Positions 1 through 64,000 of a stretch of DNA of 64,000 nucleotides are shown here, one piece after another (position 1 is the first letter of the stretch; each line of letters starts with the position of its first letter). This DNA is from Centroscyllium fabricii (taxonomy: Eukaryota). The notes below the pieces were generated by a model. It ran no database searches, was not told where the DNA came from, and was given only the letters and a program-made list of their open reading frames with translations. Where the stretch lies: positions 94,116,001 through 94,180,000 of the forward strand of contig JBNRSN020000016.1 in the NCBI GenBank assembly GCA_051313645.2, read 5' to 3'. Position numbers and translations under genes: made by a program.

Positions 1-66
1 CCGGGCGCTCCGGGCCCCGGGGAGTGTTCTACCCGTGCGCTCCGGGCCCCGGGGAGTGTTCTACCC
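1..66. repeat. Tandem duplication of a ~32-bp GC-rich unit
   Basis: gcgctccgggccccggggagtgttctaccc occurs twice in tandem. Confidence 0.85.
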
Positions 67-478
67 ACTCGCTGTAAAGCATGAAAATTTATTTTTCAAA
101 AACTTAAATTTTTGTTTTAAATATTTCATTAAATGCCATTTTAATTACTTTTAAATATGGGATTATTTTTATTTATTTGATGTCTAGGTGTATTTTCTGG
201 GGTCTTCCAATTCATACTTATGGGGTTTCCACACATACGGAATACCGATAAGAATGAATGGGGATTCCCTTCTCTCATTCGTTAGGCCGGCCCACATGAT
301 CCCAGGGACGCTCGCGAACCGCCTGCACTCCGGGATACATGGGCCTCTCCCCGCCAGCACCTGGCGAGTCCCAGGACCACGAATCTCCGTACCTCCTGGA
401 CCACCAGGTAGGCGGGCAATTTATTTGTGGATCAGTGGCATTTCCCCGCGGGAAGCCTCGGACCACAAATTAAGCCCC
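1..478. mobile_element. Right part of a non-autonomous PIF/Harbinger-type MITE (cut by the window start)
   Basis: Shares internal blocks with the MITE at 23716-24441 (ggcccacatgatcccagggacgct is close to the reverse complement of agcgtccctgggatcacatgggcc). AT-rich core; ends in a TIR-like aaattaagcccc. Confidence 0.55.
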
Positions 479-1824
479 ATCAATTATCTCTGCCATTCCC
501 TCACTCTGAAGTACAAGATAGCTCTGCTAATCAGTAGGTTTTCAATCCCTTCTTCAATCTTCAGTAGTTCGGAATTTTCAATGGTCCGGCACTGGCCTGG
601 TCCCGAGGGTGCCGGATTACCGGTGCTCAACCTGTACTTGCTTCTGGGTGCATCATGTTCTCCTATCTAACATATTACAAAAATGCAAACAGGCAACTGG
701 GGATGCACAGATGTACCAGGCAACCATTACTAAACCATGTGGAATGGGAAAGAGGTCATCAAATTTGATGCTACAGGACTCTATGTTAAGAAGGTTTTAC
801 CAACATTGGTCTTAGTGTGCTGTACCACAATTATAACCAAATCAGAGCTCTAGATCTAAAATGCTGATTGCATATAATTAGAAACAGTATATTTTGTGTA
901 ATTAACCACCCAAAGCCTAACCCATCAATCTCACAGGGGAAACAACAGACATGCTTATAGTTTTAATAATGCTGTTAGATAACAAAACATAACACTCTCT
1001 CTATGCTTTTCAAAACAAATTAGTTGCATCATCCGTGTTGCATATATTTTTGCAGTTATCACAGAAATTTGTTGAACATTTTTAAAATTCAGAACCAACT
1101 ATGATGTGTGGGTTCACCAATATATTCATGTGCCTTGTCTTTTAAGGTACTCAAATGACTGTTTAAAAAGAAATGTTACCATACAAGTTTACAATAATGA
1201 TCTGTGTGCCATAATCAGCAATGTCAACTGGGATGTACAAATAAATGCTTATGTGTAATTTTGTACTTTATCATTTGCTGTGTGGAAATATACATGATCA
1301 TACTCCATAAAAACAGATCAACATAAATCATAACATCACTGTAATATAATGCAGGAAGTGTACAAGCACCATTTACTGAACCATGTACAGCTAAAGTAGT
1401 AATTTTACTTCAACCATATTTTAAACTCAAGGCAGCTCTGACTCCGAAACATATTACAGGCAGGCAGTATAGTAATCACAGTGGAGTCAGAATGTCTATT
1501 GGTCACCAGCCTATGATTTACAATATTAACCAAAAAACTTATTTTTCAGTCTAAAATCTATTTTGGCCACTTGATGTGAACCAATGAAAAATCATGGGTA
1601 TTGATGTCCTTCTGCAAGTGAATCTTGGCAATAAAGTGGCTGTGAGTAAAAAGCAGTGGAATGTTGGGAAAAGTGCCAACAGCTGAATTTTCTGTGTTTA
1701 GAGCTGCTCTGAGGACGACTGCCCCTCAAAAATCAAGAGTAAAAATGTAAGCCAAAAGTTAAGAGGGGAAAGGGGAAAGTTAATTGTTCAGGCCGGTGGA
1801 AGGAAGGAAGGAGCTTTGTGGCCC

Positions 1825-2106
1825 ATGAAATACTTTTGAAATGCAGTCACTGTTTTAATGTAAGCACCCACAGAAACCAATTTGTGCTCAGCATAATCCC
1901 ACAAACAGCAATGAGACAAATAACCCAATACAGGTTGAGCACCGGTAATCCGGCACCTTCAGTGGTCTGGCACGAATCGAAACCTGCATTGAAGTGTCAC
2001 CCTAGATTATGTACTAAATTCTCTGGAGATGGACTTCCTGACTTTCATGTTCCCATGACCTTCTAACTTAGAGGAGAGAATGTTACCACTGAGTCATGGT
2101 TGACAC
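1825..2106 (-). mobile_element. Degraded DeuSINE (SacSINE1-like) fragment
   Basis: Reverse complement resembles the copy at 13212-13640 (tRNA-like head plus ctgtttgtggga..tgctg block). Confidence 0.5.
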
Positions 2107-3007
2107 CTTAGGGGGAGATCAGAGAGCAGTGAATACTACAAAAAGAGGAAGAGGAGAAAGTCTGGGAGTGCACAGCGCATCAAAGGCTTAGAAGTCATAG
2201 CAAGCAGGACCCCAGTTAGCAGATCTATCATAATAAAGCCAAACACTTAGTCATGACAGAGGAATAATACTTGAGACGGCTCAGGCTTATCAGTGATGGT
2301 TGTGTATGAGACACAAGATCTGATTCATGCAAAGATAGTTAATCATCTGCACTGCCACTGGCCTCAGCTTTTGTGCCACAGGGGCCTTTCAGGCACCCAC
2401 AGAAGACACCTCGGCTATCAGCTGTTTTACGCATACAGTTTTACGCATACCATTCCATTAAAGGAGGCAACTGAAGCTTTGGCTGAAATTTTGCCGGTGC
2501 TCAGAGGGCGGGTTTGGAAGCGGTTCTGGACTTAAAAATCAAAATGATTGATGGCGGGTTGCGAACCCGCCGCCGTCCCACCTCCCACGCAACTTTCTAA
2601 AGTGTCGGGTCTGCAACTTCTGATCAGACCCCACGCCGAGCGGTGGGAGAGACACTTGAGCTACTACCTGTTTAATCCTGTTTTTTACAGGCTTTGTCGA
2701 TTTTGCCACATTTTCAGCCGGTTCCATGTCGTTCGGCAAACACGGCAGCTGATTGGATCAGGGATTGCAACAAGCTGAATAGTTAACAGCTGCAAATGCA
2801 GCAGAAAAGCTAACCTGCCACATCTGTTCAATTTCAGATGCCTGAACTTTCTGGTTTCAGGATTTGGAAAACATTTTTCAGGTGTATTGAGGTTGTAAGT
2901 GTTTGTTCTGAGATCCATATGCACTGTGAACTCCTTGGAATAACCTCTCCCCACATTGATTGAGCACTTATAACATCCCTTCCTCACCTGCCATATAGAC
3001 GAGTAGA

Positions 3008-4185
3008 ATGGGAACCATTTATACCCTCTCATTCCCGTCCTCAAATTTGGAGAAAGAGCAGCGGTGACAGCAGCAGAACCAGGCACAGCAGCAGCACTGA
3101 CAACAGGAGAGCCAACCTTCTCCTCACCCACCTGATGCTGCACAGGGCAGATGGCATCAGCGCAAGGCTGCACTTCAACACAGGAGATACCCCCAACACA
3201 GGGTTTACAGACAGAGGATGAGCTTCCTGAACATGAGTGAACAGCAGTGCCAAAGGAAGCGGGGACTTTCACGAGAGCTAGTCGCTGACATCTGCACAAT
3301 GCTGTACCATCACCTGCGGCCCAGAGAACGGGTGGACATTCCTTACCAGTGGCTGTCAAAGTCACCACCGTCCTCAACTTCTTTGCTTCAGCGTCCTTCC
3401 AGAGATCAGCAGCAGACATTAGCAGCATCTCCCAGTCGGCCGCACACAGTTGCATCATACAGGTTACCAATGCCCTGTTTGCCAAGTCGCACAATTATAT
3501 CCACTTCTCAACAGATGAGGCAAGTGTTACCGCACGGGCGGTTGGGTTTGCCAATCTGGCAGGCTTCCCAAAGGTGCAGGGCATCTTCGACTGCACACAT
3601 ATGGCCATCAGGGCACCCCATCACAACCCAGCTGTATTTGTGAACCGCAAAGGTTTCTACTCCCTTAACGTCCAGCTGGTGTGTAACTACAGGAAGAACA
3701 TTACGCATGTTTGCGGCAAGTTCCCTGGCAGTTGCCATGCCTTGTTCATCCTGCGGCAATCCACTGTGCCTCAGCTGTTCAATCCACCAACACAACTTCC
3801 TGGTTGGCTCCTTGGAGACAAGGGCTATCCCCTGAAGACGTGACTAATGACGTCGATGAGGAGGCCATCAAACTAAGCTGAGGAGCGCTACAATGCCAGC
3901 CATATTTCCACCAGAGGCATCATTGAGAAAATCACCGGCTTGCTCAAAATGTGATTCAGATGCCTGGACAGATCAGGTGGAGCCCTACAGTATGCACCAG
4001 CCAGAGTGTCCAGAATCATCATGGCCTGCTGTGTATTGCACAACATCGCACTGCAGCATGGCTTACCGCTGTCTGAGGAACAAGTGGCTCAATTCACAGC
4101 CTCCTCCTCCTCAGTTCCAGCAGTACGTGAGCACATTGCTGGCCGTAAGGCAAGGGATGCAATAATCCATGCTAGATTTGCTTAA
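3008..4185 (+). pseudogene. Harbinger (HARBI1-like, DDE) transposase, disrupted
   Basis: Motifs [44 protein letters not shown] and later [18 protein letters not shown]. In-frame stops (e.g. 3841, ~3875) and frameshifts. Confidence 0.88.
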
Positions 4186-4480
4186 GGTTACAAAGCAAAC
4201 ACATGTGGCTGCCACATGGAAATGAGTGTTTGCTCGACCTTCTTAACACACCATGCCCCATCTGTACAATAAACTGTGGGTTCCTATCACTCTCACCACC
4301 ATCATTACAGATAAAAGGCACCCTTACATCTCACTGTGACACTTCCATTTCTGGGCACACATAGGCCAATTCTTTGAATCTTTGCCATTGCATTTCTTTA
4401 TTACAATTGAAATAACGATGATAATCTTCACTTTGTATTACATCAAAACTCCCAAGTGACTACTCTTGTGACTTTGTGTG

Positions 4481-5994
4481 TTAACTTTCTCTTACACGTG
4501 CTTCTACGTGGTGCTTCCCCTGTGTCTTCAGCAGATGTTGAGGTATCTTGCTCACTTCCATGCTGCTCCTGCTTTGACTCCTTTGGCAGGCGTCCTCTGG
4601 GTTTGGGAGCTTGGGAGGGCTCGGCAACAGTCTGCTCCTCCTACGGCTGTGCAGGAGCTGAGATAGCCATCTCAGTTGGGTGAGGAATCTGGGGTTCTGA
4701 CCAAGGGCTCTGCAGCAGCATGTGAGTGCTTGGAGAGGAGCCCACACTTCCTTGTTGTTGACCACCAACATCTCTCTCATGGGTCAGCCGCTCTTCACTG
4801 CTACCAAGTAGCTGGAGAGCATGAGGACCCGTCCCTGTATTGGATGGCTCCACAAAAGCCTTCTCCTCCTGTGGCTGTGCAGAGGCAGAGACGGCCATCT
4901 CAGTTGGGTGAGGAATCCGGGGCTCTGACTGAGGACTCTGCAGTGGCATGGGAGGTGAGCACTTGGAGAGGAGCCCACGCCTCCTTGTTGTCCACCAACA
5001 TCCCTCTCATGGATCACCTGCACTTCACTGCTAGCAAGTAGCTGGAGAGCACCATGCTGCACATCAGTTGGGCCGTGAGGACCCATTTCTGTGCTGACGT
5101 TCCTCATAACAAGCCGTCCATAAACCACTAGTTTCTCACCTCAATAGATACCCATCTATCCTCCATAGATGACCATCTATTAAGAAATGTTACCATGTTC
5201 TCCTGAGTCTGGCAATTTATGTCCTCCATGGAAGTCGTCATCGTTTCCATGGCGGCACCTACATTCGCCATTGCGTGCACCACGGCACTGCTCATGTTTG
5301 ACATGGACTCTTTTATTCTCTGCACACTTGCAGTTACCGTGGTTGCAAACCCAGTCAGAGCATCCTGCACTTGTTCCTGAAGCTCCAGCACCACTCTCTT
5401 TCTGGATGGCCCCAGAGCTTGGAGCACCCAGCGGCATCGGACGAGGACTCTCCACTGCTGTCCCTGTCTCCACCATCTGCTGATGCTCACTTGTCAGCTG
5501 TGATACACCAGGTGACAATACTAATCTATGTCACAAAGGACCAACCAAGGTGTGCGTCTCTGCGCTGGTGCCGAGTGCACTCATTTCTGCTGATGCTGCT
5601 CGCTCAGAGGCTGCAGGTTCCTCAGAGGAGTTGTCCGGCTCTTCCTCCTGGACAGTGGGGAAGGGGGGCGCTCGATGGTCCTGTGGGGGCATAAAGGCAT
5701 GAGTTAGACATGTGATATTTAGGTAGCAGACACATCCCATTGTGCATATGATCAGAACTCAATCTCTATGAACATCAGATTCCATATCAGTCACTCATGA
5801 AATCTAAATGAAAGGGTTGCAAATCTATACTGTCACCAGCTTGCTGTACTGTGCCCATCTCTCCATCCTCCACTTCCAGCTCCTCTGCACTTCCAACAAT
5901 CTCGATAGCAGCCTCCTCAGCATTAGCTAAATGAGCCATGAAAGGTGGGCCTCCTCCTGTCCTTCCCCCCCCTCTTATTGTGGGCTCCCTTTTC
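4481..5994 (-). pseudogene. Harbinger second gene (Myb/SANT DNA-binding, NAIF1-like), spliced, 5' part missing
   Basis: Exon starting cag|GAA reads EKGAHNKRGGRTGGGPP...AEEAAIEIVG, typical of the region after the SANT domain. Coiled-coil-like ORF 5128-5490; convergent to the transposase. Confidence 0.7.
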
Positions 5995-6127
5995 CTGTGA
6001 TGAGGGACACACGTGGAGTTTCAGTGAGATTGATGGAGTGAGTGTAAAGAATCCATAGCATAGATGGAGTGAGGTGACAATATCAATGTCCCTCCCTGTG
6101 CGTCGTTAGTTGTTGTCATTGCATTGA

Positions 6128-8522
6128 GTCATAATAGCACAGAAAGAGGCCATTCGGCCCATCGAGTCCATGCCGGCTCTCTGTAGAGCAATCCAGTCAG
6201 TCCCATTCCCCTGCTCTATCCCCGTAGCCCTACACGTATATTTCAATGCCTATCCAATCTCCCCTTGAAAACATTGAGTGTCTCCGCTTCCACAACTTCC
6301 GTCGGCAGCGAGTTCCAGGACCTCACCATTCGCTGCATAAAAGTTTTTTTTCACGTCGCCCCCATATCTCTTGCCCAAAAGCTTAAATCTGTGTCCCCCA
6401 GTCCTTGTATTTATCAACTAGTGGGAACAGCCTTTCCCAGTCTAGCCTATCCAAACCCGTCATAATCTTGTACACCTCTATCTAATCACCCCTCAACCTC
6501 CTTTGCTCTAGTGAAAATAAATCCAGCTTCTCCAACCTGTCCTTGTAGCTAAGATCCCCCATCCCCGGAACCATTCTGAATAAATCTCCTCTGCACCCTC
6601 TCAAGGGCTTTCACATCCTTCCTAAAGTGTGGTGACCAGAATAAAGGTTCAGCATAACTTCTCTACTTCTGTACTCAATAACTCTATTTATGAAACCCAA
6701 GATCCCATATGCTTTGCTAACCGCTCGCTCAATATATCCTGCCACCTTCAGGGACCTATGCACATTAACTCCCAGGTCCCTCTGTCCCTGCACACTCTTT
6801 AAAACTGTGCCACTAAGTGTATATTGCCTTTCCCTGTTCCTTCTGCCAAAATGCATCACCTCATACTTCTCTGTATTAAATTCCATCTGCCACTTGTCTT
6901 CCCATTCTGCTAGCCTTTCTATGTCCTGTTGCAGTCAATTGGTATCATCCTCACTGTTTGCCACACCCCCATGTTTGGTGTCATTGGCAAATTTAGAAAT
7001 TCTACTCTGTATTCCAATATCCAGGTCATTCATATCTATCAAAAAAAGCAGTGGCCCCAGCACTGACCCTTGGGTAACATCACTGTCTACCATCTTCCAG
7101 TCTGAAAAACAGCCATTAACCACAACTCGTTGTTTTCTGTCCTTACTGACCCACCTATTCCGTGAGCTTCAATTTTGTTAAACAGCCTTCTATGTGGTAC
7201 TTTGTCAAACGCCTTCCTAAAATCCATGTAGACAACATCCATTGCATTTCCTTCATCGATCCTCCCTATTACTTCATCAAAAAATTCAATTAGGTTAGTC
7301 AAACATGATCTGCCTTTTACAAATCCATGTTAACTCTCCTTAATTAGCTTAAGCCTCTCCAAGTGCCCATTAATTTTTTCCTTGATTATTGTTTCTAAAA
7401 CTTTACCCACCACTGATGTTAAACTGACTGGCCTATAGTTACTAGGATTGTCCTTACTCCCTTTTTTGAACAATGGTGTCACATTTGCCACTTTCTAATC
7501 CTCAGGCACCTCCCCTGCATCTAGGGAAGATTGGAAAATTATGGCAAGCCTTCCACCATCTCCTCCCCCAATTCCTTTAATAATCTGGGATGCAAGCCAT
7601 CTGGACCCGGCGACTTATCCATTCTAAGCATACCCAGCCTCTCTCACACACCCTGTCTTATCAATTTTCACCCTTTCTATTGCTTCTACCTTTTTCACTG
7701 CTACCGACATTTTGTCAGCATCCACCTCCATAGTAAACACAGGTACAACGTACTCATTGAGTATTCTAGCCATGCCCTGCGCTTCTAAGCATATAACATG
7801 TTCTTTGCCGCTAATAGGCCCCACCCCGCCTCTTACTACCTGTTTACTGTTTACATGCTAGTAGAAGATTTTTGGGTTCCCTTTTATGTTAACCGCCTTT
7901 CTACTATCATATCCTCTCTTTGCCAATCTTATTTTCATCTTCACATCCCGTCTCAACTTATTGTATTTGGTCTGGTTCTCCCTTGAAGAATTCATCTGAC
8001 ATGCATCATACACCCTCTTTTTTTTCATCATCTTCTATATCTCCCCAGTCAACCAAGGAGCCCTTGCTTTGGTTCCCTTACCCTTCCCTCTTGTTGGAAT
8101 GTACCTAACCTGTACTTGGAACATCTCCTCCTTAAAGATCACCCATTGTTCCATTACAGTTTTTCCTGTCAGTCTTTAGTTCCATTTTACCCTGGCTAGA
8201 TCCCTACACATCCCACTGAGGTGAGCCCTATTCCAGTTTAAAAGTTCCACTCTAGATTGTTCCTTGCTCCTCTCCATTGCTAATCTAAATATTATGATAT
8301 GATGATCGCTCGTACCCAGTCTTCTCCCACAGACACATGGTCGACCTGGCCCACCTCATTCCCCAGCACCAGATCCAACAATGCCTCCTTCCTAGTTGTG
8401 CGAACACACTGGTCAAGGAAATTCTCCTGAACACATTTCAAAAATTCCTCCCCCTCCTTTTCCTTTACCCTAGCATTAGCCCAATCGATATTTGGGTAAT
8501 TAAAGTCTCCCAATATCACCAC
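6128..8522 (-). mobile_element. CR1-clade LINE (HER1-like) ORF2 fragment with internal deletions
   Basis: Endonuclease motif VILGDFNYPNIDW...LLDLVL; RT motifs DVVYMDFRKAFDKVPH, QGSVLGPLLF, ISKFANDTK; 3' tail near 6130. Confidence 0.93.
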
Positions 8523-8527
8523 TGTTT

Positions 8528-9404
8528 GGGGGAAAAATTTGGTTGCTTAGCACCTCCAGTCAGCGCCTCCATGGGGCGCTATGAACTTAGTGCCCAAGCG
8601 CGGCGATTTTAGTGCCGCTCGCAAAATTGGCCAGACGTTTTGCGGCAGTGATAAACACTACCGCCGCGATCTCCTGCGCCTGCAGATCATGATGTCAGTT
8701 GAGCGTGCAACACCCCGTTAGCACCCCGGTCCGGATATTGAGTCGCACCCCCTGCTAGCAATGTCAGGTAGAGGGGAACATTTTGCAGTTGGGAGGGGCT
8801 GTGGAGCGCTATTTAAAGGCGGCCGCTTCCTGCCTTTTCTTGTCAGTGAAATGTTTACACCATGCATGCTGAGAGGGAGAGAGACGTCTGGAGAGATTCA
8901 ATGCTTTGTGAAGGAGTTTTGGTTCCTCAGCAGCACTTTGCAGGTTCATTTTTATTTCACCTTCATTCCAGCGGTTTAGAAGATACAATGGGGGCTGCAC
9001 GGACTCGGGGCGTCATCCTGCACCTGCAGAATCGGAGGTAGCAGAGGTGCAGAGAGAGTGGCAAACACTGCTAGAAGGAAGAGGACCAACAGGCCTCAGC
9101 ACAGGAGACCTTACCCTCCGAGGGTATTCACAGAGCAGTTCTCATACCTCCATTTGTCTAAGGAGCAGTATTTGCGCAGGCTGCACTTCAGCAAGGAGGT
9201 GGTAACGGAGCTCTGCCACCTGCTGCAACCAGATTTGCAGCCTCAACTCAGGACCAGGCTGTCTCTGTCAGTGGCAGTGAAGGGGACAGTGGCTCTGAAT
9301 TTTTATGCCAGTGGCTCCTTTCAAGCTTCTACTGGGGACAACGCTAATATCTCCCAGTTTGCTGTCCATTGTTGTATCCGGGAGATGACAATGCCCTGTA
9401 TAAT
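8528..9404 (+). mobile_element. 5' part of a second Harbinger family: TIR, promoter region and transposase N-terminus (8988-9404)
   Basis: Starts gggggaaaaatttgg. ORF RRPYPPRVF...SKEQYLRRLHFSKEVV...VALNFYASGSFQ is a Harbinger transposase N-terminus. Homologous to 61839-62846. Confidence 0.8.
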
Positions 9405-9710
9405 AGAATCATAGAATCCCTACAGTGCAGATAGAGGCTATTTCGGGCCATCGAGCCTGCATCAACACATATCCCACCCTATCCCCGTAACCCCACATAT
9501 TCAATCCCCCTAACACTAAGGGTCAATTTATCATGGCCAATCAACCTAACCCGCACATCTTTGGACTGTGGGAGGAAACCGGAGCACCCGGAGAAAACCC
9601 ACGCAGACACAGGGAGAATGTGCAAACTCCACACAGATAGTACCCGAGGCCGGATTTGAACCCAGGCCCCTAGTGCTGTGAGGCAACAGTGCTAACCACT
9701 ATGCCACCAC
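9405..9710 (-). mobile_element. tRNA-derived V-SINE (HE1-like)
   Basis: Reverse strand: tRNA-like head ggtggcatagtggttagcactg, V-domain tgtggagtttgcacattctcc...gggtgctccggtttcctcccac, CR1-like tail. Confidence 0.9.
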
Positions 9711-10317
9711 CAAGGGTATTTTTATAATTTGCGAATGCAAATGATATATTTTTAATGAGAAAATTTCATGTGCAATGAGAATAGTTACTACTTTCATGGC
9801 CAGCAAAATTATGCTTCTCACACTCAGCACTAAGGATGCTGTGTGCAGTTATGATTTTGTTAGCATTTTATTAAAATGGTTGAAAACATGCTCTTTTTCC
9901 TTTCTTGAAGAAAGGATGTCAGTACCATATATTTATTATGGATTAAATTCCGTACATTGGGCATGTGCTTCATTGAAACCCACTATAGGTATCTTCAGTA
10001 TCTATTGTGTTTATAGGTCGTGTTGTGATAATAGTGTCAAACTTCTCTGTCACAAAATCGCTCATGTCTATTTGACACCTAATAGCTGCTATATTAACGG
10101 GAGAGTACAGCATTCTTTGATTGCTCAATCTTAGCATCAGGTTCCCACAAATTGCCCAAAAATGCTTATAGAATACTTTTCATTTGCTATTTTTCCTCCT
10201 CATTACCTGAAATGTCTAATTAATAAAAGTAAAAAATCCAAAAGTTACATATTTCACAATAATGATTTTTTTGGGGAAATGAAATTGTCTTTTGTAACTT
10301 CATTAAAGTTTTGATGT

Positions 10318-10402
10318 ACAGATAGTACCCGAGGCCGGATTTGAACCCGGGCCCCTAGCAGCTGTGAGGTAACAGTGCTAACCACTATGCCGCCATGCCG
10401 CC
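10318..10402 (-). mobile_element. HE1-like SINE head fragment
   Basis: Near-identical to 9635-9710. Confidence 0.8.
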
Positions 10403-10457
10403 ACCAGGGGTATTTTTCAGAGATAAACTGTCCCAAAAGCCCAGGCTTGGATTTGAG

Positions 10458-10587
10458 AAGGTAAAAGGGAGGGAGAGGTGGAGAGTAGAAGGGAGGGAGG
10501 GAGGAAGGGTGGAAAGTAGGGAGGATGGAAGGGTAGAAAGGTAGAAGGGAGGAAGGGAGGGGGAGGATGGAAGGGAGGGACAGAAGG
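10458..10587. repeat. Polypurine (GGA/GGAA-rich) low-complexity tract
   Basis: ~130 bp almost only G/A on the + strand. Confidence 0.85.
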
Positions 10588-10881
10588 TGACTGATCAAGA
10601 ATCATCCAATTGGGTAATGAAGAGTCTGTTTGCTTTCTAAATGGTGTCGGAAGGCAGTGCTCTGCAAGGATGGACATGTCAGGCGATCAATAGCAGGAGC
10701 ATGGAGCAGAGTGGTTGGAGGTGGGAGGTAAGCCTCCTAGAATACGTCCAACCAGAGAAGACAACCCGACTCACCACACATTCTTGGGAGAAGCGAATAT
10801 GAGTGGAGGCAGCAGCTGGTAGGTTAAGAGTGAGGAGTGCGACAGCGGAGTAAGGGGGTAAGGGTGTTTTTCCAGACTCTA

Positions 10882-13103
10882 GGGCCAGAGTTTTCCATTA
10901 AAAAACGGGTGGGTTTGGAGCATGGGGTGGGTTTGGAGTGTGGGGTCAGTTAAAGTGTTAAAAATGGTAGTCCCGACCTCATCACGCCTCCAACCCGCCC
11001 ACTTCCAGTTTTGCCGAAGGTAGGACAGGGGGCAAGAGACCAACCCACTCCCAGGGGGCGTTACCTCAATTTAAATATTGTAATAAGTCTGGAAGCCTCT
11101 TTTTCCCCAGTCCATTTTGAATCTATCTGCCTGTGGACAGGTTTCACACAATTCGTGAAACCCAGCTGTTAAACAGCAGCGGGGACTGCTGCATCCAGGA
11201 GATAAGTGGCTTTATACCTACTTCCTGGATCCAGAGATCCAGAGGCCCTACCTAACCAACCCCCACTTGATCGGAGATCCCCTCACGAGGCAAACGATCA
11301 CACTCCTAAGCCTCCCCCACCCAACCCCCTCCAAACGATGATGAGGAGGCCGGCCATGATCCTCCGGTGGCCAACCCAAATTCTCCAGCTCCCTGCCAAT
11401 CGTCCACCCCCATCCCTCAAGATCCCTGATCTCCTCCCCGCGATCCCCACTTGCATGCCGATCCCCAACCTCCCCAATCCCCGACCACTCCCAATCGCCT
11501 GCCGATCCGGACCTCCCCGATCCTGTAACCGCCCCCCCCAACCGATTCTCTCTCCCCCTCCCGCCAATTGCTGACCCCCTTACTGGTAAAATAGATGGGG
11601 GAGAGCCAGTAGATGTGGTGTACCTTGACTTCCAGAAAGCCTTCGATAAGGTCCCACATAAAAGATTAGCATGCAAAATTAAGGCTCATGGGATTGGTGG
11701 CAAAGTATTGACGTGGATAGAGAACTGGCTGGCAGATAGAAAACAGAGAGTTGGAATAAACGGCTCGTTTTCCGAGTGGCAGGCGGTGACTAGTGGGGTG
11801 CAGCAGGGATCTGTCCTGGGACCCCAGCTGTTCACAATATATATTAATGATCTGGACCAGGGAATTGGATGCAACATCTCCAAATTTTCAGATGACACTA
11901 AACTAGATGGGGGGGGTGGGCTCTGAAGAGGATGTCAGGAAGCTCCAGTGTGATTTGGACAATTTGGGGGAATGGGCAGATACATGGCAAATGCACTATA
12001 ATGTGGATAAATGTGAGGTTATCCACTTTGGGGACAAAAACAGGAGGGCAGGTTATTATTTAAATGGCAATAGATTGGGAGATGGGGAAGTGCAGAGAGA
12101 CCTGGGTGTTCTTGTGCACCAGTCACTGAGGGCGAGCATGCAGGTGCAACAGGCGGTTAAGAAGGCAAATGGTGTGTTGGCCTTCATATCAAGAGGGTTC
12201 GAGTAGAGGAATAAGGATACCTTACTACAGCTGTACAAGGCACTGGTGAGACCACACCTTGAGTACTGTGTACAGTTTTGGTCGCCTCATCTGAGGAAGG
12301 ATGTTCTTGCCATGGAAGGAGTGCAGTGGCGATTCACCAGGATAATACCTGGAATGGCAGGAATGACCTATGAGGAGAGATTGTGTAGTTTGGGCTTGTA
12401 CTCACTGGAGTTTAGAAGATTGAGAGGGGATCTCATCGAAACATATAAAATTCTGACAGGCCTGGACAGGTTAGATTCAGAAAGAATGTTTCCAATGGCG
12501 GGGGAGTCCAGAACCAGGGGCCACAGTCTAAGAATAAGGGGTAAACCATTTAGGACAGATATGAGGAAGAATTTCTTCACCCAGAGAGTGGTGAGCCTGT
12601 GGAATTCCTTGCCACAGAGGGCAGTGGAGGCCAGTTCATTAAATATATTTAAGAGGGAATTGGATATATTTCTTCAGGCTAAAGGGATCAAGGGTTACGG
12701 AGATAAGGTGGGGACGGGGTACTGAACTTGAAAGATCAGCCATGATCTCAGCCAAGGATCAGCCATGATCTCATTGAATGGCGGAGCAGGCTCGAAGGGC
12801 CGAATGGCCTACTCCTGCTCCTATCTTCTATGTTTCTATGATTCTCGATACCCCCCCGGCGATTGCCAACCACCCTCTCGCGATCCTTCTCCCGGACTGA
12901 CCCCTCGCAACTGAGGCGCACCCGCCTGCAGCCAGACAGCCTCTCAGGCTGGATGGCTGCGGGCGGGAAACTAAGGCTTCACATTCAATTTAGGCCATGC
13001 CAATAATGTCTACAGGGCCTGCGGGAAACCGGACCTCCCGGGTTTCCCACCCGCCTCGGACACCCCCGCCCCCAATCCACCTCCCCGATGAAAATTACTG
13101 CCC
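10882..13103. mobile_element. Harbinger-type non-autonomous element split by a CR1 insertion
   Basis: Imperfect termini gggccagagttttccat ... atgaaaattactgccc; C-rich interior continues on both sides of the LINE. Confidence 0.5.
11580..12840 (+). mobile_element. 5'-truncated CR1 (HER1-like) LINE: RT and 3' tail
   Basis: VYLDFQKAFDKVPH, QGSVLGPQLF, SKFSDDTKL, RPHLEYCVQFWSP, RTRGHSL; tail gaatggcctactcctgctcctatcttctatgtttctatg. Confidence 0.95.
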
Positions 13104-13211
13104 ATATCCTACTGAGAAGATCTTCGTTGACAGTGTTAATGGATAAAATTAACAAAAATAAATAAATTTGCATCTTTTGTCCTGTAGCATCTCTGATTCA
13201 CTCCATAATAG

Positions 13212-13640
13212 GTGTCAACCTTGGTTCAGTGGTAACAATCTTGCCTCTTAGTCAGAAGATGATGGGTTCAAGTCCCACTGCAGAGAGTGGAGTACATAAA
13301 CTAGACTGACACTTCAGTGCTGTACTGAGGTGCTGTCAGATGTGCTGTCTTTCAAATAAGTCATTAAAGCAAGGCCCTGTCTGCCATCTCAGGTGGACAT
13401 CAAAGATCCCATGGCACTATTCAAAGAAAAGCAGGATGTCCTAGCCAATATTTCTTCAACCAACATCCCTAAAGCAGATTATCTCGTCATTATCTAATTA
13501 CTGTTTGTGGGACCTTGCTGTGGGCAAATTGGCTGTTGCATTTTCTACATTGCAACATTGAGTACACTTCAAAAGTACTTCATTGGCTGTAAAGCACTTT
13601 GGGATGTCCGGAGGTCATGAAAAGCACTATACAATTTCAA
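13212..13640 (+). mobile_element. DeuSINE-family SINE (SacSINE1-like)
   Basis: tRNA-like head (ggttcagtggt...gggttcaagtccc), Deu-domain-like block ctcaggtggacatcaaagatcccatggcacta, and tail cttcaaaagtacttcattggctgtaaagcactttgggatg. Confidence 0.75.
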
Positions 13641-13929
13641 ATTATTTCCTTATATTTCTTTGTGCCGCAGGTTTTCTGTTTGTTTTCCTCTGTCTCCCTC
13701 AACCTTATTTTGCTCTTCACACTTCATCACTGTGTCTCTAACTTTCTGCCTCTATCTCAGTTTTTCACTCTCTTTCTATAAATCACTTCTTTTTCATCTA
13801 TCACTCCTCCCGTATGTTGCCCATGCATTTTTTACTGCTTTACTCAATTTGTATATTTTACCTTTTTTATAGGCTAAAGTACGCAGAAAAATGGCAGCCA
13901 ATTTGAAAAAAATTCAGAAGAAAAACCAT

Positions 13930-14450
13930 GGGCCAGAAATTCGGGTCCCCACGGGTGAGTACGCGTTGTGTAGTCATGCGTAGGGCCAACGAAAGTGCTG
14001 GTATTGCGCACGCGTGGGAAACCGGAACTTCCATTCCCTTGAAGGAAGGGGTTCACGGGTCGAACGCGTGCGCCGGAGAGGCAGCGCGTACGCCTGGAAC
14101 TTCCGGTTTTTGTTTTTTTTTTGTTTTTTTTTTTTTTTTTTTTTTTACAGGTTTCTCCGGGAGAGCAAGTCTCCAGCAGCTACGCTTTTAAAAAGCAGTC
14201 GCAAGGCCAGCTTTTAACAAGGTAAGTGGTGAATTAAGTAAAATTAAAACATTTTTTCCCACAGGTTTATTATTTTTTAATACTTTTTAGCCCCGTTAAA
14301 AATGGTAATTAATTTTCAAAAAAGTTAAATTATTGTTTAAGAGAGTTATTTTATGTAATTTATAGTTTTCTTTTATTTGATTTTTTAAAAATGTATTTGA
14401 AGTTTTGGTTAGGTTTTGGGGCTATTTCTCTATTCATAGATTTGACAGGT
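13930..14450 (+). mobile_element. Left half of a ggccagaaattc-TIR MITE, fused directly to the interior of a Harbinger element
   Basis: Colinear with 42082-42590; breaks at ...tttgacagg into Myb-domain coding sequence. Confidence 0.75.
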
Positions 14451-15252
14451 CTGCAAAAAATTCAATGACCTCACACAAGTCAAGGTCAGTGAATGCATTT
14501 TCAAATGCCGTATCCCACCAACTGCACCACTAGCCTCAGCAACTACACAATGCACCACCCCCATCACTCACCTACCAACAATCTCAGTCAGTCAGGACTC
14601 ATACCTCACATTCATAGCTTCACCTCACCCTCACACACTTAGCACTGCTGCAAGCTTCACAACTACATCGCACAGCTTTCACACACTGCCAGCTATTCAA
14701 CCATGACAGCCACATCACCCAAACAGATTGCACCACACTCACTGACACACTTCCCTCTCACTTGCAGGACAAGGCGGCGCCCAACCAAAGGCAGCATGAC
14801 CTAATTGGCGGGGGCCAGGCGTGCCTGCATGTCCTAACACTCATGGAGGAAACCGAGTTTGCCATCATTGAAACAGCCATTGGTGAGGCCATGGCCAGCG
14901 GTGGGACGGAAATGATAGAAGGTGACGGTATCCTCGTACTTAATCCTCCTTCTCATATCCCACTTCCCTTCATCCCACAACCTCTTCTGATTTACAAGCT
15001 GCAGATGGTGTAAGTATGCACCTCTTGCTTCCTGCCCCCACTGCCGCCCCACCCCCCTCACCTTACCCTGTGCCTTTCTCCTTTCAGATACCCAAGAACT
15101 GCAACCTGGCCAGGCAATGGAAGAGCAACAAGTGATGATGAAGAAACACCGTTACTCGATTTCGCACTCGCAGCCACCAGCTCAGATACTGACACTGTGC
15201 GTCATTTAGAGGATAGCATAGAGGTGGGATCTGCTCTTGGTGAGACATTGGG

Positions 15253-15553
15253 TGATGCACAATCAATTACTGCGAGACGAGGAGAAAAGTAACTGAGGCT
15301 TTTATTGACAAGAACAGGAGTACAGGTCTAGATGATAGCTAGTCCTCGGAATGCCATGCGGCCGACATGGCTGCCACCATTATACCTGGGTAGGTGGGTG
15401 GAGCCAGGAGGAGGGGCCGGTTGAGTCCTCCCAGGTGGACAAGTAGACAAGAGGTGACCCTGTCCAATACAATACAGTGAACTATGTACAACAAGCAAGA
15501 GTGAACTATGTACAATACAGATTGGTGGTAAACAGTAATAATGGTTTACCACA
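15253..15553 (-). repeat. 3' LTR of the Gypsy element
   Basis: Direct repeat of 19450-19749 (about 9 substitutions and 1 indel by eye); preceded on - by purine-rich aagtggtgaa. Confidence 0.95.
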
Positions 15554-15571
15554 TTCACCACTTGTTTAAGA

Positions 15572-18509
15572 TCAAGTCCGGCGGGGTGAAGCGGTTCTGC
15601 CGAGGGTAGAATACGAAAGTCTGTCTGGTAGTCTGGTCTCTCTCTGCAACCGTCGCGGTGCCGGCGGCCATGCGGGATCCTCAGTCACTGTCGGTGGAGC
15701 GGCGATAGTCGGTTGAAGAATGTGCATCGGAGGATCCCGGGCCTCTGGCGTACCGTCTACAGGGGCTAGAGAAAAACGAGGTAACAAGGGTGCGTCGAGA
15801 GTTACGGTGGGGGGGCGGGGGTGGGGGGGTGGTGGTCTCAGGGGCACCAGAGGGTGCGAGGTCTCAGATGGAGACAGTGTCCTCCCGCCCGTCAGGGAAC
15901 ACCACGTAGGCATATTGGGAGTTGGCGTGGAGGAGCTGTACCCTGTCGACCAGGGGATCCATCTTATGGCCCCTCACGTGTCTCCGAAGCAGGACGGGCC
16001 CTGGGGACGACAACCACGATGGTAGCGAGGTCCCGGAGGTGGACTTCCTGGGGAAGGAAAACATCCGCTCGTGAGGGGTAGCATTGGTCGCGGTGCAGAG
16101 CAGCGACCGAATGGAGTGGAGTGCATCAGGGAGGACCTCCTGCCAACGCGAGGCCGGGAGGCCCCTAGACCGCAGGGCTAGGCTGATGGCCTTCCAGACC
16201 GGCCCGTTCTCCCGCTCAACTTGCCCGTTGCCCCAGGGGTTGTAACTGGTGGTCCTGCTTGTAGCAACTCCCTTGGAGAGCAGGTACTGGTGCAGCTCGT
16301 CGCTCATGAACGACGACCCCGGTCACTGTGGAGGAAGTTGGGGAGGCCGAACATGGTGAAGATGCTGTGCAGACACCTGATGGCAGTGGCCGCGGTCATG
16401 TCCGGGCAAGGGATGGCGAAGGGAAAACGAGAAAACTCATCGATGACGGTGAGGAAGTAAGTGTTTCGGTTCGTGGAGGGGAGGGGCCCTTTGAAGTCGA
16501 TGCTCAGGCGCTCAAAGGGGCGGGAGGCATTGATCAGGTTTGCTCTGTCTGGCCTGTAGAAGTGCGGTTTGCACTCGGCGCAGGTCGAGCAGCGCCTGGT
16601 CGCGTCCCGGACGTCCGAAACAGAGTAGGGCAGGTTGCGGGACATAACAAAATGGAAGAGGCGGGTGACTACCGGGTGGCAGAGGTCATTGTGGATGGAT
16701 TGCAATCTATCCACTTGTGCGCTGGCACAGGTTCCGCGTGAAAGAGCATCCGGGGGCTCATTGAGTTTACTGGGCCGGTACAAGATGTCGTAGTTATAGG
16801 TGGACAGCTCAATTCTCCACCTCTCATTTTTGATTTTACCCCGCTGTTTATTACTAAACATGAAAGCCACTGACCATTGGTCCGTGAGCAAGGTAAATCT
16901 TCTGCCGGCCAGGTAATGTCTCCAGTGCCGCACCGCTTCCACGATGGCCTGGGCCTCCTTTTCCACTGATGAGTGCCTGATTTCAGGGCCTTGGAGTGTG
17001 CGGGAAAAGGCGGCCACCGGTCTCCCCGCCTGGTTGAGGGTGGCGGCCAGGGCGAAGTCAGAGGCATCGCTTTCCACCTGGAACGGGGTGGATTCGTCCA
17101 CGGCGTGCATGGTCGCCCTGGCAATGTGTGACTTAATGGTGTCGAAGGCCACGCGAGCCTCGTTCTCCAGGGGGAAGGAGGTGGATTTAATGAGGGGGTG
17201 GGCTTTGTCAGCGTACTGCGGGACCCATTGGGCATAGTACGAAAAGAATCCCAGGCACCTTTTCAGGGACTTGGGACTGTGGGGGAGGGGGAGCTCCAGG
17301 AGGGGTCTCATGCGTTCGGGGTCAGGGCCGATGACGCCATTCTCCACGACACAACCCAGGATAGCAAGGCGGGTGGTGCGGAACGCGCATTTCTCCTTGT
17401 TATAGGTGAGGTTACGGAGCTGGGCGACCTGGAGGAACCTTGCCAGGTTGGCGTCGTGGTCCTGGATGTCATGGCCGCAGATGGTGACGTTGTCGAGGTA
17501 GGGGAAAGTAGCCAGCAGCCCGTTTTGGTCCACCATCCGGTCCATCTCCCGTTGGAAGACCGACACACCGTTGGTGACGCCAAACGGGACCCTGAGGAAG
17601 TGGTAAAGACGGCCGTTCGCCTCAAAGGCGGTGAACTGGAGGTCTTCGGGGCGGATGGGGAGCTGGTGATACGCCGACTTCAGGTCAATCGTAGAGAATA
17701 CCCGGTACTGCGCGATCTGGTTAACCAGGGGTATGCGTCCAGTTGAGGAAAGCGGTTGATCGTTTGGCTGTAGTCGATGACCAGGTGGGGCTTTGCGCCA
17801 GTCTTGACGACTACAACCTGAGCTCTCCAGGGGCTGTTGCTGGCCTCAATAGCCCCCTCCTTCATGAGGCGCTGAACCTCCGACTTGATGAAGAGTCAAT
17901 CCCCCATACTGTAGCGCCTGCTCTTGGTAGCTATGGGCTTGCAGTCGGGGGTGAGGTTAGCCAAAAGTGGAAGAGGGGCAACCTTGAGGGTCGAGAGGCT
18001 GAAAACCGTACGTGGCGGCTGATTTAAAAACTGCTGGCTACAGACCGTGAGGGGGGGAGGGGCCCACCATACTTCATGGTGACGCTATCGAGATGGCTCT
18101 GGAAATCTAGCCCGAGCAGAACAGCAGCGCAGAGGTGGGGGAGGATGAAGAGTTTAAACTGGTTATACACAGTACCCCGCACCGTTAACGTCAAAACGCA
18201 GGACCCACCGACCTCAGCCGTTTGTGCGTTAGAGGCCAGGGAGATCCGTTGGTGCGCCGGGAGTACCATGAGGGAGAGTCGCCGCACCGTGTCCAGGTGG
18301 ATAAAACTTTCGGTACTCCCCAAGTCAAATGGGCAGTTAACAGTGCGGGCGTTTACCTCGATGTCCATGGTCGATCTGGCGAGCTGGTGGGGCAGAGACT
18401 GGTCAAGGGTGATGGAGGCCAGCTGGGGCAGCAGTAGATCCTCATCGAAATTCCCCTGTGAAAGAGCGGGGAGGGCTGGCCGAGTTACTGCGGGCGGCGC
18501 CTGGATCAA
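15572..18509 (-). pseudogene. Gypsy pol (protease, RT, RNase H, integrase) split over several frames
   Basis: PR-like FDLGSTESF; SNSPWRAQVVVV; RT FPYLDNVTICG; RH ESDASDFAL; IN SIDFKGPLP, HSDRG, GNGQVERENG. Confidence 0.92.
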
Positions 18510-18669
18510 AGATGGCGGCGACCGGTTTAAAGATGGCGGCGCCCAGATTCCAGATGCGGCCTGTTCAAGATGGGCGCCTGATCCAAGATGGCCGCTGCCA
18601 GGATCGCCATGCGGTGGGGTAAGATGGCCGCTCCAGGGTGCACACGCGGCACTGCTAGGGTTGGGGGAG

Positions 18670-19425
18670 GATTTTGCCTTGCAGACGTTCGCGTAGTGGC
18701 CCTTCTTTCTGCAACTCGAGCACGTTGCGTTTCTCGCGGGGCAGCGCTGTCTGGGGTGTTTAGGGAGGCCGCAGAAGTAGCATTTCTGCGCCCGGGATGC
18801 CGCTGCGGACGTTAGCAGGGGAGGCGCGGCGGGGGTCGATCCTACCCATGATGGCTGCGCCCGCGATGTCCACTAGGTCGCCGGCTGCTCGAACGCCTCC
18901 AGATTCCGATGCGCTGCATTCAGCGATTGCGCCAGGGCTGTAGCTCTTTTTAAAATCGAGCCTGTCTTGCTCCAGGAGCCGCTGGCGGGTGTAAGTGGAG
19001 TTTATGCCCGCCACTATAGCATCGCGGATCAAGTCGTCCATGTTGGTCTGGGCCGTTACTTGCCGGCAGTGGCAGGCCTGCCCGAGTACCCGCAGCGCTG
19101 CAATAAAGTCTGTAACGGACTCGCCGGGCTGCTGCCTTCGGCTCAGCAGGAGGTGCCTAGCGTAGACCTCGTTGGTCAGGGCCGCGAATTGGTCCGTAAG
19201 GACTTGCAGGGCACTCACATAAGTGTTTTCGCCCTTAGTCAGCATATAGATGGCCGGGCTTACCCGAGACTGCAGGACTGTCAGCTTCCGGGCGTCTGTG
19301 GTGACGGTTTCGCTTGACTCTGCCAAAAACAATTCAAAGCACTTGAGCCAGTGCGCGAAAGTCCGTGCTGTGTCCGGCGACTGCGATTCTAACTCCAAAC
19401 GATCGGGCCTTAATATTTTGTCCAT
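18670..19425 (-). pseudogene. Gypsy gag (frameshifted before the zinc knuckles)
   Basis: ORF MDKILRPDRLEL...FAHWLKCF...RRQQPGESVTDF...IRDAIVAG; knuckles lie in another frame at ~18670-18785. Confidence 0.88.
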
Positions 19426-19449
19426 CGTTGAAAAATCTTGTCAATAAAT

Positions 19450-19749
19450 TGATGCACAATCAATTACTGCGAGACGAGGAGAAAAGTAACGGAGGCTTTT
19501 ATTGACAAGAACAGGAGTACAGGTCTAGATGATAGCTAGTCCTCGGAATGCCATGCGGTCGACATGGCTGCCACCTTTATACTGGGTATGTGGGTGGAGC
19601 CAGGAGGAGGGGCCGGCTGAGTCCTCCCAGGTAGACAAGTAGACAAGAGGTGACCCTGTCCAATACAATACAGTGAATTATGTACAACAGGCAAGAGTGA
19701 GCTATGTACAATACAGATTGGTGGTAAACAGTAATAATGGTTTACCACA
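19450..19749 (-). repeat. 5' LTR of the Gypsy element
   Basis: Repeat of 15253-15553; on - contains a TATAAA (~19576-19581) and AATAAA (~19497-19502). Confidence 0.95.
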
Positions 19750-20489
19750 CTGGGTACAAGTGGCTTGCAGCCTGGGCAGGGGACAAGAATAGCGCAGGTG
19801 CCAGCTCGCCAGAGGGCAAGGCTACACACGAGTTCTGCTGCAGAGGACTGAGATGAGCACTTCGATGGGGCAGGAGACAGAATAAGACTGATGGGTATGT
19901 ACAGTAAAATGCGTGGTGCATTGGCAAGCCTGCCAGAAAGCCTGTGTGCAATGTCAAGGAGCATGGAGGAGTCTGGCACCAACTTGGCACAGGGTGTTTC
20001 GCAGAGCTTGGAGCCCATCCTTTCCAGCATGAAAGTGGTGGCCAACTCCATTAGCACATTTGTGGGCACAACCACGATGCAGCATCTGATGGCGATGTCT
20101 CAGCTTCCATTGTAGCACAAGCAGCAGCCACCAAACATCTCAATGCTGCAGTGGAAGTGCATGGCTCTGGATTCCAGTGTGCAAGGGGTGTCACAGCAGT
20201 CCGGCAATCTGTCCTCCAACAGATTACTGTCCCAGAGGAGTGGCAGTGGCTCCGTGGAGCGCAAAACTGCTGTCCTCTCTCAGGATGACAGAATTTGTTC
20301 TCCCAGCCCTGCCACTTCACTACTGCCCTTACTGTTGGCTGTCAGCCAGCTAGCCCAGACTGCTGGTGCCCATGCTGAGATGATGCAGTCTGCAAAAGTG
20401 TCTTCTGGGCCTAAAGCTGCTCAAGGTCATCCTCTAAGGCCATCTGCAGTCTCCTCCACTGAACGTTAGCAGTCTTCCACCAACCATAG

Positions 20490-21800
20490 TCATAACACCA
20501 CAGAAGGAGGCCATTCAGCTAATCGAGTCCGTACCGGCTGTAGAGCAATCCAGTCAGTCCCATTCCCCTACTCTATCCCCGTAGCCCTGCAAGTTTATTT
20601 CCTTCAAGTGCCTATCCAATCTCCCCTTGAAAACATTGAGTGTCTCCGCTTCCACAACTTCCGTCGGCAGCGAGTTCCAGGTCCTCACCACTCGCTGTGT
20701 AAAAATGTTTTTCCTCACATCCCCCCTGTATCTCTTGCCCAAAACCTTAAATCTGTGTCCCCTGGTCCTTGTAACATCAACTAGTGTAAACAGCCTTTCC
20801 CCATCTAGCCTATCCAAACCAGTCATAATCTTGTACACCTCTATCAAATCACCCCTCAACCTCCTTTGCTCTAATGAAAATAAATCCAGCTTCTCCAACC
20901 TGTTCTTGTAGCGAAGATCCCCCATCCCCGGAACCATTCTGGTAAATCTCCTCTGCACCCTCTCAAGGGTGTTGGCTCTCCTTAATTAGCTTAAACCTCT
21001 CCAAGTGCCTGTTCATTTTTTCCTTGATTATTGTTTCTAAATTTTTTCCTTGATTATTGTTTCTAAAACTTTACCCACCACTGATGTTAAACTGACCAGC
21101 CTGTAGTTACTGGGATTGTTCTTGCACCCCTTCTAGAACAACAGTGTCACATTTGCCACTTTCCAATCCTCAGGCACCTCCCCCGCATCTAGGGAAGATT
21201 GGAAAATTATGGCAAGCCCTTCTGCTATCTCCTCCCCCAATTCCCTTAGCAACCTGGTATACAAACCATCTGAACCAGGTGACTTATCCACTCTAAGCAT
21301 ATCCAGCCTTTCTAGTACATCCCATCAATTTTTACCCCTGCCATTGCCTCTACCTTTTCCACTGCTATCGATATTTTGTCAGCATCCACCTCCTTAGTAA
21401 ACACTGATACAAAGTACTCATTGAATATTCTAGCCTTGCCCTGCGCCTCTAAGCATATACCATCTTCTTTGTCCCTCATCGGCCCCACCCAGCCTCTTAC
21501 CCAAAGGCATGCAGGTTAGGTGAATTGGGGATACTAAAAAAGAAATTGCCCATGAATATGTGTGTGAGATATAGTTCTTAGAGTTGGGGGAGTCGGGGGA
21601 TATGGGGAGAGGGTAGGAGGGGGCTGCTGGATTTGGATGACCAGCCATGATCTCATCAAAAAATGGCGGAGCAGGGCCGAATGGCCTACCCCTGCTCCTA
21701 TCTTCTGTGTGTTTCTACCCGCTTACTGTTTACATGCCGGTAGAAGATTTTTGGGTTCCCTTTTATGTTAACCATCATTCTACTCTCATATTCTCCCTTT
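20490..21800 (-). mobile_element. Rearranged CR1 (HER1-like) fragments, with a partial SINE at ~21503-21715
   Basis: ORF QRRFTRMVPGM...RLRGDLIEVYKI...TRGHRFK; closely matches segments of 6128-8522. Confidence 0.88.
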
Positions 21801-22079
21801 GCCATGCTGCAGCCACTGGGGTAGCACTGCGTAGCAACACCAGGGCAGGCAAAGGCACACAGAAGACAGGCACTAAGGGAATGCACAAAGGTGTGATTAG
21901 TTTACATTTCTATGCAATATGGCATGATTTCATTTGTAAATTTAGTTTGGAATGGTAATTTAGTGTTGGCTTTTATTTTTGTATTGTGGCCAAGCAGACA
22001 GTATGATAGTCAGTGACATAGAGAAGGCAAGGTGTGGGACTGTTGGTGAATAGGGAATTGTGGTTGCATTTACTGGTAT

Positions 22080-23131
22080 TGCACTTGGATGAGTTATGCA
22101 TGGACAGCCAGCCAGAAAGGGGCGGTTTCTTTCTCGTCCTCCTCCTCAGCTGGTCACTGGAGAGCTGCTGGTAAGTCCTGTGCCCTCGTGATGGTGTGGT
22201 TGTGCAGCATGCAGCAGACCACCACGAATCTTGGCACCCGCTCTGCCAAGTACTGCAGGACTCCTCCAGGGCAGTCCAGGCAGCGGAAGCGTTGTTTCAG
22301 TACGCCAATGATCTGCTCTATTGCATTTCGCATTGCAGCATGGCTTTCATTGTATGCATGCTGTCCACGTGTGCATGTTGTGCCCCAGAGTCGTGAGCCA
22401 TGTCATCAGCAGATAGCCCTTGTCATCCAGTAGTCATCCTTTGATTTACCATGGTGGCTCAAATGCAGATGGCACAGCAGACAGGTGCAGAATATGGACA
22501 TCATGACTGCTGCTAGGATACCAGGCATTGACCTGCATGATTCGCTGCCTATGGTCACACACCAGCTGGACGTTGAGGGAGTGGATTCCATTTCAGTTCC
22601 GGTTCATGTCAGAGTTGGCATGCAGTGCCTGCAAAGTGACCTGCATGCAGTCAATGGTATCCTGCACCATCGGAAAGCCTGCACTCCTAGCTAAGCCGCG
22701 TGCTCGCTCCGGCAAGGGAGAAAGAAATGCAGTCAGCTTTCTTTCAATACAGAGGTTCAGTGACCTCCCTTATGCAACAATGCATGACAAATTGTGAGAT
22801 GTTGCAAATATCTCCAGCTCCAGCCTGGAAGGAGCCCGACACATAAACGTTCATCGCCATGGTCACCTTCACAGCCACTGGCAATGTGGTCTCGCCCTGC
22901 TCTAAAGTTGCAGTTGTGCTTGCAGCAAGTGGCAGATTTCAGTGAGGACATCCTTGCTGAAGCACAGACATCTCACATATTGTTGCTCCCGGAACATCCT
23001 GGTGGATATGGTCTCCTGCTGAGAACCCTTCTCCCCCTCACTCTTCCAGAAGTTTGTCCTGCTCGATGCGGCCTCTATTCATTCTCCAAGTCATGCTGTG
23101 TTCCAAGGGGAATTCCAACTAGAGCACCCAT
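22080..23131 (-). pseudogene. Harbinger transposase, disrupted (partner of the Myb gene at 14451-20469; element ends ~23620)
   Basis: Reverse strand reads [47 protein letters not shown]; TIR-like gaattttgcacc at ~23609-23620. Confidence 0.82.
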
Positions 23132-23715
23132 GTCTGTTAGCAAGTGGTTTGTGCAGAAACCTTGAAGTCAGGAAAAAGCCCTTCAGCAGGTGCCACACCA
23201 CTCCCTGTAGACATTAGCAACTTTAAACTGTAGAAAGCACCAAACACTTGTAGGATCATACCAACAGCCAGTAGAAATCAATCAGCAACCTGCAAGTAGG
23301 TGATAATCCCTTTAAATAGCACTGTTTGTTCCCGGGGGGGAGGAGGTCCTTGCTGCTGCTGAATGCGTGTTCAGCTGTGCGATCTTAAGAGCTGGAGCGT
23401 CGAGATGCAAAATGGCAGCGCTGGTGTCAAATCAGCATTGCACACTGACTGATGTCATGATCTGCCTACTCTACATACTTCCGGCGAACGCTCACTGTGC
23501 GCTCACCAATATGACGTCCAGCGCAACTCATACTCGCATGCGCCACAGATGTTATTTTGGTCCTCTGAAGGCACTCGCAGTGCCCAAAATAACGGTTGCT
23601 ATAGATCTGAATTTTGCACCATGTCTCTTCATACTGGCCGTTAGTTCAACTTCAATTACCTGAAAAAGTATGTGGAAGGAAAAATTATGCTTCATATGTG
23701 TAATATTGAAATATT

Positions 23716-24441
23716 GGCCCATACTGTCCGATCGCAGGCCTCCTGCGAGCGGAGGGCTGCGCTCTGGAAGAATCTATGCCCTTACCCGAGGGCTCCCGGG
23801 ACACACACGCTTCCGCTCCTGGGCCTCTCCAAACTCCAAGTGCGCAGGGCCCACGTACCCCAGGGGCACAGGTAGTTCACAGCGTCCCTGGGATCACATG
23901 GGCCATGGGGAGCCAATCAAAGAAGGGAATCTCCCTTCATACACTTGACAGGAAGACCTGTCAAATATATGAATGGGGATCACCCCAAAAACACAGTAAA
24001 ATGTTAAATATTTTTTTTATTTTTTTTTTAAATCGCAATTTTAAAATGACTTGAAATTACAATAAAATTTTTGAAAAAAATAATTAAAGTTTTTTATGGG
24101 CTAAAAATAAACTTACCTTTTTTAAAAAGTATTTTTAAATGATAAATCAGTTTTTTTTACTTTTTTCAACTCTTATCCTGGTAAAAGCAGGCCTTATGCT
24201 TTTACCAGGCGTAAGAATTGTAAGTGTTTTCTGCAGGCGGAGGGTCTCCAAAAAGCGGAACTCTCCGCCCGCAGAGGCCCTGCTCCAGGGCAGCCAGAGG
24301 ATCTGCCAAGAACTTCCTTGACAGATCGGAAATGCCGGTTTTCAGTGCATGAGCAGTGCATGTCTAAAACTGGCATTTCCGATGTCCCTACGGGTGGGTA
24401 CACAGCGTGTATTCACCCATAGGGATCGGAATATCTGGGCC
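23716..24441. mobile_element. Harbinger-type MITE
   Basis: Imperfect TIRs ggcccatactgtccgatc / gatcggaatatctgggcc; 3-bp TSD att on both sides. Confidence 0.85.
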
Positions 24442-25142
24442 ATTGTACCTCAGAACTTTTTAATTCTTTTTTTAAACATTTCAGCATTTTTGCTTTTCGA
24501 GCATTCTTTAATAACAGAGCCCCCTTTCCAGCCAACCATGGTGATTAGTTAGTAAACAATGATTAAAATTCTCCGACAACTGCTTCAATTTTAATTTAAT
24601 TTCTCTGCAGTCACGTTTCATTTTTTTTCTCAACTTATCAAAGCTGCTACTGACATCCGCATGGGTTGTTCCTACCAACAGCACACAATGCCCACTTCCT
24701 TTTTCCCAGCATGCACTGGAGTGGCTAATTAGCAATTGCTTACTTCAACCACTTGCTTTAACATGGTTTGTAACTGAGTTGTGTCGACCACCAGTGCACT
24801 GTTACATCAACTACTTGGAAGCTTTTATTAGAAGAAAACAAAAGTATGGGAATTATTGTGGGGAACTCATGGCAGCCAGCCAGCAACATGTTTGGTGAGG
24901 GATCAAGTCCCTTAGTCAGTACTGTTGAAACATGGTACTGACAAGAGCAGGAAAACTAGGACTCAGATCATGCAGTGCGCAAATTAAATGCATCTGCCAT
25001 TTCTAATTTACAAGTCACTTATTTATGGAGGACATAATAACTGAACAAAACCACCACGGTTCTATTGCATTTTATTCTATAAATTTTATTTTACCTTAAT
25101 AGAAATAGTGAATCCTGCTGTAATACACAAAGGAACACACAT

Positions 25143-25235
25143 AGAAAGGTCTTTGACCTGAAACGTTAACTCTGTTTCTCTCGCCACCGATGCTGCCTGG
25201 CCTGCTGAGTTTCTCCAGCGTTTTCTGTTGTTATT
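25143..25235 (+). mobile_element. Truncated short retroelement end with a partial hammerhead-like motif
   Basis: aggtctttgacctgaaacgttaactctgtttctc...gatgctgcc...tgctgagtttctccagc; same family as 62482-62578. Confidence 0.65.
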
Positions 25236-27572
25236 TTAAACACTTCTATTAACTTGCAAGTCCTGCTTTTGCCCAGTCCAATATTTTACCAGACTCCAGC
25301 AGAAATGATCATGTAACTTTTATCTAATCTACAGTAGTGTAGTGGTTATTGTTTTTATTTTTAGAGACGAGTAATTCAGAGGCCCAGACTAATAATCCAT
25401 AGCACAAGTTCAAATCTCAACCATGGCAGTCTGAGAATCTGAATTCATTTTTTAAAAATGCAGAAATAGAAAGCTGGTACAGTATCAGTAAAGGTGACCA
25501 TCAAGCTGTCGGATTGCCATAAAAACAAGGTAAACAATAGTATGAATGTTCTTAAGTGTGTATAGCATTTTTGTATTTTTCCTCAAAGTATAGGTGAATT
25601 AAATATTCAAATCATACATTGTCGGTTTTCTTGCATTTCACTGCCTCTTCTCTGACAAGTAATCTTTAACAACCTGGAGTATGAAAAATATATATTATTC
25701 CATAAACGTAAATGATTAAAAGGTATGTGTTGATCTCAAAATGACTTTTGGCAACACCTCACAGAACAAACAACCCTTGCATTAATATTAAAGCTGTTTT
25801 ATGTGTACATAATATAAATGCTGGAGTAAAAACATGGGAGAGCAAGGCTATCTATCACTTACAGTAGGCCTATTTGCAGTCCTCACATTGAGATAGGGCA
25901 CTGAATTTTCTAATGATTTGTTCATAAGCAGCAGCATTTCATGACCCAGCAGTGAAGAATGGAAAGCCTCCTGCTATGAGCTGAATGGAACCCTTTAGTA
26001 GGCTCCTTGAAGAGCTCATTTTCGCATTACTCAGGCTTCATTATGCTGAATCAATATTCGTTTAGTCACTGGGGTTATTGACATATTTTAAAATAAAAGT
26101 ATACCCTTCAGCTATTGCACTCATTACAGGTAATTTGTCTTGTCAGGGAGCAGGGAATATTATCCCAGTCTTTCAAGAGCTGACAGCCCATGGAAATACC
26201 TCCCCATGGTTACAACTGTAAATAATTTTTTGGTAAAATATTGAAAAATCAATGACTGTTTCCTGCAATCTGTCACAAACAAATCAATCATAATCTGCAC
26301 AGCCAGAGAGTGTGATATAGGGAGGGGAAGGAGCAGATGCAATCTTCCAGTGAAATCTCTCATTTCAAAATCACTTCACATAATGGTGTCATCATTTAAA
26401 CACTTAACAGTCACTGCAACTGCCGCTCACAGCGTGGAATGGGAAAACCATGAGAAGGAGAAAAACCATCATTGTTATATAAACAAACATTTAATTTAAA
26501 TGGTTTCTGCATGAGCCAGTTCGAGGCCAACTACCTGTCAATATTACACAGCAGTTTTTTTTTCTGCTAATCAATTATGCATGCCTCACATGAAGCACAT
26601 GAACAATTTCACTGCAAATTAGCTCCTGCAGGAACTTAAAGCCTTTGATATGCATAGGTTCTATAAAAGTAAGAATTCTACTTAAATGTTTTTCCCAGGT
26701 ACTATGACTACAACTATTGCCATTTTCTGTTCTTCACAAAATAAAAATATCTGTAGTGCATTTGTGGCACATCAATTTAATCTGATAAGTAATGAATATA
26801 TGAATTCACAATAGCACTCCATACATGGTTGCATGTATCTATGTACTGTATAATAATACAGCGCACTGTGAATAGAACACAGATGACTGTCTTTCACCTC
26901 AAGAGTCACAGGTTTCAATACCCAAAGGAGGAAAATGGTGAAAAAGTCTCTGTCTATTGCCTTGGGGCAAATGTATTGGACTGGTGACTATTATCCAGCT
27001 ACTTAAAGGACGAAAGGTTGCGTGAACAGCATGGTACAGAATATTATGATAGATACTGTATAGTGCACACACACTTTCCTCTGACATGGATTAAGGGGTT
27101 TCACAGCAGGGTTTTTTCCCCCTATTGGGGATTTTATATCCTCCCAATCTCTTTGTTTCTGTTTTCCTCGCCATCTGAAAATCTAAAGTAAAAATGTTTT
27201 GACGGGGTGAAAACAAACACCAAAAGAACTCCAAGTAGCCATAATTATTCAGTCCTAAGATTATTAGGAGTTTGTAACATTTCAGTATTTAATCAGCTAT
27301 TAAACAATTGTGTCAGTTATTGTTTTATGTTAAGTAAAAAGTACCATTCTACTGTAAACACTTTATTCAACATTGTAACCATCCTTCACATCATAATTGC
27401 AAGATACATAATTGTAGATTTATAATAAAGATACTGCAGATGTGTGTGTGGATATGAAAAAGAGAGAAAAGAAAGAGGGAAAGGGAGGGAGAAGTCAAGT
27501 CATAGCAAACTGTGAAATATTGTAATTGCCACAAGTGATGCTGACCAGGTATTCTCAAACAACATAAAGTAA

Positions 27573-27777
27573 TGATGTGGAGATGCCGGTGTTGGACTGG
27601 GGTGGACAAATGTACGAAGTCACACAACACCAGGTTATAGTCCAACAGCTTTATTAGAAATCACAAGCTTTCGGAGCGTTGCTCCTTCGTCAGGTAAACT
27701 GATGAAGGAGCAGCGCTCCGAAAGCTTGAGATTTCTAATAAAGCTGTTGGATTATAACCTGGTGTTGTGTGACTTCT
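27573..27777. mobile_element. Palindromic Penelope-type short retroelement with hammerhead cores on both strands
   Basis: Long inverted repeat; ctgatga-a-ggagc-agc-gctcc-gaaa at 27699-27723 plus a mirror copy; 12-bp TSD aacataaagtaa. Confidence 0.8.
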
Positions 27778-30700
27778 AACATAAAGTAAGTTACAGTCAG
27801 CCTCAGAAGTGGAAATAAAAATCATAATCATGTCTGACTAGGTCATATTTTGTTCCAAACCAGCTAAACAAAATGTTATGTTACAATGATGGAGTTGACC
27901 CATTTACTAAAGGGACACATTAATTTTGGATAGCTGCCATTATTATTACAGTTGTACCCATTGTGAAAGTCATTTCAATTGGTGAGGTGGCACCCTGGAG
28001 TTTTCATCAGGGAGAGAATGAGCAATCTGGGGAACCTCTGGGAAGGAAACAGCAGTCCAGGTGGCCTTGGGGAGGAAAGCAGCAGTTGTGGCAGCGTTGG
28101 GGGGGCTCAGAGCGGGAACTGTACTGGGCTGTACTGTCTTGTACAGAAATAGCTCCTGTAAGGCTCGTGCCAACATAGCAACTACCGAAACAAGGTTACT
28201 TCCACAGTCAGCAGGCCACACTCATGTATAAATCAAGTGTACAACATTGTACTGTACCTGAACCTGAACACAAAAAAGAGAAAATGCTGGGGTCTGAGTG
28301 CAGCAGGTAAGCAGGCTGCCCTTTTCCCTGAAGCATTTAGGACCAAATCTATGGGATGAATGCCTCTCTTCTTCTGTTTCCAAGTTTCTTGCATGAAATG
28401 AGTTTGGATGGTCTCTGCCTATTTCCTAGTGGATATGGAACCGTGGCAAAAAATTGCCCCAAATTTGCAATCCCAAGCAGACAGACTAAGATGGTTGCTG
28501 TCGGAAAATGGAAATATTATGCTGATCCAGAAGAGGTTGAGACTAAAAATACATTATTGGTGTTAATAATAGAGGGAGCATTACTCTGCAGCTGGCTGTG
28601 CTACAACCGTTCTGGGAGTGGTTGATGCCAATACAGTGTCTGAATTGGAAAAGTGTTCTATTCCTCAGCATTAACATCCCTTAATAATCACAGAATTAAA
28701 ATAGAAGAATGTATTGGGGATCTAATACTATAAATATTTAACTTAATAAATAACTCACATATGATGATTCGTTCAGTTTAATTCAAATTGTCAAACTGAA
28801 TAAATATATTCTACACTTTGAAGATTATGTACAATGATCTGCAATCAGAAACATAGTATTACATATTCTGCAAATCTTTGCACTGTTCTATACACTTTTA
28901 AACATTTTGCAATAAAGTAAATGACCATGTGACTCACCAAAAGTCCAAATGTTTTCCAGCAGTTAACACATCATAATGGCACTTTTCCAATAGCTACTTT
29001 TCTTTCACTTAAACTAATAAAAACCTGAGTCTAATCCCATGAGTCAATCCGGTCAGAAAAGTACTTTGCTTAATTAAAAAAAATCATTAGGAGACTTGCA
29101 TTCAGCCTGTAACAATATTCTAGATGCATGGATTTAATGCTTCTTATATATTGTAGCAATTATTAATTGGCATCTTGCATTCCATGTATAATTCAATTTT
29201 TTTCAATAATGGCTAGACTCACTTGGCTGATGAAACAGGACAATTTTCTTTTAAATTTCATCAAAAATAATGTCAATGGCACTACACAGTGGGATTATTG
29301 CATAGAAACACAACAAATTTGTAACAGATGTTAGATGTAATATACGGACTACTTAAAAGGTACATATATGTTACAAAGTCTAATAATAAAGTGTTATTGA
29401 AAAGAAAATTACATTTAGTAACTGAATATAATTGGAGTGGAGTGGACAGAAGTAGAGCCAAAAACATATTGATGCTTACCTGGATAATTTAGCTGGCCAG
29501 ATGCATGAAGGTACATGGGATAAGCTCAATTTAAAATAAGCTATCTAGATATTACATAGTTGATGGCACAGCTCTTGTAATTCTAGTCCCATGGTTTTGT
29601 AATACATTGCTGATAATACACATTGTAGCATCTTTAGCCAAACATGTTTGATATCAGATTTCCACCGTCTATACAATCCAATTTATCCTGCCAGTTTAAA
29701 AATATTTAGCCCATATGAAAATATAAATAACACACATCTGCATTAAATTATATATGAATAGCAATTACTATTGAAATTAACAGCACATTACTAGTTTACC
29801 TGTAGATTTGTTGTAAATAGTTTGACATGTTTTTGTAGTTTCAGCAAACAGTGTAAATATTTTCTTCCATGTCAAATCATAGAATCTTTTCTCTTGGAAA
29901 AGCTTCTCTAACTGCCCTGACCCTCAATGTAAGGCCTGGGGACATGACCTGACCCATTAAATTCGGGTGTATCTTAGCTTGGACATACAAAGTACACGTC
30001 AAGTACACTCTACCCATTCAGCGCCTGGACAGATATTTGGCTATATATTGTTAATTTATTTTGTGCTCATCAAGATGAGGGGCGTTAGTGCTGGTAATCA
30101 GGCATCCAGTATCAGCATTGAGTACTCGCAGGTCAGGTATAGCACAGCCAGACGCAAGGTGAAATTCTGCCCACCAGGACTCAACCCCAACCTCAGAAGA
30201 GAAGACTTTCATCCCGTCAGTCTGAGCTGGATTTGAATCCAGGTCCCAGAGGCAAAAGGCTAGTGTCTAACACGTTGCTACATTTACCTACAAAACAACA
30301 GTGACCACACTTCCAAAGTAACCGATAGCCAGTGAGAGCTTTGGAAACTTCCGAGCATGGGAACGTTGCTAAATAAATTCAAGTTCTTTCTTTCTCACAC
30401 AGTAATTTAAAGTGGTTTTGTGGAAGTGGTGCTCACTATTCCAGATAACTTAAGCATGCTATGATATTAAGTTCTTGACTAACTTACATCTGGAAAGGAT
30501 TTTGCGGGAGGAGGGGTGGTAAGGAGAAAGAAAACAATGCCAAGATGCAAAACTTCTCAATTGCATATAATATTTAGAATCCGGTGTATTTAATTAAACA
30601 TATGCTGATGTAATTATTTTTAATTGTGACACTGGATTTACATAATTGTTGACAGAACAAAAACATGTGCAAGATTAAAGAGCAGTAAAAATGTGACAAT

Positions 30701-32230
30701 GGGACAAAACACACAAACAACTTTATAAATGGCAACGCCTTTATTTGTGGACATTGACTTTTAAACAATTCCAAAACTTTTAGCATTATAGTTTATACTG
30801 AAAAAACGCTAAAACGATTAAATAGTAAAAATTCTTTTAAAATAGGAATACATAACAGACTGTGCCATAACAGTAACTTAAATTCATTAATGCTAGTGAA
30901 AGCATATTAAGGCATTTTTGAATTACTGAGATGACAGGTTACTATTTTAATAGATGGGGAAACAGATAGTTCCTCTCATATCCATTTTTCTGAAGAAACT
31001 GAGTTTGATAAGAGGTAGTCATGTATAAATGTTGTTAAAAATCAAATAAAAAGAACTTTCCAAAGTATCAAGATGTCAAATTAGTCTTCATAAGTTAGTA
31101 GATAGGCACTTGGACAAACAGCTGAACAACACAGTCAAAGATTTCAAATGTATTCATTTTTAAACTTTACTGCAACAACTGGTTTTTAAAAAGTTGCAGA
31201 TAAAAATAATTTCATAATATTCCTGCATTTGTCACTCATACTAAAAAGCAATCACTCGTGCTCTTATTTAAGATAGTTATGAACACTTGGTAGTTATTCT
31301 AAGACCAGATAGCATTATTATAAGTCATAATCCCTTACATAAATGTAAATCCAGCACCATATGACATGACAATAACTGTACCACTTTGCTGTTATTTCAG
31401 TATACTATCTTTATGTTTTGTACATGGTTGTTTTATGGCATCTTAAGAGTCTGATAAGAAAATTCATCCTCTTCATATTGATTAGTACAATTAAATAACA
31501 TACCCCAAGTGTTGTATGGTCAATTAAAATGAAGCACTTATAGTTCCAAGTACCTGTACCCATTATTCTAAATATTTATGCAACTTTTCAACAAATGATT
31601 TATTACAAGTACAGTAATGCATTATATGTATAAGTCCAATTGGTAGAGTATATAATGTCCAAATAAGTGTTGTATGTACTTGATAGATTAGTTTTCATGA
31701 GATCTGCTTGCTCCAAAATCTAAAACAAATAAGTGTTTGTGGTGTTGAAGATCAAAGAACCATGAGTCTGGTGCAGCAAATGTCCAATTATCGTCAAATC
31801 CAGATGGAGGAGTTCTCAACAATTGATGTCCTATTGTGCATTTAATTCAGTGCTCTCCCTCCTTTCAAACCAATAAAGACCTTTCTGTAACTGATAGGTG
31901 TTTTTTTAAACCAATATAAAAAGATGGTACAAAATGTAAATGCATCAAACTGAAGCAGGGTTTCCTCTGGTTGTGCAGCTCCATCACAGCCCCTGTATTT
32001 CCAATGGAGATACTCCAGACACTTCCCATTACTAGAGTGGCTTTGCAGGAAGCAAAATCCTACTCGAGCTAATATGCACATCTTTTTATTAAAAAAAACA
32101 CAGAAACATTTGGTAGATTAGAATTTTTTTTGACAGGTTCCTTTCCCCTTTAAACTAAGTCTACAGAGACGGTGGTTTGGGAAACCTCATTAATGTACAT
32201 AAAGCAGTAAACAGCAAAGATAGACTGAAT

Positions 32231-32622
32231 GGCACGGTGGCATAGTGGTTAGCACTGTTGCCTCACAACACTAGAGACCCGGGTTCAAATCCGGCCTCGG
32301 GTACTATCTGTGTGGAGTTTGCATATTCTCCCCGTGTCTGCGTGGGTTTCCTCCAGGTGCTCCGGTTTCCTCCCACAGTCCAAAGATGTGCGGGTTAGGT
32401 TGATTGGCCATGATAAAATTGACCCTTAGTGTTAGGGGGATTGAATATCTGGGGTTACGGGGATAGGGTGGGATATGTGTCGGTGCAGGCTCGATAGGGA
32501 TCAAGGGATATGGGGAGAGGGCAGGGACAGGGTACTGAGTTTGGATGATCAGCCATGATCTCGTTGAATGGCAGAGCAGGCTCAAAGGGCTGACTCCTGC
32601 TCCTATCTTCTATGTTTCTATG
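32231..32622 (+). mobile_element. Full-length HE1-like V-SINE
   Basis: tRNA-like head ggcacggtggcatagtggttagc, V-domain, CR1-derived tail ...ctatcttctatgtttctatg. Confidence 0.92.
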
Positions 32623-33162
32623 AACGCTGAATATTGCTTTAAAGAAGTCATGCAGATAGGACCAAAAGACATGCATTTAAATTAATGGAAAGTAAATTTA
32701 ATACAGCTATTATAAGTTTATTCACTCAAAGGGTGATAAACATTTGGAATAATATATCAGGGAAGGTCAAAGGTTGAAGAATGCAGTTCACCGCCATCTT
32801 CTCAAGGGCAACTAGGGGACGGGCAATAAATGCTGGGCGTGATGCCCACATCCCATCAACAAATAAAAAAAAACATTAGGAGCATTCAAAATGCGATTTG
32901 TTGTTATACTAGGCAGAGTAATGGAGGAATGAGCTTCTATGGGCCATATGGCCTTTACTCATTTGTAACTTTTGTTTTATTTCCTTAAATTCAAAATAAT
33001 GGACAGCTCATAATAATTACGCAACAGTCATCCTATAAGGGCTTTAGATGATATCATATAGCACAAGATTGGAACTCCAATAGTTTATAATGATCACCCT
33101 TTAAGCCCTGGTGTCGTTCTGGTGACTCTGCGCTCTACCCCTTCTAAGGCCAATAGATCTTT

Positions 33163-33570
33163 AGAAACATAGAAACATAGAAGATAGGAGCAGGAGTAGG
33201 CCATTCGGCCCTTCGAGCCTGCTCCGCCATTCAATGAGATCATGGCTGATCATCCAAACCCAGCACCCCGTCCCTGCCTTGTCCCCATATCCCTTGATCC
33301 CTATCGAGCCTGCACTGACACATATCCCACGCTATCCCCGTAACCCCACATACTTAATCCCCCTAACACTAAGGGTCAATTTATCATGGCCAATCAACCT
33401 AACCCGCACATCTTTGGACTGTGGGAGGAAACCGGAGCACCCGGAGGAAACCCACGCAGACACGGGGAGAATGTGCAAACTCCACACAGATAGTACCCGA
33501 GGCTGGATTTGAACCCGGGTCTCCAGTGCTGTGAGACAACAGTGCTAACCACTGTGCCACCGTGCCGCCC
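33163..33570 (-). mobile_element. Full-length HE1-like V-SINE
   Basis: Reverse-complement copy of 32231-32622. Confidence 0.92.
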
Positions 33571-33594
33571 TGAGGTTCGATGCCTAAATCTAAA

Positions 33595-34520
33595 TGCAGC
33601 ACTCCTGGGGGACTGACAAAGGCACTGTACAACTGAAGCATCACTTCCTCACTTTTGTATTCCAATCCTCTTGAGATAATGCCCAATATTTAATTAGTCT
33701 TGTTGATTACTTTTTGTACCTGCGCGCCAGCTTCTCACGGATTTGTGTACATGGACACCCAAATCCCTTTGCTCCTTCACAGCTCCCAGTCTCTCGCCAT
33801 TAATAAAATATTCCAATTTGTCTTTCTCAGATCTAAAGTAGATAGCCCCATGCTTTCCCACATTAAACTCGATCTGCTGTAGTTTTGCCCACTCACTTAG
33901 TCTGTTTATGTCCCGAAGTGTGCAATGAATGGAACTGAATTAGCACAAGGTGATAAGGTGGTGCAGTGTAGCCAGGAACAGCAGAATACAAGTCTACAGA
34001 AGTTATGCAAACCCTTTATAATTCACGAATTTATCGCACTTAGAATACCGTGTTCAGGTGTCATCGTATTGACACAAAAAAGTATATTTGCATTAGGTAG
34101 GGCACAGAAAGAACAGCAAGATTGACCCCAGTATAATAGGGATGAGCTATCAGGAAACAATAAAAAGCAGAAGGTTTATAGTACAGAAAGATGCTGTTAA
34201 TGAGGGGACCACGTCAAACGATATACAATATTAAATGTTATAGATAAGGTAAACCCAGATTGTTACTTTAAAGTAGGACATGGGGACATAATTGAAAATT
34301 AATTGAAAGAAAATTTGCCGCAGATATCAAAAAACACGTCTTTACTCAAGAGTGATAATATTTGGAATAATGTACCAAATAAGGTAATAGAGGCAAAAAC
34401 ATTAGTGTTATTCAAAATAAAACTACTATAGATGCCATGATGGGCAGATTAAGATACTAGAGGAGTGAGATTTAATGAGTCAAATAACCCTTTCTCATCC
34501 CTAACTTTTCTGATGTTCTT
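33595..34520. mobile_element. Old degraded CR1 fragments in both orientations
   Basis: - strand GIISRGLEYKSEEVMLQLY; + strand decayed CR1 3'-end-like sequence. Confidence 0.6.
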
Positions 34521-35748
34521 AAAATTAACTGAACTCAAGTTCCCCATTTAGGGTATTTTGTATTCATCCTGTTAATAAGCACCAACTCTGTAAATTTGCA
34601 ATTTCTGGAGAGTAAATTAAAAGATCATAACCACCATTTTTGCACCTACATGCAGAAGTTTACCTGTAATTATAATTTCCGCTTTCTAAAAGAACACATA
34701 CTTACAAATAACAAAAGAAAAGATGAGCATGCTACAGAACCATTCATATACGGATTATAAAGCAAGTCAAAGAGACATCTTCATGTGAAGTGTGTCAAAT
34801 TTGATCAAAAATATGTGGGAAACATTTCAATTGTAATTGCAATTCTATCTTCAGTTATTTCTATGCACAGCACTGTAATACACCAAGTCTGACAGTTTAC
34901 AAAAGCTATGCTGTATCTACAACATTCAGTTTTGTATAATTTACTGTAAATTATATGTAATGATCTATTTTCTTACAAAAAAGGAAATGTCAAAATCTGA
35001 CAAGCGGTTTATGCTTTCATTACAGCATGCAAGATATGTACAAACTATTATTTCAAAATTATGGAGAACTCTGAAAACAGAATTATTATTTACCAGTATT
35101 ATAAACAAAACTGTGTTTGCTCTTAAAATATACTTTGTACTTATATTGTACTTAGAAGATTGTAAACAAATAGGAATTTGTGTTGTAATACAATAGATAT
35201 TTTTAAATTATTGTTATTCATATTTAATAGATACGTTGTTAATGGCAATTACAAGAGTCACCTATAACTTTGCGGTGGCACTCATTCTAAGGCTGTAACT
35301 TAATACTTTTAAACCAAGATTTTAGTTTTTCATGTATACCTTTCTGCAGTATTGCGCAATGTAGCAGTGATGTTCAAAAGCTAAGAAACCTCACTTTAAT
35401 CTCACAAGAATAAACACATTCAAGGTATGTTCAGACTATTTTTGATATTTCTATTCTGCTGCAAGAATAATCGGACTCAACTCAAAACTGCACAAATAAG
35501 ATGCAAAACAATAAAGTTAGAGTTTTTTATTACATCAAATAAACTAACCAACCAGTAACAAACAAGAAATTAAATCTCCAAGGAATCTGTCAAAAAAATT
35601 GCAGTTAAGTGCTCAGATACTTGAGAACACTTAATGATTTTTTAAATTTTAAAAAGGAAGCACATACATTTCTCATGACAATACTTAGAATTTTTTATAC
35701 TGTAAATTTGCTAAAATAGGCAAATTGGTTTCAGTGGGGCAGCCTTAC

Positions 35749-35810
35749 CTCTTTTTCTATGATAAAACCAACTTTTGTAAGCACATCTTTGAAATGTTTT
35801 CAGTTTCTGT
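35749..35810 (-). pseudogene. sowah: Sowah coding exon 2 (62 nt, phase 1 to phase 0) with in-frame TGA
   Basis: ttttag|ACAGAAACTGAAAACATTTCAAAG...GAAAAAGAG|gtaagg. Spliced to exon 1 it reads DRN*KHFKDVLTKVGFIIEKE, matching the Sowah N-terminal R-x-x-FK-x-x-(V/L) segment as recalled. Confidence 0.72.
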
Positions 35811-37881
35811 CTAAAAGGATAAAAAATATATATATTCAGACAAGCTCATCCATGACAGTTTTAATTTTTTAAGTAAATTTGACAAAAATGCTTGTAATTT
35901 GTTTTATGGGAATTATGTTTCTATATAGTTCTGGTTAAATTATTTTGGTCTTACTTCTCCTCAAGTGCTTTGACGTTATCTTGTAAACACCTGGTGCCAG
36001 GGCTGGATGTTCTGGGCCTTAGACCATGTTGGTTTACAGTTTGATGTCCTAAGATGGAGCATCTCATCTTAGTGTGCAGTACTGTAGCACCCAGCTGAGA
36101 ACTGATGGAGCTCAAGCAGTGGCAAGCAAATGCAATTGACAGGCATAACTATCACTTGAACCTAGAACCATTCTTTCATGAGACAAATATTTTATTACCT
36201 GTGATAGGTTAATAGCTACTTCTACCACCACAGTGATGCCTGATCACTGTACATCTTTGTTATAGAATTCCTAGTTACAAATTTCAAGATGCACTTTACC
36301 CAAGTAAATGCAGATGAAAATACGTGTATGCTTACTGGGGGTGAAAGTTAGAATCAGTAAATGTTGCCATAAATTCTGTGCTTCTGCTTGAATCTTTTTG
36401 AACTATATCACTGGCACACTGCTATATATAAAGTATAAAGAAAAGAAATATAGACATGACCACTTCTAATTAGAAAACTACATGATTACAACTGTTGCAA
36501 TAATATTTGCTTGTTTTGCAACTAATTATAGACCTTTCTAAAAATAAATGTTACAGCAATACAAAAATACATCAAATATCTCGTACGATTTGTCTTACTT
36601 TTAATAGTGATTTCTTCTCCCTGTAACCATTTGAAAATGAAAGACACTGTCAAAATTAGCGAAACCTCAAAACAAGGGGCACTGTCTGGATACAGCATTT
36701 CATCACTAATTTGCATGACAATGTTATTTCCAGAAGTAGAATCCAGTCTACTTCTACAGTAAATAATAACCCACATTGCATTACACAGATTGTGACTTTG
36801 AAAATCTATAGAAGTAACATGCATTTTCTTAAGGCAAATACTATATACAGATATTGGTTTTCCTCTATAATCAAAATTGTCACAAAGAAATAAAATATAC
36901 AGATATACAAATTGCTATACTTAACAGCCACTTCCAATTTTAATTGTTGTCTTATTTTTATCTTGCAAAACCCACCTTACTAGATAGAACCTATGTGTTA
37001 ACCATACTAAATGTATGCATTCATTTTTCTGAAAATTCTTAGTGTGCCAGTGATGGTGCTGAAAGAAACATTTTTCAGGGCAGTTATAATTTAACAATTG
37101 AATATATACCGGTTACTATCCATTTTCAGAGTCAATGACAAATAATAATTCATATTTATAATAAAAAGATTATATCCTGTAAATGGCATATATTTACCAG
37201 GTATGTTTAAACGGTTAGTTTTAAAGATAAAATCTGATTTACACAACTACTGTTTCAAGATAGAAATTACAACATTTAGTTTGTTTTAGATGATGTATTA
37301 AATTGCTACATTGACAAAATAAATGCAACAAAAATAGTCCATATTATGTTTTGGTTACAAAGTTCATTCATTTCCATCAAGAAATATTTTGCAAGTATGA
37401 AAGTATAGAACGTACATCAGCATTTAATAGACACTTGCAACGGATTATTTTGATATAAAGGTTTCAGGAAAATAACATTTTATTTAGAAAATATACTGAT
37501 ACATTGTCAATGAATCTAAACGTCAACCAGGATTTTTTTAATTTTTGCTTTGTTTTCCGAAAGGTACATAAACCAGGCTATCCAGTGTTTAAACCTAACG
37601 CGGCACCGTCTGTTTATTCGGCGGTCGACAAAAAAGGTGCTGACGAGTGAGTGCCAGCTTCACCAAAGCAAACCTGCCGATCGCAATCAGTTTCAGGTCA
37701 GGCTTTTCAAATCAAGGAGGAAGTTTCCTTTGACGGCTGGGCCCCTGAGCGGGCGTGAAAAGGGGCAGCAGCGAAAGTCCCGGCTACTGAGAGCGTGCAT
37801 GTGTTTGAAGCCAGGCAGCACTGTTTACTGACCCTGTGCCGCAAGTAAAACTACACCTGCTTTCAATCCTCAACAGAATTA

Positions 37882-38023
37882 AAGAGGTCACACAACACCA
37901 GGTTATATTCCAACAACGCTCCGAAAGCTTGTGATTTCTAATCACGCTGTTGGACTATAACCTGGTGTTGTGTGACCTCTTACAATTGTCCACCCCAGCC
38001 CAACACCCGCACCTCCCCATCAT
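37882..38023. mobile_element. Palindromic Penelope-type element, reversed copy with centre deleted
   Basis: gtcacacaacaccaggttata...tataacctggtgttgtgtgac plus caccccagcccaacacccgcacctccccatcat. Confidence 0.75.
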
Positions 38024-38395
38024 GACCAGAATGATTTGGCTCTCCTTGTCTTCATGAAGAAATCTCTTTTCGCCGTGGCATTCCGTTACAACATTGTTAC
38101 TAAATCCGCGCACCCTCCCAACCAGAGAAAACTTTCAATGTGGGGAGTGAGGACGTTCACCGCATTCACCTTTAAAGAAAAAAAATAGCAAACACTCTCA
38201 GACGCTGGCACGGTGCAATGAATAATCCGCCCAGATCAGACATTTTCTAAATCGATTTTCTGACGTTAAGCAAAATTTTTTAAAGTTTCAAATATGCACC
38301 GGAAGACAAATCAATGGCTAAACGGCGCAGGGAGGATTTCAAAGCCCCGGGATCATCCCCAGGTCCTAAAATACACACAGCAGTCAGTGACTTAC

Positions 38396-38531
38396 CCCGC
38401 AGGTCTGGCGCTGCGTGGTGCAAGCCCGCTTTAAAGACGTTGACTAGTTCTGAATATTTTATCTTGCCCCCTCTGTGGTGAATGAGAGTTAAGATACAAT
38501 CCGCACTCAGCTCCGCCGCCGCCGAGGTCAT
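38396..38531 (-). pseudogene. sowah: Sowah (sosondowah ankyrin-repeat family) coding exon 1, N-terminal domain
   Basis: ATG at 38531; MTSAAAELSADCILTLIHHRGGKIKYSELVNVFKAGLHHAAPDLR resembles the Sowah N-terminus (EL(S/T)...GG(K/R)V.N..L...FK). Consensus donor GG|gtaagt; located beside Irx as in the known Irx-Sowah linkage. Confidence 0.78.
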
Positions 38532-39070
38532 CGCTGCCGTCTCCAAGGGTGACCACCGGGACTCCCCGCACCGCGCTTCCGGTCGCCCGACCGGCTGCCT
38601 TGACAACCGAAGCGGAAGTAGGTGGTGGGTGGGAGGGGGGGGGGGGGAAGCAGAGCGCGCTGGGCGGGGTTTCAGGTATGATTGACATCTCCCTCCTCAA
38701 AGCCGAACGCGCTGGGCGGGGTTTAAGGTATGATTGACATCTCCCCCCTCCCACACCCCAACTCCGACCCGACCATCCCGGCAGCAGCAGCGGCGTCTCC
38801 GCCACTGGTGGAAAGGCAATGCAAATGAGCAGCGAACTACCCAATCAAACGAGAGGCGGCCAGACGTCCCGGCTCGCGCAATCTCCCACTGCACTTCGGG
38901 ACTTGCAGTTCTATGCCGCGTCGGCCTCACGGGGCTGGACTACATTTCCCAGGATACCCCGCGCCACACAGGTACTCCTGTCACTCAAGGTTCCCAGGCG
39001 GTGATTAGCAGCGCGCTGCCGCCCTGAGAGCGGTGCTACCTGCGCACCGCTCAGGGCGATCCCTTTCGGT
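38532..39070 (-). promoter_or_regulatory. CpG-island promoter of Sowah
   Basis: CpG-rich; ETS-like gcggaagt (~38612); duplicated GC-box unit gcgctgggcggggttt.aggtatgattgacatctccc (38657-38745); octamer atgcaaat (~38819); ZNF143/Staf-like gactacatttccca (~38938). Confidence 0.65.
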
Positions 39071-41231
39071 TGGCTTCGTGTATGGTACAGGCGCACTAAA
39101 ATGTTTAAGGGATAGAAATAGAAAATATGGTGGTATAACGTATCATATGCAAACATCAAACGCATTTGAGTCCTATTTAAGGTGGCTCCGAGGCGCGGTT
39201 GACGAGCCCAAGAGCCAGTGCACCTGAAACAAATTTGCTGTGGAAAGTAGAAGCTGCATAATTGTAGGATATGATAAGAAAGTGCAGAAATTACAGTTTG
39301 ATCCATGAATAATTTTAAAACGCAGTTACATATTGCGTTTCGTAAAATCCAGAAATGCGTGAGCGATTTTTTTAAAAACTTCTTGTTAGTTCAAAGTACG
39401 TTTAGAAACGTTAGTAGAGTTAAGACATACACGTAGACAGAAGCACACGTTTATTGTCTGCAAAAGTGCTGCTTTGAAGAAATTTTAATACGCATATTTT
39501 AGCAATATACACATTTTGACAATTTTCTCTGCTTGCAAATAGTAGTGGTCATTCGCCTGTATAAATATAGCTTTACCCAAAGATGATTTCAGAAAGATGT
39601 AGAATTAAGCCTTTAATCCACGCAAAAAAAAGTAATTGAAAGTAACAAAAACGGATTATAAACAGATGAGAGCAAGAACTAACATCTCAATCAACCATTA
39701 ACATAGAATAATATTATCAGAGCACGGCATTGCACAGTAAAAGGACGTTATTATATTGAGGGGCTAAAGACAACATTCAACGCGCTGATTAATTTCGCAG
39801 GGCAAAAGACTTTGGAAACTATCGATTTACGAGATTGCCCGCTGAGATATGGGCTTGAGCAGAATAGCTGCTATAAGCAGACAAAGAGAATTAAATAAAC
39901 CGGAATATGTTCGTGTTGGGAAATATATCTGGTGGAATCAAAGGAGATTACATCCGTTGATCGGCAGGGATTTATCCCAGTTCATATGGTTTTAATCTGC
40001 TTTCGCTTCTACCCTTTTATGAGTTTTGGAGAGGGGATACTTCGTTTATTCGCTTATATCCACCAGTAAACACTCATTTTGAGCTTATAGTGTGCGAGAC
40101 GGCGAATCAGCTGGTATCTACAACAGCGTAAAGCGACACTCTATAAATTGCGAATGGTCCAAATAATTGGTGTTATTCGAGAAATATAAAAATGAACTAT
40201 TATAAAACGTTGCCATGGATGTATTGCTGAATCGATCTATACCCCTCCCCTCCCATTCTATTTTAAGAACAACGTTTTTCACACCTTTAAATAAGATTGT
40301 TTGGGGACAACCCCAATGAGGCGGCTCACCTCTGTCGAGCTAATAACCGTTAAATTGCAGAAACATATTTAGTGCTTGAAACGTCAGGTTGTTCAGGCAC
40401 TTTACATGGCTTTGCGATTAAATTAGGTTTGGATAACACAGGACAAAATGAAGTAGTCGTAATTTATATTTCAAATGCAAATAAGCGCTAAGCTGGTTGA
40501 AATCCATTGTGGGACGTGTAAAAAAAGCAAGTAAGGTGGTGTATTCGCTTTATGAATTGTAAATCCAAAAATCAATGTTAAATTAATAATTTAAATATCT
40601 CGGTTCCCCTCCCAATCAGCAATGTATGAAGATTTCCCTCAAACCGGCAATAACCTGGGTATGCCACTATAACATGGTGCATTATGTCAATATAATTTTT
40701 ACTTTTACATACAATTAAGTTTTATTTAGATTTAAAAGTAAATGTTATAAACTAGGAGAGTATTTTGTTTCTCTCTCATAATGGCAGATTAGTCACCTCT
40801 GGCCTCTTTCTAGATCTGACGAGGTGCCATCTTGAAAAATCGCTAAATGAAGGCTTCAGTCTAAATTGAAAGGCTCCAAATTGTATTTTTACACCAGTGT
40901 ATGAGATGAATATCAACACTTAGCCTATGTGATCTAAATATATACACAAAAGAGTTTCATTGTTGGACACTAGAGTCTAGAAATTATTGTTGACGATGTT
41001 GGCAGATAAACACTTAATCTGTTGGTCTGAGATTTTAACAGAGCTGTTAACCCATTTAAAATAACATGAATAAGTTTAGGCCTGCAACAAATTAGTCAAC
41101 TAATTATAAAAAAATGCTCCTCTGCCAATATCACCAACATTCATTTTTAGGCTCATTGTGAAGAGATCTTGCAATTTAGTGTCAACTTAGATTTCTCTGT
41201 TCCACTGGTCCAAGGCTAAAGTTAAAGTATT

Positions 41232-41981
41232 GGCCCAGAAATTGCAGTGGAGCCTTCGTGCGGGTGCAGTACCTGCTAGTTGCACTTGCACTGCCCATAA
41301 TCAGGTTTGCTTTTTTGCACTCAGAAATTGCAGTTAGCCCAGCTTGTCAGAGCTCCGTGCGAGCTTCATGGGCATCTGAAGGGCGTAATTAGTGCGAGAT
41401 GGCTTTTGAGACCACCTGATTGGCAGGGAGCCAATCAGTGGAACCAATTCTCCATTCAAAACTTCCACTGAGAAATCTGTGCAAGTTCTGAAAGGAGAGA
41501 TTGCCCAAAAGACATCTAAACACAAAAATAAAATTTTACAACCACCACATTTTTTTAACATTACCCCAACTAACACAAATAACCTATTTTAAAGAAAAAA
41601 TAAAAATTTACAGAATTTTTTTTCAACTTCCAACAGGTCTAACAAATACTTACCTGTCTTTAAAGTTATCAACAATTTAAAACCTGAAAAAACAATTAAA
41701 ATCAATAAAATACACACTTAACAGATAAAAACGGCTACTTACGACTGCTTTTTCCCAGCGTAGAAAATCCTGGTCTTGGTCCGTAGAAAAACTTTTTTTT
41801 TAAATCGGAATGTCTGGACGCACCCGTAGTTCGCTGCTTCCTGCGCAGGAACTCCAACCCCCCCGCTGACCGGCATAGGAAATCTCGAAGCTGCGCTACC
41901 GGCTGCTTCCTGCGGGTTTAAGCTCTGGTGCATTCGCACCAGAGCTTAAACCCAATATGGGCAGACTGGAATTTCTGGCCC
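41232..41981. mobile_element. Harbinger-type MITE
   Basis: TIRs ggcccagaaattgcag / ctggaatttctggccc; TSD att/att. Confidence 0.85.
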
Positions 41982-42081
41982 ATTGTTATCAAATTTTTAC
42001 GTAATATAAAACCTTGAACCATGCCAGCACAGCCTCACTTTGATCCAGTTTGTCTCCTTGGAAGTCTCCATCTCCAACAAT

Positions 42082-42806
42082 GGCCCAGAAATTCGGGTCC
42101 CAACGCATGAGTACGCGCTGGGTACTCACGCATAGGCTATTCCAAAGTGCCAGTTTCGTGCATGCGTGCAAAACCAGCACTTCCGATCCCCTGACAGAAG
42201 GGTTCAGCGGTCGGAACACGTGCGCGGGAGCGGCAGCGCGTGCACAATGCACTTCTGCTTTTTTAATAAGATTCTGTGTCCGGGTAAGTATGAAAAACTT
42301 GCTGATATTTTCATGTGCAAAGACTGGTTTTAACAAGGTAAGTGGTGGATTAATTCAAATTAAAAAAATTTTTCCACAGGTTTATTATTTTTAAATACTT
42401 TAAAGAAAGGTAAGTTTATTTTTAGCCCCGTCAGAAAAAATAATTAATTTTTTCAAAAATTGAAATTATTGTTTAAAATAGTTATTTAATGTAATTGATA
42501 GTTATTTAAAAAAATGTGATTTAAAAACAAAATTATTTGAAGATTTAGTGATGTTTTGGGGTTTGTAGTTTTCATAGTTTTGACAGCTCTTCCTGTCAAA
42601 CTTATGAATGGAGCATTCTCTCCATGGCCCACGAGATCCATCGCACTATCTGCGCCGCTCGGATATGCGAGCACAGCGCGCCGGCAGTTGAGGAAGGCCC
42701 CGCATTGGAATTCCATGCGGGCCCACAGCTCAACGGCTGGCGCACTAGGTAAGTGCAGATTGGAGGCTTGCACACACAGGAAGCCTCCGACCTGAATTTC
42801 TGGGCC
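42082..42806 (+). mobile_element. Harbinger-type MITE (copy A)
   Basis: TIRs ggcccagaaattc / gaatttctgggcc; flanks aat/att. Confidence 0.9.
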
Positions 42807-43469
42807 ATTGTGTCTGACAATCACAAGTACTAAGCAGGTCGCATGCCACACACAAACTATGAAAGCACCAACTAGCTGTTAAGACTCTAATAGCTTGAAT
42901 CTTAGACAGTAAGGGAAGAAGCAACAACTGTGGTCATCAGAAAGCCTTAGCCATCAAACACCAAAATGCAGCAGCAAATGCAATGCATCAGAATCCACAG
43001 ATGTTGTCAGCAGCTGTTCTACAACTGTGCCACAGCTGGAGGGATGCACTGCAGTCAACTTTTCCAATAAAAAGTGTGCTTTGGCTAGGAACAAATCTCA
43101 TCTGAAATTCACACATCACCTAAAACTTTGTTCACGTTATTGTTAGGAATAGTTATTTACCCTTTTGCTTTTAAGTAGGGCAATATATAGAATGGTGGAT
43201 AGTGCAGTAAAATAGAAAGAAAAGAAAGTATAGTTTAGGCAGCTAAAATACATACTTAGGACAACCTGTTTAGGTCCATCGTAGCTAAAGAAAAAACAAG
43301 TGTTTATAAGGGTAAGTGGGAAGTCAGCACATAGGAAAATGCTACCGCAGCATTAAGACAAACACAGAGAGGCTTAGGAGGAGCTTTTATCCCCAAGCCA
43401 TCCGGATCCTAAATGAAGACGTTGCCAAGGGTCGGCATACTGACGATTGAATGCCTTTTCTTCTTTAAT

Positions 43470-43598
43470 TGTTAATTTATTATTTGTATTTATTATTATC
43501 CAGAGAGTACAGACATGGAGCTTGCGACTAAGCATTTCACTGCACTTTGTACATGTATAATGATGTACGTGACAAATAAAGTAAACTTGAACTTGAAC
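43470..43598 (+). mobile_element. Short LINE 3' end (possibly Rex/Babar-like)
   Basis: gcatttcactgcac...gtgacaaataaagtaaacttgaacttgaac: polyA signal followed by a short tandem tail. Confidence 0.4.
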
Positions 43599-44029
43599 AT
43601 ACTTGCTCTTCTCAGACCTTCTCTTGAGAACCATAGGTTTTCTGTATATTTGTAAATATTGTGCTCTTGGACTCAAGCATTAAAAAATGGAAAACTACCA
43701 CCTGTGCGAAAATAGCTTTTGTTGTTAGTAGCAAATTAACCTCAATGGGTAAGAGATGTCAGTGGGTTACATTAGCAAACAATAAAAAATAATGCCATAA
43801 AGTATAGGTTATAATAGCTTCTCAAAGTATGGTTGACATTTAGTTGCAATGCACTGAACAGTTTTGCCTCTTCTGCTTCTCAACATTCTTACGGATGACT
43901 ACACGGTCATTGTCAAGCCCTGTGGCTTCATTTTGTGCTCAGAATTGTTACAGTGCTGATATTTGCTGATATCTATTGGAAAAGCTAGAGGATTTCATCC
44001 ATGTAGATTTGTGCAACCTCAAATAACCT

Positions 44030-45920
44030 CAGGCTAAATATAGAAAATTCATAGGAGAAGTGAAAATGAAAATAAGAGGGGCCAAGAGTGAGTATGAAAA
44101 TAGATTGGCAGCGAATATAAAAGGTAATCCAAAAGTCTTCTATAGGCATATAAATAGTAAATGGGTAGTAAGAGAAGGGGTAGGGCTGATTAGGGATCAA
44201 AAAGGAGACCTATGCATGGAGGCAGAGGGCATGGCTGAGGTACTAAATGAGCACTTTGCATCTGTCTTCACCAAAGAAGAAGATGCTGCCACAGACATAG
44301 TGAAGGAGGAGGTAGAGGCGATACTGGATGGGATGAGAATTGATAAAGATGAGGTACTAGAAAGGCTGGCTGTACTTAAAGTAGATAAGTCACCAGGACT
44401 GGATGGGATGCATCCTAGGATGCTGAGGAAAGTGAAGGAAGAAATTGCGGAGGTACTGGCCATAATCTTCCAATCCTCCTTAGATACGGGGGTGGTGCCA
44501 GAGGACTGGCGAATTGCAAATGTTACACCCTTGTTCAAAAAGGGTGTAAAGATAAACCCAGTAACTATAGGCTTAACCTCGGTAGTGGGGAAGCTTTTAG
44601 AAACAATAATCAGGGACAAAATTAACAGTCACTTGGGCAAGTGTGGATTAATTAAGTAAAGCCAGCACGGATTTGTGTTTAACCAACTTGATCGAGTTTT
44701 TTGATGAGGTAACATGATGAGGTTGATGAGGGCAATGCGGTTGGTGTGGTGTACATGGATTTCCAAAAGGCGTTCGACAAAGTGCCACATAAAGACTGCC
44801 AGCAAAGTTGAAGCCCATGGAATAAAAGGAATAGTGGCAGCATGGATATGAAATTGGCTAAGTGACAGGCAACAGAGAGCAGTGGTGAGCGGTTGCTTTT
44901 TGGACTGGAGGAAGCTTTACAGTGGTGTTCCCCAGGGGTTGGTACTAGGACCACTGCTTTTCTTGATATATATTAATGACTTGGACTTGGGTGTACAGGG
45001 CACGATTTAAAAATTTGCAGATGACACAAAACTTGCCAGTATAGTGAACAGTGAGGAGGATAGTGATAGACTTCAAGAGGACATAGACAGGCTGGTGAAA
45101 TGGGCGAATACATGGCAGATGAAATTTAACGCAGAAAAGTGTGAAGTGATAGATTTTGGTAGAAAGAATGAGGAGAGGTAATATAAACTAAAGGGTACAA
45201 TCCTAAAGGGGGTGCATGAACAGAGAGACCTAGGGGTATATGTGCACAAATCATTGAAGGTGGCAGGGCAGGTTGAGAAAGCAGTTAAAAAAGCTTACGG
45301 GATCCTGGGCTTCATGAATAAAGGTATAGAATAAAAAAAGCATGGAAATTATGATGAACCTATAAAATGCACTGGTTTGACCTCAACTAGAGTATTGTGT
45401 TGATTCTGTGCACCGCTCTTTAGGAAGGATGTGAAGGCCTTAGAGAGGGTGCAAAACAGATTTGCAAGAATGGTTCCAGGGATGAGGAACTTCAGTTACA
45501 TGGATAGACTGGAGATACATAGAGCAGAGAAGATTGAGAGGAGATTTGATCGAGGTGTTCAAAATCATGAAGGGTCTGGACAGAGTAGATAGAGAGAAAC
45601 TGTTCCCATTGGCGAAAGGGTCGAGAACCAGAGGACACAGATTTAAGGTGATTGGCAAAAGAACCAAAGATGACGTGACGAAAAACTTTTTTACGCAGCG
45701 AGTGGTTCAGATCTGGAATGCACTGCCTGAAAGGATGGTGGAGGCAGATTCAATCATGGCTTTGAAAAGGGAGTTGGGTAAGTATCTAAAAGAAAAACAT
45801 TTGCAGGGCTACGGGGAAAGTGCGGGGGAGTGGGACTAGCTGAGGAGCTCTTGCAGAGAGCCAGCATGGGTGCAACAGGCCAAATGGCCTCCTTCCGTGT
45901 TGTAACCATTCTATGATTCT
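44030..45920 (+). mobile_element. 5'-truncated CR1 (HER1-like) LINE
   Basis: KGNPKVFYRHIN, KSPGLDGMHPRML, PEDWRIANVTPLFKKG, YMDFQKAFDKVPH, KFADDTK, RTRGHRFK; tail ttctatgattct. Confidence 0.95.
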
Positions 45921-46445
45921 AATATCCCAAATAAGGAATAATCATGTCAAATTCTGATACAGAATGTGATGCAAGCTCTTACGGGTGTAATAAATCAAAT
46001 ATTATCTGCAGTTTTTAAGTTAAAATATTGCTCTTCAGATTACAAAACCACTTTTAGGTGTGTAATGTCCTCAGCCTTCAGCTTTAGCCATTGTAACAAA
46101 TAGTTGGTCACTTGTGTTACCCCAGAGTTAATATTTTATGACTGTAGCTCTCAACTCTAGCAATTGTATTTTGCTAGCAAATTGCCCTTCACGTTGGCCA
46201 TGATCAGTTGAGGAATATAATTTTTTTATATATACAAGATGACAACAGAGTTGGGAGACTTCAGATATTTGGTCCATTAAGCCATTTAGTGGCCAGAGCC
46301 CACAACTATTATCGTGACACGTGACATAGCAAAATTGAATGGGAAATATTGACATAGCAATTTACAATTGTAAATATTGACACAAAAGCCTGACCAAATA
46401 TCATAACGGGAAGGAAGTGTACGCCCTACCCAATTTGTCAACATT

Positions 46446-47202
46446 GGCCCAGAAATTTGAGTCGGAGGCTTCCCGTGTGTGCAAGCCTCCAACCTGCACT
46501 TACCTAGCGCGCCGGCTGCTGAGCTGTGGGCCCGCATGGAATTCCGATGCGGGGCCTCCTCCAACTGCCGGCACGCTGTGCTCACGTATCCCAGCGGCGC
46601 AGTTAGTGCGATAGATCACATGGGATCACGTAGGCCACGGAGAGCCAATCGGAGAACAGAATGCTCCATTCATAAGTTTGACAGGAAGACCTGTCAAAAG
46701 TATGAAAACTACAAACCCCAAAACATCACTAAATCTTCAAATACATTTTTTTTAAATCACATTTTTTAAAACAACTATCAATTACATTAAATAACGACTT
46801 TAAACAATAATGTAAATTTTTGAAAAAATTAATACTTTTTTTGGACGGGGCTAAAAATAAACTTACCTTTCTGTAAAGTATTTAAAAATAATAAACCTGT
46901 GGATTTTTTTTTTTATTTGAATTAATTCACTGCTTAACTTGTTAAACCCAGTCTTTGCACATTAAAATATCAGCCGTAACTTTTTCATACTTACCTGGAC
47001 ACAGAATCTTATTTTAAAAATCGGAAGTGCATTGCGCACACGCTGCCACTCACGTGTTCCGACCTCTGAACCCTTCTGTCAGGGGATCGGAAGTGCTGGT
47101 TTTGCGCGCATGCGCTGTGCATGCACGAAACCGACACTTTGGATGGGCCTACGCGTGAGTACCCAGCACGTGCTCACGCATTGGGACCCGAATTTCTGGG
47201 CC
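46446..47202 (-). mobile_element. Harbinger-type MITE (copy B), inverted relative to copy A
   Basis: Reverse-complement homology to 42082-42806 along its length; TIRs ggcccagaaatt / aatttctgggcc; flanks att/aat. Confidence 0.9.
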
Positions 47203-48159
47203 AATATGTTAATATATTAAGCATGAGATTTTAGATTTAGGTTCAGATTCTCTCCTGAAGGTCCTAAATTCTGACCTTCTGAAATCCAATTGTAGAAGAT
47301 GTAATATGTGAGTCAAAATGATGTGATCCTTACACAGGTGTCTTAGCATAGGGGATTTATTTTCTATTGAGTTATATTGGATACAAAGAGGACAAAGTTA
47401 TCAAGAATCATCTCAACCTTGGTCTCTCCCATGTACCATGGTCCTACAATCTACCATGGATTATAGAGATACATGCAACAGATGTACATAACACTCTTCT
47501 TCCAAACATACCTGGCTTCAAAGTTAAAAAAAAAATCTAAATTATTGAAATGGTTGCATACTCCAAAAGAAATAGGATGACCTCTTAATTGCAAGGCAAG
47601 AACTATTTGAAACAAAATGTTGAATAAATTAAAAAGAAATGTTGCTGATGCTCTGGCTCCAGCTGGCAACCACGTAGCTGCTATCCACTGTGACAGCAGG
47701 GAAAGACATTGAGGGACAGGAGAGATGGTAACAGACATGTGAGAAGGACGTTTAGGACTTCTGTGTATGAGGAGTACCAGATCTAAGTACTGGTTAATCC
47801 AAACATCCAAACACAAAACTTTCAAGTGAGCCCAAATTCATATATTCAGCAAATTAGCCCATATTAATGGAGTGCCGGTCTCGTCAGACTCTAAAATCAC
47901 TTTAGTGCTCCGCCATTTAAAAAATATTGTATACTTTATTCCAAATTACACAATACAAATTATATAAAGCCAAACCAATGCACACTTCACTGAATGAAAG
48001 TCAACAAAAATATTATCAACAATTAAAATATGGAAATATTCTTCATACTTACTCTGTCTCCCAAAGGTGGGATCCTTCACCCTCTATAAACATTCAGAGT
48101 GGAGCATTCCTTCATTGTCTGGACCTCCAACTCAATTTCCTCTCTATTATGAGGGCCAA

Positions 48160-48330
48160 ACTCCTGGAACTCCCTTCCTAACAACATTGTGGGTGTACCT
48201 ACACCATATAGACTGCAGCGGTTCAAGAAGGCGGCTCACCACCATCTTCTCACGGGCAATTAGGGATGGGCACTAAATGCAGGCCTAGCCAGCCAGCGAC
48301 GCCCACATCCCATCAATGGATAAAAAAAGA
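48160..48330 (+). mobile_element. LINE 3' end (CR1/L2-group); a related fragment lies at 32780-32873
   Basis: ctgcagcggttcaagaaggcggctcaccaccatcttctc..gggcaattagggatgggca...gcccacatcccat followed by an A-tail. Confidence 0.65.
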
Positions 48331-49059
48331 TCATTTTTTTTAAATATCAGTTTTTTCAAAATCTAAAGTTTGTTGATTTCCAATAACCCAAACACATTTT
48401 TTTCAGTATATAAAATAATTAAATGACAGGCTGCAATGTTTTCCTTTCGACTCAAGAATATTATGCAACCCAAGATGAATAGATTTTATTTTAATAGTCC
48501 AAAACTGCATGTCAGGGTTTTTATTTTATTATGCACTTGGACTTGAGTCTATTTCTATAACAGTAATTCTCTCCACACATATTATGCACGCATAGTCTGC
48601 ACATTGTGCTTTATCATCTCTTGGCATTGCTTACTAACGGCTGTTGCTCACTGGTGTCAATTAGTGGCCAATAGTGAAAATTAGCTTCTCACACCCCTCA
48701 ACCATCACACACAACATTTATTTCTAAGGTTTCTATAGAGTGGGTGTGGGTCTGTGTGTACACAGCCACAGTATATTTATATATACTGTGCACCAACTGC
48801 AGATTATTTCTCAATAAATTTTCAGTAATGACATCACAATTGTTGATCCTTCACTGTGAGTCTCATTTTGCATTAATGTTATAGACTGCACTGACAGCTG
48901 CTGTCGGAACAAAAATAGACAGACCTAAAATTGAATCAAATCACCCCATCAGATTAATTGTATACTGTTAACGGCATATAAAAATAACCAATACCCTGGA
49001 GTGATTTCAAGGCAATAATGTAGTCTCCGGGTTCAGGTGACTGTTAGCTTTTTTTAAAT

Positions 49060-49440
49060 GTTCTTGCTGATTTCTACCCTCACCATGCTGGAGTGTGGTT
49101 GCATGAGGGCCAGTCACCCTCCAGTACCTTGCCCAAGTGGTCAGTTACTCAAGTGTGACAGTGAGTGCTGGTGGCAAGTGACATCACAGTCCAGCCCGAT
49201 CCTGTCTTCAGGCAATGTTCAATCACACACATATAATTCCAAACACAGCCACTGGACGGTGACCAGGAGTGGGAACACGACCTGCTTTCCCCCTCCCCCC
49301 TTCTTTAACCAGGGGTGATAAAGCCAATGTCACTGCCCCTCATCTGACACCAGCACTGACTGGGAATCGAACCTTGTACCTTTATGAGCGAGCATATTAT
49401 GGTTTAGCCATTCACTGGATAATTAGCTGAGCCACGTAGG
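49060..49440 (-). mobile_element. Old tRNA-derived SINE-like element just upstream of the Irx5 promoter
   Basis: Reverse strand has box-A/B-like ggctcag...ggttcgattccc; the rest is not assignable by eye. Confidence 0.35.
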
Positions 49441-49619
49441 CTGGGGGAGGAGGTTGCTGGTGCATTTTGAAATCATCTGAATCCTAGGTTAAGGAACCCG
49501 ATATTTAAAATATTCTCTCTATTTTACAGGGGACAATAAATAGTTCTGAAAAGCCTCCCGATTTACATCACTATCTACGATGGGTATACACCTGCAACAT
49601 TATACAAATATAATATCGC

Positions 49620-50222
49620 ACACGGCAGAATTGTAATTAATGCTGGGTATTCAACCTAAAATTGATGGAAAGTTTAGAAAACGCACATTGGGAGTGTTTG
49701 ATTGGCACGCATTTCCAGCAAGCTCACATTTGTTCCTGGTTATGTGCGCTGTGATTCGCCAGGCTTCTGTCACGTACAATATTAGCAAACTAAAGTTAAG
49801 TTGCTGGAGCCTGGTAAGAGATTGCCATCCAGGGGCCGGCGCACGTGAGCCTTGACATGAGGCTTGTTTCGAGACAGAGAGAGAGAGAGAGAAACCCAGC
49901 CTCTCATTAGGTTGGTTGTGGCACCCCATCAGGCTGCAGCCTTTCTTCTGTTGACAACACCCTGATAGGAGGAGCTGCGAGTGCGTCGAAGGCGTCAGAA
50001 AGCCTGAATTTCTAACTTGCATCTTGCAGGACCTTTTCCAAGCAGCCCCATCCAAAGGAAAACTTCTGCAAGCAAGTAAACACTGGGAGAGTCAGCGAGC
50101 AGCTGACAGCGCAGACCCAGGCATTCTACCGGTGTATGACTCCAGATCACTCAATTCACATAAAAGCTTTGGAAATAGGGGGTTGATACACACACACACA
50201 CACACACAAACATAATCTAGCC
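49620..50222 (+). promoter_or_regulatory. Irx5 proximal promoter / 5' UTR
   Basis: CpG-retaining region before the ATG; reverse CCAAT (gattgg ~49700), E-box cacgtg (~49841), (GA)n and (CA)n tracts. Confidence 0.5.
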
Positions 50223-50459
50223 ATGTCTTATCCTCAGGGCTACTTGTATCAACCGTCAGCGTCTTTGGCTCTTTACTCGTGTCCAGCGTACAGCACCAGC
50301 GTCATATCGGGACCCAGGACGGATGAACTTGGGAGATCTTCTTCGGGATCTGCCTTCAGCCCGTACGCCGGATCTACAGCGTTTACAGCCCCTTCCCCAG
50401 GCTACAACAGCCACCTCCAGTACGGCACAGACCCGACCGCTGCCTTCACTTCGTACGTG
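50223..50459 (+). CDS. irx5: Iroquois homeobox 5, coding exon 1 (79 codons)
   Basis: [68 protein letters not shown] matches the vertebrate IRX5 N-terminus; donor GTG|gtaagt. Confidence 0.97.
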
Positions 50460-50820
50460 GTAAGTTCAGTTTTTCAGACACCATTATAATGCATTCATAA
50501 CTATTGCTGAATACAATGGTGCCTCTTTGAGCTGGTCTCTGAAAAGATCCCATGTCTCTCTTTACAAACTTTCCAGCCGCCCCCAGTCTGTTATTTGAAT
50601 GCAATTTGATTCTTGTTAAGAACAACTTTGGTAAAAATTGATTTTTTTAAATGAAGAAAAAACAGGCTTGACTTTATTGCAGTCTTCAAAAGCTCACAGC
50701 TTTGCATTCAGCTGTTTGCATTTAAAAAAAACCAATATATTATTTCACTAGGTAAAAGGATTTACAGCTGAATGCGTTTGGTACAAAACGCGATTTTGAC
50801 GGGTGTTTGTTGTGTCTCAG

Positions 50821-51226
50821 GGTTCTCCCTATGATCACTCGACGGGAATGGCTGGATCTATAGGATATCACCCGTACGCCGCTCCTCTCGGCTCTTATCC
50901 GTATGGTGACCCCGCTTACCGAAAAAATGCCACCAGAGATGCCACTGCCACCCTCAAAGCCTGGCTCAGCGAGCACAGAAAGAACCCTTACCCCACTAAA
51001 GGCGAGAAGATCATGCTGGCTATCATCACCAAAATGACTCTGACTCAAGTGTCCACCTGGTTCGCTAACGCCAGGAGGAGGTTGAAGAAGGAGAATAAAA
51101 TGACCTGGACCCCGAGAAATAGGAGCGAAGACGAGGAGGAAGAAGAGAACATAGATCTGGAGAAAAACGACGACGACGAGCCGCAGAAATCTTTGGAAAA
51201 GGAGAACACGTCGGAAACAGAGTCAG
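50821..51226 (+). CDS. irx5: Irx5 exon 2 (TALE homeodomain and acidic region)
   Basis: tctcag|GSPYDH...[63 protein letters not shown]; donor CAG|gtagga (phase 1). Confidence 0.97.
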
Positions 51227-51577
51227 GTAGGAAAACAATGAATATTTTAGTGAAATCATTTTCAATAAGGGCGCCGAGTTGATTGTGCTTTATTATTTAT
51301 AAAGCACACATATGCAAATAACACACTGATTTTCGTTTGAATTGTAATTTTCGCTACACGTGTAGTTAAGAGATGTTTTTGAAAATGCAATGCTGTAAAA
51401 TCCATAAACACTGTCGGGAAGTAACAACATTTAGGTTGAATCAAGCAATTGGTATATCCCATAATTTTGAGTGCCCTATAATAATAAAGGTAATTTGATT
51501 ATAATTAACATGTTTGGATTTTTTTTGGAATAGAATAAGTGATTATTTTTTTTCTCTTTTTCAACTGATTGAAACAG

Positions 51578-52296
51578 GGACTCAGAAAGCGAATATAGTA
51601 GAAATCGCCTGTGAAATATTTGAGGAGCAGGATCCGAGTAAAGAAAGTGGGCAGATTCTGAGCGATTCGGAGTTAAAAGACGCCGAGGAAAGAGAGACCA
51701 TCCACTCTCCCAAAGCCACGACTTCGTCCCTGGTTGTGCCTCACGGAACCGAGCTCTTGCGTGAAAGCACCGACTCGGAATTGGAAACTGCACATACAAA
51801 CCTAGCTCACAGCCTTCCCAGCAACACAGTGAACTGCAGTGTGACTTCGGTCATCCACTCCCCGCCAGCGGCCAGCTCCAAACCCAAACTCTGGTCGCTG
51901 GCAGAAATCGCCACTTCGGACAAGTCGAAGGAACAGAGCGAGCAGCCGCCGAGTGGGTGCCCGGGTCAAGGCTGCACCGTGTCGGCCAGCGCCTCGTCGC
52001 CGTCCCGTTCCCCTTGCCCTTACCCGAACAGTGCAGTGCTGGGCCGGCCTCTCTACTACACCTCGCCCTTCTACACCGGCTACACGAACTATGGCAGCTT
52101 CGGCCACCTGCACAGCCACCATGGAGGCAGCAGCACAACACACTTCACTTCCAATGGATTAAGTCAGACTGTCTTAAGCAGAGCAGAGGCTCTGGTCAAA
52201 CTCTGTCCAGAAACTAAAACAAAGAACCCGCCACAAATAGATCATTGCAAGGACACACCGTCTTATGATTTGAAGAAAGGTATGTCGAACATTTAA
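51578..52296 (+). CDS. irx5: Irx5 exon 3 (IRO box, C-terminus); spliced protein 453 aa
   Basis: Polypyrimidine tract plus aacag acceptor in phase 1; IRO box KPKLWSLAEIATS; RPLYYTSPFYTGYTNYGSFGHL; ends LKKGMSNI*. Confidence 0.95.
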
Positions 52297-55200
52297 TACT
52301 GGTTCTTCGCCGAATCTCTGGACACTATTTATTATTTTGCCATGGCAAATTATTTTCCCGTCAAGATGATATAAAGTAACAAAGAATTTTAGTTTCTGAT
52401 ATGTTGGAAACGGTTGATTCAAACTGTTCAAAATGTAACATCTGAAAAAAATGTCTTAACCAACCACGAATTAATTTGTATTAAGACTAATTCTGTATAT
52501 TTAATGTAGCATTTTTGTATTTAAAAAGGATAATACACCCTCTTTGAAGTAAATTATGAAACGAGTCTCTTGTACAGATATTAATGTTGTTCTTTCGAAT
52601 AATATATACATATATATAATATAAATCTGTGTTTTTGAAATGTTTCATAGTTACGACGATGGCAGTTTAATTTAAGACGGAAGCTCTTCTCTCTGGGTGC
52701 GGGGGGAGAAAAGGTTTTTTAACAAGACAAAAATTACTAGAGAAAAAATAATTCAAGGGCCTTTGCTGAAAAATGTAAATATTTAATTAAAACACAGTTT
52801 CAGCTTACACATCCAGGCGATCATTGCTGTTTGGCTTGGTTTGTTTTTTGTTTTAAAAAGTGATGAACTTTTATTTTAAATGAAAATTAATACAAAAGAG
52901 TGTGGCACTTTTACTGTGCAGCTGGTAGGGTGCAAGGACTGGCTGGAATAATAAGGCGAAAACTAAAGTGCCATCCTTTAACCTAATTACATCCAATCAG
53001 TGTCGTGTTTTATGCAAAGCAATCAGCTGGTGAACTTTGCTAATGAGTTCGATTTTATGCCAAATTTAGTCCTCATTACTATCGCGAAAAAGCTCAGCAG
53101 AGCTATATATGAGGCAGCGAGAACTGAATCCACCCTGACATCCGTACAAGATAACCTGATCTATACTTTCCTCAGCCCACCCCTCCCTCCCAAGTTGTTC
53201 TCGTTTACCATGTAAACTCGCTTCATTCTCTCGGTATTGTCCGCAAGCTTTTCTTAGGCTTTTTGTTTCGCTGCTTATATTTCCCCCCACCATCAATGTC
53301 ACGATACTGGAACCCATTCAGATAAAAGTGTTGACTTGAACTTTTCCCAGATTCGCAGGTAGGTGTCACACTTGTTCTGAATAGAAAACCATCGTCCTTT
53401 CAACTAAGTGCCAAAAAAGGCTTTATTTAAAAAGAAATCAGAATGAAATAGCACTCTTTGCAACAGAAACCCTCCAATTCACAAACCAGGGATTACCAAA
53501 TTAGCGGGAAACAAAAAAAAAGGAAAATAAATCAAACTCATATTATTTGATGTGAATAATTTCACTCCAGCCAATGCCCGGAAAATGTCACCGTACTTCG
53601 AAGTGTGATGCGACGAAAACCAGAAATTAATTTTTTTGTGAAATACTGTCGTCTGTGTATCGAGCGTGCTGGAAGTAGGAGAAATAAATCTTTGAATTGT
53701 ATTTTTGTAAGAACTATACCCAGAGCTTTTACTAATTTATGCGGCTGTTTTTTTGCAAAAACAATGGACTCGGAAATGTTTGTAAATAAAATCTCAGCCT
53801 GATTTTTCCAAATGCGACTTGATGCTTCCTGTTTATGCTTCTGCAGAAGTGGTTCAGCCCGACTATCCTCATTTAAAAGACCAACAGATTGAGGAATTAA
53901 ATATTAATGACGGACCCATCTGATTATTTCGCTACAGAAAAAGGGAAAACGAAAAAAAGAGCTCATTTACAGTGGCAATTAAATTGAAGATGTCAGCTCC
54001 CTTTCCTTCAATTGGATTTAGTCAGCGAGCCCATTAAATATTGTATAACGACTCTACATTTCGACCTGATCTATGCGGAGTTTGAGGTTAGCTGGGTGGA
54101 AAGGAGCTGCTGTAAATTTTGCACTTGGCGCGTATATATTTGGTTCATGCAAAATTACTTATGCTATTTGTATTTCCAACAGTCTTAGAGCACAGATAGT
54201 ACAGGAAACACATTGGATGTCAGGCTAAATTGAACGTGTCTTTCATATATTTCGCGAATTTTCCAACCAATTGCTTTAATCACTAATCACAATTTAGATG
54301 TTTCCACAATTAAAATCTGAATAAAAACACACTTAAAAAAAAAGGTTTCACTGGACAGGGTCTGATTTTGCTGTCTGCATGTCATTAGAACGCATTGCAC
54401 ATTTAACACGTCATAAACATATGATTCATCCAGAATCTAAGTATACTCAGGTGAATGGCAGCATTCGCCGTTTAAAACACAGACATACAACTTGCGCGCA
54501 CACACCAGGAATTGGACAGAGTGTTATTCCAGAATGAAGCATTTTGCGATATTATTTAACTAACCATAAAATGACTCTCAGTGATTACACCAAAGTTCCT
54601 CCGTTTAAACAATCCTCCCTCCTTATTAAATGTGTAATAGGAAGTAAATAAAAAAATAAACGCGCAAGAAAGCGGCTCTATTTATCAGTTCTCTTTAAAA
54701 TACAGTTTATCCAGTGGAGCTGTTAAAAGATGAGTTGCCATTAATCTTATTTAATTTCATCTTTCTCGTCTTTCAGTAAATTGTCGGAAAGTGTCTCAAG
54801 GGGCGAATATAAATACCCTCGTAACGGTACTAAAATGTGCAGAGTCTCCCGGACATTCAAATCAGGACTTCTATTTTTATCTGGTGCTAAAGTGTTAGCT
54901 GCACTGGCGTGATTGCGATATATCACCAGCCAGCACCATCATTACTGGTTCCCCCTCGCCTCCTTCCTCAGCTGGCTTTCTTCAATGTCATTTGCTTTAT
55001 TTAAAACGTACAAAATAACCTGCAGCTTAAAGTTATGATCAGTTTCAAACAAGGAATTAGTAGCAAATTACTTTTTCCGTGGAAACTATGTAAATTAGTA
55101 GTATGACTGTGGTGTCTATTTTAGGAATTAAATTAATCTTTACTTAATTTTAAAGGATTAGAGACTTACAGGAGGTATTAGTCATAAGCTGATTTTTATA

Positions 55201-57336
55201 TTTTTCATAAAGAAACGATCTTTTATGAGTTGTTCAAGTGCATTAGCACAGATTTACAAATACTATTTCCAGTGTTCTGCACATTGTCAGTATATCCTAG
55301 AACTAGGCGCACCAGATACTAGTTCCAGTTACCTTGTGGCTTTGACTTAAATGATATGGGTTCTAGGGGTTGGTGGCCAGCCTGGAATTTGCTGTTGTAT
55401 AATCACACACAAGTCTTCCTCCAGGGCAGCCTTCATATTAAAGAGGACTGTTAGCCGCATGTATTAATATTAAGCTGGATATACAATTTCACTGTGCTTT
55501 TATTACTGTTGCCTGAATCTATGCTGCTTCATCCACTTAGAAATGCAAACAATTAATGACATAACTGGTGCTCTGAGTTCAGCAAACTTTTTTTTCTAAC
55601 TGTTTTTATTTGACCACAGCCATCAGTAGGCTAGGCACAGGGCACATGCTTGTCTGATTAAGCATGCATGTGTTCACGCATATAACTGCGTAGAGATGTA
55701 CATGCATGCATATACACCTATATGTATGTGTGCAGGCGCCTACCTGTTACTACAAAACTACGGTCTATTGCCCACCAGTATTTCACCTGTTTTCCTCTGG
55801 TACGATCATCAATTAAATGACTGTTGTGTCGGCCTCTTCATAATAAACAGTATTTTGAAACTTCTTAAAGTAATATCATGTTGCTGCACGTTAAGCAGTG
55901 AACATTCATATTTGTGCACTTTTGTTCCAAACAGTATTTTGCAAATTTTCCTTCCCCCCCCCCCCCCCACCCGCCCCAAACTAAAAGGACTGAATTCCTT
56001 TTACACAAGCAGGGCAAGTGAATGTGACAGAAATGCCGATAACTGCTGCGAGGTTAAAGCACCTTGTGTACGTTTGGGAGTGCTGATACCGATTTCGGTG
56101 TTCAGTGTACTTATCTACCGTCTACACTAACCGCATTGCTTAAAACACCGGCGTGTTGCGATGTGGATCTTCAGAGGATTCCTGTTGAACACATAATGGG
56201 TAAGAAAAAAATAAAAATAACATGTTTTTTTACAACTGCAAGGTTTGAAAGTGAGCAATGCCCCGATATAGGTCAACGCGTGAGCCAGGGAGAGTAAGGA
56301 AATGTGCAGATTTTGAAAAGGCACTTTATTAGCAACAAAATGATGTATGTAAATATGCGGCCATACACATGTTGATAACAAGAACCACACTATTAGTGCG
56401 ACATTAAGATTCGTTGATATGGAAGGACAGCAAAATAACTGCACGTCAATACATTTCCAATAAAAGTATGAATACAGGGTAAGATATGAGCAACATGGGT
56501 ACTAGTAACCCAAGCAGTGTGTGTGTTTATGCACAAGGAGTGAAAACCAGAGGCAAAACACTGGATGTCGCTCCACCCCTGGAGAATTTCAGGTGACCAC
56601 GAGCAAAGCGTTAAGAAACCACTTGAGCAACAGAACAAAGACATGTTACTGAAACTTCCAGAACTAAACTGGGAAGTTGATTTTTTGCATTTTACGTCGG
56701 AATGATTCCCTTCCATTCCAAACCAGGTCAGAATTTGACGCTGTTTCCACACACGCAAGGCTTGCCCCATTGACTGGTAAGAGGTGAAAAGTCTGTGTCC
56801 CCGCTTCCCAGCCGCGAATTCCTGGCATTCCTCCCTTTACATGGTCAAAAAAAAATCTTTGGAGCAACAACAAGCTGACAGCAATCGCTTTCAGTCCCAG
56901 CCATGCAGAGAGAGAAAAGGAAACATCAAGCATTACTGTCCATTTCTTCGCGTCTGACAGGTAATAGTGTCAAAGAGTGAGGGTGGCAGTCACCTCCAGC
57001 TGGCTCCTCAGCGAAATCCCCAGTTTCCTTAACCAGCTCGGCAAGAAGTCTATCGCTGGAAGGATTGGGCCAATGGCACTTTCCAGCGTTTTTGTGTTTT
57101 CTGACGGGACAATTCCAGCACCATTGTTAATGAAACAAAGGAAAGGGGGAGGCAGGGGTTATTTTAAATCACCATGAGGGTGGGGTTGGGGGGGCACCTC
57201 TTATTGTTCTGGAGATATTAAACTATAATTGTGTTTAAAGCATCCCAACACGCGCGAAAATAACACACTTGGTTGTATCTTTGTACTAGTTGAAACCCTT
57301 CCAGAGGTGTATTATCACAATGATGATCACATTCTT

Positions 57337-57493
57337 GATGTGGAGGTGCCGGTGTTGGACTGGGGTGGACAATTGCAAGAAGTCACACAACACCAGGTTA
57401 TAGTCCAACAGTTTTATTTGAAATCAACCGAAAGCTTGTGATTTAAAATAAAACTGTTGGACTATAACCTGGTGTTGTGTGACTTCTTGCAAT
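57337..57493. mobile_element. Palindromic Penelope-type element with centre deleted
   Basis: Same head gatgtggaggtgccggtgttggactggggtggac; inverted repeat; 13-bp TSD tgatcacattctt (57324-57336 / 57494-57506). Confidence 0.82.
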
Positions 57494-58921
57494 TGATCAC
57501 ATTCTTCACCGCTCTTCTTCAAAACTTAAAACTCTTGATCTGGAAAGTGTGTTTCTCTAACGATGCAGCTCAGTGTCTTGAAAGAGAATGTATAAGTTTG
57601 ATCAATACATTTTAGATGGTCTTACGCGATATTTCATATACTTCCAGTTTCTTTTCCAAAGAAGAATACGATTAGTATTCGAAGCGCCTGCTCATTGCCA
57701 AGGGATCCGCGCTTCACTGTTAATGTGCATAATAATTACAGCACACGATGGGCTTCACAATTAGAAACGCAATCGGAAATTGAAAACCAACTCTGTTGTG
57801 AAGGTTTCCTAAATGTGAAAAAGTCTACTGAGCACTTAAATATAGAGCCCACTTAGCACGTGGAAACACTTAGACATTTGCTTAGGAACCCGCGGCAAGG
57901 CTCCGAGGCTAATTTTTGGGCCAATTGTGTTTATCAAAACTGTACTACAAGTACAATTCCAACTTGTTATGCATACTTGGTTTAAGCGGCCCGGTTTTTG
58001 TGAAGCTGTTTCTTATTTGAGCATGCCCACTCTCTCCACACTGCTAAAACTTAGTTGCCTATTTAATCTGTCGCCGCCGCCTCCAAATAAACTTCAGTAT
58101 CCGGACAAGGCGTGAGCTGATAGCTCTTGTACACTTTTGTCTGCGTCAGGGAGCAAAAGGTGCCGTTTGCACACTACATAAATAATCATTTGGAGAGAAA
58201 ACTAAAAAAAAAATGGCCTACAAATCGCGTCCATCTGGAGCTGATCGAGATGATCAAAGGGCCTGGTTTGCTTGGGCTGAAATGTTAGTCTGTCTGTGTC
58301 CTGCGAGCATATTTAGGAAGCTCGCTTCTGTACCTAGAGAGAAAATCTCCACTGATCCCAACCCTTGACATGAACCCAACAGGGAGACCGCTATAAGAAA
58401 GCGCACAGACTACATTGCAGAAAGGATGAGATGGCGAACGAGACCTTTTTTTTAAAACAAATACAAACTTTGTTTGAAGTGCTGGCTGGCGCCGTGGTTG
58501 GGAAAATTGTGACGGCTGCTAATGAATTGCAAGCCTCTGCATTGCGTATGTCAGTGCAGTCCTGTTAGTGTGGTAATGAATGGATGGTCATCACTAACGT
58601 AAGTAAATCAAATTACATAGTGGAGAGTTAATAACTTCATCAACTGTTTCCCAATTGCTTTAACATGTCTTGTACATACAATGCGCTCTGCGCCATCCGG
58701 AGACCCCAGACTTCTTGGAAAACCAATACATTTTATTATTAAAAAATTATAACTAATATTATGTGTATTATATATTGGTCTCTGTGGGCCAATTGGGAAT
58801 TATGTGCACTGCAAAAATACTCGTGGATAATTAGTGGGGTGCCGTCATATTATTTCTTTCTCTAAATGGAGACCGAGCAACAATACATCGGATTCCAAAA
58901 CGTTCATATTAAATTTAAGGT

Positions 58922-59032
58922 CATGATGTGGAGGTGCCGGTGTTGGACTGGGGTGGACGAATGCAAGAAGTCACACATTTGTGACTTCAAATAAAACTGT
59001 TGGACTATAACCTGGTGTTGTGTGACTTCTTG
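58922..59032. mobile_element. Shorter copy of the same Penelope-type element
   Basis: Same head and right arm, most of the left arm deleted. Confidence 0.75.
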
Positions 59033-61838
59033 CATATTAAACGGTGCAATTAATATCTGGTTATAATGTGAACGCAAGGAATCGATTGTTTAAGTGTCAA
59101 TGTATAAGTTGAAGAGGTTCACAGAGGTTGTTTCTTAAAGAAAGTAGTTTGTTGGAGAACAATATTTAGTTGGTTGAATGAACAGTAGTTGGCTGGATGG
59201 TCAACATGTTGCGTGTGTTTGTTTGTATGTGAATCCAAGTGCTGTTGGAAAATAATCAAAAGTGACATTTTCTAATCTCGCGCTTTTTGACTGTAGGATT
59301 AAAGGCAGACTCAAGTTTAACAGGTCCTCAGGGCTGCAGGGCACATTCTGGCGCTACATAGCACTTGCTAATGGTCATATGGGTGAGTATTAAGGCGCGG
59401 TCACTACACGTGTATAACATGAATCTGTAAGTTTCTGTACAAGTAAATATGACTAAAGTGACTTCGCACCACAAAGCTATCTTGCGTGCTTAATCTGTCA
59501 CAGCAAAAGCGGGTAAGTGGAGTTGAGGCACAGATCAGCCACGATTCATTGGATGGCGGAACAGGTTCGATGGGCTGAATGGCCTACTCCTGCTCCTGCA
59601 CATGGATTATTGACATTGTTTTGAACATTATTGCCTCATTATCCACGCTGCTTGCAATGCCCAGGCTGGACCTGTTGGATGACCATGAATGTGAGCTTCC
59701 AGAAGCACCAACTCTCTAAGGGACCAGGAGCGAATTTGCTAAGCTCTTTCTATTCTTCATTGTGAGAAATATTCCAAAATTACATACCAAACTCCTGATT
59801 TGATCTGGGCTTGGCGTCTTTCATCATTTCCTTCTGCCTTATCCAGCCTTTGTAGTTTTTTTCGGTTGCTCGTTCTGTTCTCGCCTGAGCCCTGGTGTAA
59901 GGAGAAGAAATGTAAATGGATTCCAGATTAAGAAGAAGAAATAAACAGCCCGACAATTCATTATGTAATAGGAATCTATTGACAAACGAGGTGATACGTT
60001 GTTAATTGTTGTTATTATCCAGATGTACAAGGCAAGTTCTGCGATACCAGCTTGCACAAACAAACCACTAGAGGCACTGACAAGAGTCAGTCTGCCACTT
60101 CAGAACAGCATCAAATTCAGTTAAAAAGTGTAAGGGGAATCCTATTATTTGACCTGGTTAGATTATTAGTAAGGACATCTGTGACTGGCAGCACACCAAG
60201 TATTACCAGAAACAGATCCGGCTACGCCGCCCCCACCCTCGCAAAAAAAAGAGCACTATGTTAATACCTCTGAGCCTGCTCCCTCCTCCCCTCCGATTCT
60301 GATTTTTTTTTTGGCAGAAATGCAGCAAGCGATTGCCGAACAAGTGGCTGTTTTTTTTTGAATTTACCTTTTGTGTGTGTCTATAAGCAATCTTGTGGCA
60401 TTTCCCTCACAGAAAGGGATTATCATGCGCCACCGGCGTGGGATCAGGAGAGTTGGGCTGGAGTAGACTTTCAGTGAAATCGCAGAGGGGATAAGGGTCT
60501 TGCTTTATTTAATCATCAAATCCCGAGAATGAAGCTCTTAATTAATTATGGGCGCTAAAAATTCAGCCCAGCTGTTTCTGTAGCTTGGCGCTGGCTCGAG
60601 TGGAGAAAGACAAACTCTGGGCTGAGAACTGCGAGAGCACATTCAGCATAAATCACTTCCTAATGATACTCCTTGGTGAAAATGAACCTGCTAATGACGG
60701 ATGGTTTATTGTCCTCTAGATTTCTATACCCTGTACAGTACAACACGGTCCAGCCGAGTTGTTACCTATTAACGATTTTGCACTCCTAAATGTTAAAAGC
60801 CTTTTAAATATTGATGATAAAATTGTAAATTGACCTAGATATAGATTGTCACGATATGATTTACAAGTGTTTACAAACCTATCCAAAGAAGGGACATATA
60901 TATATATATATATATAAACACAAGATTAGTGACGGAACAGTCCACGTTTATTAAGGAACGAAAATAAATAGGCAAGCCCCTGGTTTCTCCAGTTCCTGCA
61001 AACGTCTCTGGAGAAAAACGTGTGTGTGTGATTCTTGCAGCTGTTTGATAGCACTCTGCACAGTCCTTCTACTGCTGATCCAGTCAGATCCTATCAATGG
61101 ACATTGCAGGCTAGAATTTCAAAGATCTTATGATAGTTTTTTTGCCCAGAATGTAAGGTTTAGTCCCCAGTTCTATTTAATCACACTAGTCGATTTATGA
61201 TATATGTGTATATAACTCGTCAACTCGACACAGTATTGTAAATATTGATATGTTCACAGATATACCAAGAGTGTACACAACTGAGAACTGTAAATTTATT
61301 ACAAAAAATAGATTACATAGGACTTGCTTGGGATCTGGCCACTTTTATAGATCTGTTATAGTGTGCGTTTTACGTCAAAGAGAACTGGTTTCGTTTTGCA
61401 CAGAGGAAACTTGCGTCGAGTAAGTTAGGTGTGAAATTTCCTGAACTACGTGGACACAAGCGGCGTCACTTTGACTGCACAAGTTGTAGTATAACCTTAA
61501 AAAGCCAACCTTGAAAACTTCCCAGCTGGTCGAGTGGGAAGTTTACAAACTTCACTTAATTTTTTTAAATAGCAGCAAAGAACTCACTGTCCCACTGTTT
61601 TTTTTGTGTTAAAATGTTAAAAAAAATAACGGGCATTCGGGAGCTGTGCACCTGGGTGCAAGCGCATCTGTACTGTTTGGCACGGTGGAAACCTGCTGAT
61701 CTTCATACTGCCTTCAGTTGCGACCATAGATTACATAATACTTAAATTATTTATGGTCTAGTATTATATTTTAACTAAAGGTAGTTCTCATCATGTAAAA
61801 ATGTTATGACACTACGAATAGCTGGGCTTATTTATTAT

Positions 61839-62846
61839 GGGGGAAAAATTTGGTTGGTTGCGCCACCCGTTAGCTCCCTAGGAGGGCGCTAGTGGTGGCG
61901 CAAAGCAACTAGCGCCCGGGTGCGGCGAGTTTAGCGCCGCACGGCAAATTGACTAGACGCTCGGTAGCGGCATTAAACATTAGCGCCACAATCTCCTGCG
62001 CTGACAGATTGTGCCGTCATTCGAGTGCGCAACGCTCTGTAGCGTCCCGAACCAGATATTGAGTGGCGCCCCCTGAGTGGCGCCCCCTGCCTTAGCGCCT
62101 GGCGCTAACAACGATAGGTTGAGGGGTGCGTTCTACAGCCAGGAAGGGACTGGTGGAGCGCTATTTAAAGGTGACTGCTTCCTGCATTTTTTTGTTGGTG
62201 ACAATGTTTGCACCACGTACTCTGAGAGAGAGACATCTGGAGAGATTCAACACTGTGTGACGGAGTTTTGGGGACTGAGCAGCACTTTGCAGGTTCATTT
62301 TGATTTCCCCTTCCTTGTATCAATTTAGAAGAGAATGTGAGCGTTGCACTCTCAGCTCTTTCCCTGGGTCTCTCCATTGTTCTTCCCAGCAGATTTGATG
62401 TACCTGTCTCTCCAGGCCGAGATTCAAGGCTGCAATGAGCAGGATGTGGATGGAGAGAAAGTTCAACCATCCCCTTTAAGATAAAAACAGAAAATGCAGG
62501 AGAAACTCAGCAGGTCAAGCAGCATCTGTGAAAAGAGAAACAGTTAACATTTCAGGTCAATGACCATTCGTCAGAACTCTCCTTTAAGAATTGGATGGTG
62601 CCAGTGTGTCTGTGTTCCATTGCTGACTGACATCACATGAGCTTTGCCAGCGCTCTGAGGTAACGCCTCGCTCCTCGGCCTTAGTGCCTTAACAGAGATG
62701 TGTAGCACCTGATTTAGCGCTCCAATCACCTCCAGGGGCGAGGAAACCCATTTTTGCAGTTGGTGGCGCTAATTTGCGGCAGGTGTTAAATTTAGCGATG
62801 CGCCGACTATAGCGCCCTAAACGTGGCGATACCGAAATTTTCCCCC
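61839..62846. mobile_element. Internally deleted Harbinger derivative (family of 8528-9404)
   Basis: Termini gggggaaaaattt / aaattttccccc; 61839-62320 is colinear with 8528-8970. Confidence 0.8.
62482..62578 (-). mobile_element. Short retroelement end with a minimal hammerhead-like core
   Basis: - strand ctgacga-a-tggtc-att-gacc-t-gaaa-tgttaac followed by cagatgctgcttgacctgctgagtttctcc. Confidence 0.65.
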
Positions 62847-62955
62847 TAAATCTTTATTATATCTATGCCGCCCATATCCTAACATGCACCAAGCCCCATT
62901 CACCCATCACCCCTGTGCTCACTGAACAACATTGGCTATGGTCGGTCAACACCTT

Positions 62956-64000
62956 GGGGGAGAAATTCGGTATCGCCCCATTTGGGGCACTAAATTTTGA
63001 AAGCTGGAAAAATTAGCACCAGGCCCTAATGATTCTCAGCTTTCTCTAAATTGTGTGATAGCGCTCCAGGAAGGAAGTGGAGTGCTAAATCGGTGGGGGG
63101 GTGGGGCGGTGGGTGGGGGTGGTGGTGGTGGAGGTGCAGCGCTGCACAATGACCACTGCAGCGCTGCCGGTATCCGAGGCTCATTCCCTCCCTTACAGCG
63201 AAGGGCCATTGCTGCAGGCTCTACATTTCGACGATGTCCCTCGTCACCGATGGCAGTCGGGATCCGAGACGATCAGCCACAAGCTGATCAATTGCAGAAA
63301 TTAAAATTTTTCAAACAGCAACCTAAGGAATGGAAACATTTTTTTTCTGCAGGCCAGCGGCCTTACCTTTAATTACACAGAAACACAGAAGATAGGAGCA
63401 GGAGTAGGCCATTCGGCCCTTTGAGCCTGCTCCGCCATTTTTATGAGATCATGGCTGATCACACAAACCCAGCACCCCCCTCCTACCCTCTCCCCATATC
63501 CCCGACACCCCCAACTCTAAGAACTATATCTCACACACATAATCATGGGCAATTAAAAAATATATATTTTTTAGTATCTCCAATTCACCTAACCTGCATG
63601 TCTTTGGGTGGTGGGAGGAAACCGGAGTACCCGGAGGAAACCCACATGAACACGGGGAGAACATGCAAACTCCACGCAGCGAGGTCCTGGGCCAAGCAGG
63701 ATTCGAACCCAGGAGCTCCTTATTGCGAGGCAGCAGTGCTAACCACTGCACCACCAAGTCGTCCAAAGCGCCCTGTACAATGCCTCATGCAGATGTCGGT
63801 GTTATCGCCCAACAATGCTGCAGATGTGGAAATGAATTTCGGGTCCTGAGTGCTCCAGGATGCTGTGCAGAAACATAGAAACATAGAAGATAGGAGCAGG
63901 AGTAGGCCATTCGGCCCCTCGAGTCTGCTCAGCCATTCAATAAGATCATGGCTGATCATCCAAATTCAGTACCCTGTCCCTGCCTTGTCCCCATACCCCT
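62956..64000. mobile_element. Harbinger-type element (TIR gggggagaaattcggtatcgcc) carrying HE1-like SINE insertions at ~63378-63762 and ~63868-64000 (both -)
   Basis: TIR matches the right TIR of 61839-62846; V-domain and CR1-type tails visible on the - strand. Confidence 0.7.

Follow-up and report, generated by a model that had tools for sequence, protein, structure and literature searches.

Structure and identity of the gene

The window, meaning the whole 64,000-nt stretch that was analysed (Centroscyllium fabricii, contig JBNRSN020000016.1, positions 94,116,001 to 94,180,000 of the forward strand), contains the first two exons of a Sowah gene on the minus strand and an Irx homeobox gene on the plus strand. 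Contigs from four runs were compared with it over positions 35500-38800, namely X3 (organism A), X5 and X11 (organism B, different samples) and X10 (organism C). The features are as follows, in window positions unless C667 is given.

38396..38531, minus strand: Sowah exon 1, 136 nt (45 codons plus 1 nt), with the ATG start, the beginning of the N-terminal domain and donor GG/GTAAGT
35811..38395, minus strand: Sowah intron 1, 2585 nt, GT-AG, phase 1, absent from the X10 and X11 contigs
35749..35810, minus strand: Sowah exon 2, 62 nt, acceptor ...CCTTTTAG, donor GAG/GTAAGG
35800..35802, minus strand: in-frame TGA at Sowah codon 49, in exon 2, next codon AAA; AGA (Arg) in 4/4 runs compared
C667 94041475 down to 93387894, minus strand: Sowah exons 3-10, left of the window
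38001..39400, no strand: CpG-rich stretch with exon 1 and the likely promoter, CpG observed/expected 0.77-1.2, GC 0.61-0.63 at 38401-39100
38648..38750, no strand: tandem duplication of 52 bp immediately before exon 1, within what is likely the Sowah promoter, also seen in X3, likely the same species
50223..52296, plus strand: Irx homeobox gene (Homeobox_KN E 1e-18), head-to-head with Sowah

The two minus-strand exons, their splice sites and the TGA are present as an earlier, sequence-only reading of the window had described them. Joined in phase 1, exons 1 and 2 translate from the window as ...PDLR-DRN(stop)KHFKDVLTKVGFIIEKE. The whole gene comprises 10 exons on the minus strand and extends over 766.6 kb (C667:94154531 to 93387894). 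The exons were located by searches of the shark's own genome with orthologue proteins and by a scan of 170 kb of intron sequence; five residues that the longest Callorhinchus isoform has between exons 6 and 7, and that other isoforms lack, lay outside this search. All nine introns are GT-AG with consistent phases, and the 406-codon frame is free of frameshifts, with internal TGA codons at codon 49 (exon 2) and codon 115 (exon 3). Exon 3 (255 nt, phase 0-0) lies 110 kb away, outside the window. Exons 4-10 (765 nt) carry neither stops nor frameshifts, both stops falling within the first 453 of 1218 nt.

Exon 6 carries the LDPLE-x-x-W motif with ankyrin repeats after it, as expected of the SOWAH family, and exons 7 and 8 score 28.9 and 30.6 bits against a Pfam Ank cut-off of 21.1. 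The ankyrin exons were thus found to the left of the window, where the sequence-only reading had proposed that they be sought. That they might already be gone was considered and rejected, all ten exons being present. The one relative of exon 1 among 10 candidate proteins is Heptranchias perlo XP_067853670.1 (257 aa, 89% identity, E 7e-15). This protein has a precomputed PF25877 domain, which we take to be the SOWAH winged helix, so the N-terminal SOWAH domain is shared. Neither exon 1 or 2 nor the Heptranchias protein gave a match to a Pfam profile set that lacks PF25877. The Heptranchias N-terminus also matches two intronless Sowah open reading frames of the shark genome (E 3e-4 and 0.6 genome-wide).

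With the Heptranchias protein as query, 13 of 782 candidates matched, including Callorhinchus SOWAHC-like isoforms, gar, bowfin, teleost and turtle proteins. In a tree of the ankyrin core (13 rows) the gene clusters with Heptranchias, Callorhinchus, gar, bowfin and teleosts, while four intronless copies stand separate with support 100/99; the tree leaves out a second intron-containing paralogue described below, four of its rows fill less than half of the columns, and the other species count as intron-containing by label only. The gene is therefore an intron-containing Sowah, multi-exon, located between Irx genes and set apart from the intronless retrocopies, in agreement with the sequence-only reading, which had placed such a gene beside Irx5. 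By similarity and tree, its orthologues include Callorhinchus milii SOWAHC-like LOC103176098 (XP_007887671.1; 44-92% identity per exon) and the Heptranchias protein (92% identity over exon 3), and both have Arg and Trp where the shark gene has stops. The Heptranchias gene model stops after exon 6, short of the ankyrin exons; the Heptranchias, gar and bowfin models all terminate after exon 6 or 7.

At the 5' end, the RNA-type contigs extend to 38538 and 38550, inside the CpG-rich stretch. In the DNA contig of organism B, 79 bp are missing at 38648-38750, and the tandem duplication is absent as such there.

Irx neighbourhood and Sowah paralogues

Irx homeoboxes are found on C667 at 92.85 Mb (minus), 94.17 Mb (plus, in the window) and 95.64 Mb (plus). 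Sowah occupies the gap between the first two, its start codon 11.7 kb from that of the window's Irx. Three FN2 exons are located at 96.57-96.59 Mb, beyond the third Irx. MMP2 adjoins the IrxB cluster, and the order minus, plus, plus together with the FN2 exons fits the IrxB (Irx3/5/6)-MMP2 layout; Irx3, Irx5 and Irx6 are provisional names. The window's Irx is presumably Irx5, from its N-terminal sequence and the layout of the cluster, and the gene on the other side of Sowah is Irx3-like. An Atlas search with exon 1 of the window's Irx yielded no Irx name, the matches being weak Hox-fragment clusters.

Elsewhere in the genome there are four intronless Sowah open reading frames (670, 635, 766 and 361 aa, counted from their first Met). 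A second intron-containing Sowah was noted on the plus strand at C1266:198860285-199043580. It lies upstream of an isolated Irx (199.18 Mb), and three FN2 exons are found on the same contig at 198.06 Mb. Four exons of this paralogue were seen, all of them open, and the place and phase of its intron 1 equal those of the window's gene. At the other three-gene Irx cluster, C933:258.9-266.2 Mb, no Sowah exon match was obtained, one of the searches having been stricter in its first step.

Repetitive and putative mobile elements within the introns

Several repetitive sequences lie in the Sowah introns. Intron 1 contains a very high-copy short repeat at 37880-38025. Two pieces, 37880-38097 and 38182-38284, are missing from the DNA contig of organism B and are thus lineage-specific. 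Within intron 2, positions 16304-19440 (minus) hold gag and pol frames resembling an LTR retrotransposon, with reverse transcriptase, RNase H and integrase motifs recognized by eye, and a further stretch that resembles a copy of it is located in intron 4. The frames at 3289-3843, 8980-9414 and 14618-15013 resemble what we take to be a Harbinger-type transposase, and several CR1-like reverse transcriptase pieces lie near them.

Two in-frame stops

At plus-strand position 35802 all four runs compared have T, so that the codon in exon 2 is AGA (Arg). Arg is also found at this position in Heptranchias (DRNRKHFK), Callorhinchus, gar and bowfin, which bears out the residue that the sequence-only reading had expected there. 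The change in exon 2 is AGA>TGA, an A>T transversion, and it is not fixed, since AGA is present in X3, whose identity to the window is 99.8% (5 other letter differences over about 3.2 kb). From this identity X3 is likely of the same species as the window, and it is the one same-species run in which the exon-2 codon was compared.

The stop in exon 3 is of wider occurrence. Here, at C667:94041329, TGG has become TGA in the assembly and in three of three same-species runs, X1 and X2, both from sample S1, and X3, from sample S2; every one of them has a single contig across a 2.1-kb stretch around the exon. X11, from organism B, reads TGG (Trp), and Trp is also found in the orthologues. Contigs show one allele and collapse heterozygous sites, as is seen at L046:1888, where X1 and X2 disagree despite their common sample; a TGG allele may thus be masked, the scope being two samples and the assembly. 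All three runs differ from the assembly at L046:1142, and any of them may be the assembly source. The exon-3 stop is likely fixed or nearly so in the species. As X3 has the exon-3 TGA without the exon-2 TGA, exon 3 would have been hit before exon 2, judging from unphased sites.

Transcripts

The sequence-only reading had named the splice junction 38396>35810 as a check, and two related organisms show it in their RNA-type contigs. The exact joint of 35810 with 38396 occurs in both RNA-type runs (X10 and X11) and in neither of the two other runs. X10 and X11 were guessed to be RNA, and X11 is RNA-like in that it covers exon 3 but not its flanks. Its 1169-nt contig contains exons 1, 2 and 3 and then continues into a different exon. 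The first 30 letters of this tail match once, exactly, at C667:94002382 (minus), within intron 3. The alternative exon has a canonical acceptor, lies 38.8 kb after exon 3, is unannotated and in this genome reaches a stop after ten codons. Its first 220 nt have no other match within the 0.72 Mb searched, and repeat sequence follows. The assembled transcript of organism B may thus already be short, although an exon 3-4 joint may have been missed, as contigs drop rarer forms.

Age of the probable loss and the preferred explanation

In comparison with organism B, exons 1-3 show 6 differences in 460 sites, the two stops among them, whereas the intron DNA around exon 2 shows 101 in 2319 (Fisher p 0.0008; the exon count is from X11 and the intron count from X5, different samples of organism B). 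This lower divergence argues that constraint acted on the exons during most of the period after organism B had diverged. Exons 6-8 retain 90-92% identity to Callorhinchus. The shark gene has 13 lineage-specific amino-acid changes and Heptranchias has 8 (p 0.38), or 12 and 7 once two misaligned tail columns are left out. The conservation of the exons and the non-significant rate test suggest either that the loss happened recently or that the part downstream of the stops still serves a function.

The explanation we prefer, with a probability of about 0.72, is that this Sowah is a recently inactivated pseudogene which has kept all ten exons and carries two in-frame TGA codons. The sequence-only reading had taken the gene to be apparently on its way to being lost, and it does look disabled, with two premature TGA codons in the assembly. 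However, the event that it had held responsible, the stop in exon 2, does not fit that role, being absent from the same-species run X3, while the more widely shared stop is in exon 3. The Trp>stop change in exon 3 would have come first and become fixed or nearly so, and the Arg>stop change in exon 2 would be a later allele drifting on an already dead gene. Translation would halt at codon 115, or at codon 49 on the window's allele, before the ankyrin repeats. By the usual rule such stops predict mRNA decay, although stops near the start can escape it, and a full-length mRNA would be a predicted target of nonsense-mediated decay, the stops lying 108 nt (codon 115) and 51 nt (codon 49) before the next junction with further junctions downstream. 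The loss may have been tolerated because other Sowah genes, four without introns and one with them, likely provide redundancy. The locus itself may persist since its introns likely hold Irx enhancers, by analogy with Sowah introns that contain Irx enhancers in fly and other animals, as reported in passages of PMC5803294, PMC8793726 and PMC12311624.

Alternative explanations

It is somewhat unlikely, though a serious alternative, that the exon-2 TGA is an assembly error, which would affect that stop only and leave the exon-3 stop standing. The TGA is found in none of the four runs compared, and X3, which departs from the window at four sites in 35500-37907, agrees with organism B at every one of them, so that the window is the odd one out. 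The change is, however, a substitution and not a homopolymer-length slip, and the species is polymorphic at such a level. The share of sampled words is 0.96 for X1 and X2 and 0.92 for X3, which places X1 and X2 about one site and X3 four to five sites off the window, provided that the repeat gap near 37900 costs equal words; this rough measure fits S1 sharing most of the window's letters there and favours a real allele, although four differences without the gap would also give 0.96. All considered, the exon-2 TGA is probably a real allele.

A second alternative, and a distinctly improbable one, is that a shortened ankyrin protein is still made and that the N-terminal part alone is being lost, whether by skipping of exon 3 on AGA alleles or by a start at Met156 or Met160 in exon 4. 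The confinement of both stops to the first 453 of 1218 nt, the open exons 4-10 and the in-frame Met codons at 156 and 160 are all compatible with such a product. Exon 3 is symmetric (255 nt, phase 0-0), and skipping it would preserve the frame. Four more ortholog models, including eel, conger and Denticeps, match from residue 127-141 onward only (two are labelled partial), and the ankyrin-core branch of the gene is very short (0.017). Such conservation is likewise expected of a recent loss, however; no such transcript was seen, and the organism B contig includes exon 3. Changes at conserved positions, defined as those shared by Heptranchias, Callorhinchus, gar and bowfin, occur downstream as well (L206C, T210A, K256Q), with 4 against 1 in Heptranchias, which is not significant.

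Both stops might instead be segregating null alleles, with intact copies persisting and the gene not yet lost. The exon-2 stop is demonstrably not fixed, samples are few and contigs hide second alleles. The presence of the exon-3 TGA in the assembly and in 3/3 runs from two samples makes this very unlikely, and X3, with AGA in exon 2 and TGA in exon 3, fits an older hit in exon 3.

Recoding of both UGA codons, by read-through or as selenocysteine, with a full-length protein being made, is hardly credible. Both stops are indeed TGA and the remaining frame is whole, but the orthologues have Arg and Trp, not Cys. The read-through motif is UGA-CUAG, and the contexts here are TGA-AAA and TGA-TTT; the sequence-only reading was right that TGA-AAA is not a classic context. 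An Rfam search of some 7.9 kb following the last exon found no SECIS element, two chance-level matches being the only hits. A selenoprotein or read-through gene was accordingly rejected as a candidate. The CGA>TGA deamination in exon 2 by which the sequence-only reading had the gene disabled, and for which a comparison of CGA and TGA across chondrichthyans had been proposed, is compatible with Arg in Heptranchias, Callorhinchus, gar and bowfin but is rejected, as AGA in 4/4 runs from three organisms rules out a CpG origin, the stop is absent from the same-species run and the exon-3 stop is more widely shared.

Relation to the Irx-Sowah block and to CRNDE

Maeso et al. 2012 reportedly described the Irx-Sowah block and its loss in tetrapods. 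Passages in PMC5803294, PMC8793726, PMC12311624 and PMC3342872 also make known this genomic regulatory block and the tetrapod loss. The shark locus is alike in that an intron-rich Sowah fills the gap between Irx genes, with coding loss beside Irx and intronless copies elsewhere. It differs from the tetrapod loss in occurring in a shark and at a very early stage, all ten exons and splice sites being intact, and in that a second intron-containing Sowah is kept beside another Irx (C1266). The shark case is thus a known process, the dismantling of the Irx-Sowah block, in a new lineage. Our literature search turned up neither a Sowah loss reported for sharks nor a link between CRNDE and Sowah, though Maeso et al. 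2012 may cover such remnants. In Hezroni et al. 2017 (PMC5577775) the terms 'CRNDE' and 'sowah' are absent from the main text and four supplementary files.

Six proteins in turtles, birds, coelacanth and lungfish were noted as remnants of this same Sowah paralogue. A query with a turtle remnant gave 22 proteins, and the 10 looked up included coelacanth, lungfish, sturgeon (two, flagged unverified), penguin and kiskadee. The coelacanth models span exons 1-3 only, and the turtle and bird models keep exon-3 remnants. In the two bird models the match is lost at residue 134, at the A-run of exon 3, which looks like a frameshift. Two protein searches (141-716 aa covered) gave no other shark or ray orthologue, which is weak evidence given word seeding and annotation.

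CRNDE is described in portions of PMC6868825 as a tetrapod long non-coding RNA divergent from IRX5, spliced, multi-exon and mainly non-coding. It lies on the same side and strand relative to IRX5 as the shark Sowah. CRNDE begins 1.2-2 kb from IRX5, as against 11.7 kb between start codons in the shark, and the likeness is one of position only. We tentatively suggest, while thinking it doubtful on balance, that the locus may be a bystander gene becoming a long non-coding RNA, in which the promoter and exons 1-3 would stay transcribed and splice to a short unrelated exon while the coding function dies, with CRNDE as a possible end point and a Sowah fossil. This analogy draws on the organism B transcript, which leaves exon 3 for a new exon, on the coelacanth models restricted to exons 1-3 and on the exon-3 remnants of turtles and birds. 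The CRNDE peptide is primate-only according to a section of Szafron et al. 2015 (PMC4433331) and so lends no support to a Sowah origin.

The exon-2 codon first flagged is, taken alone, a minor allele or an error. If the preferred reading is true, the loss of the Irx-linked Sowah has just begun in this shark, and such loss recurs beyond the ancient tetrapod event. A close relative with open exons 1-3, set beside one shared and one segregating stop, would then offer a comparison at an early stage. The first steps of the loss would be open to study, namely which part goes first, whether transcription is kept and whether the intronic enhancers are left unaffected.
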